Shown here: positions 1 to 64,000 of the stretch, piece by piece
How positions within the stretch are numbered: the first letter of the stretch is position 1
Layout: every line of letters starts with the position of its first letter
Source: a virus
IMG/VR virus record: IMGVR_UViG_3300029267_002792
Reading direction: 5' to 3' (one strand)
DNA length: 64,000 nucleotides
Program-made: the position numbers and the translations under genes
The notes under the pieces: model-generated
What the model was told of the DNA's origin: nothing
Seen by the model: the letters and a program-made list of their open reading frames with translations, nothing else
Database searches by the model: none

Positions 1-252
1 TTCTCGAGAGCACCGAAGAATCGCCGATCCTTCTTCCCCGTCACGTATGGGTGGGTGGAATCGTTGACGTACACACTGACTTGCCACCACCCCTTGACCT
101 TGTCCGCCTCGACACCGGTGATGGGCATATGGATGATCGATCGATCCATCTCCCTCATCTGGAGCCCGCGCTCCTGATCGCGCTGAGCGAGCAGCTCCCG
201 AACTCCAGCATCCACCACTTGGTCGTGAACGTCGTCCCCGAGGCCACCCACG

Positions 253-972
253 TCAGGCCTCCGGGTCAGTTGTCGAGGACACGTTCTTGAGGGCGTCCTC
301 ATCGCCCGCCAGCCCGCGCGTGTACCCTTGCTTCTCCTGAGCCGAGAACGAGGTTCCTACCCCCCGGAATGCCTTGGCACGGGTCCCAACCACAGCGGCC
401 GAAGCGACGGCGTAAGCGTGCCTCTGCCCCTTACCGCCGGATTGCATGTTGCCGACGAACATGTGCGAGTTGGCGTTGGTGAAGCCCAAAGCTCCGCCCT
501 CGGCAAAGGCGTCGATGTTCTGGCCCAGGAAGATGAAAGACCAGTCATACGTCTCGGACTGATGCTTCACCCGCTCCGCCACCTGTGCCTTCGAGTACGC
601 GTGCGAGGAGTTTTCCATCCCATCCGTCATGATCACGACCACGACGTTCCCCGGGCGCTTCTCCTCGGGCAGGTTGGCCAATCGAGTGCCAACGTCGTCG
701 ATAGTCTTGCCCACGGCGTCGAGCAGAGCCGTAGCGCCGCGAGGTACAAACGTCGCGTGCGTGAGCGGTTTCATCTTCTCGATTGGCAGAGCCTCGTGCA
801 CGACCTCGTACTCCGTGTCGAACTGCACGTAGGTCAGCAGGCACTTACCGTCCTGCGACTTCTGCTGCTCGGCCAGAAAGGCGTTGAAGCCACCGATCGT
901 GTCATCCTGCACCACCCCCATCGAACCGCTCCGATCAGCGATGACGATGATCTCTGTGAGTGCGTTGTCCAT
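253..972 (-). CDS. von Willebrand factor A (vWA) domain protein, 239 aa
   Basis: MIDAS motifs DRSGSM and RGATALLDA, IMTDGMENSS. Start moved to ATG 972 (GGAGG RBS) because the ORF-track extension runs through CRISPR array 1. Confidence 0.85.
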   Translation of the reverse strand: MDNALTEIIVIADRSGSMGVVQDDTIGGFNAFLAEQQKSQDGKCLLTYVQFDTEYEVVHEALPIEKMKPLTHATFVPRGATALLDAVGKTIDDVGTRLANLPEEKRPGNVVVVIMTDGMENSSHAYSKAQVAERVKHQSETYDWSFIFLGQNIDAFAEGGALGFTNANSHMFVGNMQSGGKGQRHAYAVASAAVVGTRAKAFRGVGTSFSAQEKQGYTRGLAGDEDALKNVSSTTDPEA

Positions 973-1013
973 AGTCAATCCTCCGTCCTGGGAACTGCCA
1001 TCATACCTCAAAC

Positions 1014-1103
1014 CGGTCCATCCCCACGTGTGTGGGGAAACCTTTTCCTGCTGTCCATGCCCTGCAGTATGCGGGGGTCCATCCCCACGCGTGCGGGGAA
1101 ACC
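1014..1103 (-). CRISPR. CRISPR mini-array 1: 2 type I-E-like repeats, 1 spacer (32 nt)
   Basis: 29-bp repeats at 1014-1042 and 1075-1103 (transcribed strand GGTTTCCCCGCACGCGTGGGGATGGACCC); leader and promoter lie to the right. Confidence 0.9.
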
Positions 1104-1227
1104 CCTGTACCGACCTGAGCCAAAAACGGTTTCCAACCACACGCGTGAATTCCTCGTTCGAGACGAGGCAAGAACATCGCGCTTTCGCGCTAATGCCACC
1201 GACTGGAATATCGGCGTTTGATGCATG
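1104..1227 (-). ncRNA. Structured leader / tracrRNA-like scaffold L1
   Basis: H1 CCGAU-AUUCCA-GUCGG (1199-1214), H2 GCGC-GAAA-GCGC, H3 CCUCGU/ACGAGG, anti-repeat 1128-1149. Homologous to L2-L5. Confidence 0.7.
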
Positions 1228-1233
1228 ACTTGA

Positions 1234-1268
1234 AAACTACCAGAAACAGCTCTGAGTGTCAAGAGCAA
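1234..1268 (-). promoter_or_regulatory. sigma70-like phage promoter driving L1/array 1
   Basis: TTGCTCTTGACA-17 bp-TAGTTT (-35 at 1257-1262, -10 at 1234-1239). Confidence 0.8.
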
Positions 1269-1310
1269 TCATCTCAATCCTCCTGAGCGTGCACAACAGC
1301 GGAAAACTCC

Positions 1311-1727
1311 TTAGTACCGGTAGTAATCCGCACTCCGGACTTTAGGCAGCCCACACACGCGCAGGCGCTCCTGATTCCGATCCGTCAAGACGTGACCGGA
1401 ACAGAAACCCCAGAGCAGGTCGAACCTGGCATCGTAGGCTACTACGCGATCGAGACCCGGAACCAGGGCTTTGAAGTGGTCCCACACAAGGCGAAGGGCG
1501 GGGGTGTTGTCCTCAACACTCGGGAACTCGGACGTTCGATAGAACACGAGCCCGAACGCAAACCCGAAGTCACTCTCGACAACGCTGACGGGCACGTGCT
1601 CTGCTTCGACGTGCCTCCATAACTCATCCCACTCCCGCTTGGTGATGGGTCGAGTCACCTCGTCTGCACTCCAAAGCGTTGCGTTCAGGTTCTCAAGCAC
1701 AAGAAAGCTCCTCAGGAATAAAGTCAT
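1311..1727 (-). CDS. hypothetical protein
   Basis: Protein-like composition; start at MTLFLRSF assumed. Confidence 0.45.
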   Translation of the reverse strand: MTLFLRSFLVLENLNATLWSADEVTRPITKREWDELWRHVEAEHVPVSVVESDFGFAFGLVFYRTSEFPSVEDNTPALRLVWDHFKALVPGLDRVVAYDARFDLLWGFCSGHVLTDRNQERLRVCGLPKVRSADYYRY

Positions 1728-2259
1728 GCTTGGTGAACACAACTCGACGTTCAACGCCGGCCTTGGCAAGTGCCTTGTCTGCCCCCTCCAACCGATCAAC
1801 CAGGGCAACGACAGCGACCGGGTCGAGCTTCGCAGCTCTGATCGCCTCAACGGCTCGCACAGCGCTTCCACCAGTCGTGAGCACGTCCTCCACGAGCACG
1901 ACCATGGTTCCCCCTGGAGCCGCGTGCTCCACCTTCTGCAGGGTCCCATGGTCCTTAGATGCCTTCCGCACGATCACCAAATCGGACAGGGCGTGGCCGA
2001 GGAGGCCTGAGTAGAGACACAGAGCAGAAGCGAGCGGGATTCCCCCCACCCCTTCCCCTGCAATGGCCTGAGCGTTGAATTCCTTGACGAGCATCTGCAG
2101 AGCTTGCACGGCTCGCCACAAGCCGTCGCGCTTCAGGAACGTCTGCTTGCAGTCAATGTAGAAGTCGCTGGTCTTGCCGGACGCTAGCGTGAACGTGCCT
2201 CGCTTGTATGAATACGTCTTGAGCAGGTGCAACAGCTGTTGATGTTCTTTCATGTCCAT
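1693..2259 (-). CDS. pyrE: orotate phosphoribosyltransferase
   Basis: FTLASGKTSDFYIDCK, VRKASKDHGT, PRPP-binding motif VVLVEDVLTTGGS. Confidence 0.95.
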   Translation of the reverse strand: MDMKEHQQLLHLLKTYSYKRGTFTLASGKTSDFYIDCKQTFLKRDGLWRAVQALQMLVKEFNAQAIAGEGVGGIPLASALCLYSGLLGHALSDLVIVRKASKDHGTLQKVEHAAPGGTMVVLVEDVLTTGGSAVRAVEAIRAAKLDPVAVVALVDRLEGADKALAKAGVERRVVFTKHDFIPEELSCA

Positions 2260-2260
2260 G

Positions 2261-2866
2261 TCACCTCGGCCACTCAACCTTGCGCAGCGCTGCGAAAGAA
2301 TACCATTTCCCATTCACACGCGCTGTTGCGGACCCCAAATCCACCGACTCTACGACCCCTTCCCATCGAAACACGTCACCGTTGTCAGGGCTGCTTACCC
2401 GGACAACGTCTCCAGCTCGGTACACAACGCGAGCGCTGAACCACTCAACAGCCTCTTCCGGCGTCTGGACGAAAGCGTCCGCCCAGAGATGAACAGGACT
2501 CCGTTCTCCGGCTCGGGGGTGCCCTAGCACGATGGAGAGCTTCCCGCGACCGACGGCGTAGGCCCAATCCGCTGTAGCGTCGATCCCGCACGGGAGGAGC
2601 AGAATGACGCCCGTGCACCGATCGAGAGCTTTCCGGTTCTCCTCAACTGCGCGCCGCCACTCCGGCTGATCGAGGTAGCTGGAGTACACGTGCGACTCCG
2701 GATCGAACTGCTCTGGGAACTTCTCGGGAGGGATCTCCGGAGAGGTGCGACAGTTCGGGTCGGTGAAGTCGTATGCCTTGAACTCGGCCGATCGCAACAG
2801 GTCGGCCAGCTCCCGGACCTTGACCCGGTTCTTCCATGAGGATGAGATGTAGATCAGGGGTTTCAC
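2261..2866 (-). CDS. nucleoside 2-deoxyribosyltransferase-like protein with C-terminal SH3/KOW-like domain
   Basis: IYISSSWKN N-terminus and LDRCTGVILLLPCG..DWAYAVGRGK pattern typical of phage NDT-like proteins; GTG start with GGAGG RBS. Confidence 0.55.
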   Translation of the reverse strand: MKPLIYISSSWKNRVKVRELADLLRSAEFKAYDFTDPNCRTSPEIPPEKFPEQFDPESHVYSSYLDQPEWRRAVEENRKALDRCTGVILLLPCGIDATADWAYAVGRGKLSIVLGHPRAGERSPVHLWADAFVQTPEEAVEWFSARVVYRAGDVVRVSSPDNGDVFRWEGVVESVDLGSATARVNGKWYSFAALRKVEWPR

Positions 2867-3168
2867 AAGTTTTCCTCCCTTTTCGTCCTCAGCATCTCCG
2901 GAGGCAACACACACCGCATCGTCTCTGCCCGGAACCAATCCGTCCAACACTTGAAGCTCTCCCAGTAGTCGCGGTCCCTCTCGTTCGCGAAGTACGTACC
3001 GTCCTTCGCTACGAGAAGTTCGATCGTCAAGGGAGGTGGGCTACCATCCAGCGTGCGAACGCGCCCGCAGTGCTCGCAATGGAACACCTTCGGGTTCTCT
3101 TCCTGCTGTAAGGCAGAGTAACCACACGGACAGGCCAAAATGCGACAGATGCCTTTTCGCACCGTCAT
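2863..3168 (-). CDS. Zn-ribbon hypothetical protein
   Basis: CPCG and CEHCG pairs; coupled to neighbours. Confidence 0.5.
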   Translation of the reverse strand: MTVRKGICRILACPCGYSALQQEENPKVFHCEHCGRVRTLDGSPPPLTIELLVAKDGTYFANERDRDYWESFKCWTDWFRAETMRCVLPPEMLRTKREENL

Positions 3169-3285
3169 TTGAAACACCCTCCCCGACACGTGAGCCGCCC
3201 GCATAGCGGGCAGTGTCCCTCACTGTCGTCGTAGACCGTGAACCAGCGCCCGTCCGGGTCAACATAGACAGTCTCGCCGTCGCGA

Positions 3286-3480
3286 TCATCCTCCACGGCG
3301 CCGCACTCCCTGAGCCTTCAGCTTACGAACGAGATCGGGGTGAACATTGTGCTCCTCACCCCGTTCGACCATGTCCCGCGCAATCTTCTCGATGCACGAG
3401 GGGCAAGCGAGGATACCCTGGTAGACGTCCTCGGTGTAGTCGTCCGGAAGACGACCACTGCAGAACGAGCAGCGTTTCAT
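3286..3480 (-). CDS. small C4 Zn-finger protein
   Basis: CSFC...CPSC; GGAGG RBS. Confidence 0.5.
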   Translation of the reverse strand: MKRCSFCSGRLPDDYTEDVYQGILACPSCIEKIARDMVERGEEHNVHPDLVRKLKAQGVRRRGG

Positions 3481-3482
3481 CC

Positions 3483-4271
3483 TCACGCCTCCGAGTCGTG
3501 CTGGTAGTCTTCGCAGCCGAGAGCGATCTCCGAGCAAAGGTCATCAATGACCTTGAGAGGGTCCTTCGCCGTTCGGATAGGACGCCCCACCACCAGATAC
3601 GTTGCCCCGTCAGCAATCGCCCGCCGAGGCGTGCTGACCCGCTTCTGGTCGTCCTCCGCGCCCCTAGGTGGCCGGATACCTGGGGTGATGATGCAGACGT
3701 CCTCCAGCATGCAGTCGATCAGGGCCACTTCCCGAGGTGAACAAACGAAGTGAGTAACCCCAGCCTCCGTTGCCTCGACAACGAAACGCTCAACAACATT
3801 AGCAGCCGAACCTGAGGCGAAGATCCGCGCAGCGTGACGCTCTCCCGCGTTTCCGGGGTGGTACCAAACCCCACGGCCCTGGAAGATACGAGCCGCATCG
3901 ACGTCGTCCAAGCTCGTAAGGACGGTCACGGCCACGATCTTGGTCTCTGAGCCCTCGGTGGCTCGCACGCACCTCTCGAGAGCCTCCCGGCCCGCGGACG
4001 CGTGCACGGTCAGGAGTTTTACTCCCATATCCACCGCGGCCTTGGTCGCACCCTCCATCGTGTTTGGAATGTCGTTCAGCTTCAGGTCGAGCATGACGGG
4101 AGTAAGGGAGTAATGGTTCGCGTGCTGCACTACGTTGCTCCCCTCCCGCACGAACAGCTCTAACCCTAACTTCGCCATCCCGATCTTTCCGTACAGCTTC
4201 GCCATCCATCCCACGGCCCCGGAAAGGTCCATACCGTCTAGGGGGAAGATGATCCGATCTTTTGGTTTCAT
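3483..4271 (-). CDS. pyrF: orotidine-5'-phosphate decarboxylase
   Basis: KLGLELF, catalytic DLKLNDIPNT, LTVHASAG, TPGIRP, DDQKRVSTP, YLVVGRPI. Confidence 0.95.
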   Translation of the reverse strand: MKPKDRIIFPLDGMDLSGAVGWMAKLYGKIGMAKLGLELFVREGSNVVQHANHYSLTPVMLDLKLNDIPNTMEGATKAAVDMGVKLLTVHASAGREALERCVRATEGSETKIVAVTVLTSLDDVDAARIFQGRGVWYHPGNAGERHAARIFASGSAANVVERFVVEATEAGVTHFVCSPREVALIDCMLEDVCIITPGIRPPRGAEDDQKRVSTPRRAIADGATYLVVGRPIRTAKDPLKVIDDLCSEIALGCEDYQHDSEA

Positions 4272-4627
4272 GGCTCCAACCTCGCACCGCACCAAGGACA
4301 AAACAAAACAGCCTCTCGAAAATGACTACCACGGTTGTACAGATCCAATGCCCACCCGTCCACGTTCGGTCCTTTGATGTGTCCCCGCTGTCTCCACCGT
4401 ATATACAGCTCAGACTCTTTGCAGCACTGGGGCCACTCTCCCGGTTCGTGCCCTGGGACAAGAAGATCTAACCCGGCGTGCTTACGAAGGGCGGTGATCT
4501 CAGCAGGTGTGTAAACTTTACCCACTTTCCCGCTCAGTACGCTCCTCTCGCGCCTACCACGTTCGATCCGCTTGAGAGCCTCTTCTTTGGAAACGGGTTC
4601 GTAGTAGTTATCTCCGTGACCTGCCAT
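4268..4627 (-). CDS. hypothetical protein with C-terminal CPWCG
   Basis: Start at MAGHGD assumed; common phage Zn-ribbon ending. Confidence 0.5.
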   Translation of the reverse strand: MAGHGDNYYEPVSKEEALKRIERGRRERSVLSGKVGKVYTPAEITALRKHAGLDLLVPGHEPGEWPQCCKESELYIRWRQRGHIKGPNVDGWALDLYNRGSHFREAVLFCPWCGARLEP

Positions 4628-4754
4628 GCAGTTACCACCACCACTAAGACTGCAAGTAATGCATGGGCCTGAGCAACACGTGAAAAGGAGCATGGACCCG
4701 TCGTACCACATAGCCGCAGCGTGGTCAATAGCAAACAGATAGGAGGGAGCTTTT

Positions 4755-5618
4755 TCAGCGGTCGCGGCAGATACTGAAATCGTTGCAGTAGCTACCCATC
4801 TCGCACCAAGTCCCGTCACAGCATGCTTCGTCCACGATTCCACACACGCAAATCCCTGAACCACACGAAAAATTCAAGTCGCACCGATCGCCATCGCAGC
4901 ATGCCTCACCATCGCCCCCGCAAAGCTCGCAGGTGTCGGTCAGGCACACGAGGTCGTCGGAGTTGCATCGAGGTGACCCGAGGCAGCACTGCTCACCATC
5001 CTCGCCGCATGGGTCGCACCGCCCACGATCGCAAATGCTCCCGGAGTCACACGCGTTGACCACACAACACCGCTCTCCGTCGCCTCCGCAAGGCTCACAG
5101 GTGCCATTCCAGCAGACGCCGTCAGGGCAGCTCTGCTCGTGGAGATGGTCGTGCACACACCCCGCTCCGCTTGGGCAGGAGTCGATCGTGCAAGGGTTGA
5201 GATCGTCGCAGTCCTCACAGGATTCGCCACCGATGCCGCATCGGACAAGCTCTCCGCCTGGCCAGCAGGTCGAACCGTCCCAGCAGCCCCTGCAAAGCTC
5301 GCCTCCGTAGCACGCGCCGCCACCGTACTGGAACCCGTCGTCCCGGTTGGGGAAGGCACAGACGCCATCCTCGCATTGGTCGCGGGTGCACGGGTTTCCG
5401 TCGTCACACACCTCAGGACAGGTGTCGTCACCGTCGGCATCGCCATCCCCGTCGGCATCGCCATCCCCGTCGGCATCCCCGTCAATGTCACCATCGCCAT
5501 CCGTACTGACCTCAGCGTCCGACCCCGCATCAATCACATTGTGGACCTCCGGATCAGCCTCTCCTTGGCAAGCAACTAGCAAAAGGCCGGTTACCATCAA
5601 AACGACTCGCATGTGCAT
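4755..5618 (-). CDS. Cys-rich lipoprotein with DGDAD linker and myxobacterial-type Cys repeats
   Basis: Lipobox LLVAC, DGDGDIDGDADGDGDAD run, CDDGNPCTRDQC and CDDLNPCTIDSC repeats, repeated CGGDGExCC units. Confidence 0.8.
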   Translation of the reverse strand: MHMRVVLMVTGLLLVACQGEADPEVHNVIDAGSDAEVSTDGDGDIDGDADGDGDADGDGDADGDDTCPEVCDDGNPCTRDQCEDGVCAFPNRDDGFQYGGGACYGGELCRGCWDGSTCWPGGELVRCGIGGESCEDCDDLNPCTIDSCPSGAGCVHDHLHEQSCPDGVCWNGTCEPCGGDGERCCVVNACDSGSICDRGRCDPCGEDGEQCCLGSPRCNSDDLVCLTDTCELCGGDGEACCDGDRCDLNFSCGSGICVCGIVDEACCDGTWCEMGSYCNDFSICRDR

Positions 5619-5635
5619 GACGACTCCTGTTCTTC

Positions 5636-5903
5636 AAATCAAAGGACCCGGCTGCATACCAGCAACCGGGTCCTGTCCAATCTCAATCGTACTTCGGCGG
5701 GAGTACTTAGCGCCGGCCGAGGTCCCATAAACCTCCGGCGCGAGCGCCCGCTCCAGCTCAACCCGAGGCGGCGCACGCGGACGGCGCCATCGGAAGGTCA
5801 CTACGCTACACCCATTCGGGGGAAATGAGTTGCGGAGGACCAAGGAGTGCAGTCGCATCATAACTCGCGCCAACGCTCCCTGAATTAGAACCCCCATCAA
5901 CAT
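5636..5903 (-). ncRNA. candidate structured ncRNA (about 270 nt)
   Basis: Lies between promoter 5910-5937 and a 13-bp hairpin (5643-5674) followed by a T-rich tract; several hairpins; the overlapping ORF is not protein-like. Confidence 0.35.
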
Positions 5904-6280
5904 GATCCAACCATACCAGAACCAGGAGGGGAGTCAAGGGCAAACTTCCGGATTGCTTCTTCCTCCAGCTCTCGCCGGTACTCCTCGACGATCTCCGTGA
6001 TCTCCTCATCCGGAAGGTTCACACACGTGGAGCACATGAAGTTCGGATTGCCCCCACACCTCTCCGGGCACACGAACTCGTCTCGTTTATCCTCCACGAG
6101 CCGCTCTATGCGGTCCTCAGCGGCCTTCCAAGCCTGGCGCCTCTCATACACCTCGAGAACGGTAGGGGCTGTCAGAGCCTGTTTACGGGCTACAGCGCGC
6201 TCCTCGCACAGGCGGGAACAGAACCGTCGCCCTGGTTCGTGCACGAACGCACCGCAGAATAGGCAATGGAATGGTCTCAT
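5897..6280 (-). CDS. Cys-rich hypothetical protein
   Basis: CLFC, CSRLC, CPERC, CSTC motifs. Confidence 0.55.
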   Translation of the reverse strand: MRPFHCLFCGAFVHEPGRRFCSRLCEERAVARKQALTAPTVLEVYERRQAWKAAEDRIERLVEDKRDEFVCPERCGGNPNFMCSTCVNLPDEEITEIVEEYRRELEEEAIRKFALDSPPGSGMVGSC

Positions 6281-6283
6281 GGC

Positions 6284-6880
6284 TCAGCAGATTGAGAAGT
6301 CGGGGTCGGCGACGGGCCAGTTGCCCTGGACCTGACCACATTCCAGGCAGACACTCAATTCCACGTAGTCGCCCCCGCCGAGGTTCGGAATGCCGGGAAA
6401 GTACCCCTCACCCTCATCGCTGCGAAAACGCGTGCAATTCAGATCTGACGACTTCGAGGTAGTCTCGAAGATCCGATCGCTGCCACACCGCTGACACTCT
6501 GCCATCAGCCGCTCCTTTCCGAGACAAGCTTCCTTGCGACCTCCAACCAGACGTCTACGGGAATGCGTGTAATGTCCGGCCCCGGCAAGTCCGGCTGGTA
6601 GACACGCACCTCTGGCCCGCTAATCCCGTCGTCGTAGAGATCAAACACGACGTCCCCAAATAGGTTAGGGATGGTCTTCAAACGGCGCTCTTCAGGCATC
6701 TCGGTTCCTCTTGTAGGCGTACTCGATCAGCTCGGCAGCGGTCAGGTCGTGCACGCGGGCGAGTTGCAACGCTTCCTCCCGCATCGGCTTGCTCATCGAG
6801 CAGAGCGGATGCGTAAGAACCGCCAGCACTCTATTGAGAGCGTGCCTGCGATCGCCATCACGCGACGTCATAGTCCCCAC
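6284..6880 (-). other. three small coupled hypothetical CDS (6284-6505, 6505-6699, 6692-6880)
   Basis: Head-to-tail overlapping ORFs with RBSs; the first has CQRC/CLEC. Confidence 0.55.
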
Positions 6881-7226
6881 CCTCCCACGGTCCCCAGTGT
6901 TTGGTCTGTACCATCTGGACTATCACCTGCTCGGGGGTGTACCGCCGGCAATCTTCGGGAACCACTTCGCCCATGTGGTAGTACAGATCGCGGTGGAGAA
7001 CGACGAACTGGTCGTTCGATAAGTCGACAACCACTACGACGGGTCCGTCATCGATCTCGACCCACGCATGGTCGATGCGCCGGCCTTCCAGCTTCCCCGG
7101 AACCGTCAACTCCCCGTGAACGAGAGTATAACCGTGCGCCTGGTTCACCAGTGCGGCCTCGAAAACGTAGCGGCCATTCGCCACGTAACAATCGCCTGTA
7201 GCCTCAGTTCGATTTCCGCTACCCAT
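6858..7226 (-). CDS. hypothetical protein with putative Cys-His-Asp (papain/transglutaminase-like) triad
   Basis: GDCY, HAWVE and DLS in the expected order; immediately downstream of promoter 7233-7261. Confidence 0.5.
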   Translation of the reverse strand: MGSGNRTEATGDCYVANGRYVFEAALVNQAHGYTLVHGELTVPGKLEGRRIDHAWVEIDDGPVVVVVDLSNDQFVVLHRDLYYHMGEVVPEDCRRYTPEQVIVQMVQTKHWGPWEGGDYDVA

Positions 7227-7284
7227 GACACCACCCTACCGTAGTGGGCGGCGAATGTCAAGAGCAAACGCTAGAAAAGATCGG

Positions 7285-7858
7285 TCAGCGGTTGAGAGTG
7301 CTGCTCAGGGTATTGAGGAGGTGGGTACGCTCCCGTGCAAGCTCCCGAGAGTCGGCAGCAGAGGCCCTCGCGGCTTCGATCTGCGTGAGGCGTGTGAGGG
7401 TGAACTCGATTGCCTCGGCGTGGTTCGCGGGCGGTCGGGGAGGGCGTACTTCCAGGGGAGCGATCATCTGACCTTCTCCGAAGTACGGGCAGGCAGTGTC
7501 ATCATGTCCAGACTCTCCGCACAGTTCACACATCAGCACGCTCCCAGTTAGCTACAGGTGGACACACGTCAGGCACGTCGATGATCCGAGAAATCATCTT
7601 CGCAACCCCGTGCGCGGAGCTGCGATCTTCGTTCGTGCGCTGCATTTTGAAACTCCCGCGGGGCTTCTTCAGGTGCTCGACGACCTCGAACTGGAACTCC
7701 CCGATCACGGACGTGAGCACAGTACCCACGGGTGGGACGATTTTCTCGCCCGAAGCAACGGCCGAGTTTGCCTGGGCGACCAAAACCGTCTTCAGGTAGG
7801 TCTTACCCTCGAACGTGGCGTACGGGCTCCCCATCAATCGCCCGGCCTGCGAACCCAC
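7285..7858 (-). other. two small hypothetical CDS (7285-7539, 7526-about 7834)
   Basis: Coupled ORFs downstream of the amidase. Confidence 0.45.
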
Positions 7859-8631
7859 AGACCGTGGGGAACCCCACCCTCTCGCAGCTCGGTCACTGTC
7901 CGCGGTCCGGGAATGCCGTCGTCCAGCAGCCCTAGCGCGATCTGACGCTGCTTCCAGGCACTCTTGTCCTCGCCCCCTGCAAATGAAAAGTCGTACGCCT
8001 CGTACCCGGCATCCATCAGCATGAGCATGATCCGGTTTCCCGGGTCCCCCTCCCCGCGGTTGGTCGACACGTCCCGGTGACCGAAAACTCCCACCATGTC
8101 CAAGCCCCGACGTAGCCCGCGCTTCAGAGCGCGGTTCTCGTACGGATAGTGGAGCTGCCGCTGAATCGAGAACGTCTTGGTGAGGAAGTCAACGAGCTTC
8201 ACCACGGCTTCGAGCTGACCCTCGTACAGATCAGCGTCCGAACCCTGGTAGATCTCAATTCCGATCGTGACGGCGTTGACATTGCCAGCGTGGAATGGCA
8301 TGTGCCGGTGCACGTCGGCAAGACAGGTCATTGAAGCATCGTGGTCGACGACGATGTGCGCACCGGCCTTGCGATCGTCCATCGACCACATCCGGGCCAT
8401 GCGCTCGTCGCGGCCAGTGTCCGGCCCGAGGCCTCGGCGGATTCTCTGAGGGCGGCGATCCCTGCCGCCTGGAATCCCCTTCGTTGTATGCAGGATGATT
8501 CCTCGCACCCACGTGTTCGGGCGCATCCGATAGTCCCCACTAGACAGTTTGAAGCGCTTGTCGTCGTTCCAGTTGCGGATGTCGAGGTCAGGAACCTCGA
8601 TCTGTGCTCCGTCTATGACCAGTCCTGCCAT
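7834..8631 (-). CDS. N-acetylmuramoyl-L-alanine amidase (Amidase_2) endolysin with C-terminal PG-binding segment
   Basis: IILHTT, AHIVVD, FHAG..N..TIGIE, GHRD Zn motifs; DGIPGPRT PG-binding motif. Confidence 0.85.
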   Translation of the reverse strand: MAGLVIDGAQIEVPDLDIRNWNDDKRFKLSSGDYRMRPNTWVRGIILHTTKGIPGGRDRRPQRIRRGLGPDTGRDERMARMWSMDDRKAGAHIVVDHDASMTCLADVHRHMPFHAGNVNAVTIGIEIYQGSDADLYEGQLEAVVKLVDFLTKTFSIQRQLHYPYENRALKRGLRRGLDMVGVFGHRDVSTNRGEGDPGNRIMLMLMDAGYEAYDFSFAGGEDKSAWKQRQIALGLLDDGIPGPRTVTELREGGVPHGLWVRRPGD

Positions 8632-8645
8632 GAATACCCCCTGCC

Positions 8646-8681
8646 CAAAAAGATTGCGCCCCGCCCCCGAAAGGGCGGGGC
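8646..8681 (-). terminator. intrinsic terminator after tmRNA
   Basis: 9-bp GC hairpin at 8658-8681 followed by AATCTTTTT on the minus strand. Confidence 0.6.
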
Positions 8682-8701
8682 CATGGTGCTGCCAACACCA
8701 G

Positions 8702-9113
8702 TGGAGCTGGCGAGAGTCGAACTCGCGTCCGCGCACCTTCAGTCTGTGGGCTCTCCGTGCTCAGCCGAGCCTTGGCGGTTTAGTCCGCCACTTCACCTCG
8801 TCCTGGGCAGGCTCGGACTTGGACGAGGCTAGACCTTGCGTCATATCTCGTTTGCGAGGGGCTGACGCCGTGGTCATCAGCAAAGCGCCCCCGACGCTCT
8901 TCGGCACGTCGTTCCGCAAACCAACCCGCTGAAATGGCGCCCTGACCCCAAGCCGCAGGTGTGCTCAGGCAGGACGGGAGGTCACGCCGCCAGGCGCTCC
9001 TCCGAGTAGTTGTCAGAGTTGGCAACTGTTTTTTGACCACATTTTTACGGGTGATGATCATCCCCGGCACGCTCCCTCACACGTCTGAGTACCCGTCGAA
9101 ACCTGTCAGCCCC
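8702..9113 (-). ncRNA. ssrA: tmRNA (412 nt), tag (A)ANSDNYSEERLAA
   Basis: 5' GGGGCTGACAGGTTTCGACGGG; 3' T-arm GCGAGTTCGACTCTCGC and CAGCTCCA acceptor with the G3:U70 Ala determinant; tag ORF 9023-8982 ending LAA-stop; own promoter at 9124-9153; CCA not encoded. Confidence 0.95.
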
Positions 9114-9216
9114 AGAAAGTCTTACGGTAGCAAGACGCGCCCAGCGCTGTCAAGAGCTAACGTATGTGGTATGTCCGATTGTCAACGAAATCTCACCTCC
9201 GTCCCTCGGCATCGAC

Positions 9217-9732
9217 CGGTCCATCCCCGCGCGTGCGGGGGACCCCCAACCCAGGAGCAGCCATGACCGCCGAGAAGGGTCCATCCCAGCGCGTGCGGGG
9301 AAACCGGGCGTCGGCCTATGTAGTCCTCGATCCCCCACGGTCCATCCTCGCGCGTGCGGGGAAACCCTCACGTCGGCCATCACGTTTCCGTACCCCTCGG
9401 GTCCATCCTCGCGCGTGCGGGGGAACCTGCGTGCGAATCGACAAAGCCGATCTCGATGAGGGTCCATCCTCGCGCGTGCGGGGGAACCCGGGCCGGAAAG
9501 GGCCTGGGTGTGGAGGTTTTGGGTCCATCCTCGCGCGTGCGGGGGAACCGAATACCAGCCCACCGGGAACGTTGGGTACGTGGGTCCATCCTCGCGCGTG
9601 CGGGGGAACCGCACTGCTTCCAGTGCGAGGAGTCGGGAGACGCGGTCCATCCTCGCGCGTGCGGGGGAACCGTGGTTCTGGCCATCCAGCGCACCTCAGA
9701 CAACGGTCCATCCTCGCGCGTGCGGGGGAACC
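9217..9732 (-). CRISPR. CRISPR array 2: 9 repeats, 8 spacers, directly downstream of tnpB
   Basis: Repeats start at 9217, 9277, 9338, 9399, 9460, 9521, 9582, 9643, 9704 (61-bp period); consensus GGTTCCCCCGCACGCGCGAGGATGGACCS; degenerate copies at the left (trailer) end. Confidence 0.97.
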
Positions 9733-9845
9733 CCTGTGCCGACCTGAGCCATCTCAATCCCCACACACATGAGTTTCCCAGCGCCTACGAAGCAGGCACG
9801 GGGCAGGAGTCCTGAGACCCCTTACCGCGTGGAATCGCGGTAGTC
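9733..9845 (-). ncRNA. scaffold L2 overlapping the tnpB 3' end (omegaRNA-like position)
   Basis: H1 UACCGCG-AUUCCA-CGCGGUA (9823-9842) lies inside the CDS; H3 contains the stop codon; anti-repeat at 9759-9773. Confidence 0.7.
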
Positions 9846-11206
9846 TTCTTCCGGCCCCGAGCCTGCAGGGCCACCCTAATCTTCGGCTCTTTCTTAGCAG
9901 CATAGCCGCCTTCGAGTTTGTAGTCTCCGGCGTGGTACCGCCGCAGGATCTCTCGCGCAGCGTTGATGTCGGCGTTCTCCTCGTGCTCGCACTCCACACA
10001 ACGGAACTTCGACTGTGAGCGACGATTGTCGGCGGACACGTGTCCGCACTTCGGGCAAGTGATCGAGGTGTTCCGGGGCGGCACCTTCACGACCACCCCG
10101 CCCCGCTCCTCCATCTTGTAGCAGAGAATGGACACGAACGCGGACCAGCCCTGCCGCAGGATCGCTCGGTTCAGACCCGCCTTCTGCCGCACGTTCGACC
10201 CGGGCTCTTCTTCGGTACCCTTCGCCGACTTCGTCATGTTCTTGATCTTCAGGTCCTCAATCACCACGACGCCGTAGTTCTCAGCGTAGTACAGAGCTTG
10301 GTGATGCAGCCACTGCCGCCTCATCCGTCGCACGCGAGTGTGCAACTTCGAGATCTGTTCTTGCCCCTTCCGCCAGTTATTAGAACGGGGAACTCCCTTC
10401 TTGTGCGACACGATCTTCCGGTCGTTCGCTGCCTGGAGACGATCGATACGCCGGGCCAGCTTGGCGATGCGGGCCGGGAGTTTGGACATCCGACCGTCGG
10501 AGTCAGCCAGGTTGAGGACGACTCCGCGGTCAATCCCGACAGCGGGCTTGCGAGACTTGCCAGGGTCCGTCACCTCGTACTCGCAGAGGAATGCAACAAA
10601 CCAGGCCGACCCCTCACGAGTGACAGACATACGCTTGACCGTGAAAGCGTCCATTGGACGACCGTCAAAGGGGAGCGCCCGATGAGCAGAGAGAGGGCGG
10701 TGAAGGATGATGTCAATCCAACCCAGCTTCGGGATGAGCACTTGGTGTTGAAGGTCGTTCTTCCGCCTGGGCTTCTCGACCTTCTGGCCTTCTCGCACTA
10801 CCTTGGAAAGGGGAATCGACTTCTCGACCGTCACCGTCATGCCGATCGTATCTCGCATCTTCTTGAACTTCGGCCTTCCCCGAGTTTCATCCTTCACCCA
10901 CATCTTCCAAGCAGCATTGAGATCGCGGAGGACACATTGCTCGCTACGGCACAGCCCCTCCCCTACCCACGGTATACGAGGATTAGAACGCATCTTCGTC
11001 AAGTAGGCCTGCTGCCAGTAGTAATCGGACGGGGGCAAACGCACCCACTGCCAGTCCGTCCCGTTCCAGATCTGTTTGGAGGACAACCGGCGTTGACGAA
11101 GAGCCACGTTCCAGACGAACCGGTGAGTGCGCTCCCACTCCCGCAGGACCTCCTCAATCTCTGGCGTGGGGTAGATTCTGTAGCGATACCCTCGTTGTAC
11201 GATCAT
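9785..11206 (-). CDS. tnpB: TnpB family RNA-guided endonuclease (IS200/IS605 OrfB), 473 aa
   Basis: N-terminal YRYRIYPT HTH; RuvC-I GIDRG, RuvC-II IEDL, CPKC/CVEC Zn finger, RuvC-III NADINAA all intact; SAKGTEEEPGSNVRQKAGLNRAIL motif; no tnpA adjacent. Confidence 0.95.
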   Translation of the reverse strand: MIVQRGYRYRIYPTPEIEEVLREWERTHRFVWNVALRQRRLSSKQIWNGTDWQWVRLPPSDYYWQQAYLTKMRSNPRIPWVGEGLCRSEQCVLRDLNAAWKMWVKDETRGRPKFKKMRDTIGMTVTVEKSIPLSKVVREGQKVEKPRRKNDLQHQVLIPKLGWIDIILHRPLSAHRALPFDGRPMDAFTVKRMSVTREGSAWFVAFLCEYEVTDPGKSRKPAVGIDRGVVLNLADSDGRMSKLPARIAKLARRIDRLQAANDRKIVSHKKGVPRSNNWRKGQEQISKLHTRVRRMRRQWLHHQALYYAENYGVVVIEDLKIKNMTKSAKGTEEEPGSNVRQKAGLNRAILRQGWSAFVSILCYKMEERGGVVVKVPPRNTSITCPKCGHVSADNRRSQSKFRCVECEHEENADINAAREILRRYHAGDYKLEGGYAAKKEPKIRVALQARGRKKTTAIPRGKGSQDSCPVPAS

Positions 11207-11211
11207 GTCCT

Positions 11212-11325
11212 AACCTCCCTAGCGCCCCGAAAAGTACAAACCGTTGCGGGTCCAGTCTCACGCACGCGCAAGTTCCCAGCACCTACTGGCGAAGGGCAAT
11301 TCCCGCGTGGAATCACGGTACACCC
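11212..11325 (-). ncRNA. truncated scaffold L5 fused to a pseudo-repeat and a 32-nt spacer in the tnpB 5' UTR
   Basis: H1 at 11303-11318, anti-repeat at 11261-11272, GCGTGAGACTGGACCC resembling the repeat 3' end (ends 11248), exactly 32 nt, then GGTT (11215-11212). Confidence 0.55.
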
Positions 11326-11378
11326 AACTACATAGCAGAGCGATAGTCAAATGTCAATGGCAATCTTCGGGGAGGGGC

Positions 11379-11834
11379 GGGTCCATCCTCACGCGTGTGG
11401 GAGAACCTCTCCGGCAGAGCCGGCAGGACCGACGATACCCGGTCCATCCCCGCGCGTGCAGGGGAACCTGATCCTCAAGCGTTCGGCTGCGATCGATCGC
11501 GGGTCCATCCCCGCGCGTGCAGGGGAACCTGATCCTCAAGCGTTCGGCTGCGATCGATCGCGGGTCCATCCCCGCGCGTGCGGGAGAACCCCCCACGTCT
11601 TCGCGAGACTGCCCACGTGTCCAGGTCCATCCCCGCGCGTGTGGGGGAGCCGACTGGCCCGAGGAGCTGACAATGACGCCGAGCGGTCCATCCCCGCGCG
11701 TGCAGGGGAACCGGCCAGGCGTCGCGCGCTCACTGGGGGCCGATGGGTCCATCCCCGCGCGTGCGGGGGAACCCGGTCGCTGGCCTACCTGCGTCATGTG
11801 GATGACGGTCCATCCCCGCGCGTGCGGGGGAACC
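11379..11834 (-). CRISPR. CRISPR array 3: 8 repeats, 7 spacers (two identical)
   Basis: Repeats start at 11379, 11440, 11501, 11562, 11623, 11684, 11745, 11806. Confidence 0.97.
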
Positions 11835-11964
11835 CCTGTGCCGGCCTGGGCCAAAAAAAAACGGTTCCCGTAAACACACACGCAGGTTCCTTGCCGCCTC
11901 CGGCAAGGCAAGTGCGCCTCGTAGGGGAGGCGCCATCGACTGGAATGTCGACTCGTTTGACACG
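11835..11964 (-). ncRNA. structured leader scaffold L3
   Basis: H1 UCGAC-AUUCCA-GUCGA (11936-11951), H2 GCGCCUC/GAGGCGC, H3 CCUUGCCG/CGGCAAGG, anti-repeat 11863-11886; promoter TTGACA-17-TAGGTT at 11971-11999. Confidence 0.7.
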
Positions 11965-12016
11965 CCAATGAACCTACCAGGTAACAAGTGGATTGTCAAG
12001 AGAAAAGTTTTCCCGC

Positions 12017-12544
12017 TTATTCGGAGGCGGCGGTGTCGGCGGGCTCGGAGGGCACTACGCCGTCGGGACGTGATCGCTCACCGTGCAGCCGAGCCTCAAC
12101 CAGCCGGGCCAGCTCTTCTTCGGCAATGTTGGGGAGCCCTGACATATCGAGCTGCTGCTGCACGAAGTCAACCGCCGACTGCAGCTTCTGAGCACTCTCG
12201 GTCTTGACCTTGTCAGTCCTGAGCGCCTTGCGCGCCTGCTCTTCAGCAAAGGCTACCCCGGCCTGAATCATGTTCTGTGTCAGGCGGACCGTGGCCTCTT
12301 GTTTCTCCGCGTCCCACTTCTTCGTGAGTTTGCGTACGACCCAGCTACCGAGCACGCCGAGAATGGCCGTGACAAGGGGAGCCGAGATCTGGACCAGGAA
12401 GTCGAGCAGGACCATCCACCACGCCTGCGCCTGATCGGCCACGTTCAAGTTCACGTCCACGGGCGGACATGGCTGAGCAAGCACCAGCGATGGAAGTAGG
12501 AAAGCGCTAAGGAACGCCGTGACAATCAGAAATTTCTTCATCAA
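12017..12544 (-). CDS. putative holin (LL-H-like) membrane protein
   Basis: N-terminal hydrophobic signal, a second TM segment, then AGVAFAEEQ...KLQSAVDFVQQQL...LVEARL, resembling LL-H family holins. Confidence 0.55.
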   Translation of the reverse strand: MMKKFLIVTAFLSAFLLPSLVLAQPCPPVDVNLNVADQAQAWWMVLLDFLVQISAPLVTAILGVLGSWVVRKLTKKWDAEKQEATVRLTQNMIQAGVAFAEEQARKALRTDKVKTESAQKLQSAVDFVQQQLDMSGLPNIAEEELARLVEARLHGERSRPDGVVPSEPADTAASE

Positions 12545-12622
12545 ACCCTCCGTCTAGAATCGCAAAAGCATATCATGGAGGGCGTACCTCGGAAATCTAC
12601 AGAACAAACGCCTGCACCTGAA

Positions 12623-12956
12623 GGGTCCATCCTCACGCATGCGGGGGAACCGCCGAGATCAGCCATTTCCGTTGCGATGCACTCGGTCCATCCCCACGCG
12701 TGCGGGGGAGCCTCGTAGCCGTTCCCGCGCTTCCGCACGACGATGGGTCCATCCCCACGCGTGCGGGGAAACCTCTCTCATGGGAGCTTGCTCGCGCTCC
12801 CCCTGGGGTCCATCCCCGCGCGTGCGGGAGAACCCCCAGACACGGCGGTGATGACTCGTACGATGACGGTCCATCCCCACGCGTGCGGGGGAACCCCGGG
12901 ACGATCTCATCGCATCCGTAGATGAAGGGGTCCATCCCCGCGCGTGCGGGGGAACC
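12623..12956 (-). CRISPR. CRISPR array 4: 6 repeats, 5 spacers
   Basis: Repeats start at 12623, 12684, 12745, 12806, 12867, 12928. Confidence 0.96.
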
Positions 12957-13074
12957 CCTGTGCCACGCTAAGCCAATCCCCTCCACACACACGCGAGTTC
13001 CTCGCTCAAGGCGAGGCAAGAGCATCACGCTTTCGCGATCTGCCACCGACTGGAATATCGGCATTTGATTCACG
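12957..13074 (-). ncRNA. structured leader scaffold L4
   Basis: H1 at 13046-13061, H2 CGC-GAAA-GCG, H3 CCUCGC/GCGAGG, anti-repeat 12983-12997; promoter TTGACA-17-TAATCT at 13081-13109. Confidence 0.7.
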
Positions 13075-13124
13075 CTCTGGAGATTACCAGCAAGAGGTGC
13101 GATTGTCAAGAGCAATCGACACCT

Positions 13125-13975
13125 TTAGATGAAATTCGCCGGGTCGTAGACGAGGAGAACCCACCCGTCACCGGCGGACACTTCAACAGGGCTCGTGACG
13201 CAGAAGCATGAATTCACGCGGCGTACGTGGTCCAAGGCGAGCTTGTAGGTGGCGGCGTCCGTACGGGGCTCGGTGCGAAGCACCTTCCGGCAGTAGTCCT
13301 CCCAGTCATCCGGGTGCATGGACGTCAGGGCCTGAAGGACACACGTCGGTGTCTCGCTCGGAGGCGGCAGGAAGTAAAGATCGTAGGACCCGACAAAGAA
13401 GTCCTCGGCGAAGTCCAGGGCAAAAACCATAGAGGCCTAGTCGTTGTATTCGGGAGGTGGGCTGCACGACATACACACCCCCTGGTGAAAATCAGGGTCG
13501 TCGCAGCAAGGACCAGACTCGGCCAGCTCCTCACAGCGAGTGCAATACCCATCGCTCGCATGGTATTTGGCGCCGCACGCCGCACACTTAGTCCAGTAGC
13601 AGTTCCAATCGTCGGGCACGTTCCTCATCGGTCTCCTCCTACTCCAGCCGGAATCCACGCTGCTCCATCATCTCGAAGGTGATCGGCGTCGGCAAGCTCC
13701 GCATGTCCTTCACGAACGAGTCGTAGTCATCCGGCGCGTACCGCTTGATCCGGTAGTCCTTCAGGTACACATCGAAATAGACTAGCGTCGTGTACCAGAT
13801 GCGTGGGCGCCCTTGAAGATCGGGCCATTCCCTCCGCAGCCCTAAGAACTCCGCGCACCCATCTTCGGGAGCAGCCATCCACTCCGGAACGGACGCGGGG
13901 CGGCGGAACCGGAATACCTCTTCGTTCGATCCGTAGACCGGCTTCCGCTGCTTTCCGCGTCCTCCCGGCACCGCT
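13125..13975 (-). other. three small hypothetical CDS (13125-13430, 13437-about 13630, 13639-start uncertain)
   Basis: ORF track; Cys-rich and aromatic-rich small proteins. Confidence 0.45.
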
Positions 13976-14665
13976 CTACCTCCGACCCCTACGTCGCCGC
14001 GGCGGCCGGCTGACAGCAGCCTCGAAGCGAGCAATGTCGTCCGGGGTCGGGTTGTCGATCACCTCGTCCACGTCGAAGACGCGATCTGTGCCCTCAGGCA
14101 ACTCGGAGACGACAGCTCGCTTCCCGTCTTCGTCAAGCCACTCCTGGTACCCTCGGGAGTACATGGCCTGCATGTCAGCGTCCGACCGGGGGTCACAGAC
14201 GGACTGCTGCCAGTACGAGAAACCTCCCTGCCTCCGAGACTTGCTCTTCGTCACGTGGTCTCGAAGCCATCGCTCCGCACCGTTCATGACTCTCCAGACC
14301 TTCATGTAGAGGTCGTGCCTGGCGTGGCCCTCCTCAGCCGTCGGTGCCTTCCGCTCGACAGCGTTCTTGAAGTTCGAGTAGTCGATGTCGTGCGCCAGCG
14401 CGGCAGCGAGCGTGGTCCACTCCGCGCGGGGCATGACAATCCGGTACGGGTAGTCGTGCCCGGGAAGTGCCAAGATTTCAGGCTCCCGCCGGCCCTCGAC
14501 AGGTAGGGGTGGGAGCTGCCGGTACCGCTCAATCAGTCGCTCCAGGTCCTCACGCACGCGGGCGCGAACCATGATGTGCCCGTGCCGCTGCTCGGGCGGC
14601 AGTTCCTTGTAGCGTTGGGTTGTCAGCGTGGCGCTGAAAAACCCGAGAGGTGTGAATAGCCACAT
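13976..14665 (-). CDS. conserved phage hypothetical protein
   Basis: MWLFTPLGFFS, MVRARVREDL, DYPYR, IDYSNFK, HDLYMKVW pattern; follows promoter 14707-14735. Confidence 0.65.
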   Translation of the reverse strand: MWLFTPLGFFSATLTTQRYKELPPEQRHGHIMVRARVREDLERLIERYRQLPPLPVEGRREPEILALPGHDYPYRIVMPRAEWTTLAAALAHDIDYSNFKNAVERKAPTAEEGHARHDLYMKVWRVMNGAERWLRDHVTKSKSRRQGGFSYWQQSVCDPRSDADMQAMYSRGYQEWLDEDGKRAVVSELPEGTDRVFDVDEVIDNPTPDDIARFEAAVSRPPRRRRGRR

Positions 14666-14744
14666 ATCGATTCTCCTTGGCCGAACGCTTCGGCCATCCA
14701 ATTTTCAGCCTACCAGAAAGGCAGGCAGGTGTCAAGAGCAAACG

Positions 14745-15244
14745 TCAACCGACTTGCGTAATGCAGCCCGTCTCGGGATTGAACCAGCCGTGCCGCCGGC
14801 CCAGGCCCTCGGACGAGAGGTACTCGAAGTCGAAGTAGACGCTGGAACAGAGAGCCTCACGCGAGTCGGCGCGCTCGTCCCACCGGGGTAGCACGTGCTT
14901 GTAGGTCTGCCCCAGGGGCACGTGACGAGTCGTGAACAGGGCCTGGCAATCGAGGCACCGCACGATGCCGGAGTCGACGAAAACATGCTTCGTGGCAGCG
15001 CAGCAGGGGCAATTCATGACTGCACCTCCTCACGGGCTTCAGACCACCTCTCGAATCGCATCTGGCTGGCCAAGTGCTCGAGCGCTCCCGCCACCTCGGA
15101 CGCGCGCAGATACGCACGCTCTGCCGTGCTTCCGACCTGGTTCAGAGGCAAGGCGCTGAAGGCACCCTGCTCAAGCTGGGCGGTGTCCTTCCGTAGGTCC
15201 GTGGCGAGTTGAAATAGGGTTTTGGCTGTCTCGGTAAGGTCCAT
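14745..15244 (-). other. two small hypothetical CDS (14745-15017 Zn-binding; 15014-15244)
   Basis: Coupled ORFs below promoter 15285-15313. Confidence 0.5.
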
Positions 15245-15343
15245 CTTGCGCTCTCCTTCGCAGCATTGCCGCGATCACAATTACAGCATGACACACCCCA
15301 CAGGGCGTGTCAAGAGCAAACGTTGCAGGGTGCGCGTTTTTTT

Positions 15344-16231
15344 TCAGCCTAGGGGATGCGACTTGATGTAGCTGGCAAGCGGGACCTCCCCGTGTTCGAG
15401 CCCCGACTCTTTCACAGCCTTGATCAGGGCTCCCAGTGCTTCGTGAGCACCGAACACCTGCCGCATGACTCGCCGTACCGCCTGCACGCGGATGGTGTCG
15501 ATGTATCGCGCGACATCGTGAGCTGTCACAGCAGCGGGGTCCTTCGCCCAGTCACTGAACGTGGAAAACTCCCCGGCTGCCGTCGCCAACGCTTGCATCG
15601 GACCTTCAAGTTCCTGCTTCCGCTCTCTAAGACGTTGGCGTAACTTCCTAACCGCGTGCCACTCCTTCTCGAGCCGCTGCTCCTCCCTACCCGTCAACGC
15701 TTTCACTTTCGCCTCGAGATCGGTCGTAGTGATGTTCTCGTTCTCGAAGGTGTAACGCTTGGTCCGGTCGGTGTGCAGCGTGTTGGCCAGCGTCCGAATG
15801 GCGGAAAGAGCGACGGGCTCAGGTAGCGGAGGGATCTCCCGGTGCATCGCCGCCTTGCGCCGGATGAGCTTCTCCCCGTCCTGAGTAGCGACTAGGAGCC
15901 CCCATCCCTCTGGAATTTCGTCCGGCTTCACGATACCGGGAATCACGACGAAGTAGCACTGATGGAAGTGCTTTTCGAGCCACGCCCGCTTTCCGGGTGT
16001 GTCGACCTCGCGCATGTAGTCCGATCGCGACCGCTTGATCTCGAAGGCGAGCCGATGGAAGCCCTTGCTCGGCCAACAGTTGAAAGCTACAACATCGGCC
16101 CGCTGGTCGTAGCCACTGCACCCCACGCCCCCGGAAAACTCCACGATGGTGGCCCACTCCGGGAACGGATACCGCTCGACAAGCAGCCTTTCCAGGGGGT
16201 ACTGACTAGGGTGCCCCAACTTCTCAGCCAT
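15344..16231 (-). CDS. MmcB-like PD-(D/E)xK nuclease-fold protein with coiled-coil C-terminus
   Basis: RADVVAFNCWPS, AFEIKRSRSDY, IPEGWGL motifs. Confidence 0.65.
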   Translation of the reverse strand: MAEKLGHPSQYPLERLLVERYPFPEWATIVEFSGGVGCSGYDQRADVVAFNCWPSKGFHRLAFEIKRSRSDYMREVDTPGKRAWLEKHFHQCYFVVIPGIVKPDEIPEGWGLLVATQDGEKLIRRKAAMHREIPPLPEPVALSAIRTLANTLHTDRTKRYTFENENITTTDLEAKVKALTGREEQRLEKEWHAVRKLRQRLRERKQELEGPMQALATAAGEFSTFSDWAKDPAAVTAHDVARYIDTIRVQAVRRVMRQVFGAHEALGALIKAVKESGLEHGEVPLASYIKSHPLG

Positions 16232-17113
16232 CGCTCCGGTTGTCCGAGATCTCCCGGAGGTGGTCCTCGATGACGCGCTCCATCGTAGCCAACCCCGACA
16301 GCCCGTGAATCGTGACGAACTCAAGCACAGTGTCGGACTCGATGCTGAGACCGGCACTCTTGGCCTTCGTCACGAACCGATCAACCTCCGCCTCGGGAGC
16401 TGCTGTCTTCAGTCGATCTCTAGCAGCATCCAAGGCGGCGGTGATGCGAGTATTCAGACTCGCCAGCGCATCCGTTGTACCCTCGCGCCCGAGCGCGTTC
16501 AACATCGTGACAACAGCCCGTTCCTTCTCCGCAGGGATGCGCCACGCCCACCCTGGAAAGGTGCTCATCTTCACGACCACATCTTCTTTTTTCATAACTC
16601 TGCCCTTTCAATTCAAATCTTCCGATCCGGGCGGCGGACCGGGTCGGATAAGAAGGAAACCGGGCGGGGGCTCGTAGACCGCGCCCGACTTCCATGCGCA
16701 CTCCCCCTGGTGTTCGCAGCTATCGCAGTCCGGAATGTCCTCCTCGTCGAAACCACACTCCGCTTCTGAGAGCATCTGTTCCACGATCCGCCGCACAAAA
16801 GGCCTTAGCAGGTTGTGGATAACGCCCGAGACTCGATCTTCGAGCCGCTTGAATACCTTGCGATTATTCCCCTTCACGAAGTTCTCCTCTGATTCCCCAC
16901 AACGCTGTCAACTAGCCGATCATAGTCGGTTGTTGGCCGTGTCACCGTCTCACGGAGCACAAACTCCCCGCGCCACTCCACGTAGATACGGCCACAGTCA
17001 CACGCGTGCTCGAAGCTCGTAGCGACCTTCAGCAGTCGAACTGGAAGATCCTTCCCGCATTCACAGACTATCATTTCGTGATATCCTAGCCTTTCCACCA
17101 CGGAGGCAATCAT
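16224..17113 (-). other. three small hypothetical CDS (16224-16595, 16608-16877, 16874-about 17100)
   Basis: ORF track; coupled. Confidence 0.45.
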
Positions 17114-17276
17114 GGCATGGGAACCTTGGCTGCAAGCAACCGAGCCTCAGATCCTAGAAGAGGAGTGGGACCCTGACGATCCACGACTCCTGGTGAACAT
17201 TCTGACCGACGACGCTGCCAAAGAACCTACCATCCCTCCGTGGGTGGAGTACCTGGACTCGCCAGAGCGCACCTGA
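17112..17276 (+). CDS. 54-aa acidic Trp/Pro-rich protein (below the ORF-track cutoff)
   Basis: GGAGG RBS, MAWEPWLQATEPQILEEEWDPDD...PERT-stop; fills the intergenic gap exactly. Confidence 0.45.
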   Translation: MAWEPWLQATEPQILEEEWDPDDPRLLVNILTDDAAKEPTIPPWVEYLDSPERT

Positions 17277-17278
17277 AT

Positions 17279-17824
17279 CTACCGTTCGGACGCCTTCGCA
17301 CCGATTGTTCCGACGCTGTCTTGGTATTTGGAGCCTAACCCGACCGAACCGTAGGGACGCAGCACCTTCCCATATATCGTCTCAAAACACAGCTGGCAGA
17401 TAAACATCTCCGGGTAGAGCCGAATCGCAACTCGGTTCACGTTCTTCAGCTCCAGCGTGATGTGTCCACGAAATCCTGGGTCGATAAACCCAGCCGTGAT
17501 GTGCACCGCCAACCCGAGGCGCCCCAGGGAAGATTTACCCTCCACGATCCCGACCAAGTCGTAGGGAACCTCGACCCTCTCCAGCGTACTCCCCAGCACG
17601 AACTCTCCTGGCGAGATCAGGTAGTCACCTGTGTCCGACACCACTTCGAGCCCGGCGCTCCCTTCTCGCGGGTCTAGACTGCGCCACGACTCGTAGCTCA
17701 GAATCGACTGACCGAGCCGAAGGTCGATAGACGTGGGCTGAATCGCCTTGTCACCTACCGAGGGCGCGAAAACGATCGAACCGCTCTCGATCCGTTCCCG
17801 TATAGCGCTGTCACTGAGTCTCAC
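17279..17824 (-). CDS. dcd: dCTP deaminase
   Basis: IQPTSIDLRLG, PGEFVLGSTLE, EGKSSLGRLGL, AGFIDPGFRGHITLEL, KYQD; GTG start. Confidence 0.93.
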   Translation of the reverse strand: MRLSDSAIRERIESGSIVFAPSVGDKAIQPTSIDLRLGQSILSYESWRSLDPREGSAGLEVVSDTGDYLISPGEFVLGSTLERVEVPYDLVGIVEGKSSLGRLGLAVHITAGFIDPGFRGHITLELKNVNRVAIRLYPEMFICQLCFETIYGKVLRPYGSVGLGSKYQDSVGTIGAKASER

Positions 17825-17834
17825 CGCCACCTCC

Positions 17835-18473
17835 TCATCCCTCGAACCATTCTCCCGAAGGTTCATAGCCTTTGCATTCGCGCAGGCTCCTGATCCGCCG
17901 TCGATGGTGCTGCGTGACCCCGTGTTCCCGGCAGGCCTTCCGGTGCTCCGGCGTGCCGTACCCCATGTTCCGCTCCCACCCATACTCGGGAAACTCCGAG
18001 GCGAGACTCAGCATGGCATCGTTCCGAGCTGTTTTGGCTAGAATGCTCGCGGCCATAATGGCCGGGAACTTGTCGTCCCCCTCAACCTCGAAGCGGGGCG
18101 GAGGATGGTCCTCGCGCAGGCGAGCAATGAGCTGGTCGTCGTCCGGACCGTCAATCAGAAGATTGTAGTTCGCGTCCTCCCACAGCTGCATCTTGATCGA
18201 GCGCAGCACTGTCGAGATCGCTTCCCGCCACGCGCGTCGAGGACCGCGATTGATATCCGGAACCTGTACGGCATAGACAGCCGTTGCAACAGCATGCTCT
18301 TTGATGAGGGGCACGGCCGCGCGGCGCTTGGCGTCACTCAGCTTCTTCGAGTCGCGCAGATGGCGCCCGATGGCCTGGTTGAACGGGAGGACGTCCGCGG
18401 CTACGGCGGCGACGTGGAAAGGTCCGGCCCAGGAGCCCGTCCCAGACTCATCTACTCCGACGACGTACGGCAT
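17835..18473 (-). CDS. rnhB: ribonuclease HII
   Basis: GVDESGTG, LRDSKKLS, LIDG, GDDK...AASILAK, GYGTPEH. Confidence 0.9.
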   Translation of the reverse strand: MPYVVGVDESGTGSWAGPFHVAAVAADVLPFNQAIGRHLRDSKKLSDAKRRAAVPLIKEHAVATAVYAVQVPDINRGPRRAWREAISTVLRSIKMQLWEDANYNLLIDGPDDDQLIARLREDHPPPRFEVEGDDKFPAIMAASILAKTARNDAMLSLASEFPEYGWERNMGYGTPEHRKACREHGVTQHHRRRIRSLRECKGYEPSGEWFEG

Positions 18474-19117
18474 CACTTCCCCTGGTTCTTTCGTGGCTTC
18501 CGCTGCTTCGAGTGGCGATTTGTCCACAGCGCCCACACCATAAGCTTCCTCAGTTCGGCCCCGCAGCTACCGGTCTCCCGCGCCAACTCCCGAATCTGCT
18601 GCAGCAATGACTGCACCGCATCTGACCTACCGTCTTTCTCGGCCTGGATGAGGAAGCGTGCGAGTTGTCCAAGCTTTCGCAGCCTCTCGATCTCATCTAG
18701 TGCTATATATGTGACCTCGGTGCTTATCGTTGTGCTCGGAATGGCCGGAGGCATGTACCCTTGCCAAGGAGGAGGAGGATCGGGAGGTATCGCGTCCCCT
18801 CGCAATCTCCACTCCTTGATCGGGCGCCCTCCTCCACCCCCTCCAACCGTTTTTGGCGACGCCTCGACGACAGGGATCAGTCGACCGGTTTCCTCGAATA
18901 GCTGTTTACCCGGGGCAATCGCCCCCATCCAGCGCTCATCGCTTTCCGGATCGACAGGAAGCAGCCCTTTATGGTCCATCTGCTCTCGGACGAGCCGGTT
19001 GTGTACCGCTCCCAGGGCGCGAGCAATGTCATACGCTTCGCATCGTCCTAAGGCGATAAGGTAGCCCTTGTACTTCTCCAGGAGCTGGAGCGCCTCTTCC
19101 TTTGTCTGAATCGTCAT
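18473..19117 (-). CDS. hypothetical protein
   Basis: TGATG coupling to rnhB. Confidence 0.55.
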   Translation of the reverse strand: MTIQTKEEALQLLEKYKGYLIALGRCEAYDIARALGAVHNRLVREQMDHKGLLPVDPESDERWMGAIAPGKQLFEETGRLIPVVEASPKTVGGGGGGRPIKEWRLRGDAIPPDPPPPWQGYMPPAIPSTTISTEVTYIALDEIERLRKLGQLARFLIQAEKDGRSDAVQSLLQQIRELARETGSCGAELRKLMVWALWTNRHSKQRKPRKNQGK

Positions 19118-19320
19118 CGCCCTGCCACCCCCACCTGCGTAATCCCCTCCTCGTTCACCCGCTCAATCTCGCGCCACAGGATCATTCGTATGAGAGCAGA
19201 TCGGCTGAGAGGGATGTGGCTCTCTCTGTACATCGCTACCAGCCGATCGAGGCCTTCTAGCAGGTCGGGCTCGACACGAATGAACAGAGCCTCACTGTGC
19301 TTGCGTGGCTTGGTGTTCAT
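19114..19320 (-). CDS. ribbon-helix-helix (CopG/Arc-like) regulator
   Basis: LFIRVEPDLLEGLD...LSRSALIR pattern. Confidence 0.7.
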   Translation of the reverse strand: MNTKPRKHSEALFIRVEPDLLEGLDRLVAMYRESHIPLSRSALIRMILWREIERVNEEGITQVGVAGR

Positions 19321-19326
19321 GGAGCA

Positions 19327-19361
19327 TGCATATCACTAGGATATGCACGTGTCAAGGGCAA
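19327..19361 (-). promoter_or_regulatory. promoter with overlapping inverted-repeat operator TGCATATC-N5-GATATGCA
   Basis: -35 TTGACA at 19350-19355; perfect 8-bp inverted repeat at 19327-19347. Confidence 0.6.
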
Positions 19362-19376
19362 ACTCGGGGGGGGGGC

Positions 19377-21940
19377 TTACTGCCACACGTCCGGGGCTAA
19401 CCGATACTCACTCTGGAACACGGAGTCAGTCGGCCGCGCCTCTACCCACCCCGTCACAACCAATCGGACGGTCACGACGAAGAATCGGACGCGCCCCCAC
19501 TTGAGCAGACCCCGGAGGACGCGCTCGCTCACCCAGGAGCCATCTGAGAGGGCCTCCAACAGCTGGCGGTCCCTGAGCCCTAGAAGCGCCCACGTGGGCT
19601 TGATGACCCGTTTTCGAGCCTGGGCGGGGTCGTTCCCCTCGTCCCAGTCGAGAACGTTGCGTGCGCTCCCAGTCATACGCCCGGGACCAATTTCTTCTGA
19701 ATCAGAGCCGGCGCCTGGATCTCCCATCCGGCCACTCCTTTCGGCTTCTTGGCCGTGACCTTCACCGGAACCTTTTGGTCGTACATCGCCTCCAGGGCCT
19801 CCTCCACGTGAGCTTTCAGCCCGTCCTTGACGAGGCCTGTGTACAGCTTAGGGAGGACGGCCTCGGGGTCCCGAATGTAGGCTTCCCCTGGCTCGCTCGG
19901 GTCCGTGAGCACCGTAACCACGCCACGCAAGATTGCCGCGCGCACCTTCCGATTGCCCTTCAGCCCTTTCATACCCGGATTGATGAGTTCGAGGTTCACG
20001 ACCCCGAACTGGGTCAGCGCGTGCTTCCCCTCCGAGCTGCTCAACCCGGGGTAGCTCTTCGGCTTCACAAAGTTCGGCGGCGGATCATAGAACCCTTCGG
20101 CTAGTGTCTGTCCCATGACAGCGATTGTATCCGACGCACCACGCTAAGCGGGATCGTTCGTCTCGAGAAGCTCACTGGCGCGGGGGCAGGTGCGGCGGTT
20201 ATGGCCAGGGTCCCCGCACAGGGAGCACGTCTGCACCTGGTAGTGGTCCCCTCGGCGTTCGCGGATCTTGCGCATGCGCTGATCGCGGTGGCGCTTACAG
20301 TAACAGGAGACCACGGCCTCATCTCCGCAGATGATGCAGCGGCCTTCCTCCTGCATCTTTTGCTGCCACTCTCTTTGTCTACTCGGCAATCTCTCAACCT
20401 CAGATGTGCCCCTACTATCGCACATCTTGAGGTCAAGAGCAATGTCCGAGCCAGATTTGGTATCAGGGCCTTCCATGCGCAGCAGACCACAGCTGCCGAA
20501 GGTTCGGGTAGTGGACCCACCCGTGGCGACGGTGCCACTCCTGGTAGTCCACACGACGAATCCCGTGCTTGTTGGCTCGCGACGTGTCGTGTTCGCGCAA
20601 GAACAGGACAGTATCGTCCGCAGTATCGGCCTGCTCGACCAGCTCGACGTAACGGGGACGCGTCCATCCCGAGCACCGTACGAAGTCGCCAGGCCGAACG
20701 TACACGAACGCAGCTTTCTCGCATTCCAGGAGCCTCTGAGGGTCGCACAGGTACGGTGATCCGGATGCGGGCGGGGCGCTCACAGGCTCCCCTTCCGGCA
20801 GCGCGGCGTCCGGGTTCTCGACGCTCGTGATAAGGGTAGGCTCGTTTCCGATCATGTCATCCTCCTTGCGGGCACGCTGCCCGCATCCGTCAGGCTTGGG
20901 GGACGTTCCCCTTACCAAGAATCGATTCCACGTGGGCTTTCAGCTCTACAGCCGCTTCCTCGGAGCTGCTGAGGGCCTTGACCACGTCATCCCCGAAGGT
21001 CCCGATCAAGTCCGCCTGGGCCACCTCGCCACCCTCTCGGACGATCTGTGCCCGTGCAAGCTCCACGAAGCCCGATGCCGGCATTCCGAACTCGACCGCC
21101 AGGCGTGCGCCCATCCGCACACACCGCTCGATCGTCTTCCCCGCGGCGGCGATGCGGAGAGGCTCCGGGGAAGCCAAGACACCGAGTGCCAGCCTCACCA
21201 CGAGCTGCTGCAGTGGCCACGTGCTGTTCTGCTTCAGATGCTTGAAAGGCCATTCCATGTCACCCTCCTTCAGGGAACATCCCTGATCGATACAACCACC
21301 CTACCAGATAGATGTGGGGTTGTCAATAACAAACACGGATTTTGTTGTGCTGCCAAATCCTGCGTATCACCTGAGCTTCGACCCGGCACACCGCTTCCTC
21401 TGCCCGAGCTATCTCGTCTGGCAAGTAGCATGCCCGGACTAGGTGAGAGAGGTGTGTAGCATTGCTACTTGCGTCCGCCTGAAATCTCAACCACGCGGTC
21501 GGGTACTTAGGCCCGATCTGGCTCAGCCTCTCATACCTATCGCGACCGCGCTGGTAGACAGCGATGTACAGCATCAGCACCACGAGGAACTGCAACCTGG
21601 AGAGATCGAGTGGGAGTGGCTGCCGGAGGCGCAGGCCAAGATGCAGCTCCGAGAAGTAATAGGAATGCGTTCGGATTGACAGATCGGAAGTGTAGGGCAG
21701 CAGACACACATACTGTCGCAGATGGACCTGGCGTAGCCGCTCAACCACTGCCGGAAGTTTGCTCGCTACCTCAGGCGGAGAGTCAGGAACAGCCGCTAGC
21801 ACTTCCGGATATGCAACCTCATTCAAATACAGACACGACTCAGCCTGCCTATTCACATAATCCGATTCCGATTGAATCGTACGGAAGGCCCACATTCGCG
21901 GAGAAGGGAGGACCTCACACAACACCACGTCATCCAACAT
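19377..21940 (-). other. cluster of early hypothetical CDS (19377-19676, 19673-20116, 20144-about 20356 Zn knuckle, 20463-20855, 20890-21258, 21323-21940)
   Basis: RBS-bearing ORFs; CSLCGDPGHNRRTC CCHC knuckle; promoters at about 20431 and 21321. Confidence 0.5.
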
Positions 21941-22235
21941 ATCTACCTCCGCTCCGCTCACGACGGTACCGTGCATCCAACACGTGCCGTCGGCACATTA
22001 CCTCCTGCATCGCCAGCACCCCTCGCTCACGCGCGCTCATCTTGGGACGGGTGCAGAAGTAGGGGATGAGCCCGAGATCGATCAGCTGACCGATCATGAA
22101 CAGGCCGCCCGTCAGGAACCACAAGAGCCCCGTCACCCAGCGCCCGGTGTAGAGGCGATGAAGGCCACAGAAGCCGACGAAGCATGAGGCCCATGCCAGG
22201 TAACCGAAGAACAGATCGCGCTGTCCGATCATCAA
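21930..22235 (-). CDS. TM2 (NINE) domain membrane protein
   Basis: GFCGLHRLYTGRWVTGLLWFLTGGLFMIGQLIDL signature. Confidence 0.85.
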   Translation of the reverse strand: MMIGQRDLFFGYLAWASCFVGFCGLHRLYTGRWVTGLLWFLTGGLFMIGQLIDLGLIPYFCTRPKMSARERGVLAMQEVMCRRHVLDARYRRERSGGRYVG

Positions 22236-23097
22236 CGACCTCCCTCGATGCGTTCCACCTCACACTCCTCGCCCATGTAGCACCAGTAGCGTGAGTTGTT
22301 GGGCCAACCAAAACGAAGACCCTTCTCCACATCATTGGTTAGGCACACTCGCACCGGACACTCCGGGTCCGGCGGATCGACGCGGAACCGATCTCCCGGC
22401 CTCAGTTCTTTCGCCTTCATGACCCCTCCAGCTCCCGAATGACGGCGACGGCGTGCACGTAATCTCTGGAACGTTCCTGGCCAACGCAGAGCCACCGGCG
22501 GTTCTCCGGCGTAGTATCGATCTGCACGTATCGTTTGGGAGCTGACACCCAGTCGTACTGCTCGCCGATCACGCCCGTGACAGCCACGAACCCGAAGTAT
22601 TTGCTCCGCCGGTCGTGTTCCCGGCGAATGGCGACAGCCAAGACCGGCGTCCCTACCGGGAACTCGCAGGCCGCTCGAAGACCGTTCCTCACCGCTGGGG
22701 AGAGAGGACGACGATAAACGGTATCGAGATCCCACTCACCGTTCTCCGGGAAATACCGCTGAGTCTTCGGCACGAAGTTATTCGCAGGCATCTACCACCC
22801 GCCCTTCTCGCCAGCCCACCCACTGATCTGCTCCCAGCCCGAGCCCCCGTACATCGGGCAGGCGCTGTACCGGTCGTGAGGGTTACTGGTGAACCCTCGG
22901 ACGCGCTTCACAGGGAGACGGGGAACGAACTTCAGCCCGTACCGCTCCAGCTCCTTGCGAATGATTTGAAGCCGCAAGTGCGTTGCGCGGTTGAGCTGCT
23001 GCATGTCCGCCGTCGTGAAGATCTCCCGCTCGTCATCAATGCAGTACTCGACGAACGACTCGATCGATCTGTACTCTGGGAAGATTGGTCCGGTCAT
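22232..23097 (-). other. three small hypothetical CDS (22232-22420, 22417-22791, 22792-23097)
   Basis: ATGA-type coupling. Confidence 0.5.
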
Positions 23098-23438
23098 ACC
23101 ATCACCTGCATCGATCTCACTGGACCCCCACACTGGGGGCAACAGGGATCGCCGTCTGCGTCCCGGGCACACTCAGCCGAGGGGTCCATCTCGGCGTTCC
23201 AGCGGCACCGTTCGTCCGCGGCCTCGATCGCTCGGACGTGCTTGCAAGTACCTCGGAATTTGTGCCCCACACATGTGCACTGCCATCCACACTGAACATT
23301 CTTTTTCAACACAACCGACTCCGGAAGACGGCCCCAGTGCAGCACGTAACGGTCACCTCGCGACCCCGTGATTCGTATCTCCGAGTAGAAATTGGAGGCG
23401 CACACCCAGGCCGTCTCGACGGTGAAGTCGGGCATCAT
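23094..23438 (-). CDS. SWIM zinc-finger protein
   Basis: GSRGDRY...WQCTC...FRGTCKH. Confidence 0.75.
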   Translation of the reverse strand: MMPDFTVETAWVCASNFYSEIRITGSRGDRYVLHWGRLPESVVLKKNVQCGWQCTCVGHKFRGTCKHVRAIEAADERCRWNAEMDPSAECARDADGDPCCPQCGGPVRSMQVMV

Positions 23439-24363
23439 GCCACCCCTGCCAACCTTGGGCGGTTCCGGCAGTAGCTGCGCAGAACACACTTCCCGGTGTC
23501 CGGGTAGATCGGAGAGCCGCAGGTGCAATGCGACCCCTTCAAACGTGCCCGATGCATTTGGTTTGCCAACCGATACATAGCCGTCGCTCGCTCGTGTATG
23601 CGACCAAAAATCGCCTCCGTCGTCCCGGCCCGGTGGACCCGCTTTGCCTTAGCAAGGCCCAATCTCCCGTCATTCCTCCTATAATTATAGTGCTTTTGCA
23701 CCGCACGCACCTGATCCGACTCGCACACGAGGCATACGCGGATGGCATCCTTACCCCGCTTCCGGGCGCTCTCACCCCCAGGGGAGCACGACGTGTAGAC
23801 CACCACGAGGAGGTTTGGATCGCCATGGTGTTGACGCTCGTAGACGACCTCGTGACCGTCCTTGGTCGCGATCGTCGTGCGTACAAACCCGAGCCCTTCC
23901 AAGAACGTAAAGAGGGCCGCGGCGTCGATTGCGTTGTACGTCGCCGCCATGGCTAAGACCTCTCCTCGAGAACCACATCCCCGATCTTGAACGGGACCAT
24001 GTTGCCCGTCCGCGTACGCACAACGGACTCGTAGCCGTTGATCTCCATATTGCTGAGGAGAATGGAATACGTCTTCGGATTACGAGCCACCATCGCCCGC
24101 ACCTCGGCGAGACCCACAACAGCAGCCGGAGGCATGTAGTAGGTAGGTCCAATGTCCACCACCTTGCGATTGACCTCCACCGCCTCGCCCGCCTCAGTCG
24201 TCGCGCGCTCATAGCACTCGTCGTAGAACTGGAAGCAGCAGCAGTACGCGGGACACATCTCGCGCGCCATCTCGGGATCTCGAGAAGGTACGTCCTTGAT
24301 CACCATTTCCGGAAAAAACCGCCGCATATCGAAAAACCGAACCTTGCCCCGTCGGTGGTACAT
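23435..24363 (-). other. two hypothetical CDS (23435-23950, 23953-24363)
   Basis: Below promoter 24404-24432. Confidence 0.55.
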
Positions 24364-24500
24364 CGCTCATCCTCCTTGGCCGATGTTTCGGCCATCTACA
24401 GACAGGCTACCTGATCCCCAAGGACTTGTCAAGAGCAAACGTGAAGAAATCGCAGCAGCGTACAATGGACGTCGAGTCCGAGGGTTGGTACAGTCGGCGG

Positions 24501-24875
24501 ATGCTAGTCGTTGGGCGGCACGTGCTTGTGGACGTCTGGGACGCCAACCCGAAAACTCTCAACGAGGAGGGAGTCGTAGCCGAAGCGCTCCGAGCAGCCT
24601 GCCTCGAAGCTGAAGCCGCCGTCCTCCACACCTGGTCCCACGCGTTTGAACCGCAAGGTGTCACAGCCGTCGTTGGGCTCGCAGAATCCCACGCCTCGAT
24701 TCACACCTACCCAGAGTGGGGGTACTACGCTGCCGACATCTTCACCTGCGGGAACCTCGACCCTCGCCAGGCCATGACTAGCCTGGTCCGAAGACTCGGA
24801 GGTCATGGGAGGGGATGGTACATAGAACGAGGTGAGTGGAGAGAACCGCTCATGTTCATGTGCACCGCTCAATAG
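24501..24875 (+). CDS. speD: S-adenosylmethionine decarboxylase proenzyme
   Basis: GRHVLVD, FEPQGVT, LAESHASIHTYPE (pyruvoyl cleavage E-S), DIFTCG. Confidence 0.92.
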   Translation: MLVVGRHVLVDVWDANPKTLNEEGVVAEALRAACLEAEAAVLHTWSHAFEPQGVTAVVGLAESHASIHTYPEWGYYAADIFTCGNLDPRQAMTSLVRRLGGHGRGWYIERGEWREPLMFMCTAQ

Positions 24876-25405
24876 GCCCGACACTCCCAGATGCACATCG
24901 TGCGCCCCAGCTCCCCTACTGGGCACCCAAACACGCTGAACTCAACTACGTGATCCTCGTAGGCGTCAAGCAAACTCATCAGCTCGTCGTAGTCTCGGGG
25001 ATCGAGAAAGTGCTGTAGCAACACCAGCGCCCGAACCCCGTTCACCTCCTTGGCGTTCCGCAAGGCAGTCCGGAGGTCGGTCCTCTCTGTGGACCAACGC
25101 AGATCGAGCCCATGCAACCCGCGCCGCACTTCCCCTTGGAAAATGCACAGCCAATCCGGAGCCGACTCGCAGTAGATAAAGTCGCCCGGCTGACAGCCCT
25201 CGAAGCATAACCTCCCTTGACGAATGGTCTCGGCGTGCGTCATCCCGTGACGAAACGTCACCCCTGGCTTCTTGCAGCGGAGGCTGGACCGCCCTTTGAA
25301 CCCTGAAGCTAGATAGTCCGCCTCCGAGTTCCAGGTGCGAAGAGCGTTCCCGAGTTTTCCCCGCTGAAGCAACTCGTACATCTTGGTCTTGTTCGTGATT
25401 GGCAT
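24869..25405 (-). CDS. conserved phage hypothetical protein
   Basis: Protein-like ORF; start and RBS plausible. Confidence 0.55.
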   Translation of the reverse strand: MPITNKTKMYELLQRGKLGNALRTWNSEADYLASGFKGRSSLRCKKPGVTFRHGMTHAETIRQGRLCFEGCQPGDFIYCESAPDWLCIFQGEVRRGLHGLDLRWSTERTDLRTALRNAKEVNGVRALVLLQHFLDPRDYDELMSLLDAYEDHVVEFSVFGCPVGELGRTMCIWECRAY

Positions 25406-25448
25406 CGGAGCAGTCCTAGGGTTGAATTGGTGTGGAGAGAAGAAAGGG

Positions 25449-26360
25449 CTACGCCCCCTTCTTCTTCGCGGGGGCGGCCTTGGCAGTCTTCACAACGTCC
25501 GACAGACCACTGATCGACTTCGCATCGCGAAGCCCGATGGCGAACGCTACGCCAGCCACAAAATCCTCGGACAGAACATCCTCGTGCACCTGCCGCTTCT
25601 CGACGATGTACCGGAGCACCTTCTTAGGGGGAGCGATGCTCGGATCTTGACCTTTCGCCCGCTTCGCCGCCTTCGCCGTGTCCTTCGCTGTAGGAGGCTT
25701 CCCCGTCTCTTTGCTCGCTTCCATGAGAATGTCGAGCTGTGTCTTCTGCTCAGTCGGAGGGAGAGTGTGGAGCTGTGCGGCAGCACTGGCCGACACCTTG
25801 CCCGCCTCCACCGCCTGCTTTACGGACTCACTGAGCGACAGCATCTGAGACCAGACCGTGATCGACTTAGGTGTGACACCAAAAGCCATGGCGATCTCTT
25901 CTGCGGTGAGGCCCCGATCCTTCAAGCGCTGAGCTTTCCGGGCCTTCACCAGCAGAGTATCAGCGTGGTTGAACTCGTTCGTGCTGATCCCGATCAGCAT
26001 ATGCAGCTGCTCTTCGCCACCCTGCTGAACAACCGGAACACGAATCGGTGGCTCGCCCACCTGAATTAGTCGCTTGTTCGCGGCCCGAGCGGCGCGCACC
26101 CGCTGCCGCCCGTCGATTACATACCCCTTGCCATCGATCTTGGTTATGAGAACATTCTTCTTCACCCCCAGCGTCATCACGTTGAGAATGAACTCCTCGC
26201 TCAGCGGCAGCTTCACGCGCTCGTCGTAGAGGTGGTGAACGTTCCCGTCACTGTCACGACCGGGCACATCATTAGGCCCATCGCCGCCCACGATGACCAG
26301 CTTCTCAGGCTCCAAATGAAACCCGTGAAGCCGTGGTCCGGAAAACGCCTGTCCTCCCAT
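25449..26360 (-). CDS. ParB/Spo0J-like N-terminal domain protein with HTH
   Basis: YDERVKLP, VIDGRQRVRAA, EEIAMAFGVTPKSITVW HTH. Confidence 0.8.
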   Translation of the reverse strand: MGGQAFSGPRLHGFHLEPEKLVIVGGDGPNDVPGRDSDGNVHHLYDERVKLPLSEEFILNVMTLGVKKNVLITKIDGKGYVIDGRQRVRAARAANKRLIQVGEPPIRVPVVQQGGEEQLHMLIGISTNEFNHADTLLVKARKAQRLKDRGLTAEEIAMAFGVTPKSITVWSQMLSLSESVKQAVEAGKVSASAAAQLHTLPPTEQKTQLDILMEASKETGKPPTAKDTAKAAKRAKGQDPSIAPPKKVLRYIVEKRQVHEDVLSEDFVAGVAFAIGLRDAKSISGLSDVVKTAKAAPAKKKGA

Positions 26361-26439
26361 CGTCTCTCTCCTTCCCTGCCCCAGAGCGGGGGCTCCCGTC
26401 CAAGAATCTGATCAGCCTTACCAGCTAGCCAGAAGATTG

Positions 26440-27230
26440 TCAAACGAATACCCAGCGCGACTTCCTCCTAGGGCGCCCGTCGGCCTTTTTCACGTGCCCT
26501 TCCCTCGCCAGCTCCCGAAGGGCTCGATCAGCGCGTCGCCAGCATCGGCCACAGACCTCGAGAGCGTCCGAAGCGTCGATGAAACCGCGGTCTCGTAGTT
26601 CCAGGAGTAGGTGGGCGTCAGGGCTCATCTAGCCGTACACTACTCCGCCGAGAAGTGCGCACTGGAGGAACACGTCGGCAGTACTCGCATCCTCAGACTC
26701 GTCCATGAAATCAGCCCAGTGCTGGGGCCATTCCTGAGCCATCAGACGCAATCCGCGCTTGATAGCTTCGCGGTCCAGGATCAAAGTCCCGGGGTCCTCG
26801 ACCGCCTCGTCCACGACTCGGCAGCGTACGGCACCGCCAGTCAGGGGGTAGTCGATATGGCGGTAGATCGTCTCATCGCCCAGCACGCTGCGAGGGTCAT
26901 CAGGCTTTACGTAGCCTACGATCTGGCACCAGTAGCCCACGCCGCCCTCAAAGGCCGCGCTGAGCAGATAGGCGATACGCTTGTCGGTCACATCGACCGT
27001 GATTGCAATCTTCATGAGGGCACCTCTACTTGAGACCCAGCTCGGAGAGCAGGTCTGTGTGACGCACGCTCTCCAGGATCACCCCGTCCTGGAAGTCACT
27101 CGGGTCCAAGGCCATGATGCTCTCAGCGAGGGCCTCCAGCTCGGTGGAGGTAGTGGTAGTGGTTTCGTCTTGAAAGTTCTCCATGATCATCTCCTTCGCG
27201 GTAGTTCCGCGATCCGTTGACTCCAGCATG
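26440..27230 (-). other. small hypothetical CDS (26440-26628, 26629-27015, 27026-about 27230)
   Basis: ORF track; below promoter 27225-27253. Confidence 0.5.
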
Positions 27231-27420
27231 CCGGAGGGTCCGACTCGTGTCAAGAGCAAACGAAAGTCCTTGCGCATTTTTGTAGGTTGATGTAGGATAG
27301 TGTGTGACTATGTGGGAGGGCACATGACGCCGCAGAGACTGAAAGAAGCAGAGTACGCACTACTCCGACTCTGGGACCAGGCAGTCGGCACGCCGGGTTA
27401 CGACAAGAAGCAGTTCATCC

Positions 27421-27807
27421 TCATCCAGTCTGCGATTCTGACGGCTCGTGAGCTTCTCTCAAAGCAAGCGGGAGTGACGAGAGCAGCCGCTCAGCGTCGG
27501 GGCCAAACGCAATGGCGGTGACTGCGCCATTCGCTACCCCCGGCTCGGAAAACTCGGACATGGTGAGGTTCCGAGCACGAGCGCGCTCAGCCAGGGCTGT
27601 GATGTCTTCGCCGTCGATCTCGAGGAGCACGATGGTGTTGGACTCCCTGTACCAGCGGTCTTCAATGTAGGGATGCTCCGAGGCAAAACGGCGTAGGGCG
27701 TGGAACATCTGAGCGACGCGCAGTCCTGGGGGAAGATCGTGCCTCCCCACCACGAATAGTTTGGCATATGCCGCAGCATGGGCTCGAACCATGTCCTCCC
27801 GGCTCAT
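27421..27807 (-). CDS. peptidyl-tRNA hydrolase type 2 (PTH2)-like protein
   Basis: KLFVVGRHDLPPGLRVAQMFHA, TIVLLE, FSEPGVANGAVTAIAFGP, LSSLPL match the PTH2 fold pattern. Confidence 0.7.
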   Translation of the reverse strand: MSREDMVRAHAAAYAKLFVVGRHDLPPGLRVAQMFHALRRFASEHPYIEDRWYRESNTIVLLEIDGEDITALAERARARNLTMSEFSEPGVANGAVTAIAFGPDAERLLSSLPLALREAHEPSESQTG

Positions 27808-27845
27808 TAGACCGGGTGTGCCACCAGGAACACCTCTGCGGCGGG

Positions 27846-27920
27846 CTCGTGGGGATGGACTTGAACCACCAGCCTCCCGGACTCGAGAGTCCAGGCGCTC
27901 TACCATTGAGCTACCCACGA
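27846..27920 (-). tRNA. tRNA-like RNA with enlarged anticodon arm (6-bp stem + 8-nt loop CUCUCGAG); identity undetermined
   Basis: UCGUGGG/CCCACGA acceptor + G73; D-arm GCUC-AAUGGUA-GAGC; T-arm GGUGG-UUCAAGU-CCAUC; anticodon arm 3 nt too long; no CCA. Confidence 0.75.
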
Positions 27921-28326
27921 ATAGAACTCCGCAACGTACGGATACGCGGCGGGGATTGATCACCATGTCAGGCTGCAATGCGGGAAGGCCCTCGGGGGGC
28001 TGACTGTCAATGACTGGAGTGGCGAGTCATGGGATTAGCCTAAACCATCCTGAGCCTCTGTCAAGAGCCCTCGGAAAAGATTTCCCCGTCTCTCCACACA
28101 GCAGCTGACACAAGGTCGAGGTTGTGAGGGTCCGTAAGCACGGAGATCCGCTTTCGCGTCTCGAACTGTGCAGCATGCGCCCCGCAGAGCGCGATCTCAC
28201 CCACAACGTAGCCACGGAACGGCGGCGTCATCACCCAAGCCTCGCATGCGTACTCTGGGGAACGAGTGCAATCCTCGGCCTGACAGACCGCGGGAACGGG
28301 GTCCTTGTCGAACATGATCGGGTGAA

Positions 28327-29067
28327 CTACGTGCGAGCTTCGGGACCGTACTTCGCGCTTTCGCGTCGGAGCCTTTGCACGAGCTGTTTCGTGTGGGCCA
28401 GCTCGCGATACCCCACCTTCTTCACGTCGCCAAAAATACGGACGAGAGACTTCACCTGAGCGGACAAATTCTGGTCAGGCCCATACTGGTGCAGATAGTC
28501 TGTCATCCGGTTCAGAGCGTCATTCAAGTTGTCCATCATGATCGAGTGTCCGCGCATGGCCTCGTCCATGTACGACTCGACATGGCGGAGAGGGTCAGCG
28601 CCCTCGGAAATCTCTCCGTCCCCGGACTCCGTGCTCAAGGTGTTAGCCACCTCGTGCAGCGAGTCGCGGGTCGCAGCATCGAACAAGGGGCCGCTCTCGT
28701 CCTGCTCCTGCCCCTCGCCAAGCGTCTTGCCCGAGACCTTACCGCGGTACTTCTTGGGAATGTACTCGTCGTAGTTGCCTGTCTTCGCCTCGTCCTCGAA
28801 GTCATCACGGAGAGCCGCCGCCGTCTCCAGACGCACGCGCTTCGGGAACATGTCGTTCCACTTCTGGCCAGGGCTTCCATGCTGCTGGGTGTACTTCCTG
28901 GCCCCGTTGTCGACCAAGTACATGAAGAGCTTGACCGCCTTCTGCCGGTCGTACTTCCCCTGAGCGTGCTTGGTCATAAGGTTCTTCAAGATCGGCAGGA
29001 ACTGCTGGCGATACAGATCGGCCTCGTTCTCGATGAACACCTGCAATTCCCTGGCATCTGCGTTCAT
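28327..29067 (-). CDS. conserved large-phage hypothetical protein
   Basis: ELQVFIENEADLYRQ...KYDRQKA pattern; 246 aa. Confidence 0.6.
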   Translation of the reverse strand: MNADARELQVFIENEADLYRQQFLPILKNLMTKHAQGKYDRQKAVKLFMYLVDNGARKYTQQHGSPGQKWNDMFPKRVRLETAAALRDDFEDEAKTGNYDEYIPKKYRGKVSGKTLGEGQEQDESGPLFDAATRDSLHEVANTLSTESGDGEISEGADPLRHVESYMDEAMRGHSIMMDNLNDALNRMTDYLHQYGPDQNLSAQVKSLVRIFGDVKKVGYRELAHTKQLVQRLRRESAKYGPEART

Positions 29068-29473
29068 TTGACTTCCTCCGGGCTCGAAATCGAGCCTACC
29101 TTATCCCTGTTCTCCCGACAAGCCTGAGGCCTACTCAAGGACCTCGAAATCGGCAGGATTGTCCCCGTCCCAACGAATGACGTTGTGCCACCGACCGTTG
29201 CGCCGAACTTCGAGCGTGACCGTATGCTCCCAGGGCTCACCCCCGTCAACTCCCACCCGAGACATCCAGATTCGACCGATCGAGCCGTCATGCAGCTCGA
29301 CCTCGGTCCGGAGGTCCTCGGCCTGCCCCTGCGCCAGGATCGGCATGGATTCCAAAACGTCGGTGGTGTACTCGTGAGTGTTGATCATCATCTGCTCCTT
29401 CGCGGCATTTCCGCGATCCCACAACAACCATACCGCAAGGGCAGGAGGATGTCAAGAGCAAACGTACGGAGGG

Positions 29474-31444
29474 TTACTCGGCAGCCTTGGCCTTCGGTTT
29501 CGCTTTCGGGCGGGACCGCGGCTTGGCCTTCGGCTTCGAGGCATCCTCGCCGGGCCGCTTCATCTTCGGCCCTACCAGCGGCGCGGCCTGCTTTGGACCT
29601 CCAGGCTTCGCCTTCTTACCCGGAACCTTCGGGGGCTCCCCCTTCTTCTTGGCTGGCGCAGCGTGCGTTCCAATGCCGTGCTTCTTGGCAAACTTCCGAA
29701 TGTGGCCGTGCAGTCGCTCCTTCGCCTTCTGCGCCAGCGAGCCATGACCCATCCGGTGTCCCGTGCTCTTGAGGTGCTGTCCAAGAGATCTCAGACCGTG
29801 GGAGACGCCAGAGTCTCGCTCCTCAACAGGTACATCCTCGGGAGGAGCCTTTGCCTTGGCCTTCTTCTGCGCTCCACCCCCCACAACACCCTTCACCTTC
29901 CCCTGCCGGACCACGGGCGTCTTTGCCGGTTTGTCATCGGAGCCCCGCCACGGTCCCGACCTACCGCCGGGGGCCTCGCCGAAAGGGCGATCACCCAGTG
30001 CCAGATCGCCGAAGTCGCGGAAGAACCATCGTGACTCACGCAGGACTCGATCCACGTAGGCGTCGCCAGCGTCCTCACCATCGTCGAGGATACCGTGAGT
30101 CCGGGTCGAAGCCACGGGCCTCGTGTCGTGCAGCGGACGGGGCAGCGGAGCGCGCTCAGTCAGGCCAGCCAAAGCCTTCTGCTCGGAAGAGAGAAAAGAC
30201 TCCTTCAGAGCGTAGACGCCATCTGTATGCAGGTATTGACCCTGGCGCTTATAGCCGGTCCCATCCCACGTAAACACGTACTTTTTGCCAGAAAACTTCG
30301 AGCCTGGGTTGACGCCTGAACCAGAAGCCACAGTCACTCGAGTCGGTGTGGCCTTGACTACCACCCACGGGAGGCTCCCGATCTTCATACCCGTGCTCGC
30401 CTGGTGCTTCCCGATCAGCTCACCAGCGGCTTCGACCTGCTCCGATTCCACCTCGACCAACATCGTCTCATCCGGCATACGCCGATACGGCGTTCCTACA
30501 GCGAATTCGATGTGCTGGGACTCGACGAGCCCGGCCAAGCGTCGCTGCACGCTCTGCACGTCCTCCACTGCCCGACGACCGACGGGACCTTCACCTTGGC
30601 CAACGCTCATACCCCGGCCTTTGCCCTTCCTGCCTTTCACGGGCTTGCCGGCTTTGCGACGCTTGAAAGACCCATCACACCCTTCGCCGTAGTTCGGGCT
30701 CCGGGACTGAACGAAACGTTCGGAAGCGGTGCCTTTCGGCTTCAGGTTGTCGAGCGGATTGAACTCATCCAGCTCATCCTCCGAACGTGCCGCTTCTGAG
30801 CCTTCACGGACGAGCATCACCCCGCGGTCCTGAAACGCACGTACCTTGGCCAGGGGCAGCGGTCCCAGCATGTCAAGATCGGAGAGCCTTTTCCCGGACG
30901 GAAGTTTGAAGGGCACGGCCCGCCACCCATCGCGTTTCAGAGCGTTCCACTTGGCACCCAAGAGAGCCATCGCCACCTCGGACGGAGACTCCTGCACCTC
31001 GTCGAGGGGACTGTGTTCGACCGCCTGCGTCGGAAGCGTGTAGAACCCGCCGCCTTTGCGGTGGACAAAGGTGAGCTTTCCCTTCTTCACGAGGGCCTGG
31101 AGGAACTTCGTGTGGGCCTGCGGATGGCCACCGAACGAGTAGGCCAGCTCACCCACACTGACTCGCTTGTGCTTGCGAAGATAACCCACCAGCTCCCGCT
31201 CGGTGTAGGTAGGACCGCCGGGACCATACTTGGTCTCTTCCAGCGGCGCCTCCTTCTTCGGAAGGGTCCACTCACGTGTGTCGACGACCGGCAGGCCCGA
31301 ACCGCCCGTCGATGGAGTCGGAGTCGGCGTCACCGGAAGACCCTTTTTGAGGTACATCTCGTCTGTGTAGGTCACCTCGGGCGAATCATGCTTGCCCCGC
31401 TTCGGCAACCGCCATCCCTTGGTGTCGATCGTCGGAATACCCAT
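29474..31444 (-). CDS. large multi-domain basic protein (winged-helix-like segment, Lys/His-rich tail), putative virion-internal
   Basis: Duplicated IDTxxWxLPK motif; LVES/LKES/LRES junctions; RRLAGL and KALAGL motifs. Confidence 0.6.
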   Translation of the reverse strand: MGIPTIDTKGWRLPKRGKHDSPEVTYTDEMYLKKGLPVTPTPTPSTGGSGLPVVDTREWTLPKKEAPLEETKYGPGGPTYTERELVGYLRKHKRVSVGELAYSFGGHPQAHTKFLQALVKKGKLTFVHRKGGGFYTLPTQAVEHSPLDEVQESPSEVAMALLGAKWNALKRDGWRAVPFKLPSGKRLSDLDMLGPLPLAKVRAFQDRGVMLVREGSEAARSEDELDEFNPLDNLKPKGTASERFVQSRSPNYGEGCDGSFKRRKAGKPVKGRKGKGRGMSVGQGEGPVGRRAVEDVQSVQRRLAGLVESQHIEFAVGTPYRRMPDETMLVEVESEQVEAAGELIGKHQASTGMKIGSLPWVVVKATPTRVTVASGSGVNPGSKFSGKKYVFTWDGTGYKRQGQYLHTDGVYALKESFLSSEQKALAGLTERAPLPRPLHDTRPVASTRTHGILDDGEDAGDAYVDRVLRESRWFFRDFGDLALGDRPFGEAPGGRSGPWRGSDDKPAKTPVVRQGKVKGVVGGGAQKKAKAKAPPEDVPVEERDSGVSHGLRSLGQHLKSTGHRMGHGSLAQKAKERLHGHIRKFAKKHGIGTHAAPAKKKGEPPKVPGKKAKPGGPKQAAPLVGPKMKRPGEDASKPKAKPRSRPKAKPKAKAAE

Positions 31445-31709
31445 GTCATCCTCTATATCATGGATCATAAGTACAAGGCTAGAATCACGAGGCTCGACGC
31501 CTCCGAGGACGCTCGCCCATCCACGCGTAGAGCATAGCCCGCCGCGCGCCGTTCGGACGGCATTCGATACCGTAAAGTGCCCGCAGACGTCCGTTCACGT
31601 ACACCCGCCACAGCGGATGCGGACGCGGAGGGACAGCTTCCCGTTGACCAGCCACAAATTCATGGTAGCGCAGGGGGCAGAGGATGAAAACTCTACGAGG
31701 ATCGAGGGG

Positions 31710-33032
31710 TTAGCGAGCAGCCTGCTCCAGCTCGTCCAGACGAGACTGGGGAGCCTCCAGACCAGAAATGATCGTAAAGACCCGCATCGATACCCGACCC
31801 TTCGATTCGTAAATCCCGTTGTGAAGCGTGATGCCCTCGTTCCCCAGCGCCCGACCGAGGCTGTTGAACGAGTAGTCAATGTTCTCCATCGGAATCTGGC
31901 TCAGGATCTCGTCGTGGGCGAGGACGATGGCACCGGCCATGTCTGCCTTGCTCAGATCGAAGCCGTCAGCGAGCAGGGTGCCTTTGAGGTTCTGGCGCAC
32001 CGCCTTCGAGATGTCTTCCTTCCCCTGCCACTTGTCCACACGCGTCATGCCGAAGACCATCAAGCCGTTCTGCACGACACTACGGAAGTCCGCTCGGTCG
32101 AACGTGTTGTAGTCGCTGTCCTTGGCGGCCAGGAGATTGAAGGTGTGCAACACCCCGGCGAAGTTCCGGTTCGCCGTCTGCCAGAATTTCTTCACCGGAA
32201 GCCCGGGGTACAGCTCATGGATCTTCGCGTTGTCGACGATGATGAGGGACGCGATCTTCCCGCTCTCCAACTTCTTCAGCGCATCGGTGATGGCTGTGTG
32301 CGCATTGCGCTGGACTCGTGAGCCCTCAGAGCGCTTCGGCAGGCTCATAATCACACCGAGGTGCTTGTAGAAGGGCTTCTCGATGTTGGTGGACTTGGCG
32401 TACTCACGTGCGGCGTCGAGCAGCACCGGCCACGACCCCGTACCTGATCCGCCCCCTCCGCCGACACAAATGTAGACGTGCTCCACCCCCTCGCCCCACG
32501 ACCGCATCATGAGATCCATGATGTCTTCGTAGGACTCCTGGGCCGCAAGCTTCCCCTCCTCGGGGTCCTTGCCAGCACCACCACGATCGTTGCCGATGAC
32601 GAGCTGATGCGGGATGGTGAGAGCTGCCATGTCCTGTGGAGTGGTGTTGCACACGCATACGCGCCGGTAGCCCATGTCGTAGAAGGCCTGAGCAATACGA
32701 CCGCCTCCTTGACCCGCGCCAATGAAAGCCATCTTGATAGCTGAGCGAGTCTCCCCGCCAGCGAAGTCGTCCTCGACCTCCCGAGAACCATCGAAAGAAG
32801 CTTCGTATTCGGCGCCGAAGTCTGGAATGTCGACGCCACCGCCCGCATCGTCTAGCGGATCAATGTCGGCCCCCTGGAACCGGCGCCGCATCGCGACTGC
32901 GTCCACATCGCGGTTGGCTGCAACGTTCTTCGCTGCTTTCGCTGGCGAGGCCTCCCGCGGCACCGCGGGCAGCTCGTCGTAGAGGGGATCTCCGCCATCG
33001 TCAACGGGTTGACTCTTCGGTTGCTTCGCCAT
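31710..33032 (-). CDS. tubulin/FtsZ-family GTPase with acidic N-terminal extension
   Basis: IGAGQGGGRIA, GGAGKDPEEG, signature GGGGGSGTG, IIVDN, T7-like FDRADF. Confidence 0.9.
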   Translation of the reverse strand: MAKQPKSQPVDDGGDPLYDELPAVPREASPAKAAKNVAANRDVDAVAMRRRFQGADIDPLDDAGGGVDIPDFGAEYEASFDGSREVEDDFAGGETRSAIKMAFIGAGQGGGRIAQAFYDMGYRRVCVCNTTPQDMAALTIPHQLVIGNDRGGAGKDPEEGKLAAQESYEDIMDLMMRSWGEGVEHVYICVGGGGGSGTGSWPVLLDAAREYAKSTNIEKPFYKHLGVIMSLPKRSEGSRVQRNAHTAITDALKKLESGKIASLIIVDNAKIHELYPGLPVKKFWQTANRNFAGVLHTFNLLAAKDSDYNTFDRADFRSVVQNGLMVFGMTRVDKWQGKEDISKAVRQNLKGTLLADGFDLSKADMAGAIVLAHDEILSQIPMENIDYSFNSLGRALGNEGITLHNGIYESKGRVSMRVFTIISGLEAPQSRLDELEQAAR

Positions 33033-33321
33033 CGTAATCTCCTGTCATATCGGGCGCCCAGCCGATCCATAGCAAGTCTTTGCCCGTACCTTCAGACCGG
33101 GCAGCCCCCGCCTCCTCCAACCACGCCAGGCAATTCCGGAGCAGGTAGCCGTTGACACGCCGGGATCGTCTCCACGTCTCCAACTCTGTCCACGAACGCG
33201 GACGTTTTAGCAGGAACTCCAAGAGAGGGGCCGACCACTCGGCCCACACTGGGTCGCTCATCGGCGGCGTGTCCGCGTCGCTCCACACGCGCTGCTTCTG
33301 TCGCTCCATAACCCATCTCAC
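33001..33321 (-). CDS. hypothetical protein (possible winged helix)
   Basis: ORF track; coupled to the MTase. Confidence 0.45.
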   Translation of the reverse strand: MRWVMERQKQRVWSDADTPPMSDPVWAEWSAPLLEFLLKRPRSWTELETWRRSRRVNGYLLRNCLAWLEEAGAARSEGTGKDLLWIGWAPDMTGDYDGEATEESTR

Positions 33322-33968
33322 CGGCCCGATTCAGAATACACAGTCGCAGCATCAGCAACTCTCTTCCGCTCCTCCACGGAAGTGAGGTCGAGCAGCTCAA
33401 TCAACCCGCGTGCTCGCGCCCGAGGCCATGGCTTCCAGACGAACCACCCGTACTCGGGAGAATCGGTCTTCCCCCAGGCCTTGAATCCCGGCCGATTCGG
33501 AAGCACGTACACATCGGGCATGTACTGGCTCATGAACCCGTGGCGCCCTTTGGACGCGATGAAGTTCACCCGGAGCAGCAACACAATGTACGAGTTTGGA
33601 AACTCCCGCAACATCTTGTGCAGCAGCTCCCAAGCAATTCGATATGGAGGGTTCGTGATGATACACACCGTCTTATCCCGAGGAGGCAACGGTGTCTCCG
33701 GGTCCAAAATGTCACCAACCGACACCGGTGCCATGGGCTCCAATCGCCTCAGCGTCTCATCCATCTCCGACCGCAGCTCGTTCAGAGCCCACGCCACGTT
33801 CGGGAGTCGCGAGTTCACGACCTGGACAATCGCACCGTCCCCAGCACACGGCTCGTACCACAGCCCGGAAGGCAACGTCACCCGATCCAGCAGCCTGTGA
33901 ACGCACCAAGGAGGCGTGGGATAGGCGTCAGCGGGAGTACGTTGACCGCCTCTTTTCGTGGACGACAT
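33318..33968 (-). CDS. SAM-dependent DNA N6-adenine methyltransferase
   Basis: DAYPTP, EPCAGDGAI (motif I), ITNPPY (motif IV), RPGF..TDSPEYGWFVW. Confidence 0.85.
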   Translation of the reverse strand: MSSTKRGGQRTPADAYPTPPWCVHRLLDRVTLPSGLWYEPCAGDGAIVQVVNSRLPNVAWALNELRSEMDETLRRLEPMAPVSVGDILDPETPLPPRDKTVCIITNPPYRIAWELLHKMLREFPNSYIVLLLRVNFIASKGRHGFMSQYMPDVYVLPNRPGFKAWGKTDSPEYGWFVWKPWPRARARGLIELLDLTSVEERKRVADAATVYSESGR

Positions 33969-34014
33969 GACACCCAGAGCTATCAGATAGGAGGGAGCTA
34001 GTCAAGAGCAAAGA

Positions 34015-35409
34015 CTAGCTGCGAGCAACCACAGCCTTGATGCCGGGCTTGAACGTGATCGTGCGGAAGGTCCCGAACTGGTCAGGGTCGCGCTGACGGA
34101 GGCGAAAAGTGTTCTCTTTCTCATCCACCTTCGCGGCCTTGAACCCATGAGCTTTCGCCCACTTCATTGCATCCTTCCGGCTGAACCGGTCCTTGCTGAA
34201 GATGAGCGTCTGAACCTTCATAGAGCTGCGGCTCCCGCCCTCGGTGACTCGAAGCTCGAAAGGGAGGTCCATGAACGCCTGGCCCGGGTCCCGCTCCTCC
34301 AACCCGTTAGCCTTCGCGAACTCTCGGCCGAGACGAGCGATCTCATCGGGAGCGATATCTTCCAGTTCTCCGGAATCTCGATCAGCCCGATTGTGCGCGG
34401 TCACATAGCGACCGAAGTCCTCAGAGTCGATGTCAGGATGGGCCTCGCAGTACCTTGTGAAGGCGTGGCACCCGAAGTCACAATACGCATCGTAGCTCTC
34501 CAGATGAGGCCGGATGTGTCGGCGGACCCAGCCCGAACGCTTGGTCTTTCGCATGAGGGCGTCGTGCCACTTGTGGCGCTGGTGGTACATCCGATCCGTT
34601 CGCATCTTCCGGCGGTGTGCGGACGGATTGCGACGGACCATCTTGACAAAGGCGCGGTGAGCCTTGGCCTTGGCAGCTCCAAACTTCTGCCGGACCCAGT
34701 GAAGAACGGCACGGGAGTTCTCCTCCAAGTCATCACCCTCGGTGTGGATACTGCCGTCAGCGTCCGAGAGTTCCTTACGAAGCCGGGAAAGGGCGTCGGC
34801 GATCCGTTGGATATCCTCCCGTCGGAATTCGCCACCAATGAACCGGCGTCCCAGGGCGAGTGCCCCGCGCGCGCTGGCGTCGGGCTCATCCTTCAATGCC
34901 TGATCGATTATCTTGAGCTTCTGCGACTTCGACAGCTTCTCCCACTCAGCATCCGAAACACCCAGGATCTTCCTCAGACGACCCGGACGCTTGACAGCTC
35001 CCTGAATCCAGAATTTGGACTCCTCGGCGTGCCCCTCCAACTGCAGGTGCGCAGCAGCCTGGATGTAAGGCCTCAGAGCGGGACCGGCCAGGCGCCCATG
35101 ACGGGTAGCCCGACTCGCTGGAACCCGCTGAAGGTCCATCCTGATGCCAGGCATCACCGGTTCCAGCCGGTTGGACCGATCCTCGTCCCGGTAGAGCCTC
35201 AACCCCGGGTCCTTCTGGAGGGCCTTGTCGTAGACCGTGAGGCAGAGAAGATCCTTCCCTCGTTTCCCCTCCTCTTTGCCCACCACGACCCCGTACATAC
35301 GGCCAGTCGGCGTGCGCCAGCCAACCATTGAACCGAACGGGGCGCTGGCGGCGGACTCAGATAGCCGCTGCCGCGGCGTCTCGAACGCTCTTCGGGATTT
35401 GGTCGCCAT
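34015..35409 (-). CDS. multi-domain putative head protein
   Basis: LSES, LEE junctions; basic KH-rich block; C-terminal VQTLIFSKDRF...RQRDP domain seen in virion proteins. Confidence 0.55.
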   Translation of the reverse strand: MATKSRRAFETPRQRLSESAASAPFGSMVGWRTPTGRMYGVVVGKEEGKRGKDLLCLTVYDKALQKDPGLRLYRDEDRSNRLEPVMPGIRMDLQRVPASRATRHGRLAGPALRPYIQAAAHLQLEGHAEESKFWIQGAVKRPGRLRKILGVSDAEWEKLSKSQKLKIIDQALKDEPDASARGALALGRRFIGGEFRREDIQRIADALSRLRKELSDADGSIHTEGDDLEENSRAVLHWVRQKFGAAKAKAHRAFVKMVRRNPSAHRRKMRTDRMYHQRHKWHDALMRKTKRSGWVRRHIRPHLESYDAYCDFGCHAFTRYCEAHPDIDSEDFGRYVTAHNRADRDSGELEDIAPDEIARLGREFAKANGLEERDPGQAFMDLPFELRVTEGGSRSSMKVQTLIFSKDRFSRKDAMKWAKAHGFKAAKVDEKENTFRLRQRDPDQFGTFRTITFKPGIKAVVARS

Positions 35410-35770
35410 TGGCATCCTCCAGCAGGTAGCAGATGTGGTTTGCATCGATATAACCGACGTACTCCTCATCTCCACCATACTCATCGGTCTGCGTGGGCTC
35501 CAGCTTCGCCCACCACGCAAACTCCAGTCGCTTGAACGCGACGATGTCGCCCGGCTTCAGCTCCCGAGCGACACCCTTGGGACCGGCACTGAGAATGATC
35601 GCATAGACCGTTCTCAGGTGGGGCAGCTCGCCATGGAAACTGGCCATCTTCGGGGGGAGCCAGATGCTCCCGATCTTCCGAGGGCGCGGCAACGTCCGCA
35701 CCCACGCACGGTACCCGGTCGCTCGGACCTTGTACCCCAACTCTTTCCACGTCTGCTCAACCACGTCCAT
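35357..35770 (-). CDS. GroES/Cpn10-like co-chaperonin
   Basis: KIGSIWLP mobile loop, IILSAGPKG, LKPGDIVAF. Confidence 0.6.
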   Translation of the reverse strand: MDVVEQTWKELGYKVRATGYRAWVRTLPRPRKIGSIWLPPKMASFHGELPHLRTVYAIILSAGPKGVARELKPGDIVAFKRLEFAWWAKLEPTQTDEYGGDEEYVGYIDANHICYLLEDANGDQIPKSVRDAAAAAI

Positions 35771-35797
35771 CGTCCGTCACCCCTCACTGTCGTCTGA

Positions 35798-37867
35798 TTA
35801 TCTGTAGTGGACGGTCAGGGTATTACCCTTCACCCGCACACTCTGAACTCGCTTCCTCGGGTCGCCCGTGCGGCTGTACTTGCCGTACTTGTTGATCGAG
35901 TTGGCTGCCGCCGAAGCTGCATTGTAGGCAGCATCGACTTCCTTGCCCCCCTTGTCCGGGAAGTACGCGATATCGACCTTACCCTTGTCTGTATCGGCGT
36001 AGACAACGTAGCCGCGCTGGGTACCCTCAACACCGGCCTTCCCCTTGATTTTGTAGGTTTTCACCTTGTCAAAGGGGTCTTCCTTCCGAGTCGGCACACC
36101 ACTAACAAAGCTCGACGCCTCCGCCAAGCGGCGTCGGGGCAACGGGTCGATGCCCGACATTGTCCGGAACTGCCCCACGCTCTCGGCCAGGACAGTACGC
36201 CCCAGCAAAACAGGCCCATCTGACCGCTCGCAGCTTTCCGAGACCGACTTGACGCTATTTGTGGGGTGGCGGAAATGACCTTGTCCGTGATACCCGGAAT
36301 ACGCCTTCACGAGCCCCAGATCGTGGGCTCGGTTCAGATGCTTGGTGGCTGTCCCATTCCAGTGGGCGACGGCTGTCTGGTAGCCAACCTTGTAGTCTGC
36401 GCTACGGCCAGACACAGCCTTTTTCACCCCGCGCTCGACATCCTCGACAGGGAGATCCGATATCCGTTTCATGGCAGCTACCCAACCCGCTGCAAACTCC
36501 CGGTCTGGCTCGGTCTTGGCCGTGTAATACGCGGACTCGTCCATGCCTTCTTGCTTGGACTTCACATACCATATCCCTGACATGTGGCCCAGCACACCCA
36601 TCTGGCGCATCCACGCTAGCAGAGCCTCGGTCTTGTAGATCTGCCCGGCACCTTCGTTGCCGAACAGCGCGGTATTGACCGTCTGAGAGGTTTTCCCGCC
36701 CTTCTGGAGAATACCCGGGATCTTCTTGGCCATCTGCTTGTAGTTCGGCAGCATCTTCTTGAGGGTCACCTCGAACCGAGCAGCTTCGTCGAGGTCATCC
36801 CCTTCAGGCTCAACACCTTCGGAGGTGTAGACTGGCTTTCCGCCCTTCAGAATGCGGTACTTCAGGGGCTCGCCGTGTTTGCGATCCATCTTCTGGAAGG
36901 TGGCGATCATCTTCTTCGCCCCGGCCAACGTCCGATCCGCCGCGCCCATCCGGCCTTGCGTGCCCGGCATGGACATATCAACAAAGCTCTTTCCCCCGGG
37001 AGGCTGGACCTGGATCTTGAAGGGCTTCTGCCCCTGGTAGAGGTCGTAGTCGCTCTCGTCCAGAGCGTTCTCGTCCTCCACGACACGCATCCGCTCGTAC
37101 CCAGTCCCGGTCTTTCGCATCACACCATGACCCTTTGCAAGGAACGACGCCTTCTTGGCCACCCGCAGCGACGGCACCTTGGTAGGCTCGTAGTGATGGA
37201 TCGCGTAATTGAGGTAGTTCTGAAACTCCCGGTACGCAGCCTCGGGAGAGGTCTCCTTCGCGAACTGAATCACCTTCCGGCCCTTGTACAGGTACGTAGT
37301 GATGCTGCCGCTCCGGTGCCACTGTCCGGTGATCTTGTAGTCACCGATCTTGACCTCGTCACCGTGAGTGAGCGTGACCTGTCCTGCCTCCTGCCGGCGT
37401 TTCAACCAGGTGGGCAGCGACTTGTAGAGCGCACCCATCACAGTCGTCGAATTGTTCATGTCCGAAGGCTTGAGCCCCTTGATCGAGTAAGCTTGAGTCG
37501 CGGCTTCCTGTTGCTTCTCATCCTCGGTCTCGATGCCCTCCTTCTCTTCCAGGCTCGGCAGCGTCGGCCGGATGCCAGCAAGCTTCTGAAAATGGGTCAT
37601 GTGATCTCGAGCCATGTCTTCCTCCCTCGCCTCCACGAGCCGGTGGAGGTGCTCATGCGAAGTCGTCTCGTGATGGCGCCGCGCTTCTCGTACTTGCTTC
37701 ACGATGCTCTCCTTGCCGGGATGCCCCTTCGCGTGCTTGGCCGCGAGCTTCACATCCTCGTCGGTCAGCTGATGAAACTCGACGACCCCTGAGCGCTTGA
37801 GCCTCGTGTCGCCATTGTAGATCGCCCACGCCGTGTAGACGCGCTTGTATGCTTTCTCCGGAGTCAT
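35798..37867 (-). CDS. 689-aa modular putative head-internal polyprotein
   Basis: Small domains separated by acidic LDE/MDES/LAES linkers; FQKLAGI motif. Confidence 0.6.
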   Translation of the reverse strand: MTPEKAYKRVYTAWAIYNGDTRLKRSGVVEFHQLTDEDVKLAAKHAKGHPGKESIVKQVREARRHHETTSHEHLHRLVEAREEDMARDHMTHFQKLAGIRPTLPSLEEKEGIETEDEKQQEAATQAYSIKGLKPSDMNNSTTVMGALYKSLPTWLKRRQEAGQVTLTHGDEVKIGDYKITGQWHRSGSITTYLYKGRKVIQFAKETSPEAAYREFQNYLNYAIHHYEPTKVPSLRVAKKASFLAKGHGVMRKTGTGYERMRVVEDENALDESDYDLYQGQKPFKIQVQPPGGKSFVDMSMPGTQGRMGAADRTLAGAKKMIATFQKMDRKHGEPLKYRILKGGKPVYTSEGVEPEGDDLDEAARFEVTLKKMLPNYKQMAKKIPGILQKGGKTSQTVNTALFGNEGAGQIYKTEALLAWMRQMGVLGHMSGIWYVKSKQEGMDESAYYTAKTEPDREFAAGWVAAMKRISDLPVEDVERGVKKAVSGRSADYKVGYQTAVAHWNGTATKHLNRAHDLGLVKAYSGYHGQGHFRHPTNSVKSVSESCERSDGPVLLGRTVLAESVGQFRTMSGIDPLPRRRLAEASSFVSGVPTRKEDPFDKVKTYKIKGKAGVEGTQRGYVVYADTDKGKVDIAYFPDKGGKEVDAAYNAASAAANSINKYGKYSRTGDPRKRVQSVRVKGNTLTVHYR

Positions 37868-39840
37868 CAGCCCTTCCTCGTGTAGACCGAGTATCTCACT
37901 CCGTCAATGTTGATGGTCATGCGATTGTCGTGCACGCGCCGAGCCTGCATGGTCGACCAGTCCGACCCCAGCATCTGCAACAAGGAATCGGGAATCTCCT
38001 GCCGAGTTCGGTCCGGACGCTCCACGCTTCCCCGAGAGTCCTGACCCCGACGATTCACGCCCTTGCCAGTTGAGCGCTTGATGGGCTTTCCGGCCTTGAC
38101 CCCCTGCATATCGCTACTCGTGCGCTTCCGGAATAGCGCACCGCGGGGAGTGTCCCTGCGTCCAATGGACGCACGTGGGGGTGACTCTGCCGGAGCCTCG
38201 GCCAGCGCGCTCTCTGCGCGACGAGGGTCCGCCTGCAGACCGAAGTAAGCGCCCGGAGGTGCCTCCTCCACGAAGTCGAGAGCGGGGCGCAGAGCCTGCT
38301 CCATGCGCCCGCGAGGGGCAATCGGCCCTTGCTCGACCTGTTTCACGTCGCACACGGAGTCGTTCTGCGAGGCTATCTGGTTGCGCGCCTTGCGCTCGTG
38401 TGCCTTGCAGACGGGGATGTAGGCCCGACCGTCTGCCCAGATGAGGCTGACTGCGGCGGGTTCGTCACAGTATTTGCACTTCTGAGCTTTCGTGGCCGTG
38501 CCCTCTTCCAGCGACTCTGTGCGCGGCCGGTGCCCAGTCATGAACTGCCGGAAGCGATCGTGCTGGTCCTTGGTGAGCTTCTGCTTCATCACGTAGAACA
38601 TGAAGACCTCGGCAAAGTCCTCAGCTGGGCTCACACCCCCGTACTCGGACACAGCCGGAACGTCACCGAACCACTTCGAGAAGTTGGCCCGGTCCTGCCT
38701 GGTCATGTGTTTGTACCAGTACCGATGGCCGATCTCGTGGATCGCCAGACCTGGAATATCGTGCACCTTCAGGCTGCCGTAGAGGTGGATCTTGTCCCCC
38801 TTGCGGTAATACCTGCCACCAACACCGAAATGGGCACCGTGCTGGTTCGTGCCTGCCCGTTCTTTCGGCTCCACAATGAAGTGCCCGCGGAAGAGCTTGC
38901 CGAGGCGGACTGCCCGCAGCATCCCCTGGGCCTGTTTGAGCCCATCGACGAATTCTGCTCGCCGCCGAGGGTGCATGTATCCGCCGCCGTACTTCGTCCT
39001 CGACGTCAGCTTCGTCTCAGAGCCTCCCGACTTCGTATAGCTATGCGAGCCTACCTTTCGCGGTGAGATGATGCTATGTGGCTCATCCCCGATGCGCGGC
39101 ATGTCCTGGAAGACAACCGTCGCCTTGCCAAGGTGCACCACTTCAGGCTCGTGCTCGCCCCAATCGATGGGAACCTGCTTCTTCACATAGCGCTTCTTGC
39201 TCCGCCACTTCTCGCTCCCCGTGGTCGGGTACTCCATGGAGTAGGAGTATGACGTGGCGAGGATCTTCGTCAGATGCCGAAGGAGACGACCAGAGATTGC
39301 CTTGTCCGCCTCCTCGACGGCATTGTCTACGTTGACGCCGATACCGTTGAGATACCAGTCGAACTTCTCCTTGTCGTTCTGGAGCCGCTTGTACCAGTAC
39401 CCGGTGTGACCGAAGCGGTCGACCTCCTGCGCGTCGGTCTTGGCTCCCGTGACACGCATGATCCCGTCATCGATCGCCTCCTCGGCAGCGTCCAGCTCGT
39501 CGATGACCTTGGTCTTGTAGCGCCGGATCATGCTGACTTCTTTCTTCCCCTGCGCCTCAGAGGGAAGATCCCAGAAGCCCTTGTTCAGGAGAAGGTCGTC
39601 ACGGAGCCGACCGATGTAGCGCTTGACGTTCTGGAGTGCTGCCTCACCGCCCTCCGAGGCATCGTAGATGTACTGGAAGTCAATCTTCGGGGCCTTTGAC
39701 CGGCGCCCCCTGAATTTTCTGGTCTGCTTCGCCAGCGCCTTCCATCCAGCCCGCACACCCTTGATCCATTGGTCGTCTATCGTGCCCTCTGCAAGAGCCT
39801 GCAGACCAACACGCTGAGCCTCTGTGAAGATAGCCTCCAT
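37867..39840 (-). CDS. 657-aa protein with zincin metallopeptidase domain
   Basis: HEIGH followed by VSEYG..SPAEDFAEVF. Confidence 0.7.
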   Translation of the reverse strand: MEAIFTEAQRVGLQALAEGTIDDQWIKGVRAGWKALAKQTRKFRGRRSKAPKIDFQYIYDASEGGEAALQNVKRYIGRLRDDLLLNKGFWDLPSEAQGKKEVSMIRRYKTKVIDELDAAEEAIDDGIMRVTGAKTDAQEVDRFGHTGYWYKRLQNDKEKFDWYLNGIGVNVDNAVEEADKAISGRLLRHLTKILATSYSYSMEYPTTGSEKWRSKKRYVKKQVPIDWGEHEPEVVHLGKATVVFQDMPRIGDEPHSIISPRKVGSHSYTKSGGSETKLTSRTKYGGGYMHPRRRAEFVDGLKQAQGMLRAVRLGKLFRGHFIVEPKERAGTNQHGAHFGVGGRYYRKGDKIHLYGSLKVHDIPGLAIHEIGHRYWYKHMTRQDRANFSKWFGDVPAVSEYGGVSPAEDFAEVFMFYVMKQKLTKDQHDRFRQFMTGHRPRTESLEEGTATKAQKCKYCDEPAAVSLIWADGRAYIPVCKAHERKARNQIASQNDSVCDVKQVEQGPIAPRGRMEQALRPALDFVEEAPPGAYFGLQADPRRAESALAEAPAESPPRASIGRRDTPRGALFRKRTSSDMQGVKAGKPIKRSTGKGVNRRGQDSRGSVERPDRTRQEIPDSLLQMLGSDWSTMQARRVHDNRMTINIDGVRYSVYTRKG

Positions 39841-39843
39841 GGA

Positions 39844-40398
39844 TTACTCCGATACCTGATTCACCGCGAACGTAATCGCAACCGTCACAGCCGCCCCGAC
39901 TACAACCCCAACCGCTGTCAAGATCGTACCATCGTGTCTTTCCCACCAGCTGGGCTGGAGCCTCGAAATCTCCTCACGGTCGGCCGCTACCTGTGCTTCG
40001 TATAGGTCGCGGTGAGCTGCCCACACACGGCGGTCCGACTCGTAGGTTCGACGCAGCTCCGTGTAGCGGATGCGGTAGATGGCATCACGATTCGCCCGAG
40101 ACTCCGACACGAAAATACCAGAATGCTCGGGACAGGGTCCGGGAACGACCTGAGGCTCGTCCGATGCTGGAAGCTCAAAACCGGCCTCGGGAATGCACTC
40201 CCCACGGTCCACTGGCATGACGTACCCTTCGGGCAGGTCCAGCGGAGTGTCCGCGGGCAGAGGCTCCGATCTTGCGTCGACAGGTAGCGCTCGCGACTCC
40301 GGGCGACGATCCTCCGCCACCAGCGGGTGAAGATCGGGGCGCTGGGCTCCACCACAACCAACCACACCAAGAACAAAGATGGCTAAGAACCTTCGCAC
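39844..40398 (-). CDS. lipoprotein with C-terminal TM helix (unimolecular spanin-like topology)
   Basis: Lipobox VVGC at residue 15; coiled coil; C-terminal ILTAVGVVVGAAVTVAITFAV. Confidence 0.55.
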   Translation of the reverse strand: MRRFLAIFVLGVVGCGGAQRPDLHPLVAEDRRPESRALPVDARSEPLPADTPLDLPEGYVMPVDRGECIPEAGFELPASDEPQVVPGPCPEHSGIFVSESRANRDAIYRIRYTELRRTYESDRRVWAAHRDLYEAQVAADREEISRLQPSWWERHDGTILTAVGVVVGAAVTVAITFAVNQVSE

Positions 40399-40403
40399 GC
40401 CTC

Positions 40404-40604
40404 TTACTCCTCCAGGTAGGCCTCAAACCGAAGCCAGCGGTTCATGCGTTCCTTGCGCTCGTCGCAGTCGTCGCAGTGCTCGATCCCGAGCGCTTCGGTC
40501 GCCTTTCGCACAACGTCCCCGGCACCGATCGACTTCTTCAGGCCGGGGACCTTCAGACGGAGACGGGCCTTGACCGCCTCCAGGTGTTCCTCGCGGTCCC
40601 CCAT
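40404..40604 (-). CDS. small conserved phage protein (CxxC)
   Basis: GAGDVVRKATEALGIEHCDDCDERKERMN pattern. Confidence 0.55.
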   Translation of the reverse strand: MGDREEHLEAVKARLRLKVPGLKKSIGAGDVVRKATEALGIEHCDDCDERKERMNRWLRFEAYLEE

Positions 40605-40606
40605 CC

Positions 40607-41626
40607 TCAGTACCGCCTCATGTTCTTTTCGAGTTTGCCGATCAGCCCCTCTTCGTCGCGATACTCGGACGAAGGGGTGCTGTCATCCCAAGACCGCCTT
40701 TTCTTCAGGTGGTTCAAGACCGCATACAGGAGCTTCCACGGAACTGGATTGCCCGCCTTCGCGATCTTCAGAGCCTTGGAAAACACGTCGTTCGGACCGC
40801 GCACATTCTTCTCCAGAGCCGCTATGTCCCACTTAGACATTTTCAGCGCAGAAAGTTCTGCCTCGTCCAGCTCCACCTTCGGGAGCGCCCACGAGGGGTA
40901 CTCCCAGCGGGGGTTGCGGCAGCGGTCGATGAGGTCGGCCTTCATCTTCTCCAGCGTCGAAGGCTCAGCGTCCGAGACAGCGAAAGCTCCGGGAGCCCCG
41001 GCGACGGACTCCTTCATGCCCTTCGGCATCATTTTGTTCAGCTTCGCGAAGACGGGTCGAGCCTTCGCGAAGACCGCTCCGGGGTTGTCGTACCGATTCG
41101 ACTTGGAGCCTCTGCCGAGATCGAAAGAGAACGTCTTCTCGAACTTCCGGTCGTCCGCCTGTGTACCCTTCCGACGCACCGTGCCGTTGATACGCAAGAA
41201 GACCTCGCGAACATCGTTCGGTTTTGAGTGCCTGGGGGAGACCTCGTACTCGACACGATACATCCGAATCACGCCCGCATTGTCCACGTGGTTGAGCTGA
41301 AGACTCAGCGCGGCGAAGGTGCCGAAGGGAACGAACACCCGTCCATGCCGCATAGCAGCCCCGTAAGAGGTCCACCCCCCATAACCACTCATCTTCTCTA
41401 ACGCCGCACGGAAGCGAGGCTGAGCCTTGTTCAGGCGCGGAATCATCTTCTGCATCTCAGCCATCGAGTGCTGGTAAAGTCTCTCGTCCTCTTCTTCGTC
41501 CTCGTCATCATCTGAGAACAAATCGTCGAGAGCCCCCTCTTCGAGTCCACCATCCGCAGTCAGGGACCAATGCTTCCGAGCCCTACCCGGCATAAGATTG
41601 CGAGCTTCTTCAAGAATGGATGCCAT
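40607..41626 (-). CDS. hypothetical putative head-internal protein
   Basis: N-terminal MASILEEAR; MKES junction. Confidence 0.55.
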   Translation of the reverse strand: MASILEEARNLMPGRARKHWSLTADGGLEEGALDDLFSDDDEDEEEDERLYQHSMAEMQKMIPRLNKAQPRFRAALEKMSGYGGWTSYGAAMRHGRVFVPFGTFAALSLQLNHVDNAGVIRMYRVEYEVSPRHSKPNDVREVFLRINGTVRRKGTQADDRKFEKTFSFDLGRGSKSNRYDNPGAVFAKARPVFAKLNKMMPKGMKESVAGAPGAFAVSDAEPSTLEKMKADLIDRCRNPRWEYPSWALPKVELDEAELSALKMSKWDIAALEKNVRGPNDVFSKALKIAKAGNPVPWKLLYAVLNHLKKRRSWDDSTPSSEYRDEEGLIGKLEKNMRRY

Positions 41627-41635
41627 AGTCGTCCC

Positions 41636-41935
41636 CTACGTCACGCTCATAGAGCGAATTCGCACAGCCCACCTCACTCGCCGAGAATGAGAATGGGCTT
41701 TCATTGACTCGATCTCTTGTACCACATGGGTCGCTAGCTGAAACAGGGCAGTCTTCTCATCGTCTCCCCCGGTTCGATCCGGGTGGCACTCAAGAGCTAC
41801 AAGCTTGTAGGTCCCCTTCACACGCCGCTGGAGGGCTTCCAGGGACCGCTGACACGACTGCGCACGCACGAGATCGGAGTGGTCAACACCCAACTTCGAC
41901 ATGACCTCCGCAACCTGTGCGTCCGAGTAGTCCAT
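41636..41935 (-). CDS. J-domain (DnaJ-like) protein
   Basis: YKLVALECHPDRTGGD (HPD motif). Confidence 0.75.
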   Translation of the reverse strand: MDYSDAQVAEVMSKLGVDHSDLVRAQSCQRSLEALQRRVKGTYKLVALECHPDRTGGDDEKTALFQLATHVVQEIESMKAHSHSRRVRWAVRIRSMSVT

Positions 41936-42546
41936 CACAGCCTCAGCCGGAGCCCCGTCCACTCGGTGAACAGCGGCTGAAGCTGGTCGAAGTAGATGCC
42001 AGAGTAGGTCTTGACCTTCTTCACCTTGGTCCCACCGCCGCTGATGACTGAAAACTCCATGTCGTAGGTGTCATCGCCGCGGAGCGTGATCTTCACGTAA
42101 TTCCCCTTGGACCGCTTGCGATTCGGGAACTGGAAGGAGAGGGACTGGCCGTGGTCGATGAAGTGTTTGGCGCCGATCATCGCCTTCAGGCGGCCGGAGC
42201 CCCCCATCTGCTTCAGGATGGTCCTCGCGACCGACTCATCCAACGCCTCAACCTTCGGAGCCGGCTTCGCCCCGTGACTCTTCAAAAATGCGAGAAGATC
42301 GCCCGGGTCAGCATCACGAGGCTCGACTGAAGTCAGAATCCCGCCCAGGCGGCTAGCCTTGTCTTCCAGCTCCACGCCCTTTCCAACCTTCCGGTATCGC
42401 AGGAACTTCACGTCCGCCGGCTTGACGGCCTTGACGGAGAATGCCTTGGCCAGGACCCCCAGCATGGGGTCGGCCGACGCCTTTTCAGTGAGCGAGGGAC
42501 CAACACCAGTCAGTCGGTTGTACTCTTCGATAAGATGCTGCATCAC
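41935..42546 (-). CDS. two-domain phage protein
   Basis: LDES junction followed by the widespread ARTILKQMGG...DTYDMEF...YFDQL...TGL phage domain. Confidence 0.65.
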   Translation of the reverse strand: MMQHLIEEYNRLTGVGPSLTEKASADPMLGVLAKAFSVKAVKPADVKFLRYRKVGKGVELEDKASRLGGILTSVEPRDADPGDLLAFLKSHGAKPAPKVEALDESVARTILKQMGGSGRLKAMIGAKHFIDHGQSLSFQFPNRKRSKGNYVKITLRGDDTYDMEFSVISGGGTKVKKVKTYSGIYFDQLQPLFTEWTGLRLRL

Positions 42547-42878
42547 AATCTCCTCAACATCGCGGCGAGGCGACGGCGACGCTCAGCCCCGTCCTCTACC
42601 TGGTTGATGCGCTCCAGCTGCTCACGGTCGGCATCCGCGCGAACCTTGGCTTCAATGCGAGCAACGGTCGCCTCTTCTTCAGCCTGTGCCACCCGCTCCG
42701 TGATCCGCTCGTCAACAGGAGGCAACGGCTGCGGCTCTCCCGGCTTCGGTGGAGGCTTGGAGGGACGACCAGTGAAAAGACCCCGGAGGATGAAAACGAC
42801 AATCAGGAGCACAGCCCCCGAAACGCTCAAAATCACCCACTTGGACCGCTTCCATAGCGCTTTGAGCCACGCCGACAT
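42543..42878 (-). CDS. single-TM coiled-coil protein (i-spanin-like topology)
   Basis: N-terminal TM, Pro-rich linker, coiled coil. Confidence 0.45.
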   Translation of the reverse strand: MSAWLKALWKRSKWVILSVSGAVLLIVVFILRGLFTGRPSKPPPKPGEPQPLPPVDERITERVAQAEEEATVARIEAKVRADADREQLERINQVEDGAERRRRLAAMLRRL

Positions 42879-42922
42879 GACGTAGCGATCATACATCTAA
42901 ACGACGTAGAGTGATAGTCGGC

Positions 42923-43204
42923 TCAGAACAACGCCAGCTGCCGCGCGATAGCTCGCCCATCAATGGGCTTGATCAATGGCTCAACGAGATCGATATACAC
43001 GCTTATGCCCAAACGATGCAGGCGGTCTCGCAAATCTGGAACCGAGGGCTCCTTCGCCTGGATCGTGTACCAGCCGGCGGTTGAGTCCACCTCGGTTCCC
43101 AAGCCGTGCTCGTAAACACGCCCCAACTTGGCCACCTCACGTTTGAAAGCCTCAACGGATTCTCGGGTATTGCACCGAGGTACCCGCAGGAAGTACCACG
43201 CCAT
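42923..43204 (-). CDS. hypothetical protein
   Basis: Start at MAWYFL with RBS. Confidence 0.45.
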   Translation of the reverse strand: MAWYFLRVPRCNTRESVEAFKREVAKLGRVYEHGLGTEVDSTAGWYTIQAKEPSVPDLRDRLHRLGISVYIDLVEPLIKPIDGRAIARQLALF

Positions 43205-43227
43205 CGTCCGCCTCCCAAACTCTCGTC

Positions 43228-44061
43228 CTAGCGCTGGTAGTACTTCAGCGCCTGTCTCGCCAGCCGAGCCACGTGTCGGTCCCGCTTGTTGTGCTGGAAC
43301 AGGTGGTCGGCTTCGTCCCACGTCACCAAACGCGCCCACTCGGTTTCCCGAGTCGGGCGGGGGTGCCCTCCCGTCTTCACGGCGAGGAAATAGTGGGTCC
43401 AGGAGTAGGACCCCTCGAACTTCCCCAGGTAGGACACCTTGCCTGGCAGGATCTTCACGCGGAGACCTGTCTCCTCCCATACCTCGCGAAGAGCCGTCTG
43501 TCGGAGGGACTCTCCCTTGTCCACGCTCCCCTTCGGGAAGCTCGGAGGTCCGTAGTTGTTCGAGGGCTTGATCACGTAGACATGATCCAAGTCATCCATC
43601 GAATCGATAACGACGCATCCGGCCGAAGTCCATTTTGGCTTAGGCTTCGCCGGCTCCTTGCCAACGATCAACGCCCCCTTGTTCTCAGCTGACGCGGCTT
43701 TCGCCTCGGCCCTAGAGACAACGGCCATGTGGTAGTAGCCGCCAGTCTCAATCTTCGGGTGACCGACCGCCAGACCGAGCCCCAGCTCCTTCAGCCGTTT
43801 GGCGAATGCCTCCACCCCCACCGAGTGCTTCGGAACCTTCAGCATGACCAGATTCGGATCGGCGTCCTTAGCACCCGAAGGGGTGTACTTGAACACCTCG
43901 ATCGGGCGGGGCTTCGGGGTTTTGGGGCTCAAGGTCTTGGGCGTGGACGTGGAATGGTACCCTCCCTTCTTGGGGAGCGGTCCCATTGCCTTAGCGACTT
44001 GACCGAGCTTCATCCCTAGCAAGCCAAGCGGGGGAGGTTCGTACGGTTTCTTCCCGGCCAT
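43228..44061 (-). CDS. NUDIX hydrolase with N-terminal extension
   Basis: Nudix box GSVDKGESLRQTALREVWEETGL. Confidence 0.88.
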   Translation of the reverse strand: MAGKKPYEPPPLGLLGMKLGQVAKAMGPLPKKGGYHSTSTPKTLSPKTPKPRPIEVFKYTPSGAKDADPNLVMLKVPKHSVGVEAFAKRLKELGLGLAVGHPKIETGGYYHMAVVSRAEAKAASAENKGALIVGKEPAKPKPKWTSAGCVVIDSMDDLDHVYVIKPSNNYGPPSFPKGSVDKGESLRQTALREVWEETGLRVKILPGKVSYLGKFEGSYSWTHYFLAVKTGGHPRPTRETEWARLVTWDEADHLFQHNKRDRHVARLARQALKYYQR

Positions 44062-44065
44062 CGCT

Positions 44066-45177
44066 TCACCACGCGTACACTACAAAATCGTTGCCATTAC
44101 CGCGTACAGCGATCCCAGCTTCCTTCCGCGACATCAGAATCGAGCCAGACGCCGGTACTTGTCCGTGATCGTTCACACCGTCAAATGAGAAGTAGATTGC
44201 CGACACCCCGTTGTTGATGATCATCATCTCCTCGGACCAGATCATGGGGTGGGGATCATCCCCGCGCTGCCCAGTCCCTAGAGGGGGAGCCCCCAGGTTG
44301 GTGGGGCCGCTATAGTCCGGGGCTGACACATCTTCCCCCGGACGAACTTCTGGGAGAGGTGTGTACGGGTTTGCCCCAACCTGATCGGCGAATAGGTAGG
44401 CCCGATCGGCGTAGGCTGCTGTAGCCGTCGCCGCGATGTAAAATCGGATGTTTCGTTGTCCGCTCGGGAACCTTGGCGGCCATCCTGTCGGGAAAGGCAT
44501 GTCACTCCTCCTCGATCACCAGCGTGATGGCACGAGCAAGCAGCTGGGCCACCGTCATGTTTTTCTTCGCCGCCGCGTCGGACAGGGCCTTGTAGACCGG
44601 ACTGGGAAATGGAAGCATGATCCAATCCTCCCCAGGCTCCGGCGCAGCGTCGGCCTCAGCCTCGATCTCGTCGATATGTGAAGCTACCGGTCTGATCGGC
44701 ATCCCCTGAAACCTACCATCTCGGAGGGTTGTACTACAAGGGCTAGGGTGCTCCACGCTTCGGGAGCCAATGCCCCATGCCCCACGAATTGTACGGACCA
44801 CCGGGCGTGCTACCCCCGATCCTAGGCCGCTTCTGCCAAGCAGCACCCGCCTTGCGCCACTCAATGGCCATTTCGAGGAGCCGCCAATCTTCCGGGGACA
44901 GATCGAGAGGATCAACACCAGAGTTCTCGATCGCCTTCTTCAGGAGGTCAACCTCATCCAACTCGGGATGTTTGGGGATGAGATCGGAGGCGTGCTTCCA
45001 CACTACCTCTGCTGTCTCGGTGCGGTAGGGCCACGCCTGCTGCACACCATCCCGGTTCATCGGGACGGATAGCTGCCCTAACGGCGCGTAGAACCCCTTC
45101 CACGCGGCTGAAGAACGCTGCGGACTCGGAGCCCCCAGCGTCTCTCCCAAGACCTTCAGGAGGGCTTTTCGGCTCAT
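44066..45177 (-). other. three CDS (44066-44500 structural-like; 44502-44702 RHH-like; 44743-45177)
   Basis: ORF track; starts adjusted to RBS-bearing ATGs. Confidence 0.5.
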
Positions 45178-46007
45178 GGTGACACTCCTGATGCACCGGC
45201 CCGAGCCGCAGCGACCATCTTGTGCCAAACCATATACTGATCCATACCTGCTGCCGACGGGAACCTAACTCGCCCAGCTCTCTGCGGGACCTCGGCGAAG
45301 GCGAGGCTCACCGAGGCGATTCGGATGTTCCCAGAGGGGAAGAACGCCTCAAGCGTGATGTCGCAAGAGGTCATAATACAGAGGACACCCCCACCGCGAG
45401 GGCTGAACCCTCCCGCCCCGCCAAACAGCTCGATCTCAGAGCCGGGAAAGTGGAGCAGGAGCTTGTGTGGCGGCCTGGTGAGAGGAACACCGATCTCAGC
45501 GTTCTCCCCGTACCGCGGAAGCATGAACCGACGGAGCCAAATCAGCATACCGGGAATGAACGGACTCCGGTCCCGAACCCCCGAAGCTTGAAGGCGCTTG
45601 TACAAAGCCTCAATCGCCCCGTCCACTGTCTGCGTCCGAAACTCAACACCCGGTGGAAGAGTCTGGTCACCTAGTAGCGACCCTGTCCCTCCGTCGTAAT
45701 CAATCGTCTGCTGGTCCGCCAGGTGATCAACGTCGGTTGTGAAGTAAGCTGTGAACGAGATCGCCCGCTCTCCCGACCCTGTAAATTGGTAGAGGGGGAG
45801 AGTCCCCCCGGGGACCTCTTTCGGCTGGTAGTTGACTTGCTTTGTGTCGGAAACGGACTCGGGGAAGTACTGGAATTTTCTCCACTGAGGAACCCCAGTC
45901 GTCATAGCTGGGCGGTCATCGTCATTCAGCTCGGTCAGGTAGACCTCACTGCGACGAGTAGCGGAGACGCTCTGAATCCCCGCCGCCAGCGTCCCCAGGG
46001 TCGGCAC
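45174..46007 (-). CDS. tail tube initiator / contractile tail tube-like protein
   Basis: FQYFPESVSDTKQVNY...VPGGTLPLYQFTGSGERAISF pattern. Confidence 0.6.
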   Translation of the reverse strand: MPTLGTLAAGIQSVSATRRSEVYLTELNDDDRPAMTTGVPQWRKFQYFPESVSDTKQVNYQPKEVPGGTLPLYQFTGSGERAISFTAYFTTDVDHLADQQTIDYDGGTGSLLGDQTLPPGVEFRTQTVDGAIEALYKRLQASGVRDRSPFIPGMLIWLRRFMLPRYGENAEIGVPLTRPPHKLLLHFPGSEIELFGGAGGFSPRGGGVLCIMTSCDITLEAFFPSGNIRIASVSLAFAEVPQRAGRVRFPSAAGMDQYMVWHKMVAAARAGASGVSP

Positions 46008-46021
46008 TCAGCCCTCCCGGC

Positions 46022-46546
46022 CTAGTCCGACTCGTAGCCCTTGTGGTGCGGCTTCTTCGGGGCTTTGAAGGTCTTCCCGGCAGCGAAGCGCTTGGCGTGC
46101 TTCTGGCGCCACTTCTTGTAGCGCTGGTTGTAGCCCGCCTTGTACTGCTTCTTGATCTCGACGTGCTTGACCTTGCCCTTGTTCTCCTCGCCCTTGCCGG
46201 TGCAGATGCAGTGGTAGTGGCTGCAACGGCAGCGCCACTGCCCCCTCTTCCGGCCAGGAGTCGTCGTGCTCGGACCCTTGATACGAGCCACAGCTTTCGA
46301 GGTGCCGCCGAGGTGCTTGCCCTTCTTCAAGTTCTTGAAAGGGTTGTGCCGAGTAGAGGCCGCGTGACCCTTCTTGATCTTGGACATCACCTTCTTGGCG
46401 TGGGACTGGGCATCCGCACCGTGCTTCGGGTTGCCCTTCTCATGCGTCGCGGCGATCCGAGACATCACGCTCGCCTTGTGCGCCTTCTTCATGCCGGAGA
46501 CCTCGTGAAGATCGAGGATGCCACGCACCTCCTCCACGAGACTCAT
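46022..46546 (-). CDS. highly basic Lys/His-rich protein (putative DNA-condensing internal protein)
   Basis: MSLVEEVR start; very high K/R/H content; CRCSHYHCIC. Confidence 0.55.
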   Translation of the reverse strand: MSLVEEVRGILDLHEVSGMKKAHKASVMSRIAATHEKGNPKHGADAQSHAKKVMSKIKKGHAASTRHNPFKNLKKGKHLGGTSKAVARIKGPSTTTPGRKRGQWRCRCSHYHCICTGKGEENKGKVKHVEIKKQYKAGYNQRYKKWRQKHAKRFAAGKTFKAPKKPHHKGYESD

Positions 46547-46608
46547 GATTCGCTCCATACGCTCCACGTCAAACCCTCCAAGTCTAGAACCGAGTTGTAC
46601 CACAGCCC

Positions 46609-48742
46609 CTACGCCGCGCCCAGCTCCTGCAGCTTCATATCCCACTTCACCGAGTTCACCAGGAAGACTTCCTCGATCGATCTCCCGAACGTGGGGTCCT
46701 GCTTCAGCACGTGAGCCGCGTTCCTGGACCTGCCGGCCGCATTGAAGGTGAAGGTATTGACTTCAGTCCCTCGCCTCCGAGTACCGACAAACATACCTGG
46801 CTGGATGGCCCTGAGAAGCATCAGAGACGTTCGCGTCCGAGAGGGGGAGAACCGCTCAACCAGCGCGGGCCAGTCCAGTGTCACGGCCTCGCCGTGCCTC
46901 TCCGGGACAAACTTCCCGTCCCGTATCCTGGCTGGCTGGAGAACAAACTCCGACATCAGATGTCTGCCCCGACCTTCCGAAGTGCCTCGACTGCCTGCGC
47001 GAGGTACAACCCCGCGTCGGTGTCGATAGCCTCCACGAGTGGGTAGAGGTTCTGCAGCGTGGCAAAGACCACACGGCGAACATCCGCTCGGGAGTTCATG
47101 GCCGTGTACGCCGGCAGGTCGCGACAGTACGCCAGGGCCGTTCGGGCAGCTCCCGAGAGGTTCCTGACGTCCGGCCGTGCCTGGTTCGAGGCCTCGTGCT
47201 TCCATCGGGAAAACGGCCCGGGAGCCATTACACGGGCTCGAACTTCTTCCAACAGGTGACCCATAGATCCTCCTAGGAGCTTACTCGCTGCAGGCAACGT
47301 CGATCAGACAGCGTTGACGAACAGCTCTTCCTGGTCGCGCCGGTTCGCCTGGGCAGCCACGGTCAGCGTGCAGATGCCCGCCTGTACCAGCTGATTCCAC
47401 TTCTCGGAGACGGGCATCCCGCGCGCCATCTGCGAGCGGCTGTAGCGCCAATCCCGCGGATGCATGGGGAGCTGCTTCGTTCCCGCAATCGCCAGCGTGC
47501 CGATGTGGCTGAAGGGGTAGGGAAGCGGATCAGTCCGATGAGTGGCCTCCTGCGGGTGGTTACCACCTGGAAGCGAAACCCCGTCCTCACCCACGGCGGG
47601 AACGTTGATGGCACGGCCAGCAGTGTTGGTCACGGTGACTAGCATATCGTTTGCCTCCTACCGGGGGATAACCCCGGTGTTCTTCGACAAAGCCTAGTGT
47701 AACTCCGATCGTCGAGTCAAGCTACTAGTCTCCGACAGCCATGACAGTGATCTCCGTATCCACACTCGTGGCGTTCGATGCGAAGAGGTCAGTGATGCCC
47801 GAAGTCGACATGAGCAAATGCCCCTCCGTTGCTCCGGGAAGAGGCTCGACGGTCGTCGGCTCATTACCGATGGCGTTCTTCTTCACCGTGATAGCCCCCA
47901 ATGTTTCAGTCGGATCGGCAGCGTTCGTCCGGATGAGCACAAACCGCGCGGCCGAGATTTCGGTCATCATAACCGACACGTCCGTAGCACCTGCAGCTAG
48001 GAGCGTCTTCCGGACCCCGCCTTCCCCTGCATCATCGTTCACGACCTCGTACGAGACATTTCCAAGATCCTTCTCCTCCGCGGATGTGGAAGAGACAGAC
48101 GCTTCGATCGAGTACCTGATTCTAACGCTCATAGCTGCTCCTACTCATCATCGCTGTCGTCGATCAGCCCAGCCTGAACCGCCAACTCCTTCAAAAGCCG
48201 GTCCTTCTGCTTCGCCGTCAGCGTCTCAAAGGTCACCTCGCGAAAACGCGCCGCTCGTTCAGACCTCCGGGACCGCTGTGCCCGGCGGCGCGTCGTAGAG
48301 TCAGACTGCCCTGGAAGGTCGCTCACTTTTTTCATCTGCCGTGCCATCAGTTGTCCTCCACCTTCTCCGCCACGATCTTCCAGACAGTGACCAAGACTTC
48401 ACTCAGGTCAGTCGCTCCCGCCGGAACGTTCATGTGGAACAGACGATTCAAAAGCCGGTAAGGACCCGATTCGCTGAATCGATAACGCCGATCCCCGCGC
48501 TCGACCGCCACCTCATCCACCAAGAGATCGAGCTTTCCCGACTCCCGATCCTGCACAACATATCCGAACACGGACACCGGATAGTCGTCATCGCTAACAA
48601 TAGTGCAGGCAGCCGACGGGACAGTACCTACCACCTCACCCAGTGTGACCTTCCCCCCGACCACCGAGATTTCCATCCCTTCCACGGATACCTCAAGATC
48701 CATAGAAAGCGTATCAGAGAGAGCCTCTGCGTACGTGATCAT
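46609..48742 (-). other. six small virion-region CDS (46609-46956, 46956-47264, 47304-47645, 47725-48132, 48141-48347, 48347-48742)
   Basis: Coupled ORFs; beta-rich structural-like compositions. Confidence 0.55.
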
Positions 48743-48750
48743 GATACCTC

Positions 48751-50853
48751 CTAGCTCTGTCGAGCTATCACAATGGCAGTCCCCGTACGAACATCGGTAC
48801 CCGGCCCGAAGTCTGTCTGAGCGTGCCCGCCTCCAGCATTGTGAGTGAGACCCCCGAAGTCGAAATCAGAGAAGTTCAAAGTTATCGGCCGGAAGGTTAT
48901 GGACGTTGACCCTACATTGATCATAGCAAGCGCATATGTAGTGGTACTCATAGCCCGATGAAACGTGAGTGTCGGGGTGTACTGATCGTAGGTAATGCCG
49001 CTAAACCCGTACGCCTCCAGAATCGTGGCCAGGCCATTTCCGATCGTAAAGTGCGCCCAGGCCTTCACCGTGTTGGCAGCACACAGCACGTTGTCGAAAC
49101 CTGGATCAACCCGATTCGAGCGATAGAAAGTCGACGCGTTCGTAAATCGGATCATGCCGTCTCGAAGGTACACACCCACATTCGGAGACGGTGACGAGAT
49201 ATCCGAGATAACCTTCAAAAAATCCGTGAAGCTGGGAAACGACGACCCTGCTGTGTGATCGAGCCCGCCGAGACTGCAACACTCCGATACCCCGTCCTGC
49301 AAGTTCCGGAGCAACAACCGAATCGCGTCCTCGTTAGTTTCGTCAAGTACAAACTCCCCTGCCGATTCATCCCAGCGAGCGTTGATGATCTCGCTGAGTG
49401 CTGCATAGGTCAGTCCCGCCTGGTGATAACGGCGGGCAACCTGGTCGTATGCATTCGAGTACGCTTGCAATACATTCGTTCGGAGGCACGTTGCCGGGTC
49501 CGCAACCTCAACCCCGAGACGCGCGTATTCCGCCTCGTCGGCTGTCCCTACCACTCCCTCCAGCCGAAGCGCCCCCTCCACCAGCCGAAGCGCAAACGGC
49601 TCATCGTCCAACCGCTTCCAACGGTACCGGTTCACCGGAGGCGTCGTCAGGTTGTCGAACTTGTGAAGCTGCAAGACGCCCTTCACAAAGCTCTCGAGGT
49701 CCTGCGTGATACCGAACTGCGTCAAGTTGGTCTCAGCCACCCCGAGCTGGCCAACAATTTTCCCACCGTTCGTCAACCCGTCCTGCAAGGAAGAGTAAGG
49801 AATCGTGGGAGGCCCATTCGCCACCCAGACACGAACGTCATCGAAAACCAGAGACCCCGTCGCCGGCGTAGTGGGGTCGTAAACGACAATCGAAGGAACC
49901 ATCCACGCCACGCCAGAGGGCACCTCGATGTATTCGTCGAACTGCTGCCACGCGAACGTCCCGGACAGTGTCTTGTCCTGCACAACCTGAAACGACAGTA
50001 AGCTCAGGTTCGGGCCGTAGAAGTTCAGCTGAACCCCCATCGTACCAGCAGGGTCCACACCCGCCCATGCGTTCCCGCGGAGCCAGTAGGAGACACGAAC
50101 CAACTGCCCGGGCTGGACCGCTACAATCCGATCTGGAGGAATCGAACTGAGGGCTGTCGTACCCGTGCCAGTCACCTGCAAGGCATAGCGCCCGGTGTGA
50201 GGGTTCGTAGCTGTGATGGCCCACGTATGGTTGGCGGGGATGTACTGAGTGTCCCAATGCGGAACGAATCCGCGGTCAGAAGCAGTAAACGTGGCCGCAT
50301 CAGCCGCGACCTCGAAACTGCCATTCTCGATGATCTGCTCCCAGGGCATAGCGTCCGACCCGACGTGATCCCAAGCGAGCGTGCGATAGTCGGGGGTCTG
50401 GGAGGTGAGCACACCTGTCGCCTCAGTCACGGTCCCGAGAACCACCAGCTCGTCTTTCTCCGCAGCTCCGGTGAACTCGTCCGTGGGGCTAAGCTCATAG
50501 GCCCGGATCTCCGCGAACGTGGTGATCGCCGTTCCGTACTCAGCGAAGATTGCCAGGACCCATGTCTTATCCGCCCCAAGAAGCGAGGAAAGGTCGACGG
50601 TGAAGTTCCCACCAGTGCGTCGGATACGAAGTGTGTAGCCATCCGCCGTTGTGTAGGCTGCCACGTGGTCGCTGTCCGCCGGATCAGCCTCCACCGTCAC
50701 GTTTGGCGAAGCGATGGACCCAAGGCGAAACCCGCGATGGATGCCCTCGGGAGTAATCCCCGTCAGCATCTGGTCCAGGGCGGCAGTCAGCAGCGGTTCC
50801 TTGTACCGTACCTTGACCTCAGTGTCGGCGAACTGTTGAAGGGTGGTGGGCAT
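48751..50853 (-). CDS. tail/baseplate fibre protein with CBM4_9-like domain
   Basis: IIENGSFE...HTGRYALQV...VQPGQLVRVSYW carbohydrate-binding module pattern. Confidence 0.65.
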   Translation of the reverse strand: MPTTLQQFADTEVKVRYKEPLLTAALDQMLTGITPEGIHRGFRLGSIASPNVTVEADPADSDHVAAYTTADGYTLRIRRTGGNFTVDLSSLLGADKTWVLAIFAEYGTAITTFAEIRAYELSPTDEFTGAAEKDELVVLGTVTEATGVLTSQTPDYRTLAWDHVGSDAMPWEQIIENGSFEVAADAATFTASDRGFVPHWDTQYIPANHTWAITATNPHTGRYALQVTGTGTTALSSIPPDRIVAVQPGQLVRVSYWLRGNAWAGVDPAGTMGVQLNFYGPNLSLLSFQVVQDKTLSGTFAWQQFDEYIEVPSGVAWMVPSIVVYDPTTPATGSLVFDDVRVWVANGPPTIPYSSLQDGLTNGGKIVGQLGVAETNLTQFGITQDLESFVKGVLQLHKFDNLTTPPVNRYRWKRLDDEPFALRLVEGALRLEGVVGTADEAEYARLGVEVADPATCLRTNVLQAYSNAYDQVARRYHQAGLTYAALSEIINARWDESAGEFVLDETNEDAIRLLLRNLQDGVSECCSLGGLDHTAGSSFPSFTDFLKVISDISSPSPNVGVYLRDGMIRFTNASTFYRSNRVDPGFDNVLCAANTVKAWAHFTIGNGLATILEAYGFSGITYDQYTPTLTFHRAMSTTTYALAMINVGSTSITFRPITLNFSDFDFGGLTHNAGGGHAQTDFGPGTDVRTGTAIVIARQS

Positions 50854-50854
50854 G

Positions 50855-51349
50855 TCAGCTCCTGTCCGCGTTGATCTTCACAGTGAAGGTCCGCTGAACA
50901 CCAGGGTTCTTCTCCACGACTGGGAAGGTACCATAGGCCACCATGCTCCCAGCCGAGTTGAAAAGCCCGATCTCGTACATCTCGGGGAAGTTTCCACTCC
51001 CGTCGTCGTTGAACTCCGCAAAGTCAAGAAAGCACGTCACTTCCATCGTGGTATTGCCGGTGAAGGCAAAATCCCCGGGAGCCAGCGCTTTCGTAAAGTT
51101 GCCCCTGGAGTCCGCCGGGTAATCCGACGGGTTGGCAATGCAATCGAGATCCGACAGAGTCGGACCGCGGTTGTTCGATGGCCCCGGGTCGGTCGGGTCG
51201 CGCGGGACCTGCCCCGCCGGCGTGCTCTCCCATCCACCCTCACCAACCTTGAAGTCTGTGATATAGGTGAGGGGAGTCGTCTGTCCCCACCCCTGCAAAA
51301 GGCGAAGCCGCCCGATGTCCGTTACCACTGCCTCAATGTCTGTCGGCAT
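50855..51349 (-). CDS. tail-collar fibre-like protein
   Basis: ITDFKVGEGG...EIGLFNSAGSMVAYGTFPVVEK. Confidence 0.7.
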   Translation of the reverse strand: MPTDIEAVVTDIGRLRLLQGWGQTTPLTYITDFKVGEGGWESTPAGQVPRDPTDPGPSNNRGPTLSDLDCIANPSDYPADSRGNFTKALAPGDFAFTGNTTMEVTCFLDFAEFNDDGSGNFPEMYEIGLFNSAGSMVAYGTFPVVEKNPGVQRTFTVKINADRS

Positions 51350-51357
51350 ACGCTACC

Positions 51358-54189
51358 TCACGGGGAGTCCACAGTCGCTGTCAGGCTCAAGCTGGCATTC
51401 AGCTGGAACCCGTAGTTTTCGATCAGCTCGACGTGCTTAGGCGTCCCCTGCTCCAAACGATCCCGGAGCCGCTCCAGCCCATTTTCCAGCAAATAAGGCG
51501 TGCTCGCCTCGACCAGAGCCTTGTTCGACCGGCAGTAGTCGCAGGTCATCAGCTCAGGGCAGATGTACTCCAACGACGCAGCCCCGACCACCGGAGGCTC
51601 CGTCGCGATCACCTGAAACTCATAGGAGAACATCGCCCACGCAAGACTCCCATTGTTCGCGTCCGGAACGGTTGGGGAGTCGTACGGAGCGAGGTCCACA
51701 TTCTGAGCGTCGATGAACGTCTCGATCGTGTAAGTGTGGTTGTTACCGGACAGGCTCTCGGTAACGACAAGTCGCTTCCCCTCGTCAGTCGCAACAAACG
51801 TAGCCGAGGGGGCTGAAAACCGTCGTGTCGCTGTCAGAGAACCATCCGACCCGCTCATATCAGGGTCTCGAACCTCCCACACCAGGCTACCATTGTTGGG
51901 GTCTGTGACCGTGTTGTGGGAGGGAGCCAAAATCAGAGTCATCCCGAAAGCCGGAACGGCGGCGATCACGTACGCCTGGTTCTGCGTAGGAATCGCAGCG
52001 TTTGACACAATCAGTACCCGCCCTGTATCGGCCGCCGAAAACCGCATCTCCGACACATTGAAGTTCCGAGGTGCGGAGAGCTGCCCATCCGTGCCCGTGT
52101 GAACGAGAGGAAACTCCGGTACCGTGTCGAGCAGGAACGTATCCGGGTCCGAGTCCGTAAGCCGCCAACGGCCCTCCCCCAGCCCTGTCACCACCTCGAA
52201 GTCGCCTCGTCCCCGAACTACGTACGGGGAGGGTACAGGCATCGGCGTGGCCGGCGACGCACTCGTGATGAAAATCACCCCGTCCCCGCTCGACCCTGGA
52301 CCTAGGAGGGTGGACCACGGAGACGGGTTCTGCTCCCAACAGTACTTGTCCACAGTAAACACAGCCGCGGTTTTCAGGTAGGTCATGAGGTCCATGTGGA
52401 CCTCATCGTAGTACGGCAGCAACGGGGCTTGGTCTGCGTAAAGCCGCACCACCCGCCACGTCAGTAATCCGTTGTTCGGGTCCGCTGTCCCGGTCATAGA
52501 GTCCACTGATCGGAACTCGACGGTGTAGGCGTCTATTACTTTGTTGATGGTGTAGAGCCCGTCGTTTGTACCCCCGGACGAATCCGAGATGTCGATTTGG
52601 CGCCCCACATCGCCGCCCCAAAAGGCAGCTGTTGGCGAAGAGAACCGAACGAGCAGCGCCACCAAATCCAAACTTCCGTCCGTACCGGACCGTCCTGCCG
52701 CACTCTCTCCAGGATCGTAGGTGGTGGCCCCAGCAGCCGCCACGGCAGCGTACAGTTCCTGGCTCACGCGGTAGAGTCCTACCACCTCCGCCGTGAACCC
52801 CGTCAGCTCCGCTAGGTACTTGTAGCAGTCCTCGTGCCCCTTCGTCGCGATCCACCGAGACACGGATTCCACCCAGCGTCGCTGCCACTCCTCTTCCTCG
52901 CGGTAGTCGACCTCGATCCCGAAATCCTGAGCCAGGTACTGCAGCAGGCTCGACGCTCGAACCTCAACCTGTGTCTCGTCTCCCACGTCGGTCGGGTCCC
53001 GAACCTGCCAGTGGAAATCCGTGCCGACTACCAGCGTACCGTCAACCTCGACCTGAACCTCCGACACCACATCCAGGATTTCGTAAGTCCCATTGTTTGC
53101 GCTCAGGGCCGGGTTCAGGGTGTGAAGTGTGAGAAGCTTACCCTCGTCGTCTGTCGTGAACGACGCCGTTACCGACTCGAACACCGAAGGAGGCCCGACA
53201 GATACGATGTCCCCGTTCTCCCCCTCCTGCTCAACCGCCCCCCGAAGAGTTGCCGACCCTTGAAGCACCAGCTCCGGATCGCGCAGGAGCGCCCACACGA
53301 GCACCCCCGTTGATTCAATCACCAAATTGGTAGAGTCGAGAATGCACTCGGTCGGGCTCAAAACGTCCACGATCTCGAACTTCCCATTGTTCGTGTCCGG
53401 GTTGATCGAAGACGCAATCGTGAGCCGGCGTCCGACGTCCTTGGAAGTCAGGGCCAGCGTGGGCGAAGTGAACCGCAGCGTAGCGCTGATCGATCCGTCG
53501 AGTCCCTCCCTGAGGGTCAGGAGCTTCCTCTCTTCCGACTCCGGCTTGAACTGTTTTCTCTCCAGCACCGTAAAATCGGCAAATCCGTCAGACAGAATCC
53601 ACCCCGGGGCGATGCCTGTGACGTCCCCTGCCAGCACCTGCACACGGGTCTCCACAATGGTGGAGGCGTCCGCCTGCCTCAGCTCCCACCGAAGTGGACC
53701 GCTATCTGTCGCCAATGACGGACTAGTCAGGACTTCCTTCGGACTGTTGATGCTGGTGACCATAATGGTCCGGTTGTTCGCCTCTATTGTCGAACCGGCC
53801 ACCGTGATCTCTTTCCCTACGTCCGCGAACGTGAACCGCCCCCGTCGAGTGACGAAAACACCACTCGCGGAAACAGAGGCCAGCGCGCCCTGCTGCTCTA
53901 CGGCCCCTTTGACAGCCTCGACTCGGCCTAATCGAAGGAGTGCTGTCTCATCGTAACGAGTTCGGGCCGCTCGTGGATCTCGGAGGTCGGCAAAGGCGGC
54001 GATCTTCTCGCGCAAGTTGTCAAACGACGCTCCCTGAGCCTCCGCATATCGACGGAACAGATCGTCGTTCTCCAAATCAGCCGTCCGGTAGATTTCCGGT
54101 GCCGCCTCGAAGAGCACGCGCCTTGACCAGTTGAATCGCCCAAACGCCGCACTACCAAAAGGCCCGGTCCCAAATCCAGGAATAGTCAC
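51358..54189 (-). CDS. baseplate wedge protein (P2 gpI-like segment) with six approximately 75-aa repeats
   Basis: LLQYLAQDFGIEVD...RWIATKG motif; repeated GxDGxL...DxG...NN...LxW modules. Confidence 0.7.
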   Translation of the reverse strand: MTIPGFGTGPFGSAAFGRFNWSRRVLFEAAPEIYRTADLENDDLFRRYAEAQGASFDNLREKIAAFADLRDPRAARTRYDETALLRLGRVEAVKGAVEQQGALASVSASGVFVTRRGRFTFADVGKEITVAGSTIEANNRTIMVTSINSPKEVLTSPSLATDSGPLRWELRQADASTIVETRVQVLAGDVTGIAPGWILSDGFADFTVLERKQFKPESEERKLLTLREGLDGSISATLRFTSPTLALTSKDVGRRLTIASSINPDTNNGKFEIVDVLSPTECILDSTNLVIESTGVLVWALLRDPELVLQGSATLRGAVEQEGENGDIVSVGPPSVFESVTASFTTDDEGKLLTLHTLNPALSANNGTYEILDVVSEVQVEVDGTLVVGTDFHWQVRDPTDVGDETQVEVRASSLLQYLAQDFGIEVDYREEEEWQRRWVESVSRWIATKGHEDCYKYLAELTGFTAEVVGLYRVSQELYAAVAAAGATTYDPGESAAGRSGTDGSLDLVALLVRFSSPTAAFWGGDVGRQIDISDSSGGTNDGLYTINKVIDAYTVEFRSVDSMTGTADPNNGLLTWRVVRLYADQAPLLPYYDEVHMDLMTYLKTAAVFTVDKYCWEQNPSPWSTLLGPGSSGDGVIFITSASPATPMPVPSPYVVRGRGDFEVVTGLGEGRWRLTDSDPDTFLLDTVPEFPLVHTGTDGQLSAPRNFNVSEMRFSAADTGRVLIVSNAAIPTQNQAYVIAAVPAFGMTLILAPSHNTVTDPNNGSLVWEVRDPDMSGSDGSLTATRRFSAPSATFVATDEGKRLVVTESLSGNNHTYTIETFIDAQNVDLAPYDSPTVPDANNGSLAWAMFSYEFQVIATEPPVVGAASLEYICPELMTCDYCRSNKALVEASTPYLLENGLERLRDRLEQGTPKHVELIENYGFQLNASLSLTATVDSP

Positions 54190-54220
54190 ACCCTCCGAGA
54201 TCGCAAGAGCATCTCAAATC

Positions 54221-56080
54221 CTACTTGTTATGGGCCACATCATTGAGCGCCCCAAGGTCCGTGTACGTAGCCCCCTGGAAATTGTTACCGCTCACGATGT
54301 TGTTGTCCGAGCTAGCATCCAATCGCACGGCCCCCATCACAGTTCCAAACGACCCTCCTCGGTTACCGCGGACGGTGTTCCAGTCTGCCGCGACGCACTC
54401 GATCGCCTCTTGTCCGGCCGTGGGAGCGTCGTTGTAGATGTAGTTGTCCACCACTCCGACAGCCGTGACGGTGTCTAGGACAACCCCACGTCCCGTCGCC
54501 AGCGCCCCTATGGTGGACAGGAAAAAACAATCAGCAATCTCACTTCCGACAGCGTCCGAGCCAGTGATCAAAAACCCCAGCTCGTGAAAGTCCTCGAAGG
54601 TGGAATCGATTACGCGTGTGGGCGTGTAACTCACACCGCCTCGGTCCGCGCCGTTAGACCGACATCGTTTGATGAGCGCTGCGATAATGGGGATAGGCCC
54701 ACCAAACGTGACCGAGAAGACAACCATCTCGTTCCCTGCCAGAAGGCCCAAATCGAGAAACTTAGGCACAGCGTTGGTCATCCCGGCTTCACAGTCCACG
54801 AACTGTGCGTCCTGACCCGCTGTCGTTGCCGATACACCTGCCTCAAAGCACGCTCGGAGCACGGTGAGTGTAGCCTCAGCAATCGTCCACAGGCCCGGGA
54901 AGTCTACAGATACACGTCGGCACTGAGCCCGAGCCGCAGCAAGCTCCACGACGGCAGTAGACCCTGAGCCTGCACCAACCGGAAGCGCTACGTTGATGCC
55001 TACGTCCTCCAGGACCGACCGCGCCCCTAGCGTAAAGGCCCCCTGGTCTCCCTGCGCCCTCGTCACGATCTTCGTGTGCGAACGCCCGGCCCCTCGAACC
55101 CGAACATCGGCTGGAATCGCTAGCGGAGCCGGCGGTGAACCGACCTGTCCCAAGTCATAAGTTCCAGGGCGTATGTACACATCAGCACCCGCCCCTGCAG
55201 CAGCCAGAGCAGTTGCCAGCTGCGCACCGTCGCCTGTGTCCAAGTAGTCGCACACGACGGAGGTGTCGCCGTTCGTCGCGTTACCTACAACGTAGAAAGC
55301 CGTCCTACGGTCCGTAGTAGTCCCTGGTGCCTGTGCGTCCCAACGCGAGTTCCCGCCGTCCCAGGCGAGGACATCCCCATTCGACGGGGAGATCAAATCG
55401 AAAACATCCAACCCTTGAATTTTGTCAACCGTCGGGCTCGGATACGTCCCCGACAGATCCCCACTGGCCGAACCGGAAGCTCCACCAGGGATCGACACCT
55501 GTATTTGGTCGGGAGCTGTAACCGTTGCCGTTACCCCAGACCCTACGAAGTCGAGGAGATTACAGTTCGTGGCGAGCGTGCTGCCCTCATCGTCGACCTG
55601 CAGTGGCGAACCACCCCCACCTCCCTGCTTGGAACCAAGGTTTGTAACCGATTCCCCCGTATCCAGAAGTAGGCCGTTCCTCCAGTACAAGCGCGTTCCA
55701 ACGCGAGCGGCGAGCGTAAGAGCCTCGTCTGTGTTCGGAACCTGACCAGCCGCGACGACTGCAACCGTCACTATCCGAGTCGGCGCTCGGGTCAGTACAG
55801 CGTACATGACCTGGCCATCCGCGATCGTAATCGACGCCGGATCTATCTGGACCTGGAATCCAGTTACGGGAGACACGATGCTGATCGCCCCCGTCCACTG
55901 GAGAAGGCCAGTTGACCCATTCCAAGTCACAACATTTCCGCCGGAGAGGATGAGATGCCGATCCTCGCGCGAAGCGAATCCGGAGGAGTCCATCGCCTCG
56001 ACGAAAGACCGGAAGGCCTCATACCACGACTGCTGATTCTCAGCCGGATAGGGCCAGCTCATGCGTAGGCTATTAGGCAC
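54221..56080 (-). CDS. tail fibre/spike with C-terminal beta-helix (pectin-lyase-like) domain
   Basis: GADVYIRPGTYDL, NTVRGN/NIVSGN repeats; N-terminus paralogous to 60389-61240. Confidence 0.7.
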   Translation of the reverse strand: MPNSLRMSWPYPAENQQSWYEAFRSFVEAMDSSGFASREDRHLILSGGNVVTWNGSTGLLQWTGAISIVSPVTGFQVQIDPASITIADGQVMYAVLTRAPTRIVTVAVVAAGQVPNTDEALTLAARVGTRLYWRNGLLLDTGESVTNLGSKQGGGGGSPLQVDDEGSTLATNCNLLDFVGSGVTATVTAPDQIQVSIPGGASGSASGDLSGTYPSPTVDKIQGLDVFDLISPSNGDVLAWDGGNSRWDAQAPGTTTDRRTAFYVVGNATNGDTSVVCDYLDTGDGAQLATALAAAGAGADVYIRPGTYDLGQVGSPPAPLAIPADVRVRGAGRSHTKIVTRAQGDQGAFTLGARSVLEDVGINVALPVGAGSGSTAVVELAAARAQCRRVSVDFPGLWTIAEATLTVLRACFEAGVSATTAGQDAQFVDCEAGMTNAVPKFLDLGLLAGNEMVVFSVTFGGPIPIIAALIKRCRSNGADRGGVSYTPTRVIDSTFEDFHELGFLITGSDAVGSEIADCFFLSTIGALATGRGVVLDTVTAVGVVDNYIYNDAPTAGQEAIECVAADWNTVRGNRGGSFGTVMGAVRLDASSDNNIVSGNNFQGATYTDLGALNDVAHNK

Positions 56081-56099
56081 CGTAAATCTCCCCGCTAAA

Positions 56100-56387
56100 T
56101 CAGACCCGTGTGAACTTGATCGTTTCTACACGATACCCTTCCGTGTCCACCCCGAATACCCCCGGTCCTGGGTACTCCTTCCCCGTGTCGTCGATCTCTT
56201 TTGTGTCCCAGGGCACCCATTCTCCTGCCACCGTGTCCCACACCTTATTCACCACGTACTGAGTCGAGTCACCAAGAGGATAAGGATACCACCACTCCAC
56301 GTCCAAGACCCCTACCACTCCGTCCCGGCTGAACTGCCCCCATACCATGAAATCGACCTCCAACCCCTCTATCTCGACTGCCATCAT
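56100..56387 (-). CDS. small structural hypothetical protein
   Basis: ORF track. Confidence 0.45.
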   Translation of the reverse strand: MMAVEIEGLEVDFMVWGQFSRDGVVGVLDVEWWYPYPLGDSTQYVVNKVWDTVAGEWVPWDTKEIDDTGKEYPGPGVFGVDTEGYRVETIKFTRV

Positions 56388-56392
56388 TCACC

Positions 56393-58072
56393 TCACAGCA
56401 CGTCTACTCCAGGCCATTCCCACACGTACCCGTCCTTGAAGTGCAGATATTGATCGGAGTCGAAGGTACTCAGGTCAGGGAGGGTGGACCGCCCCTGGTA
56501 AATGCCTATGTTCGACTCACGAATACTCGGAAATCCTTCGTCCCCGGTCGGGTCCCGCGCAATGATCAGTGGGCGTAGCTGCTCGTCCCCGGAAAACTGA
56601 TTCGCGCAGGCCAGAGAACGAACCCACGGGTTGACGGTACCTGCTCCTATTCCCTCCTGGGCAAGGTTGGTCCAGACGGCAAGATCATCAGGGGTAAAGC
56701 CGATACCTACGTAGGGGAAATACCGATCATCATCGGTCGTAAAATTGATCTCACCCGCTCTCGTTCGATCCTCCCACCTCATCTGCTGGAGGAACTCTTG
56801 AATGCCAGGATGATACGAGTCGTTCCCGGTATACCCGACCAAGAACGCGCCGTGGTACCCAGCACCCTGCTCGAAAACTACAGAAGCCACGTACGACCCG
56901 TCCGAGTCCGTTTTCAAAAAGGCTCGGCACGGCGACGTAACCCCATACCCAGTACCGATTGCAGGCCCGCGCCAGAACGCCGTGTCCGACCAAAAACCGC
57001 TCGTCGTGTAGTAGTAATCCCCCTGCATGCTGCGCTGGGTCGATGGACCTGACGGATAGAAATTCCCAGTTGAAAAGTCGAAGTCAGTATCTACCGGCGA
57101 ACTGGCATAGGAAACACCTTTGTCGGTACTGCCGTACGTCAGGTTGTAGCGGCATTTCAACCGCCAGCTTGAGGAATGAGGACTCTCAAGCATCCAACCG
57201 GCGCCGATGGCGGAGGACGAGCTGGTGTCATCAGGAGCATTGGCCGGATCGAGCATGCGCCACGCAAGAGAGCCCTGAGTCGTAAATGCCGCAGTGGTTG
57301 ATCGCATCTCCAAAGTGGCTACACCAGCCGCCACACTAGCAATCGTGTACCACCCGGTGTTGCCGACATTGGTAGGGTCATGAACGACGATTACCTTACC
57401 AACGTCTCCCGCGACGAATGTATAGCCGGTGCTGGAAAACTCATCCGGGTTTGTGAGCGTCCCATCAGTCCCTTCCTGATCGACATTGTGCTCAAACCAA
57501 CTTCGCCAGATCAGGATACCGTCGACGTAGACGACCTCGCCGCCAGTACCGAGATCATTTACGACCCGGATGTACCTGGTACCGGACGTGTGCGTAGTGA
57601 ACGCGAACTCGTACAGCGTCCACACCCCACTGTTATCAGGAATGGTGCCGACTGAGGAGAACGATCCACTGCCGTCGTCAACCTCGACGTCCCAGGCAAC
57701 GCCACTGTCGTTATACGCCCAGATGGCCACACGATAGTCCGTCGAGTCGTCCATGCTCGTGAGGGCGGCACTCCTGGCACCGTCACTCGTCGCCGGAGCT
57801 GTGATCTCGAGACTCTGAGTACCGGAATGAAACTCCGACGTGTCCTTCGCGAGAGAGCCAGTACCTACCGCAGTCCACGATCCCACACCAGCTGCCTCCA
57901 TATTCCCGTCGGGACACCTATTCGGGTCGGCCGCCGTTCCATCACACTCCCACAGCCAGGTCCAACCGATGAGCCGAAGCAAATGGAAAATATAGGAGTT
58001 GATCTTCCCCATACCACCTTGGCCAGCTGCTGTATTGAATGAGACCTCAAGATCTCGTCCCCAGATGTTCAT
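56393..58072 (-). CDS. tail protein with CBM-like domain and one baseplate-type repeat
   Basis: PDGNMEAAG...FHSGTQSLEI...VYVDGI. Confidence 0.65.
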   Translation of the reverse strand: MNIWGRDLEVSFNTAAGQGGMGKINSYIFHLLRLIGWTWLWECDGTAADPNRCPDGNMEAAGVGSWTAVGTGSLAKDTSEFHSGTQSLEITAPATSDGARSAALTSMDDSTDYRVAIWAYNDSGVAWDVEVDDGSGSFSSVGTIPDNSGVWTLYEFAFTTHTSGTRYIRVVNDLGTGGEVVYVDGILIWRSWFEHNVDQEGTDGTLTNPDEFSSTGYTFVAGDVGKVIVVHDPTNVGNTGWYTIASVAAGVATLEMRSTTAAFTTQGSLAWRMLDPANAPDDTSSSSAIGAGWMLESPHSSSWRLKCRYNLTYGSTDKGVSYASSPVDTDFDFSTGNFYPSGPSTQRSMQGDYYYTTSGFWSDTAFWRGPAIGTGYGVTSPCRAFLKTDSDGSYVASVVFEQGAGYHGAFLVGYTGNDSYHPGIQEFLQQMRWEDRTRAGEINFTTDDDRYFPYVGIGFTPDDLAVWTNLAQEGIGAGTVNPWVRSLACANQFSGDEQLRPLIIARDPTGDEGFPSIRESNIGIYQGRSTLPDLSTFDSDQYLHFKDGYVWEWPGVDVL

Positions 58073-58108
58073 TGTATTTCCTCACTAATCCTCGATCACC
58101 CTCCACGA

Positions 58109-59230
58109 TCAGATCGGCGGAATAATGCGGGGGTCACCATGCCCGTTTCTCGGCACCGCCAGGCCACCATAGGTGTGCATCCACTCGCCATCTGGATCGA
58201 ACGGCGATAACGCCCCAAGAGTTGCGTGAGTGAACCGCAGGAAATCTGCAGGAACCCGCCCACGCCTGAAAGCCTCGTTAGGCCAGTCCGGCCCGTGAAC
58301 CCACGGAGCGTACGCTCCAACCACACCCGGATTACCGTTCACAAGCTGGTATTTTGGGTTGTTGCGCGTCAAGCAGTCACTCGAATCCTGATCCCCGTAA
58401 TACTTCCAGATGCCGGGGTAGACGCTCATTGACACGCCCGTAGCCCCCAACATCCAGTAAGACAGCTCCCATGCGTACACCGATTCGATGTATCCGCCCA
58501 CCAGCATCGCTGGGCCGGGGTCACTCCCGGCCAAACCCAGCTCGCATACCCCGAGCACGTGGCAATAGAGTGTCCCGTTATAGTTGCGCATGCCCCAGAT
58601 CAGCACATCATGATCTTTAGCCGACATGTTGAAGTGATCCTGCCAGGTGTACGTCCCGTAGAGCTGATACCCACCCATTTCGCGCGGGTCCCCAGCCTGC
58701 CCGTTCGGCCGGACGTGAACGTACATGTAGTTCACAGCCGCGGACTCGAGACGAACTTGCATATTCGACCCGCCAGGCGCATCTAGCAAAGTCCACGCCC
58801 CGTTCGCCACAATCTGGCTTGTTGCCCTGGTCACCCTCGCCGGTATTCCTGACTCGGTCTCCCACCCAACCACATCATTCCACGACATGGAATCGATCTT
58901 GATCGTATCGGCGTCGATGAACTCAACGATTCGCGCTTTGACCCGATTCTGCTTGTTCGTGGCCAACAAGGAGATGACGTGCTCGTCGTCCACCATAGCC
59001 TGTGTAAAAGGACCGGATGGAGAGGTGATCTGTCTAGGAACGGCACCTACGGCGCAGTCTGACGGTGTAGCCACCACCGACGACCCAGTCCACGCCGCGT
59101 CCCCGTCATTGGAGTTCTCCGTATACCCTGCGAGCAGAAACAGCTCCCGAAGATTGAATACCGTAGCCCCAGACTGATTGTTTGACTGGGGTACCTCCCG
59201 GCAGTTACGAACGAATATATCGGCAGCCAT
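58109..59230 (-). CDS. tail protein, paralog A
   Basis: N-terminal half highly similar to 59246-60358. Confidence 0.65.
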   Translation of the reverse strand: MAADIFVRNCREVPQSNNQSGATVFNLRELFLLAGYTENSNDGDAAWTGSSVVATPSDCAVGAVPRQITSPSGPFTQAMVDDEHVISLLATNKQNRVKARIVEFIDADTIKIDSMSWNDVVGWETESGIPARVTRATSQIVANGAWTLLDAPGGSNMQVRLESAAVNYMYVHVRPNGQAGDPREMGGYQLYGTYTWQDHFNMSAKDHDVLIWGMRNYNGTLYCHVLGVCELGLAGSDPGPAMLVGGYIESVYAWELSYWMLGATGVSMSVYPGIWKYYGDQDSSDCLTRNNPKYQLVNGNPGVVGAYAPWVHGPDWPNEAFRRGRVPADFLRFTHATLGALSPFDPDGEWMHTYGGLAVPRNGHGDPRIIPPI

Positions 59231-59245
59231 TGTCGAGTCCCCTAC

Positions 59246-60358
59246 CTAAATTGGCGAGTGCACAACAGGATCGCCAGGCCGCCTTGGCACTGCCAACCCG
59301 TTATATAGGTGCAGCCAATCATCCGTAACCGGCTGCAAAATGTCATAATTTTGGTAGGTGAACCGTAACATGTCCTCTGGAATCCGACCCCTTCGATATG
59401 CCTCGTTTGTCAAGCTCGCCCCGTACACCCACGGACTGTGGAGCTGTACGTATCCGGGCTGACCGTTCACAAGCCGGTGCCCGAGCCGAGAGAGCAACGA
59501 ATAATCCGTGTCCTGGCCCCCATACTGTTTCAGAACGCTCGGATAAACTGTAACAGCTGCCGGGACAGTATCGAGCATGTAGTAACTACCATGCCACGGA
59601 AGTGTGGTGCTGATAAGGATGTCGCACAGAAGCCCAGGATTGGGATCGCCGGTAGCCAGATCAAGATCGCAGAACCCGAAGACGCGACCGTACCTAGTCC
59701 CATTGTAGTTGTACATCTTCCAAAACAACAGGTGCTGATCCTTGACAGCCATGTTGTAGGAATTCTCCCAGGCGTACCAACCGTAGATCGTCACCGCGGT
59801 GGTCTCTGTGGGATCGGCGCCTTGGCCATTCGGACGTACGTAGATGTTGTAGTACTGGCTGTTCACCGCAACAATGCGGACCTGCATGTTTGATCCACCA
59901 GGAGCGTCCATCAGCACCCACGCCCCGCTGGACAAAAACTGATTCTGGCACCTTGACACTCGGGCCGTGATCCCGAACTCTGTTGCCCAGCCCACAACGT
60001 CATTCCACGACATCCGATCTATCTTGATCGTATTGGCATCGACGTACTCCTCGATGCGGGCCAATATCCTGTTCTGGTCGTTGGAAGCCAACAATCCGAT
60101 TATGTGATTGTCATCCACCATGGCCTGCGTAAAAGGGCCAGATGGAGAGGTAATCTGCCTCGGGTTACCGGCGTCGACAGCACAGTCAACAGGTGCGGAC
60201 ACGAGAGCCGACCCAGTCCACGCCGCGTCCCCGTCATTGGAGTTCTCCGTATAACCCCCGACCAACAGCATCTCACGAAGGTCCCACACCTCTCCCCAGG
60301 ACTGTGAGGTCGTCCTATCGGGAGTGCGGCAGTTCCGCACGAAGATGTCATTAGCCAT
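59246..60358 (-). CDS. tail protein, paralog B
   Basis: MANDIFVRNCR vs MAADIFVRNCR; shared GYTENSNDGDAAWTGS. Confidence 0.65.
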   Translation of the reverse strand: MANDIFVRNCRTPDRTTSQSWGEVWDLREMLLVGGYTENSNDGDAAWTGSALVSAPVDCAVDAGNPRQITSPSGPFTQAMVDDNHIIGLLASNDQNRILARIEEYVDANTIKIDRMSWNDVVGWATEFGITARVSRCQNQFLSSGAWVLMDAPGGSNMQVRIVAVNSQYYNIYVRPNGQGADPTETTAVTIYGWYAWENSYNMAVKDQHLLFWKMYNYNGTRYGRVFGFCDLDLATGDPNPGLLCDILISTTLPWHGSYYMLDTVPAAVTVYPSVLKQYGGQDTDYSLLSRLGHRLVNGQPGYVQLHSPWVYGASLTNEAYRRGRIPEDMLRFTYQNYDILQPVTDDWLHLYNGLAVPRRPGDPVVHSPI

Positions 60359-60388
60359 AGCAACCTCCGAAACAGACAACCGCCACCA

Positions 60389-61240
60389 TCAGACACCCTC
60401 AACGTTGATCCCGGCCGAACCGAGATACACAGAGTCACCTGTCGTCGCACTCTGTTCGACTACGATCTCGTACATCCGAGCGACGTCGAGTATCTCGCCG
60501 CTCGCGGGGGCCGCTGACACGACAGTCAGATCGGTCTCCAAGTACTGCTGGCCATCCGAAGTCGTGCTCAAACTCGTGACCAGGCGAGGGGGTATCGGAG
60601 CCCCCGGGGGACCCAAGTCATACAAGCGAACATAGGACGTACCGGCCGCAACCAGCGTGACCCGCAAGGTGGCCCGGAAAACCGCCTTCAGCCCAGACGT
60701 GACAACCGCACCATCAAATGTCAGCTGCCCAACAACCTCCTCGATGGGACTAGCCGCCTGAACATAGGAGTAATCCGATGCGCCATCCGCAAAGACAGTA
60801 CCCGTACCGGCCCCACCACCCCCCATCGACGCGCCACCTCGCCAGTGCAGATCATTCCCGACACGCACCGCGAGCAGAATGTCTTCATCCGTGTTCGGAA
60901 CCTGATTCGCAACAGCAACCGCAATCTCGAGGTTCCTGGTCGGGGCACGAACAAGCGTTCCGTAGAACACCTGCCCATCCTCAATCGTGATAGTATTCGC
61001 CGGAATATCGAGCAAGAACCCGGTAATCGGGGAAACGATCTGAAGAGGAGCTGTCCATTGGAGCGTCGACCCCACTGCGTCCCACGTAATGGTCCCCCCG
61101 CCAACCAGAATGAGGTGGCGGTCTTCGCGCGCAGCGTAACCCGACGTATCGAGAGCCTTAGCGAAGTTTTCAAGCGCGATGTACCAAGGGTCCTGGTTTT
61201 CGTTCGGGAAGGGCCAATTCATTCGAGGCGTGTTCGCCAT
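60389..61240 (-). CDS. tail fibre-associated protein sharing its N-terminal domain with 54221-56080
   Basis: MxWPxPxENQxxWY...SREDRHLIL.GG shared. Confidence 0.65.
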   Translation of the reverse strand: MANTPRMNWPFPNENQDPWYIALENFAKALDTSGYAAREDRHLILVGGGTITWDAVGSTLQWTAPLQIVSPITGFLLDIPANTITIEDGQVFYGTLVRAPTRNLEIAVAVANQVPNTDEDILLAVRVGNDLHWRGGASMGGGGAGTGTVFADGASDYSYVQAASPIEEVVGQLTFDGAVVTSGLKAVFRATLRVTLVAAGTSYVRLYDLGPPGAPIPPRLVTSLSTTSDGQQYLETDLTVVSAAPASGEILDVARMYEIVVEQSATTGDSVYLGSAGINVEGV

Positions 61241-61857
61241 CACTTCCTCCCCGCGAGTCGATCATCCTGCGCCCGGGCGCTCTCCTCGTGGGATGACCCC
61301 CAATACGCCTCCTCCCCGCGCAGCACCGCCGTCAGCCACCCTGAAATACCCATCATCAGATACCCGCAGGTCCAGATCACCAAAAACACAGCCACGCCAG
61401 GACCCGAGTGCCCGAAAGCCCACAAAGGTGCGCCAGCCGCTAGCCCGGTAATGAACGACCGCAGCATAGCCACTTCGGCCTGTTCAACGTGTACATGTTC
61501 ATGTGCCTGAATCCGCGTCCACTCAGCTAGCCCTTTTCGCCCTTTAGGGCCGTAGAAGATCCCGTGACCGAGAGTCGTTCCTCCCCAGGCGTACACCTTG
61601 TCCCCGTCTCGATACAGATACCACCCCTTGGGCCACGTACCAGACGTAACTGGAAAAGACCCAGCCCGAATTCGACAGGTGAGGCACGGGCCGCCCCCAC
61701 CCCCTCGTTTGCGATCGTAAGGAGGGGGAGTTTCCCAGCGAAGGTCCTCACCCCAGAACAGGCGGATAAGAAGTACTGCTGGCCACGCCACCAGCAAATT
61801 CCAGGGAAGTGCTACAAAGTACAGAATCCAGTGCGTCCACTTCATCATGACCCTCAT
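61240..61857 (-). CDS. membrane protein with HEHVH (zincin-like) motif
   Basis: Hydrophobic segments, GGTTLGH...AHEHVHVEQ. Confidence 0.55.
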   Translation of the reverse strand: MRVMMKWTHWILYFVALPWNLLVAWPAVLLIRLFWGEDLRWETPPPYDRKRGGGGGPCLTCRIRAGSFPVTSGTWPKGWYLYRDGDKVYAWGGTTLGHGIFYGPKGRKGLAEWTRIQAHEHVHVEQAEVAMLRSFITGLAAGAPLWAFGHSGPGVAVFLVIWTCGYLMMGISGWLTAVLRGEEAYWGSSHEESARAQDDRLAGRK

Positions 61858-61876
61858 GCTGCGTCCATTGGACGCT

Positions 61877-62263
61877 CTAGGTCAACACCGTGACGCCAGC
61901 GACCACCTTGAACGGCGAGGGCAGAATGACTGGGCTGCGAGTACCGCTTGCAAGCACCACCCACACATCGAAGATGTACTCCCCAGCATCCATGGCGCGT
62001 GTATCCGAGGGAACGAACTTGATCTCAGCCTTCCCCTCCTTCGGATGCGTGATGTCCACCTGCGTCGCTCCCGCATCACTGTCCTTCTGAATCAGCGGAG
62101 AAGGGTCTGCCAAGGCGCACTTCACAGAGAGAATGACCCGAGCCCCCGTCAGGTCCACTTCCTCCTCTTCACCATCAACCACTTCCAACTCGAAAGTCTT
62201 GGACGCACCTCGGTAGATTTCGATCTCGTTCTCGGGTCCCAAGATACTCGTAGTGCCTGACAT
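61877..62263 (-). CDS. BppU-like baseplate upper N-terminal domain protein
   Basis: IYRGASKTF...VDLTGA...GKAEI...DT..GEYIFDV. Confidence 0.65.
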   Translation of the reverse strand: MSGTTSILGPENEIEIYRGASKTFELEVVDGEEEEVDLTGARVILSVKCALADPSPLIQKDSDAGATQVDITHPKEGKAEIKFVPSDTRAMDAGEYIFDVWVVLASGTRSPVILPSPFKVVAGVTVLT

Positions 62264-62282
62264 TATCGTACCCTCTCACACA

Positions 62283-63004
62283 TCAACACACCTCCGCCAG
62301 GCTTCCATGCAGTGTACCTTCGGCCTGGAGTTCAGCGCGGAGCCCCTGCTCGGTCCTCAAAAACCCCTCAATGCCCTCTGAGGCACCCACAGAGCCTCGA
62401 AGATGGGTCTGGACAACCAGGTACCCTTCCAGCCCGTCAACGTCGCGTAGGTGCCCCGTCAAGCGGCAGACAATCGCCGCGTCCAAAACGTCGGGCGAAA
62501 GGTCAATATAGAACACCTGCACCACATCGGGCGTGATCTTCGTGACCCGTGGAGGCTCTTTCAGAGTAACCTCGCCCGTCGAGGGATCAGTCTCGTCCCA
62601 CCCGTCCGGGTAGTCCGCTCGGAGAAGGAGCCCGTTCAGAAATACTGCCGTCGTGCCGGGCCGATACGGCTGCGACACGGTAAACACCCGGTTGACCCCG
62701 TCGATAGCGCCCGATGGGACCTCGAAGTGGGGAAGCGGCATGCCCCCTTATACCTCAAGTTTGATGGACGTGTCTACGCGATCGGCGTGTAGTTGACTTG
62801 AAGGACGTCGCCGAGGCGAGGAGCCTCGTGGAGCTGCAGCTTCTTTCCGCCCATCTCCTTCCAACCGTCCTGCCCGTGTCGGCCCTGCATCAGCCCGTTG
62901 AGCCACACCTGCGTCGTACCAGGCCGGTAGTCCGTACTCACGTAGAAAATGCGGTTTACCCCATCAATCGACCCTGATGGGATCTCAAAAATAGGAAAGC
63001 TCAT
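62283..63004 (-). other. paralogous pair of structural CDS (62283-62741, 62774-63004)
   Basis: FExPSGxIDGVNRxFxVSxxYRPGTTxVxLNGL shared. Confidence 0.6.
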
Positions 63005-63939
63005 TTGCGGTGTCGGACGGGCTCTAGCCCAAACCGTCGGCAGCGAGGCCACTCGCTCTCAGGCACCATGCGCTTGATGGACTTGACAGTGCGGTCCGAA
63101 AGCCCAGAACAGAACTCTTCCGTGGTCTCGTGACCGTTGGCCTTCTGAACGGCTTTGGTGAGCGTCCGAATCTCGCGTTGCACTGGGGCCGTATTCGCTG
63201 TCTTGCTCATCTTCCCCAGCTGCATCTCGAGGCGAGCATAGCTATCCCGGCGCTCGCGTTGCTCAGTCGCCACCTGGGTGTCCAACGCCGACAGAAACCA
63301 AATTAGGGACCCAACCGACGAGAGTCCGAAAATGATGAGGCCGATCAACCCCATGACGAAGCTGCGACGAGCGTTAGAAAACCTCTTCACCTCTTTGTCG
63401 ACAGCTACCAAATCATCCTGAGCAGTGTTCAGACGCTCCCGAGTCTTGATACCCTCAACCACGCTCGTCTCGACCTTACGTCGAGTCTCAAGGCTGGCAT
63501 CCCGGAGGTCCGCTATAACCGCTACCTGGGCGCAGTCGTGTCCACGCTCTTCCACCTTCTCAACGCGACGATCGAGCCCCTTCATCTCCGTGGTCACCTT
63601 CGTGTCGAGAATATCGACCTTCTGGAGTGCTCTGTCCGCCGACTTTTTCGAGGCCTGTACATCCTCTTGGAGGTCCGGAATCTTCTCAACGTACTTGGCC
63701 TGGTTGTTTGTCGCTCGGACGAGCCTCCGTAAGTGCTTCGACATTTGAGCGATCTCATCCCAAGCCAACTCTTGCCTGTTGACGACCGGCGTCCCTTCGT
63801 GGGCAGCGAATGACTCCGCGTCCGGGACACGCAAATCAGAACCCTTGGGTGGCGTCACAGTCAACCTCCATCGCCTATCTAGATCGACATCCTCGACGTC
63901 CAACTTGAGATCCGGAGACGACGAACGCTTCCTCGCCAT
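63001..63939 (-). CDS. coiled-coil single-TM protein
   Basis: Long heptad region, TM FVMGLIGLIIFGLSSVGSLIWFL. Confidence 0.6.
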   Translation of the reverse strand: MARKRSSSPDLKLDVEDVDLDRRWRLTVTPPKGSDLRVPDAESFAAHEGTPVVNRQELAWDEIAQMSKHLRRLVRATNNQAKYVEKIPDLQEDVQASKKSADRALQKVDILDTKVTTEMKGLDRRVEKVEERGHDCAQVAVIADLRDASLETRRKVETSVVEGIKTRERLNTAQDDLVAVDKEVKRFSNARRSFVMGLIGLIIFGLSSVGSLIWFLSALDTQVATEQRERRDSYARLEMQLGKMSKTANTAPVQREIRTLTKAVQKANGHETTEEFCSGLSDRTVKSIKRMVPESEWPRCRRFGLEPVRHRK

Positions 63940-64000
63940 GGGTGCACCCTCCTTGCTCTGTCCCGGCTATCCGGCCACTCATGTCTGCTCCCACAGCACC

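Follow-up and report, generated by a model that had tools for sequence, protein, structure and literature searches.

The TranC nucleases are said to be transposon-CRISPR intermediates, reportedly described by Jin et al. in Cell in 2025. Transitions from TnpB to Cas12 have been frequent, about 50 in number (PMC12669027), so the class to which the locus presented here belongs is not itself new. An open question is whether type V arrays arose by duplication of an omegaRNA segment or by TnpB taking over existing arrays (PMC10691335). One RNA topology, with a pseudoknot made by the stem-1 loop and a terminal repeat:anti-repeat stem, is published for both ISDra2 TnpB (PMC10097598) and RdCas12n (PMC12216341).

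The locus lies in a window of 64,000 nucleotides, the whole stretch of DNA that was analysed, from a phage of ~194 kb that encodes a TnpB protein adjoining copies of a short RNA scaffold. A sequence-only reading had taken this scaffold for a selected leader RNA that binds a protein. The selected fold is upheld by covariation over 16 sequences from nine genomes, while the partner and role, left unnamed in that reading, can now be proposed: the evidence points to the adjoining TnpB as partner and to a tracrRNA/omegaRNA role in which the RNA makes two more pairings, both with the repeat. Each leader is very probably a miniaturised TnpB omegaRNA scaffold, encoded in cis, that the phage's TnpB uses as its tracrRNA.

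Scaffold copies, arrays and promoter motifs

The features of the locus, in window positions, are as follows.

1015-1103, minus strand: array 1, 2 type I-E-like repeats and 1 spacer
1129-1216, minus strand: scaffold before array 1 (H1 1197-1216, loop 1204-1209, H2 1174-1196, H3 1152-1168, anti-repeat ~1129-1148)
1234-1262, minus strand: predicted promoter-like motif of a phage-wide family (-35 at 1257-1262, 17-nt spacer)
9218-9732, minus strand: array 2, 9 repeats and 8 spacers, 61-bp period
9754-9842, minus strand: scaffold overlapping the tnpB 3' end (H1 9823-9842, loop 9830-9835, H2 9805-9822, H3 9777-9803, anti-repeat ~9754-9773)
9785-11206, minus strand: tnpB, 473 aa, with RuvC residues D226, E317 and D413 and a low-confidence C-terminal tail overlapping the scaffold
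11207-11318, minus strand: solo scaffold in the tnpB 5' leader (H1 11303-11318, loop 11308-11313, vestigial H2, short H3, anti-repeat ~11252-11271)
11329-11357, minus strand: weaker promoter-like sequence motif before the solo scaffold and tnpB
11380-11834, minus strand: array 3, 8 repeats and 7 spacers (two identical)
11866-11952, minus strand: scaffold before array 3 (H1 11935-11952, loop 11941-11946, H2 11914-11933, H3 11889-11908, anti-repeat ~11866-11885)
11971-11999, minus strand: promoter-like sequence motif upstream of the array-3 scaffold
12624-12956, minus strand: array 4, 6 repeats and 5 spacers
12977-13062, minus strand: scaffold before array 4 (H1 13045-13062, loop 13051-13056, H2 13021-13044, H3 13000-13016, anti-repeat ~12977-12996)
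13081-13109, minus strand: promoter-like sequence motif upstream of the array-4 scaffold

The five reported copies are real, all with the AUUCCA loop and covarying stems, and the H1 and H3 stems quoted for them are present in the DNA. Hairpins with this loop on a stem of 5 bp or more number five in the window; in 60 Markov-simulated windows the mean is 0.18 and the maximum 2. A covariance model of the window copies and their homologues hits only loci of the TnpB group; among the other examined loci, including host I-E leaders, it finds no match under E=0.6. The model detects no sixth copy within the window (next match E=0.45) and places one just outside the window start (L034:21279). Rfam gives no match over the leaders at the gathering score (best E=0.96), and DNA pattern scans for further leaders return nothing or chance matches. 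Leader plus first repeat folds better than shuffled sequences in the four array copies (z -2.2 to -4.0), and the solo copy plus repeat folds no better than shuffles (z +0.46).

Several details of the three-hairpin description require adjustment. The loop is invariant within this genome but not in relatives (AUACCA in L027, GUUCCA in L028 and L032b), and H2 keeps its position in the array copies but is vestigial in the solo copy. The distance from loop to first repeat, given as 95-107 nt, is 94-106 nt from the loop end under a 28-nt repeat definition. GGAA does follow H3, but its GG is the closing pair of that stem, so only the AA is single-stranded. A pairing between the H1 loop and this GGAA was ruled out, as those G's close H3; it is also contradicted by L027, in which loop and repeat end have changed and GGAAC is kept. 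Beyond the three hairpins there is a fourth helix, formed by an anti-repeat. The 3' part of the solo scaffold consists of a repeat-like 3' end, 33 nt, and then the first four bases of the repeat beside the ribosome-binding site. Three copies had also been credited with promoters of their own: the case for these putative promoters is a phage-wide TTGACA motif with a 17-nt spacer, which a generic sigma-70 scan does not pick up.

The arrays are of type I-E, with a 28/29-bp palindromic repeat, a 61-bp period and the same repeat beside I-E cas genes; exact repeat matches are found in the bacterial loci L201 (cas7e, cas5e, cas6e-like and cas1e) and L202. No Cascade, cas3, cas1 or cas2 genes occur among the window ORFs (64 of ~194 kb examined). 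No spacer targets are found in the window and examined loci (best 25/32, chance level), in GenBank phages (arrays 3-4 only as queries) or in five IMG/VR records, and exact 20-mer scans of viral contigs give no target for two leader-proximal spacers.

Pairing with the repeat and association with TnpB

In pair counts over the 16 sequences from nine genomes, H1 is paired in 100% of cases, H3 in 85% and the pseudoknot in 100%, the last with one compensatory change. The anti-repeat:repeat helix is 88% paired, with both partners altered in 6 of 11 pairs, and the anti-repeat tracks each array's own repeat variant. Sliding the partner lowers pairing from 91.5% to 30-47%, and cognate anti-repeat/repeat pairs beat swapped ones (21, 5 and 58 of 40320 permutations by window copy, p ~0.001; these shuffle controls ignore relatedness). 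The anti-repeat fits the array consensus, not merely repeat 1, and in 11 of 11 cases its duplex with the repeat exceeds the hairpin of the repeat itself in stability. The anti-repeat of the window's second scaffold is weaker and less specific. The H1 loop is complementary to the repeat 3' end (UCCA/UGGA, and ACCA/UGGU in one relative); inside the group this covariation is a single event (L027), and further supporting changes in L200 and L117 depend on hand alignment. Covariation and homology together suggest an omegaRNA-derived tracrRNA that pairs with the repeat through both anti-repeat and pseudoknot.

Outgroup elements provide the homology. Of 49 distinct ordinary omegaRNA ends in outgroup loci, 38 carry GACA or GGCA (GACT in one) as the loop of stem 1, opposite a terminal UGUC/AGUC, together with a GCCUG...CAGGAAC core, which H3 resembles in L027, L030 and L032. 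The scaffold pseudoknot occupies the same position as GACA/UGUC in ordinary IS605 omegaRNAs, and the gap between pseudoknot and guide is the 2-3 nt left by the repeat, compared with ~2 in omegaRNAs. The terminal motif of the outgroup elements is here replaced by the CRISPR repeat.

The protein contains the HTH/OrfB/TNB domain set (Pfam) with an intact RuvC D-E-D, and scores 249 bits against NCBIfam guided_TnpB (cut-off 100). Its RuvC residues D226, E317 and D413 and four zinc-finger cysteines are invariant in 11 group members. Its predicted fold (against 8H1J: Z 22.9, rmsd 6.5, 350 aligned) is nearer to plain TnpB than to the resolved part of RdCas12n (Z 13.4), which is the best natural PDB sequence match, distant and partial (E 2e-23, residues 128-424). 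Residues 435-473 have pLDDT <50, and the scaffold at 9754-9842 overlaps the ORF end at 9785. In a TnpB tree made by a quick method and without Cas12n sequences, monophyly of the nine group members is weakly supported (44), inside a 15-row group at 92.

The scaffold lies at or just after the tnpB stop in all nine TnpB-group genomes (45-100% identity) with readable DNA. Eight of these have a readable 61-bp I-E-type array, the ninth contig ending within the anti-repeat, and four relatives carry a second scaffold-array cassette directly upstream of tnpB. The array is stably linked to a TnpB-like effector across the clade, as in the TranC/V-U intermediates. Relatives also carry other anti-defence genes nearby, Acb5 and Acb2.

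A candidate guide RNA and its alternatives

A phage promoter, or read-through from tnpB, would transcribe scaffold and array together. The RNA would fold into H1, H2 and H3, with the anti-repeat pairing with the 5' two-thirds of the repeat in place of omegaRNA stem 4, and, immediately ahead of the spacer, the freed repeat 3' end (UGGA) would join the H1 loop (UCCA) in a pseudoknot; covariation argues for both pairings. Through them, leader, repeat 1 and spacer 1 would form a natural single guide, and for later spacers the scaffold may pair in trans with the repeats as a dual guide. This trans duplex would out-compete the repeat hairpin required by host Cas6e, and trimming might be carried out by TnpB or host RNases. 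Strict co-occurrence and homology suggest that the scaffold RNA is bound by TnpB, which would then cleave DNA that matches the initial portion of the spacer, presumably beside a short motif that fits the host I-E PAM. The repeats retain a hairpin that host Cas6e may still cut, and thus some of the crRNA may end up in host Cascade. New spacers would be added by the host type I-E Cas1-Cas2, given the I-E-type repeat, the 61-bp period, the 28+33 register and a window without cas1 or cas2. Competing phages or mobile elements would be the likely targets.

The cas-less mini-arrays might instead serve the host type I-E Cascade, with the leader fold as a stability or processing element and TnpB as a bystander. 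In favour of this, the repeats are genuine I-E ones whose hairpin is intact, phage I-E mini-arrays without a scaffold exist (L210), and three cassettes with their own promoter motif lie away from tnpB. It is nevertheless very unlikely, as the scaffold is confined to this TnpB group among the examined loci, its overlap with the 3' end of tnpB is that of an omegaRNA, H3 and the loop look like pieces of one, and the anti-repeat destroys the hairpin that Cas6e requires. Since the anti-repeat is complementary to host-type repeats, it could also pair with host pre-crRNA; the RNAs would then be decoys, resembling RNA anti-CRISPRs, that block I-E immunity by sequestering host Cas6e/Cascade or by base-pairing with the repeats of host crRNA, possibly also as a side effect. 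The nearby Acb5 and Acb2 genes of relatives are consistent with such decoys, but the idea is highly improbable, leaving unexplained the omegaRNA-like core, the pseudoknot, the strict TnpB link and the unique spacers at a 61-bp period. The sequence-only reading had raised one more alternative, that the hairpins are IS200/IS605 ends recognised as single-stranded DNA by TnpA. TnpB genes do derive from such elements, in which omegaRNA and right end overlap, but there is no Y1 transposase among the 84 window ORFs and no outgroup-type terminal motif, its place being taken by the repeat. The copies follow promoter motifs away from the end of any element, and transposition has no use for covariation with the repeat, which would suit a guide RNA; this alternative is extremely improbable.

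A further possibility is a sub-case of the proposed mechanism and differs only in the trans dual-guide step: TnpB is loaded by nothing but the cis unit of scaffold, repeat 1 and newest spacer, or it binds without cleavage, with later spacers kept for host Cascade or storage and cassette duplication multiplying the active guides. Every array has its own scaffold, needless for a trans-acting tracrRNA, array 1 has one spacer, the leader-repeat cis fold is the minimum-energy structure, and the solo copy resembles a one-piece guide. This sub-case is still rather unlikely: the anti-repeat fits more than repeat 1 alone, the RuvC residues are invariant, and the same layout works in trans in Cas12n and Cas12f (PMC12216341, PMC10097598).

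Origin and comparison with described systems

If the scaffolds are tracrRNAs for TnpB, a transposon enzyme has most likely become a CRISPR system by borrowing the host's repeat, as judged from sequence. The fuller scenario is put forward tentatively, as a plausible possibility rather than an expectation: an undescribed, ancient phage-borne TnpB branch would have become a type V system by taking host type I-E repeats whole, without duplication of its own omegaRNA end. Resemblance to the omegaRNA end would have pre-adapted the end of the I-E repeat, and the H1 loop would have been re-tuned to every new repeat variant. The group would then form a series from a full omegaRNA core (L036, L074) to a ~70-nt minimum, with a very compact nuclease supplied by host Cas1-Cas2. 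The TnpB group opens this array-capture route to direct testing: its repeat does not differ from those of host I-E arrays, and the scaffold, pseudoknot included, is adapted base by base to each repeat variant. The group's nucleases, 430-540 aa in length, have a scaffold that is among the smallest in nature, and the phage can serve as a model for combining host adaptation with an effector of its own.

The system would work like TranC, Cas12n and Cas12f, and its distinctive features appear to be the host-type repeat and the provision of one scaffold per mini-array. The features shared with TranC (PMC13639567; bioRxiv 10.64898/2026.03.27.714800) and the V-U* groups (PMC10691335) are a TnpB-sized nuclease without extra domains, an array downstream of the gene, an omegaRNA divided between tracrRNA and crRNA roles, an absence of adaptation genes, and phage examples (CauTranC9). 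TranC repeats are given as 32-38 bp and of unknown subtype (bioRxiv 10.64898/2026.03.27.714800), whereas those here are 28/29-bp host-type I-E repeats with a 61-bp period; the scaffold core here is only ~65-85 nt and is duplicated before every array.

Cas12n (type V-N, V-U4; RdCas12n PDB 9J09; PMC12216341) shares a tracrRNA that overlaps the ORF 3' end with its disordered tail, a stem-1-loop pseudoknot with the repeat 3' end and a terminal repeat:anti-repeat helix. The scaffold here is less than half of the 194-nt RdCas12n scaffold (PMC12216341), and the system is phage-borne with multiple cassettes; the sequence match to Cas12n is only distant and partial, and the 473-aa protein aligns best to plain TnpB. 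The Cas12n lineage is marked by enlarged REC/WED domains and an A-rich PAM. Cas12r from Thermus Lalka phages (bioRxiv 10.64898/2026.04.20.719267) is a protein of 564 aa that is encoded 15 bp away from the first repeat and guided by crRNA alone, in contrast to the conserved scaffold and anti-repeat found here between gene and array in all members. With the IS605-family TnpB omegaRNA (ISDra2, PDB 8H1J, PMC10097598) the locus shares the protein fold, an RNA at the gene 3' end, a stem-1 loop pseudoknot beside the guide and a core motif common to outgroup omegaRNAs. Here, however, one internal hairpin has been lost, the window holds no tnpA or element ends, the guides are array spacers, and stem 4 draws its 3' strand, and the pseudoknot one of its strands, from the CRISPR repeat.

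Five scaffold copies on a phage contig

The window lies within a 193,864-bp metagenomic contig, with identical protein and DNA in L033. A holin, an amidase, a tail protein, a TubZ-like tubulin, a tmRNA, and tRNAs mark the contig as phage. Genes in the window run on the minus strand, and TnpB (473 aa) is located between arrays 2 and 3. No cas or transposase genes are found among the 84 window ORFs. All four arrays are small, with repeats of 28/29 bp and a period of 61 bp.

1015-1103: array 1, 2 repeats
9218-9732: array 2, 9 repeats
11380-11834: array 3, 8 repeats
12624-12956: array 4, 6 repeats
11207-11318: solo scaffold, in the tnpB 5′ leader

The five hairpin sets described in the sequence-only reading lie where it placed them, the closed loop occurring five times in the window against 0.18 expected. 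A covariance model of the copies and their homologues detects only these five in the window; a sixth, with a repeat, sits just outside the window start. A phage-wide promoter motif precedes four copies, of which the solo copy has a weak match; the fifth scaffold copy overlaps the final codons of tnpB.

The solo copy consists of a reduced scaffold and, after it, a repeat-like end, a 33-nt segment, and four bases of a repeat that adjoin the tnpB ribosome-binding site. Candidate readings are a decayed cassette, a scaffold acting in trans, and a one-piece guide. Its folding is no better than that of shuffles, and a target search for the 33 nt found none. In the related locus L032, the first spacer of the upstream cassette (9753-9990) is just ~12 nt long, and the cassette stops at the tnpB ribosome-binding site, as the window solo copy does. 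Upstream of the tnpB promoter in another relative, L027:544-560 has a 9-mer and a nearby 6-mer in common with window 11229-11245, in the 33-nt segment.

Other features of the window are as follows.

1693-4301, minus: phage-borne pyrE and pyrF-like genes
8699-9113, minus: complete phage tmRNA behind a promoter motif of its own, immediately following array 2
11469-11562: array 3, a pair of identical neighbouring spacers
25449-26360: ParB-HTH protein, same phage as the TubZ-like protein
27769-27921, minus: two adjoining tRNA-like genes, one called with a four-base anticodon
31710-33032, minus: tubulin/TubZ-like protein of the ~194-kb phage

A 239-aa gene after array 1 looks vWA-like by eye, without a Pfam hit. 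In two relatives (L031:12042-13646, L168:1251-2870), the gene after the TnpB array encodes Ro60 (vWA).

Repeat pairing and the TnpB group

Immediately 3′ of H3 lies the anti-repeat, which pairs in one fixed register with the 5′ part of the repeat, covering two-thirds of it. Leader and first repeat are predicted to fold into H1, H2, and H3, then a long helix between anti-repeat and repeat, leaving a 3′ tail free. Across 16 aligned sequences, pairing reaches 100% in H1, 85% in H3, and 88% in the anti-repeat helix, where 6 of 11 pairs have changed on both sides. With relatedness ignored, this pairing is lost when the partners are slid out of register, and anti-repeats favour the repeat variant of the genome that carries them (5-58 of 40320 permutations). 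The duplex is stabler than the repeat hairpin in 11 of 11 cases.

The free tail of the repeat has the H1 loop as its pairing partner (UCCA/UGGA, loop first). The loop had been called invariant, which holds for the window copies; in L027 it reads ACCA in place of UCCA and the repeat end has changed with it, altering both pseudoknot sides (ACCA/UGGU). Two further TnpB loci, L200 (CCG loop, CGG repeat) and L117 (AUCA loop, UGGU repeat), agree with this pairing when aligned by hand.

The nearest homologues of the window TnpB form a small group with 45-57% identity. In all eight other genomes with DNA returned (L025, L027, L028, L030, L031, L032, L167, L168), the scaffold overlaps or closely follows the tnpB stop, with an I-E-type array next to it, the L028 sequence stopping within the anti-repeat. 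As in the window, a second cassette lies directly upstream of tnpB in L030, L031, L032, and L167. The covariance model has no match in ~165 other loci (mostly TnpB loci of ≤42% identity, together with leaders of host I-E arrays and further I-E mini-arrays from phages). All group members retain the zinc finger and the RuvC triad, and the predicted protein fold resembles that of TnpB, its disordered tail lying over the RNA-coding overlap. The window repeat is of host type: it is matched exactly in bacterial arrays that adjoin cas7e, cas5e, cas6e-like, and cas1e genes, share its period, and likewise vary at the last repeat base. Comparative sequence analysis establishes the scaffold fold, its two repeat pairings, the I-E character of the repeat, and a scaffold link exclusive to this TnpB group.

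A sister TnpB (P0123) at L200:3767-4050 has a reduced scaffold with loop and repeat end changed and no clear anti-repeat, missed by the covariance model. A 437-kb phage (L210) carries several scattered I-E mini-arrays without scaffold.

A probable omegaRNA core joined to a host-type repeat

In the ordinary IS605 omegaRNAs of outgroup loci, stem 1 carries a GACA or GGCA loop and is followed by a GCCUG...CAGGAAC core; next come a hairpin and stem 4, and a terminal UGUC precedes the guide. This layout was found in 38 of 49 distinct ends. Each of its parts can be matched to the phage scaffold and repeat, with H1 as stem 1, H3 as a shortened core, and stem 4 probably rebuilt by anti-repeat and repeat. 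The transposon end would have been replaced by the repeat end and the pseudoknot re-tuned. The same RNA topology is found in the structures of ISDra2 TnpB (PMC10097598) and RdCas12n (PMC12216341). L036 and L074 fall in the same branch as the TnpB group (98% support, quick tree), and both combine I-E-like arrays and anti-repeats with a fuller omegaRNA core; capture of the host repeat may therefore be old or repeated.

Among more distantly related TnpB loci, 61-62-bp I-E-like arrays occur at L036:1492-1720, L074:6364-6720, L117:9250-9420, and L155:9230-9440. L074 has three core copies in tandem; L117, like L036 and L074, combines an anti-repeat with a fuller core, and has a half repeat joined to the scaffold. 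The final ~20 bp before each first repeat (window 9733-9750 and equivalents) are conserved in the group, bear a loose likeness to the ends of host I-E leaders (L201, L202), and may be a signal in the DNA for Cas1-Cas2.

Proposed mechanism and known systems

Scaffold and array would be transcribed and TnpB would bind the scaffold RNA, with later spacers used in trans. New spacers may be acquired via host Cas1-Cas2, and the system may serve inter-phage competition. Protospacers for the array spacers were absent from the window, the fetched loci, and five IMG/VR records, as were those for arrays 3-4 from GenBank phages; two leader-proximal spacers had no exact 20-mer match in viral contigs.

Cas12r has an I-E-like repeat in common with the window system but lacks a tracrRNA, and a Cas12r identity was rejected because a conserved scaffold with an anti-repeat is present here. 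The phage TnpB-scaffold system would work like TranC, Cas12n, and Cas12f; for Cas12n the likeness is one of mode, not of established membership. The five-copy scaffold is real.

What the first reader, a model, noticed from the sequence alone, without database searches (positions are those of the whole stretch)
1128..12997. Each leader carries an anti-repeat, in the same register, that co-varies with its own array's repeat variant
Directly after H3-GGAA the leader is complementary to repeat nt about 1-20. L1 (1128-1149): 20 bp with a 2-nt bulge. L2 (9759-9773): 14 of 15 paired. L3 (11863-11886): 12 + 7 bp. L4 (12986-12997): 12 bp. L5 (11261-11272): 12 bp. Most deviations are C-to-U, giving G.U wobbles that work only on the transcribed strand. 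Array-specific variants are matched: array 1 has GGUUUCC and ACGCGU and L1 has GGAAACC and ACGCGU; array 2 has GAG and L2 has CUC. The duplex would disrupt the Cas6e hairpin and leave the AUGGACCS handle free next to the spacer, as a tracrRNA would. Alternative: a cis leader-repeat stem that only tunes processing of the first repeat, as described for the S. pyogenes type II-A leader.
Basis: partly seen in the sequence, partly recalled or inferred. Interest (0 to 1): 0.82.

Follow-up and report, generated by a model that had tools for sequence, protein, structure and literature searches.

The report
Phage TnpB tracrRNA inside CRISPR leaders
The leader in front of each of this phage's small CRISPR arrays is a folded helper RNA that pairs with the array's repeat, and it most likely lets the phage's transposon-derived nuclease (TnpB) use guides stored in host-style type I-E arrays.

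Summary
The anti-repeats are real and sit at the stated coordinates. Co-variation with each leader's own array is not shown inside this window (P=0.2-0.67), and the CUC/GAG example is wrong. It does hold across eight phages with related TnpBs (cognate permutation P=5e-5 to 1e-3), including opposite the repeat's loop, so the stretch is not a decayed repeat copy. The leader is a conserved scaffold: three hairpins, the anti-repeat, and a first-hairpin loop that can pair with the repeat handle (pseudoknot, one compensatory change). That is the ISDra2 omegaRNA / Cas12n guide topology. The anti-repeat displaces the Cas6e hairpin in all four window leaders, but not in canonical I-E controls. One copy lies in the disordered tail of an intact 473-aa TnpB, and every array in the clade carries its own copy. 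Best reading (0.78): a tracrRNA-like scaffold fused to each array, serving a TranC/Cas12n-like phage effector that captured a 29-nt I-E repeat. It is not Cas12n or Cas12r by sequence. No target, PAM or RNA data were found, so activity is inferred. The scan reached this reading before on other arrays of this genome, and on similar phage systems.

The parts
9785..11206 (-). TnpB-family nuclease, 473 aa. RuvC D226/E317/D413 and zinc finger intact; residues 435-473 disordered and overlapping scaffold L2; no tnpA beside it
1104..1214 (-). Scaffold L1 (H1 1199-1214 with loop AUUCCA, H2, H3, anti-repeat, leader-end motif)
1128..1149 (-). Anti-repeat of L1, 20 bp with repeat nt 1-20
1014..1103 (-). 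Array 1: 2 repeats, 1 spacer
9733..9840 (-). Scaffold L2 (H1 9825-9840), starting inside the 3' end of tnpB
9759..9773 (-). Anti-repeat of L2, 14 of 15 pairs
9217..9732 (-). Array 2: 9 repeats; 7 carry G19A, which breaks a Cas6e-hairpin pair but keeps the anti-repeat pair
11248..11318 (-). L5: fused mini-scaffold in the tnpB 5' region. H1 (11303-11318), hairpin, then the anti-repeat folding on a repeat-like 3' half and handle (11248-11255). Candidate natural single guide; this fold needs H1 enforced
   Evidence: (32.7 bits)
11216..11247 (-). 32-nt spacer-length segment after the L5 handle, followed by GGTT; overlaps the tnpB ribosome-binding site; no target found
11379..11834 (-). Array 3: 8 repeats
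11835..11951 (-). Scaffold L3 (H1 11936-11951; anti-repeat 11863-11886, 12+7 bp)
12623..12956 (-). Array 4: 6 repeats
12957..13061 (-). Scaffold L4 (H1 13046-13061; anti-repeat 12986-12997)
13104..13109 (-). TTGACA box of a recurring phage promoter-like motif upstream of L4; TTGACA also lies upstream of L1 (1257-1262), L3 (11994-11999) and L5 (11352-11357)
   Evidence: function inferred, and not called by the strict sigma-70 scan

Best explanation
Each leader encodes the 5' part of a TnpB omegaRNA (a tracrRNA-like scaffold) fused in cis to its own array; the 29-nt I-E-type repeat supplies the 3' part. Shown by sequence comparison: the anti-repeat pairs repeat nt ~9-20 (often extending to nt 1), the H1 loop UCCA is complementary to UGGA of the handle, and both pairings are kept across phages. 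Inferred: the transcript folds into H1-H2-H3, the anti-repeat:repeat helix and the pseudoknot; the phage TnpB binds it; the spacer 3' of the handle guides DNA cutting. Leader + repeat 1 + spacer 1 is a ready-made single guide. Later spacers are probably reached by the same scaffold pairing with downstream repeats, by looping or in trans. The duplex hides the repeat hairpin from host Cas6e. Spacers are probably acquired by the host's I-E Cas1-Cas2.
For: Cognate leader-repeat matching across 8 phages beats label permutation (P=5e-5 to 5e-4 for pairs, 1e-4 to 1e-3 for energy). It holds opposite the repeat loop nt 12-15 as complement (P=0.003), not as identity (P=0.94). RNAalifold picks this helix unprompted. 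H1 + pseudoknot + anti-repeat: 97% of cells paired, 8 pairs with two-sided change, 0/500 shuffles; pseudoknot 48/48 cells with a U-A to A-U switch in L035. A more distant TnpB (L304) with a different repeat also has a matching anti-repeat (0/1000 shuffles) and a loop/handle pair shifted together. Every array found in the clade has its own scaffold (4 in the window; 2 each in L038-L041), and the proteins form one clade (SH-aLRT 93, quick tree). The scaffold overlaps the low-pLDDT tail, as reported for Cas12n (PMC12216341). Same stem-1-loop pseudoknot topology in ISDra2 omegaRNA and RdCas12n. In non-first repeats the handle mutates at 0.6% against 5.4% elsewhere (P=1e-5), while 19 of 62 repeats break a Cas6e-hairpin pair. 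No cas gene in the window.
Against: No RNA, target, PAM or activity data. The pseudoknot is 4 bp with one compensatory event, and three of its pairs never vary. In L033 the Cas6e hairpin wins in the predicted ensemble. The Cas6e hairpin is still 97% paired across first repeats. Handle conservation is also expected if host Cascade uses the arrays. Variants keeping the anti-repeat pair are only suggestive (19/26, P=0.058), and repeat variants are not independent. Only 8 independent phages, related by descent; the shuffles ignore phylogeny. Only 64 of ~194 kb were screened for cas genes.
Confidence: 0.78

Rival explanations
1. Dual use: the scaffold serves TnpB only with the first (newest) spacer, while downstream spacers are cut out by host Cas6e and loaded on host Cascade.
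For: The repeat is one mismatch from that of a complete I-E operon (L175). Its hairpin is largely kept. One scaffold per transcript cannot serve all spacers at once. The phage multiplies whole cassettes rather than lengthening one array.
Against: 7 of 9 repeats of array 2, and 19 of 62 overall, break a hairpin pair, with no sign of selection for the hairpin among variants (8/18, P=0.62). Anti-repeat pairing with every downstream repeat stays favourable after unfolding (net -5 to -18 kcal/mol).
Confidence: 0.12
2. A cis leader-repeat stem that only tunes processing of the first repeat (as in S. pyogenes II-A or type VI-B); the arrays borrow host Cascade and the TnpB is a bystander.
For: The pairing is cis and dominant for repeat 1. 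The repeats, 32-nt spacers and 61-nt period are I-E-like.
Against: Such hairpins are described for spacer-then-repeat systems; in class 1 the extraneous crRNA comes from the last repeat (PMC13187072). Here the stem would block release of the newest spacer (inference). It does not explain the invariant H1 loop complementary to the handle, the overlap with tnpB, or linkage to one TnpB clade. Canonical I-E leaders lack it.
Confidence: 0.06
3. The anti-repeat is a decayed direct copy of the palindromic repeat, or GC/GU-rich chance complementarity.
For: The repeat is palindromic and the core is an alternating GY run that can slip by two bases (register scores 7.5 and 7.1 at +/-2). Whole-leader shuffles are not significant for L2, L4 and L5.
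Against: Direct identity shows no cognate signal (P=0.68-0.94) whereas complement does (P=0.0005). It is not at a 61-nt period. G.U exceeds A.C 25 to 6.
Confidence: 0.03

Closest known systems
Cas12n (type V-N, V-U4, C2c9), e.g. RdCas12n, PDB 9J09 (PMC12216341)
   Same: TnpB-like effector; tracrRNA overlapping a disordered C-terminal tail; multi-stem scaffold with stem-1-loop pseudoknot to the repeat 3' end; best single-sequence PDB hit (86 bits).
   Different: Not close in sequence: 130 bits against the clade profile, versus >=263 for the 150 best library proteins. Scaffold ~100 nt against a 170-nt tracrRNA. A copy fused to every array, plus a fused solo unit; phage-borne. PAM unknown.
TranC (transposon-CRISPR intermediates; Jin et al. 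2025, known to me only through PMC13565253 and bioRxiv 10.64898/2026.03.27.714800)
   Same: TnpB-sized protein, omegaRNA split into tracrRNA-like and crRNA parts, no cas1/cas2, a phage-borne example exists (CauTranC9).
   Different: Clades 3, 9, 11 and 20 have 32-38-bp repeats of mostly unknown type; this one is 29 nt, palindromic and I-E-type. LaTranC is only a weak C-terminal hit (46 bits). Clade assignment could not be checked.
ISDra2 TnpB omegaRNA (PMC10097598)
   Same: Protein aligns from residue 1; fold hits ISFba1 and ISDra2 TnpB first. Pseudoknot register matches (-6 to -3) if the guide starts at the variable repeat nt 29 (inference).
   Different: No tnpA or IS context; the guide comes from an array; the terminal stem is a long anti-repeat:repeat helix.
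Cas12r-CRISPR of Thermus Lalka phages (bioRxiv 10.64898/2026.04.20.719267)
   Same: Phage TnpB-derived effector with 29-nt I-E-like repeats and ~32-nt spacers, proposed to use host I-E adaptation.
   Different: Cas12r needs no tracrRNA and has a 15-nt gap to the array; no significant protein similarity (E=0.14).
Leader-repeat hairpins of type II-A and VI-B (PMC13187072)
   Same: The leader pairs with the first repeat and removes its hairpin.
   Different: Those block an extraneous crRNA in spacer-then-repeat systems; here the order is repeat-then-spacer and the stem is part of a covarying scaffold with a pseudoknot.

Membership tests
tracrRNA / split omegaRNA | Anti-repeat complementary to, and covarying with, the repeat | tested here: met
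   (between phages; not within the window)
tracrRNA / split omegaRNA | Pseudoknot between the 5' stem loop and the repeat 3' end | tested here: inconclusive
   48/48 cells paired and one compensatory change, consistent shift in L304; only 4 bp, three invariant
tracrRNA / split omegaRNA | Acts in trans as a separate RNA | not testable with these tools
   Layout is cis (same strand, 18-40 nt linker, no terminator called); no RNA run listed
tracrRNA / split omegaRNA | Bound by the effector and needed for interference | not testable with these tools
   needs experiment
IS200/IS605 TnpB (OMEGA) | TnpB domains and RuvC triad | tested here: met
   NF040570 249 bits, cutoff 100; D226, E317, D413 invariant
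IS200/IS605 TnpB (OMEGA) | Part of an insertion sequence with tnpA | tested here: not met
   No tnpA beside the gene in the window or in the related loci
Cas12n (V-N) | Protein belongs to the V-U4 clade | tested here: not met
   By similarity rank only, no joint tree: RdCas12n 130 bits against >=263 for 150 other TnpB-like proteins; 3304 library proteins at E<=1e-30
Cas12n (V-N) | tracrRNA overlapping a disordered C-terminal tail | tested here: met
   L2 H1 at 9825-9840 inside the ORF; pLDDT<50 for 435-473. In L040, L041 and L173 the scaffold lies just behind the stop
Cas12n (V-N) | A-rich (AAN) PAM | tested here: inconclusive
   No protospacer found
TranC | TnpB-sized effector stably linked to arrays, split guide RNA, no adaptation genes | tested here: met
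   (definition taken from secondary sources)
TranC | Placement in a published TranC clade; use of both split and intact guides | not testable with these tools
   Primary paper and supplements not held
Cas12r | Protein similarity and tracrRNA independence | tested here: not met
   E=0.14; scaffold present
Type I-E CRISPR-Cas | 29-nt hairpin repeat, 32-nt spacers | tested here: met
   One mismatch to the L175 I-E repeat
Type I-E CRISPR-Cas | Cascade, cas3, cas1/cas2 genes | tested here: not met
   None in the window by tblastn with L175 Cas8e, Cse2, Cas7, Cas5, Cas6e, Cas1, Cas2 (one cse2 hit at E=0.008 with no Pfam support). Cas3 not queried; rest of genome not held

The most novel reading that the evidence does not exclude
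An undescribed type V lineage that arose when a phage TnpB captured a pre-existing, palindromic host I-E repeat. Its omegaRNA evolved an anti-repeat that unfolds the Cas6e hairpin and became the leader of every array, so each cassette makes its own single guide, shields it from host Cas6e/Cascade, and still feeds on host Cas1-Cas2. L5 would be a reversion to a fused omegaRNA that may regulate tnpB.
Probability: 0.45. Interest if true: 0.8.

Novelty: new variant of a known kind. Interest (0 to 1): 0.62.

Why it matters
How TnpB gained CRISPR arrays is open: new arrays by duplication of omegaRNA parts, or capture of an existing array (PMC10691335). A repeat one base from a real I-E repeat, matched by a covarying anti-repeat in an omegaRNA-like scaffold, points to capture. 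It also departs from the proposal that tracrRNA-dependent systems have non-palindromic repeats (PMC10097598). In practice it defines a ~430-aa nuclease with a ~100-nt natural scaffold that is directly testable. The general class (TranC, Cas12n) is already known, which caps the surprise.

Tried and rejected
No whole genome held. Protospacer searches found nothing credible: fetched loci and window, phages and plasmids, one exact spacer scan. No RNA holder listed. DNA contigs of two studies reproduce 9582-11470 without a difference; one may be the source sample. Two scaffold-pattern scans of IMG/VR gave chance hits only. About 150 more distant TnpB loci had no such scaffold. Rfam has no matching family. 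The sister L303 has an I-E-like array but no clear copy of the scaffold. The myxophage Cas12m paper is a different system. The TranC primary paper and supplements are not held. The careful tree did not finish; the quick tree is used. No tree with Cas12n was built because no sequence was at hand. Rejected: decayed direct repeat; within-window array specificity; membership in Cas12n or Cas12r.
Full report
Setting. The window is part of a large tailed-phage contig (holin and amidase; tmRNA and tRNA; longest contig 193,864 bp), found in marine sediment and seawater DNA runs. It has four arrays on the minus strand (2, 9, 8 and 6 repeats; 29-nt repeat, 32-nt spacers) and one 473-aa TnpB at 9785-11206 with an intact RuvC triad. 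The region 9582-11470 is reproduced exactly in contigs of two studies, one of which may be the source sample.

Observation. Deviations are mostly G.U on the transcribed strand (12 against 1 A.C in the window). In predicted ensembles the leader removes the Cas6e-type hairpin of repeat 1 in all four leaders (P<=0.013), while four canonical I-E leaders keep it (P>0.99). The chance test depends on scope: the 28-nt segment beats shuffles clearly, whole leaders do so only for L1 and L3. The headline claim of array-specific matching is not supported inside the window (P=0.67 and 0.21). L1 and L3 do prefer their own repeats, but the CUC of L2 is the family norm, not an answer to array 2's GAG.

Relatives settle it. 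TnpBs 45-56% identical to this one form a clade. All seven relatives with enough flanking DNA carry the same scaffold in front of I-E-type arrays, and an eighth shows the scaffold up to its contig end. Their repeats differ, and the anti-repeats follow. Permuting leaders against repeats across eight phages gives P=5e-5 to 1e-3. Because the repeat is a palindrome, I tested whether the stretch is just an old repeat copy. It is not: opposite the repeat loop it tracks the complement (P=0.003), not the identity (P=0.94). RNAalifold finds the anti-repeat helix by itself, and pair counting gives 97% paired with 0/500 shuffles. These shuffles ignore shared descent, so the P values are optimistic.

Hairpin H1 has a covarying stem and a nearly invariant loop whose UCCA is complementary to UGGA in the repeat handle. 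In L035 the loop and the handle change together, and the more distant L304 shows a matching shift with its own anti-repeat. A pseudoknot between the first stem's loop and the bases just before the guide is the conserved core of ISDra2 omegaRNA and of the RdCas12n guide. Repeat nt 29 varies freely (28 C, 21 G, 11 T, 2 A) while nt 22-28 are nearly fixed. If nt 29 is guide position 1, the register equals ISDra2's; this is an inference. L2 begins in the part of tnpB that codes for a disordered tail, as in Cas12n.

Mechanism. Shown by comparison: the helices, their register, and the linkage to one TnpB clade. Inferred: TnpB binds the folded leader plus repeat and uses the following spacer to cut DNA; the duplex hides the repeat from host Cas6e; host I-E Cas1-Cas2 supplies spacers. 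The last point rests on a repeat one mismatch away in a complete I-E operon of an Acidobacteriota genome (this does not identify the host) and on the Cas12r precedent. Cis or trans is open. Every array has its own scaffold, which one trans-acting tracrRNA would not need, so cis use of spacer 1 is likely. Downstream repeats keep the handle (0.6% against 5.4% change) while a third of all repeats break the hairpin, and they can still pair with the anti-repeat, so they are probably used too. L5 joins anti-repeat, a repeat-like half and handle in one short unit followed by 32 nt. It looks like a fused single guide, but its fold needs H1 enforced and it has no known target.

Rivals. Dual use with host Cascade for later spacers remains possible (0.12). 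Pure tuning of first-repeat processing is unlikely (0.06): that device is described for spacer-then-repeat systems and is absent from the repeat-then-spacer control, and it explains neither the pseudoknot nor the TnpB link. Chance or a decayed repeat is close to excluded (0.03).

Comparison and verdict. It works like Cas12n or TranC. It is not Cas12n by similarity rank and not Cas12r; TranC clade membership could not be checked. From memory, unverified: Cas12n repeats may themselves resemble I-E repeats, which would reduce the novelty of the repeat capture. I found no paper in the held library describing this clade. Earlier notes of this scan reached the same reading for other arrays of this genome and for other phages; they are not independent support. 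New variant of a known kind; interest 0.62.

Noticed in passing
window 1104-1121, 9733-9750, 11835-11852, 12957-12974; L033, L038-L041, L173: The last 18 nt of the leaders form a conserved 10-nt direct repeat (TGGCWCAG twice, degenerate), with no obvious IHF site, unlike the host-type leader in L175. Possibly a DNA-level signal for spacer integration; unexplained.
   Followed up: partly
window 11212-11318: L5 is followed by exactly 32 nt and then GGTT, overlapping the tnpB ribosome-binding site: a collapsed one-spacer cassette that could give feedback on tnpB expression.
   Followed up: partly
L030:5557-7498 (also L026): Another phage has a distant 475-aa Cas12f-like/TnpB protein beside an array with almost the same I-E-type repeat but a different leader: apparently an independent capture.
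   Followed up: partly
L305:4280-4470: A near-sister TnpB in a 298-kb phage has a 3-repeat array with an unrelated 36-nt repeat; L303, L080 and L161 have other I-E-like arrays. This TnpB branch seems to gain arrays repeatedly.
   Followed up: no
window 8699-9113: Phage tmRNA gene on the minus strand directly downstream of array 2, behind its own promoter-like motif.
   Followed up: no
window 11469-11500 and 11530-11561: Two identical adjacent spacers in array 3.
   Followed up: no
window 1258-34001: A promoter-like motif GCTCTTGAC followed by a TAG-like box occurs 12 times on the minus strand.
   Followed up: no
window 11843-11918, 12964-12993: Contigs of the same samples show further leader variants at extra depth; some are L1, others suggest more cassettes outside the window.
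   Followed up: no
L040:12042-13646, L173:1251-2870: A vWA/Ro60-family gene follows the TnpB array in two related phages.
   Followed up: no

Follow-up and report, generated by a model that had tools for sequence, protein, structure and literature searches.

We found that this large uncultured phage most likely carries a type V-like CRISPR system that derives from TnpB, has the grade of TranC or V-U and uses class 1-format arrays, a reading that we hold at a probability of roughly three in four. The window, that is, the whole 64-kb stretch of DNA that was analysed, belongs to a 194-kb phage contig and contains a tnpB gene, four CRISPR arrays and a scaffold RNA of ~105 nt, one copy of which lies directly upstream of every array (Table 1). 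The scaffold is linked to one TnpB clade, and the repeats are true I-E repeats that occur, with one base different, in cells without the scaffold or TnpB; a TnpB-derived, type V-like system is therefore the reading that we prefer. It represents a new lineage, with good support, within a type of system that was described only in 2023-2026.

Table 1 Features of the scaffold-array system, in window coordinates unless another contig is named.
Feature	Position	Strand	Description	Evidence
Array A1	1014-1104	minus	2 repeats, 1 spacer; 8 kb from tnpB	
Scaffold L1	1104-1215	minus	anti-repeat ..GGAAACC matches GGTTTCC at the start of its own repeat	
Promoter-like motif before scaffold L1	1234-1262	minus	TTGACA-N17-TAGTTT	
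Array A2	9217-9733	minus	9 repeats, 8 spacers; same strand as and directly 3' of tnpB	
Scaffold L2	9733-9841	minus	H1 (loop AUUCCA), H2, H3, anti-repeat, linker	
tnpB	9785-11206	minus	effector, 473 aa	Pfam, NCBIfam
tnpB 5' region	11207-11378	minus	degenerate scaffold and promoter-like TTGACA	
Array A3	11379-11835	minus	8 repeats, 7 spacers, one spacer duplicated	
Scaffold L3	11835-11952	minus		covariance model, fold
Promoter-like motif before scaffold L3	11971-11999	minus	TTGACA-N17-TAGGTT	
Array A4	12623-12957	minus	6 repeats, 5 spacers	
Scaffold L4	12957-13062	minus		covariance model, fold
Promoter-like motif before scaffold L4	13081-13109	minus	TTGACA-N17-TAATCT	
Fifth module	L026 21280-21411		just past the window start	

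The TnpB protein has the HTH-OrfB-TNB architecture of the TnpB (OMEGA) superfamily, with three Pfam domains (HTH_OrfB_IS605, OrfB_IS605 and Cas12f1-like_TNB), and scores 249 bits against the NCBIfam guided_TnpB model, for which the cut-off is 100. The RuvC D-E-D triad (D226/E317/D413), described as intact in the preliminary description, is invariant across the TnpB clade, as are the four cysteines of the zinc finger (CxxC...CxxC), and it aligns with D287/E386/D484, the catalytic residues of RdCas12n (PMC12216341). The best fold matches of the predicted structure were TnpB, Cas12f and TranC. Residues 435-473, which form the C-terminal tail, have pLDDT below 50 and are thus predicted to be disordered. 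In this tail, the motif T-x-I-P-x-G-K was found only where the H1 hairpin of the scaffold falls within the ORF, and its conservation therefore belongs to the RNA. The reported absence of tnpA and of cas genes was also borne out: among the 66 predicted proteins of the window, no Y1 or serine transposase was detected by Pfam, and TnpB was the sole match to the PADLOC models, leaving zero cas genes. With a single tnpB copy and an array synteny that is constant in nine contigs, the locus does not have the properties of an IS200/IS605 or IS607 mobile element. The tnpB 5' UTR contains a degenerate fifth scaffold (11241-11319; covariance model, E 3e-5), whose anti-repeat runs directly into a repeat-like 3' end and which we read as a putative vestige of an upstream scaffold-array module. 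A weaker promoter-like TTGACA was observed in the same 5' region (11352-11357, minus strand).

On the minus strand, the 28-nt array repeat is GGTTCCCCCGCACGCGCGGGGATGGACC, to which one variable base is added, and the period is 61 nt. The four arrays first described were all recovered at their positions, and the phage has at least five, the fifth lying beyond the window start on L026, a contig from a second sample whose arrays are identical to those of the window. No spacer turnover was seen between these two contigs, and the distal repeats are the most degenerate, including in A2. We found no protospacer for any of the ~57 distinct spacers, and no spacers against the window in four Vicinamibacterales genomes.

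Comparisons with cellular arrays showed that the repeat of a Vicinamibacterales array is only one base from the phage repeat. In cellular arrays of this repeat family, 1009 of 1063 intervals have a period of 61. The 29th base follows one bias in the phage and in cells alike (C>G>T, A being rare or missing). The phage arrays thus have the 28/29-nt palindromic repeat and the 61-nt period of type I-E and share their repeat with cellular I-E arrays; the window has no adjacent I-E cas operon, and the leaders of the cellular arrays differ from the phage scaffold. The period, the variable 29th base and the near-identical cellular repeat fit spacer acquisition by a host I-E Cas1-Cas2. Because the repeats are nearly identical to cellular I-E repeats and each unit has the layout of I-E arrays (28 nt, 1 variable base and 32 nt), insertion by the host enzymes is the most likely route, and it is probably these that fill the phage arrays.

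The scaffold copies were located by a covariance model, with E values of 1e-20 to 1e-28 for the four array-linked copies. The preliminary description had taken the array leaders to encode one structured RNA with an anti-repeat; the RNA was recovered by the covariance model and by folding, and the label of leader has to be dropped in the sense that these are not I-E leaders. The claimed overlap of one copy with the 3' end of tnpB holds as well, as scaffold L2 covers the final 18 codons together with the stop codon (9785-9787); this copy lacks a separate promoter motif. In hairpins H1 and H3, 98.7% of the cells are paired and both sides have changed in 6 of 10 pairs, and the covariation score is 0.62, compared with 0.18 for shuffled alignments (0 of 500 reach 0.62) and at most 0.08 with slid partners. 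Independent minimum-energy folds of five modules gave one common four-helix shape, with z-scores of -1.8 to -4.3. The anti-repeat:repeat duplex has an energy of -22 to -34 kcal/mol in 14 of 14 modules, and wherever the repeats diverge (window L1 and L3, L028, L031, L032, L300 and L301) the cognate repeat ranks first or second of 11 for pairing with the anti-repeat. Judged by these sequence comparisons, the anti-repeat is a genuine element that changes in concert with the local repeat. The H1 loop can also form a predicted pseudoknot with the 3' end of the repeat, a prediction resting on a single compensatory event: the partners are loop ACCA and repeat UGGU in L031, and UCCA and UGGA in all other modules.

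To place the protein, we examined a tree of 239 TnpBs, in which the closest TnpBs, at 45-60% identity, were monophyletic with support 1.0. They come from nine independent metagenome contigs (the window, L028, L029/L030, L031, L032, L033, L298/L299, L300 and L301/L302), which are every clade member whose DNA was obtained. The scaffold is present in 9/9 of these contigs, and an I-E-format array follows directly after tnpB on the same strand wherever the sequence extends; several contigs add an upstream promoter-scaffold-array module that ends at the tnpB start. By the covariance model, the scaffold is absent from ~130 loci of other TnpBs and from 120 cellular loci with the same repeat family, and no TnpB was found in cellular loci carrying that family. 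The tree and the neighbourhoods, which had been suggested as a check, also bear on two patterns that would have spoken against a link between TnpB and the arrays, namely related phages whose leaders and arrays never come with tnpB, and an origin of the nearest homologs from ordinary IS elements at unrelated sites. The opposite was found for both: the scaffold accompanies tnpB in every clade member whose DNA was obtained, and the homologs form one clade with arrays wherever the sequence extends.

Virus-borne mini-arrays without cas genes are a known phenomenon, and the arrays might simply feed the type I-E Cascade-Cas3 of the host, with no guide role for TnpB and the scaffold, or serve both effectors. 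The repeats have both the complete hairpin and the 3' handle of I-E, at one base from cellular I-E repeats, and the array geometry is that of I-E, yet supply of the host Cascade alone leaves unexplained why the anti-repeat covaries with the repeat, why the scaffold is strictly co-inherited with one TnpB clade and overlaps the tnpB 3' end, and why it is absent from cellular arrays, and we consider this alternative unlikely, although the arrays may still be used by both machineries. We regard it as similarly improbable that TnpB is guided, as with a classical omegaRNA, solely by the leading spacer linked in cis to each scaffold and leaves the other units unused. In favour of this, scaffold and first repeat are connected in cis in the predicted fold, the five separate scaffolds could supply five such guides, and the relative L004/L155 has only the scaffold, one repeat and one guide; against this, arrays in the clade run to as many as 9 repeats, which are well conserved, and the homologous arrangement in Cas12n and TranC acts through crRNA and tracrRNA (PMC12216341; PMC13565253). 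That a tnpB-only IS landed by chance among host-derived I-E arrays, the scaffold being an array leader, is very improbable: TnpB is common in phages (563 INPHARED records match) and the protein passes a generic TnpB model, but this reading is already contradicted by the recurrence of the arrangement in nine independent contigs whose TnpBs are 45-60% identical, by the lack of tnpA and of a second copy, by the scaffold-free cellular leaders of the same repeat family and by the position of the scaffold within the ORF 3' end.

The pairing of TnpB with Class 1 repeats had been called an unrecognised arrangement, which was overstated, since Cas12r, Cas12n and TranC precede it. In the Cas12r system of the Thermus Lalka phages (Trofimova et al., bioRxiv 10.64898/2026.04.20.719267), as in the one described here, the phage encodes a TnpB-like effector with a short array behind it. 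The 29-bp repeats of that array resemble the host I-E repeat and its spacers are 32-33 nt; the system lacks adaptation genes, and spacer acquisition through the host I-E Cas1-Cas2 has been proposed. In contrast, Cas12r needs no tracrRNA and has one array, whereas the window phage has an anti-repeat scaffold before every array, at least five modules and a repeat far closer to cellular I-E repeats. Cas12r is an unrelated lineage: LalCas12r (564 aa, PQ109076 51815-53509) lies outside the clade at a tree distance of 4.5 and has no BLASTP match at E 1e-3 among the 239 TnpBs of the tree set. In type V-N Cas12n (formerly V-U4), the tracrRNA lies within the ORF 3' end, which encodes a disordered C-terminal tail (PMC12216341), and the array is downstream of the effector gene. 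The window has this layout, with the 18-codon overlap, the predicted disordered tail and A2 directly downstream, and it shares several guide-RNA stems and a pseudoknot (here predicted) in which a 5' stem-loop pairs with the nucleotides that immediately precede the guide. The best PDB sequence match of TnpB is RdCas12n (9J09, E 2e-23), mostly confined to the RuvC core, and the PADLOC Cas12u4 model gives 195 bits, compared with 185 bits for the Cas12u2 and Cas12f models and with 320-404 bits for Actinomadura members of the Cas12u4 family. By its sequence, the window TnpB is not clearly a Cas12n. It is shorter (473 vs 540 aa) and is found in phages, whereas Cas12n, which has a 5'-AAN PAM, is chromosomal in Actinobacteria.

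TranC systems, the transposon-CRISPR intermediates (PMC13565253; bioRxiv 10.64898/2026.03.27.714800), include the phage-borne CauTranC9 (bioRxiv 10.64898/2026.03.27.714800) and work with both reRNA and crRNA. The likeness in anatomy lies in an effector of TnpB size, an array, an omegaRNA functionally split into a separate scaffold and repeat-spacer units, and the lack of adaptation genes; LaTranC (PDB 9jfq) is also among the best fold matches. The window system differs in that its repeats are bona fide class 1 (I-E) and not omegaRNA-derived, and in that the scaffold is copied before each array. With TnpB of IS200/IS605 elements (ISDra2, PDB 8H1J/8EXA) it shares domain architecture, fold, catalytic residues and an RNA scaffold over the gene 3' end with the guide 3' of the scaffold, whereas tnpB of the window type has no tnpA and no sign of mobility, occupies a fixed position in phage genomes and has CRISPR arrays in place of the guide region.

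In the mechanism that we propose, the ~105-nt scaffold would have descended from a TnpB omegaRNA. Minus-strand promoters would yield scaffold-array RNAs, among them the 3' portion of the tnpB mRNA. Covariation and folding support a scaffold with three hairpins whose anti-repeat is paired to the initial ~18-20 nt of the I-E-type repeat, leaving the repeat 3' end (AUGGACC) single-stranded beside the spacer, where the invariant H1 loop (UCCA) may pair with its UGGA as a pseudoknot. A natural single guide would thereby be formed for the first spacer of a module, and for later spacers the scaffold may act in trans as a tracrRNA-like partner. TnpB, with its intact RuvC site, would cut matching DNA with these guides, and new spacers would enter at the scaffold-proximal end through Cas1-Cas2 of a type I-E host. 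At a guess, the system serves in competition with other phages or mobile elements.

Whether arrays of type V systems arose by omegaRNA duplication or by array capture was left open in PMC10691335, and an anti-repeat that tracks the repeat clade-wide bears on this question. We tentatively consider that a class 2 (type V-like) system was born here when a class 1 array that already existed was captured, and not through duplication of the system's own omegaRNA, and that it still depends on the host I-E Cas1-Cas2, a possibility that we hold less likely than not to be the full history. The TnpB omegaRNA would then have gained an anti-repeat able to clamp onto a repeat of type I-E, L004 would retain the one-repeat, single-guide form, and transcripts may be shared with the host Cas6e/Cascade. 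If transcripts are shared in this way, one array would arm two unrelated effectors, or the scaffold would divert I-E crRNA precursors to the phage nuclease.

The concept is already known from Cas12r, Cas12n and TranC, and the lineage is new. It provides an unusually clean comparative case, at the level of sequence, of a TnpB guide RNA re-fitted to a class 1 repeat, and a small effector whose guide architecture is defined and which lends itself to TAM and activity assays. Phages may, as it suggests, be able to assemble multi-guide nucleases smaller than 500 aa, with new spacers supplied by the host. 'Orphan I-E arrays' in phage contigs may serve a type V-like effector, and typing based on repeats would misassign them.

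The tnpB gene lies among four arrays that share a common repeat. TnpB was the sole match to PADLOC models among the 66 predicted window proteins, and Pfam found no TnpA among them, which bears out the preliminary description of a tnpB surrounded by I-E-like arrays without cas genes. Its count of four arrays holds within the window, but a fifth module is located outside the window, close to its start. Read on the minus strand, the repeat is GGTTCCCCCGCACGCGCGGGGATGGACC plus one variable base. The protein scored 249 bits against NCBIfam guided_TnpB (cut-off 100), and its best fold matches were TnpB (ISFba1, ISDra2), AsCas12f and LaTranC. The clade of closest TnpBs (nine independent contigs, including the window) shows no variation at residues D226, E317 and D413 or at four zinc-finger cysteines, and the three acidic residues align with D287, E386 and D484 of RdCas12n, which are its catalytic residues (PMC12216341).

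Coordinates of features in the window and, where a contig or accession is named, in other records
Feature	Coordinates	Strand	Remarks
Array A1	1014-1104	minus	61-nt period
Array A2	9217-9733	minus	61-nt period
Array A3	11379-11835	minus	61-nt period
Array A4	12623-12957	minus	61-nt period
Scaffold copy L1	1104-1215
Scaffold copy L2	9733-9841		overlaps tnpB 3' end
Scaffold copy L3	11835-11952
Scaffold copy L4	12957-13062
Degenerate scaffold copy	11241-11319		tnpB 5' UTR
tnpB	9785-11206	minus	473 aa; three TnpB Pfam domains
tmRNA	8699-9113	minus	Rfam RF00023, 134.6 bits, full model
tRNA and adjoining tRNA-like match	27846-27920 and 27770-27842	minus	51.8 bits (Rfam); 28 bits to tRNA-Sec, under threshold
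TubZ/PhuZ-like tubulin gene	31710-33032	minus	Pfam Tubulin, E 1e-13; TubZ-like_C
Promoter-like sites, including	7233-7261, 14707-14735, 21298-21326, 24404-24432, 29427-29455	minus	-10 position usually GGTA
Gene downstream of A1	253-1140		no Pfam hit
vWA_Ro60 gene, L032	10042-11646
vWA_Ro60 gene, L301	1251-2870
Single-repeat locus, L004/L155 (IMGVR_UViG_3300043958_000118)	360-540
Distant TnpB array, L072	5680-6220
Distant TnpB array, L115	5320-5660
Distant TnpB array, L153	5360-5740
Repeat-like site, LR745208.1	89284-89328		87% identity

An element of ~105 nt, the scaffold, was located upstream, in the direction of transcription, of every window array. From 5' to 3' it comprises hairpin H1 (6 bp, loop AUUCCA), a variable hairpin H2, hairpin H3, GGAAC, the anti-repeat and a linker (..GGCACAGGG) that leads into the first repeat. 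Minimum-energy folds of five modules, computed independently, gave one shape of three hairpins and then a long helix (-59 to -76 kcal/mol, z -1.8 to -4.3). In these predicted folds the helix is formed by the anti-repeat and the initial ~18-20 nt of the repeat, and the repeat 3' end GGAUGGACC is left unpaired beside the spacer. No Rfam family matched the scaffold. Three copies are preceded by the promoter-like motif TTGACA-N17-TANNNT; copy L2 is without it and overlaps the stop and last 18 codons of tnpB, an overlap already recognised in the preliminary description. The degenerate fifth copy in the tnpB 5' UTR is probably the remnant of an upstream promoter-scaffold-array module. The C-tail motif T-x-I-P-x-G-K was seen only in proteins whose ORF contains H1, and residues 435-473 are disordered in the AlphaFold model, which together point to a constraint on the RNA and not on the protein.

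Covariation in H1 and H3 was measured over 16 distinct scaffold copies: 98.7% of cells were paired, 6 of 10 pairs had changed on both sides, and the score was 0.62, against 0.18 for shuffled controls (0 of 500 as high as 0.62) and at most 0.08 for slid-partner controls. This is evidence that the structured RNA is under selection; its presence in the array leaders, together with an anti-repeat, accords with the preliminary description. The anti-repeat varies in step with the local repeat across modules, with duplex energies of -22 to -34 kcal/mol, and where repeats diverge the cognate repeat always ranked first or second among 11. In addition, UCCA of the H1 loop is complementary to UGGA of the free repeat end. 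In the relative L031 the loop is ACCA and the repeat UGGU, apparently one compensatory event favouring a pseudoknot. Pseudoknots of a similar kind are found in TnpB, Cas12f and Cas12n guide RNAs (PMC12216341).

Repeat and anti-repeat motifs of the window and of relatives; the motifs are taken from separate stretches of the pairing region and are not full mutual complements
Locus	Repeat motif	Anti-repeat motif
Window	CGCACGCGCG	CGCGUGUG..GGGGAUU
L032	CCGUGCGUGCG	CGCACAUACAGGGAGA
L031	CCACGUGGGUG	CACCCA..GGGGA
L300	GUGUGCG	CGCACACACG
Window L1	GGUUUCC (repeat start)	GGAAACC

The closest homologs in a collection of 5.8 billion proteins show 45-60% identity, and all come from metagenome contigs. 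These homologs, which the preliminary description had singled out for comparison, carry the same arrangement: the scaffold covariance model matched every one with retrievable DNA (E 1e-7 to 1e-27; contigs L028, L029/L030, L031, L032, L033, L298/L299, L300 and L301/L302, of which L032 is a 252-kb phage contig), and a same-strand array of I-E format follows tnpB wherever the contig runs on. The scaffold lies over the tnpB 3' end in the window, L028, L029, L031, L298 and L300, just past the stop in L032 and L301, and has its own promoter in L033; an extra upstream promoter-scaffold-array module, its last repeat abutting the tnpB start, is present in L028, L032, L033 and L300. A tree of 239 TnpBs groups these proteins in a single clade (support 1.0), and the covariance model detected no scaffold in ~130 loci of more distant TnpBs. 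A chance IS insertion was rejected on the basis of this clade and of the scaffold and array recurring at relatives. The conserved linkage, and the tracking of the repeat by the anti-repeat, provide comparative support for the earlier proposal that scaffold and repeat would act as a split guide for TnpB.

Scans of metagenome_contigs and IMG/VR with the clade alignment recovered just 23-42% relatives, the exceptions being short partial matches to the C-terminal RuvC/zinc-finger part (46-57% identity), and a scaffold-pattern scan of IMG/VR found nothing; clade members are known solely from ENA, JGI and Logan contigs. The array downstream of tnpB is followed in L032 and L301 by a gene encoding a vWA_Ro60 domain, of the Ro60-type RNA-binding family. 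A vWA gene downstream of A1 was rejected, as the window gene there has no Pfam hit and is not similar to these two genes. In a lower-GC relative (L004/L155), the tnpB stop is followed by a scaffold with its anti-repeat, one I-E-like repeat (..CCCCCGTGTGTGGGGAATGGTC) and then unique sequence; the arrangement suggests a naturally occurring single-guide form, perhaps an intermediate or a reduced state.

The same repeat family makes long arrays in cellular genomes. The phage repeat differs by a single base from the repeat of one Vicinamibacterales array, and a variant of the family is carried by Nocardiopsis and Streptomyces. Of 1063 intervals in the cellular arrays, 1009 have a period of 61, and the 29th base of these arrays follows the order C > G > T with A rare, the order also found in the phage arrays, where A is absent. 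Judged by their sequence, the phage arrays have a genuine I-E format. The most degenerate repeats are the distal ones, as expected if units join at the scaffold-proximal end. One site matching the window repeat was also found in the published genome of an uncultured huge phage (LR745208.1, 485 kb). That the scaffold is itself an I-E leader was rejected, because the leaders of 120 cellular loci with this repeat family are unlike it and the covariance model had no match there; no TnpB homolog was found in these loci either. The sole resemblance is between the phage linker and the cellular leader end, ACAGR or CAGGTCRGC, in the last few bases before the first repeat, and this could be relevant to integration.

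Local BLAST of ~80 spacers against the window and ~300 fetched loci gave self matches only. No target was found for the arrays among INPHARED phages (E up to 5), for the three newest spacers as exact 24-mers in IMG/VR, or for A2 in two phage records found by way of earlier TnpB loci, of which L020 is from the window's sample. The arrays of the window recur unchanged in a contig of a second sample (L026), so no spacer turnover was seen. Comparison of 40 kb of the window with four Vicinamibacterales genomes containing large arrays of the same repeat gave only weak matches of 22-51 nt; none of nine fetched matches was inside an array, and no spacer against the window was found in the four genomes.

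The uncultured phage to which the window belongs is represented by a 193,864-bp contig (JGI 3300029258) and has no DNA-level match among INPHARED genomes. GC content is 60%, with nearly every gene on the minus strand. Among the recognisable genes are those for a holin, an amidase, RNase HII, dCTP deaminase, OMP decarboxylase and a TubZ/PhuZ-like tubulin, the last consistent with a large phage. Ten proteins, including the nine largest of the window, were compared with PHROGs; 8 had no match and none was informative. The phage also encodes a complete tmRNA, directly 3' of A2, and a clear tRNA adjoining a weak tRNA-like match. The TTGACA-N17-TANNNT motif occurs at 8 window sites, all of them on the minus strand, where 0.08 would be expected, and is shared by array modules and other phage sites.

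The best PDB sequence match of the window TnpB is RdCas12n, whose tracrRNA within the 3' end of the ORF and disordered tail have predicted counterparts in the window system. The Cas12u4 model gave 195 bits for the window TnpB, no better than Cas12u2/Cas12f models (185 bits), whereas family members reach 320-404 bits; membership in Cas12n is not established. A Cas12u4-model search of 104 Actinomadura genomes returned TnpBs without arrays as top matches. LalCas12r is a published phage effector with I-E-like repeats (bioRxiv 10.64898/2026.04.20.719267), but it is unrelated in sequence to the window TnpB and needs no tracrRNA, whereas the window system has an anti-repeat scaffold. By anatomy, the system fits the TranC transposon-CRISPR intermediates (PMC13565253; bioRxiv 10.64898/2026.03.27.714800) and also the numerous V-U branches (PMC10691335).

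The system is a new, well-defined lineage of a kind already known. It is distinguished by a predicted tracr-type scaffold whose anti-repeat is directed at a genuine class 1 repeat, and by the copying of this scaffold before every array, of which there are at least five; one of the copies is inside the effector gene. Outside the clade, three distant phage TnpBs (L072, L115 and L153; 32-36% identity) are followed by arrays of 29-nt palindromic repeats with a period of 61-62 nt, and in L115 the scaffold continues straight into a half repeat. The theme of a TnpB with a class 1-format array thus recurs, and this pairing seems to have arisen repeatedly.
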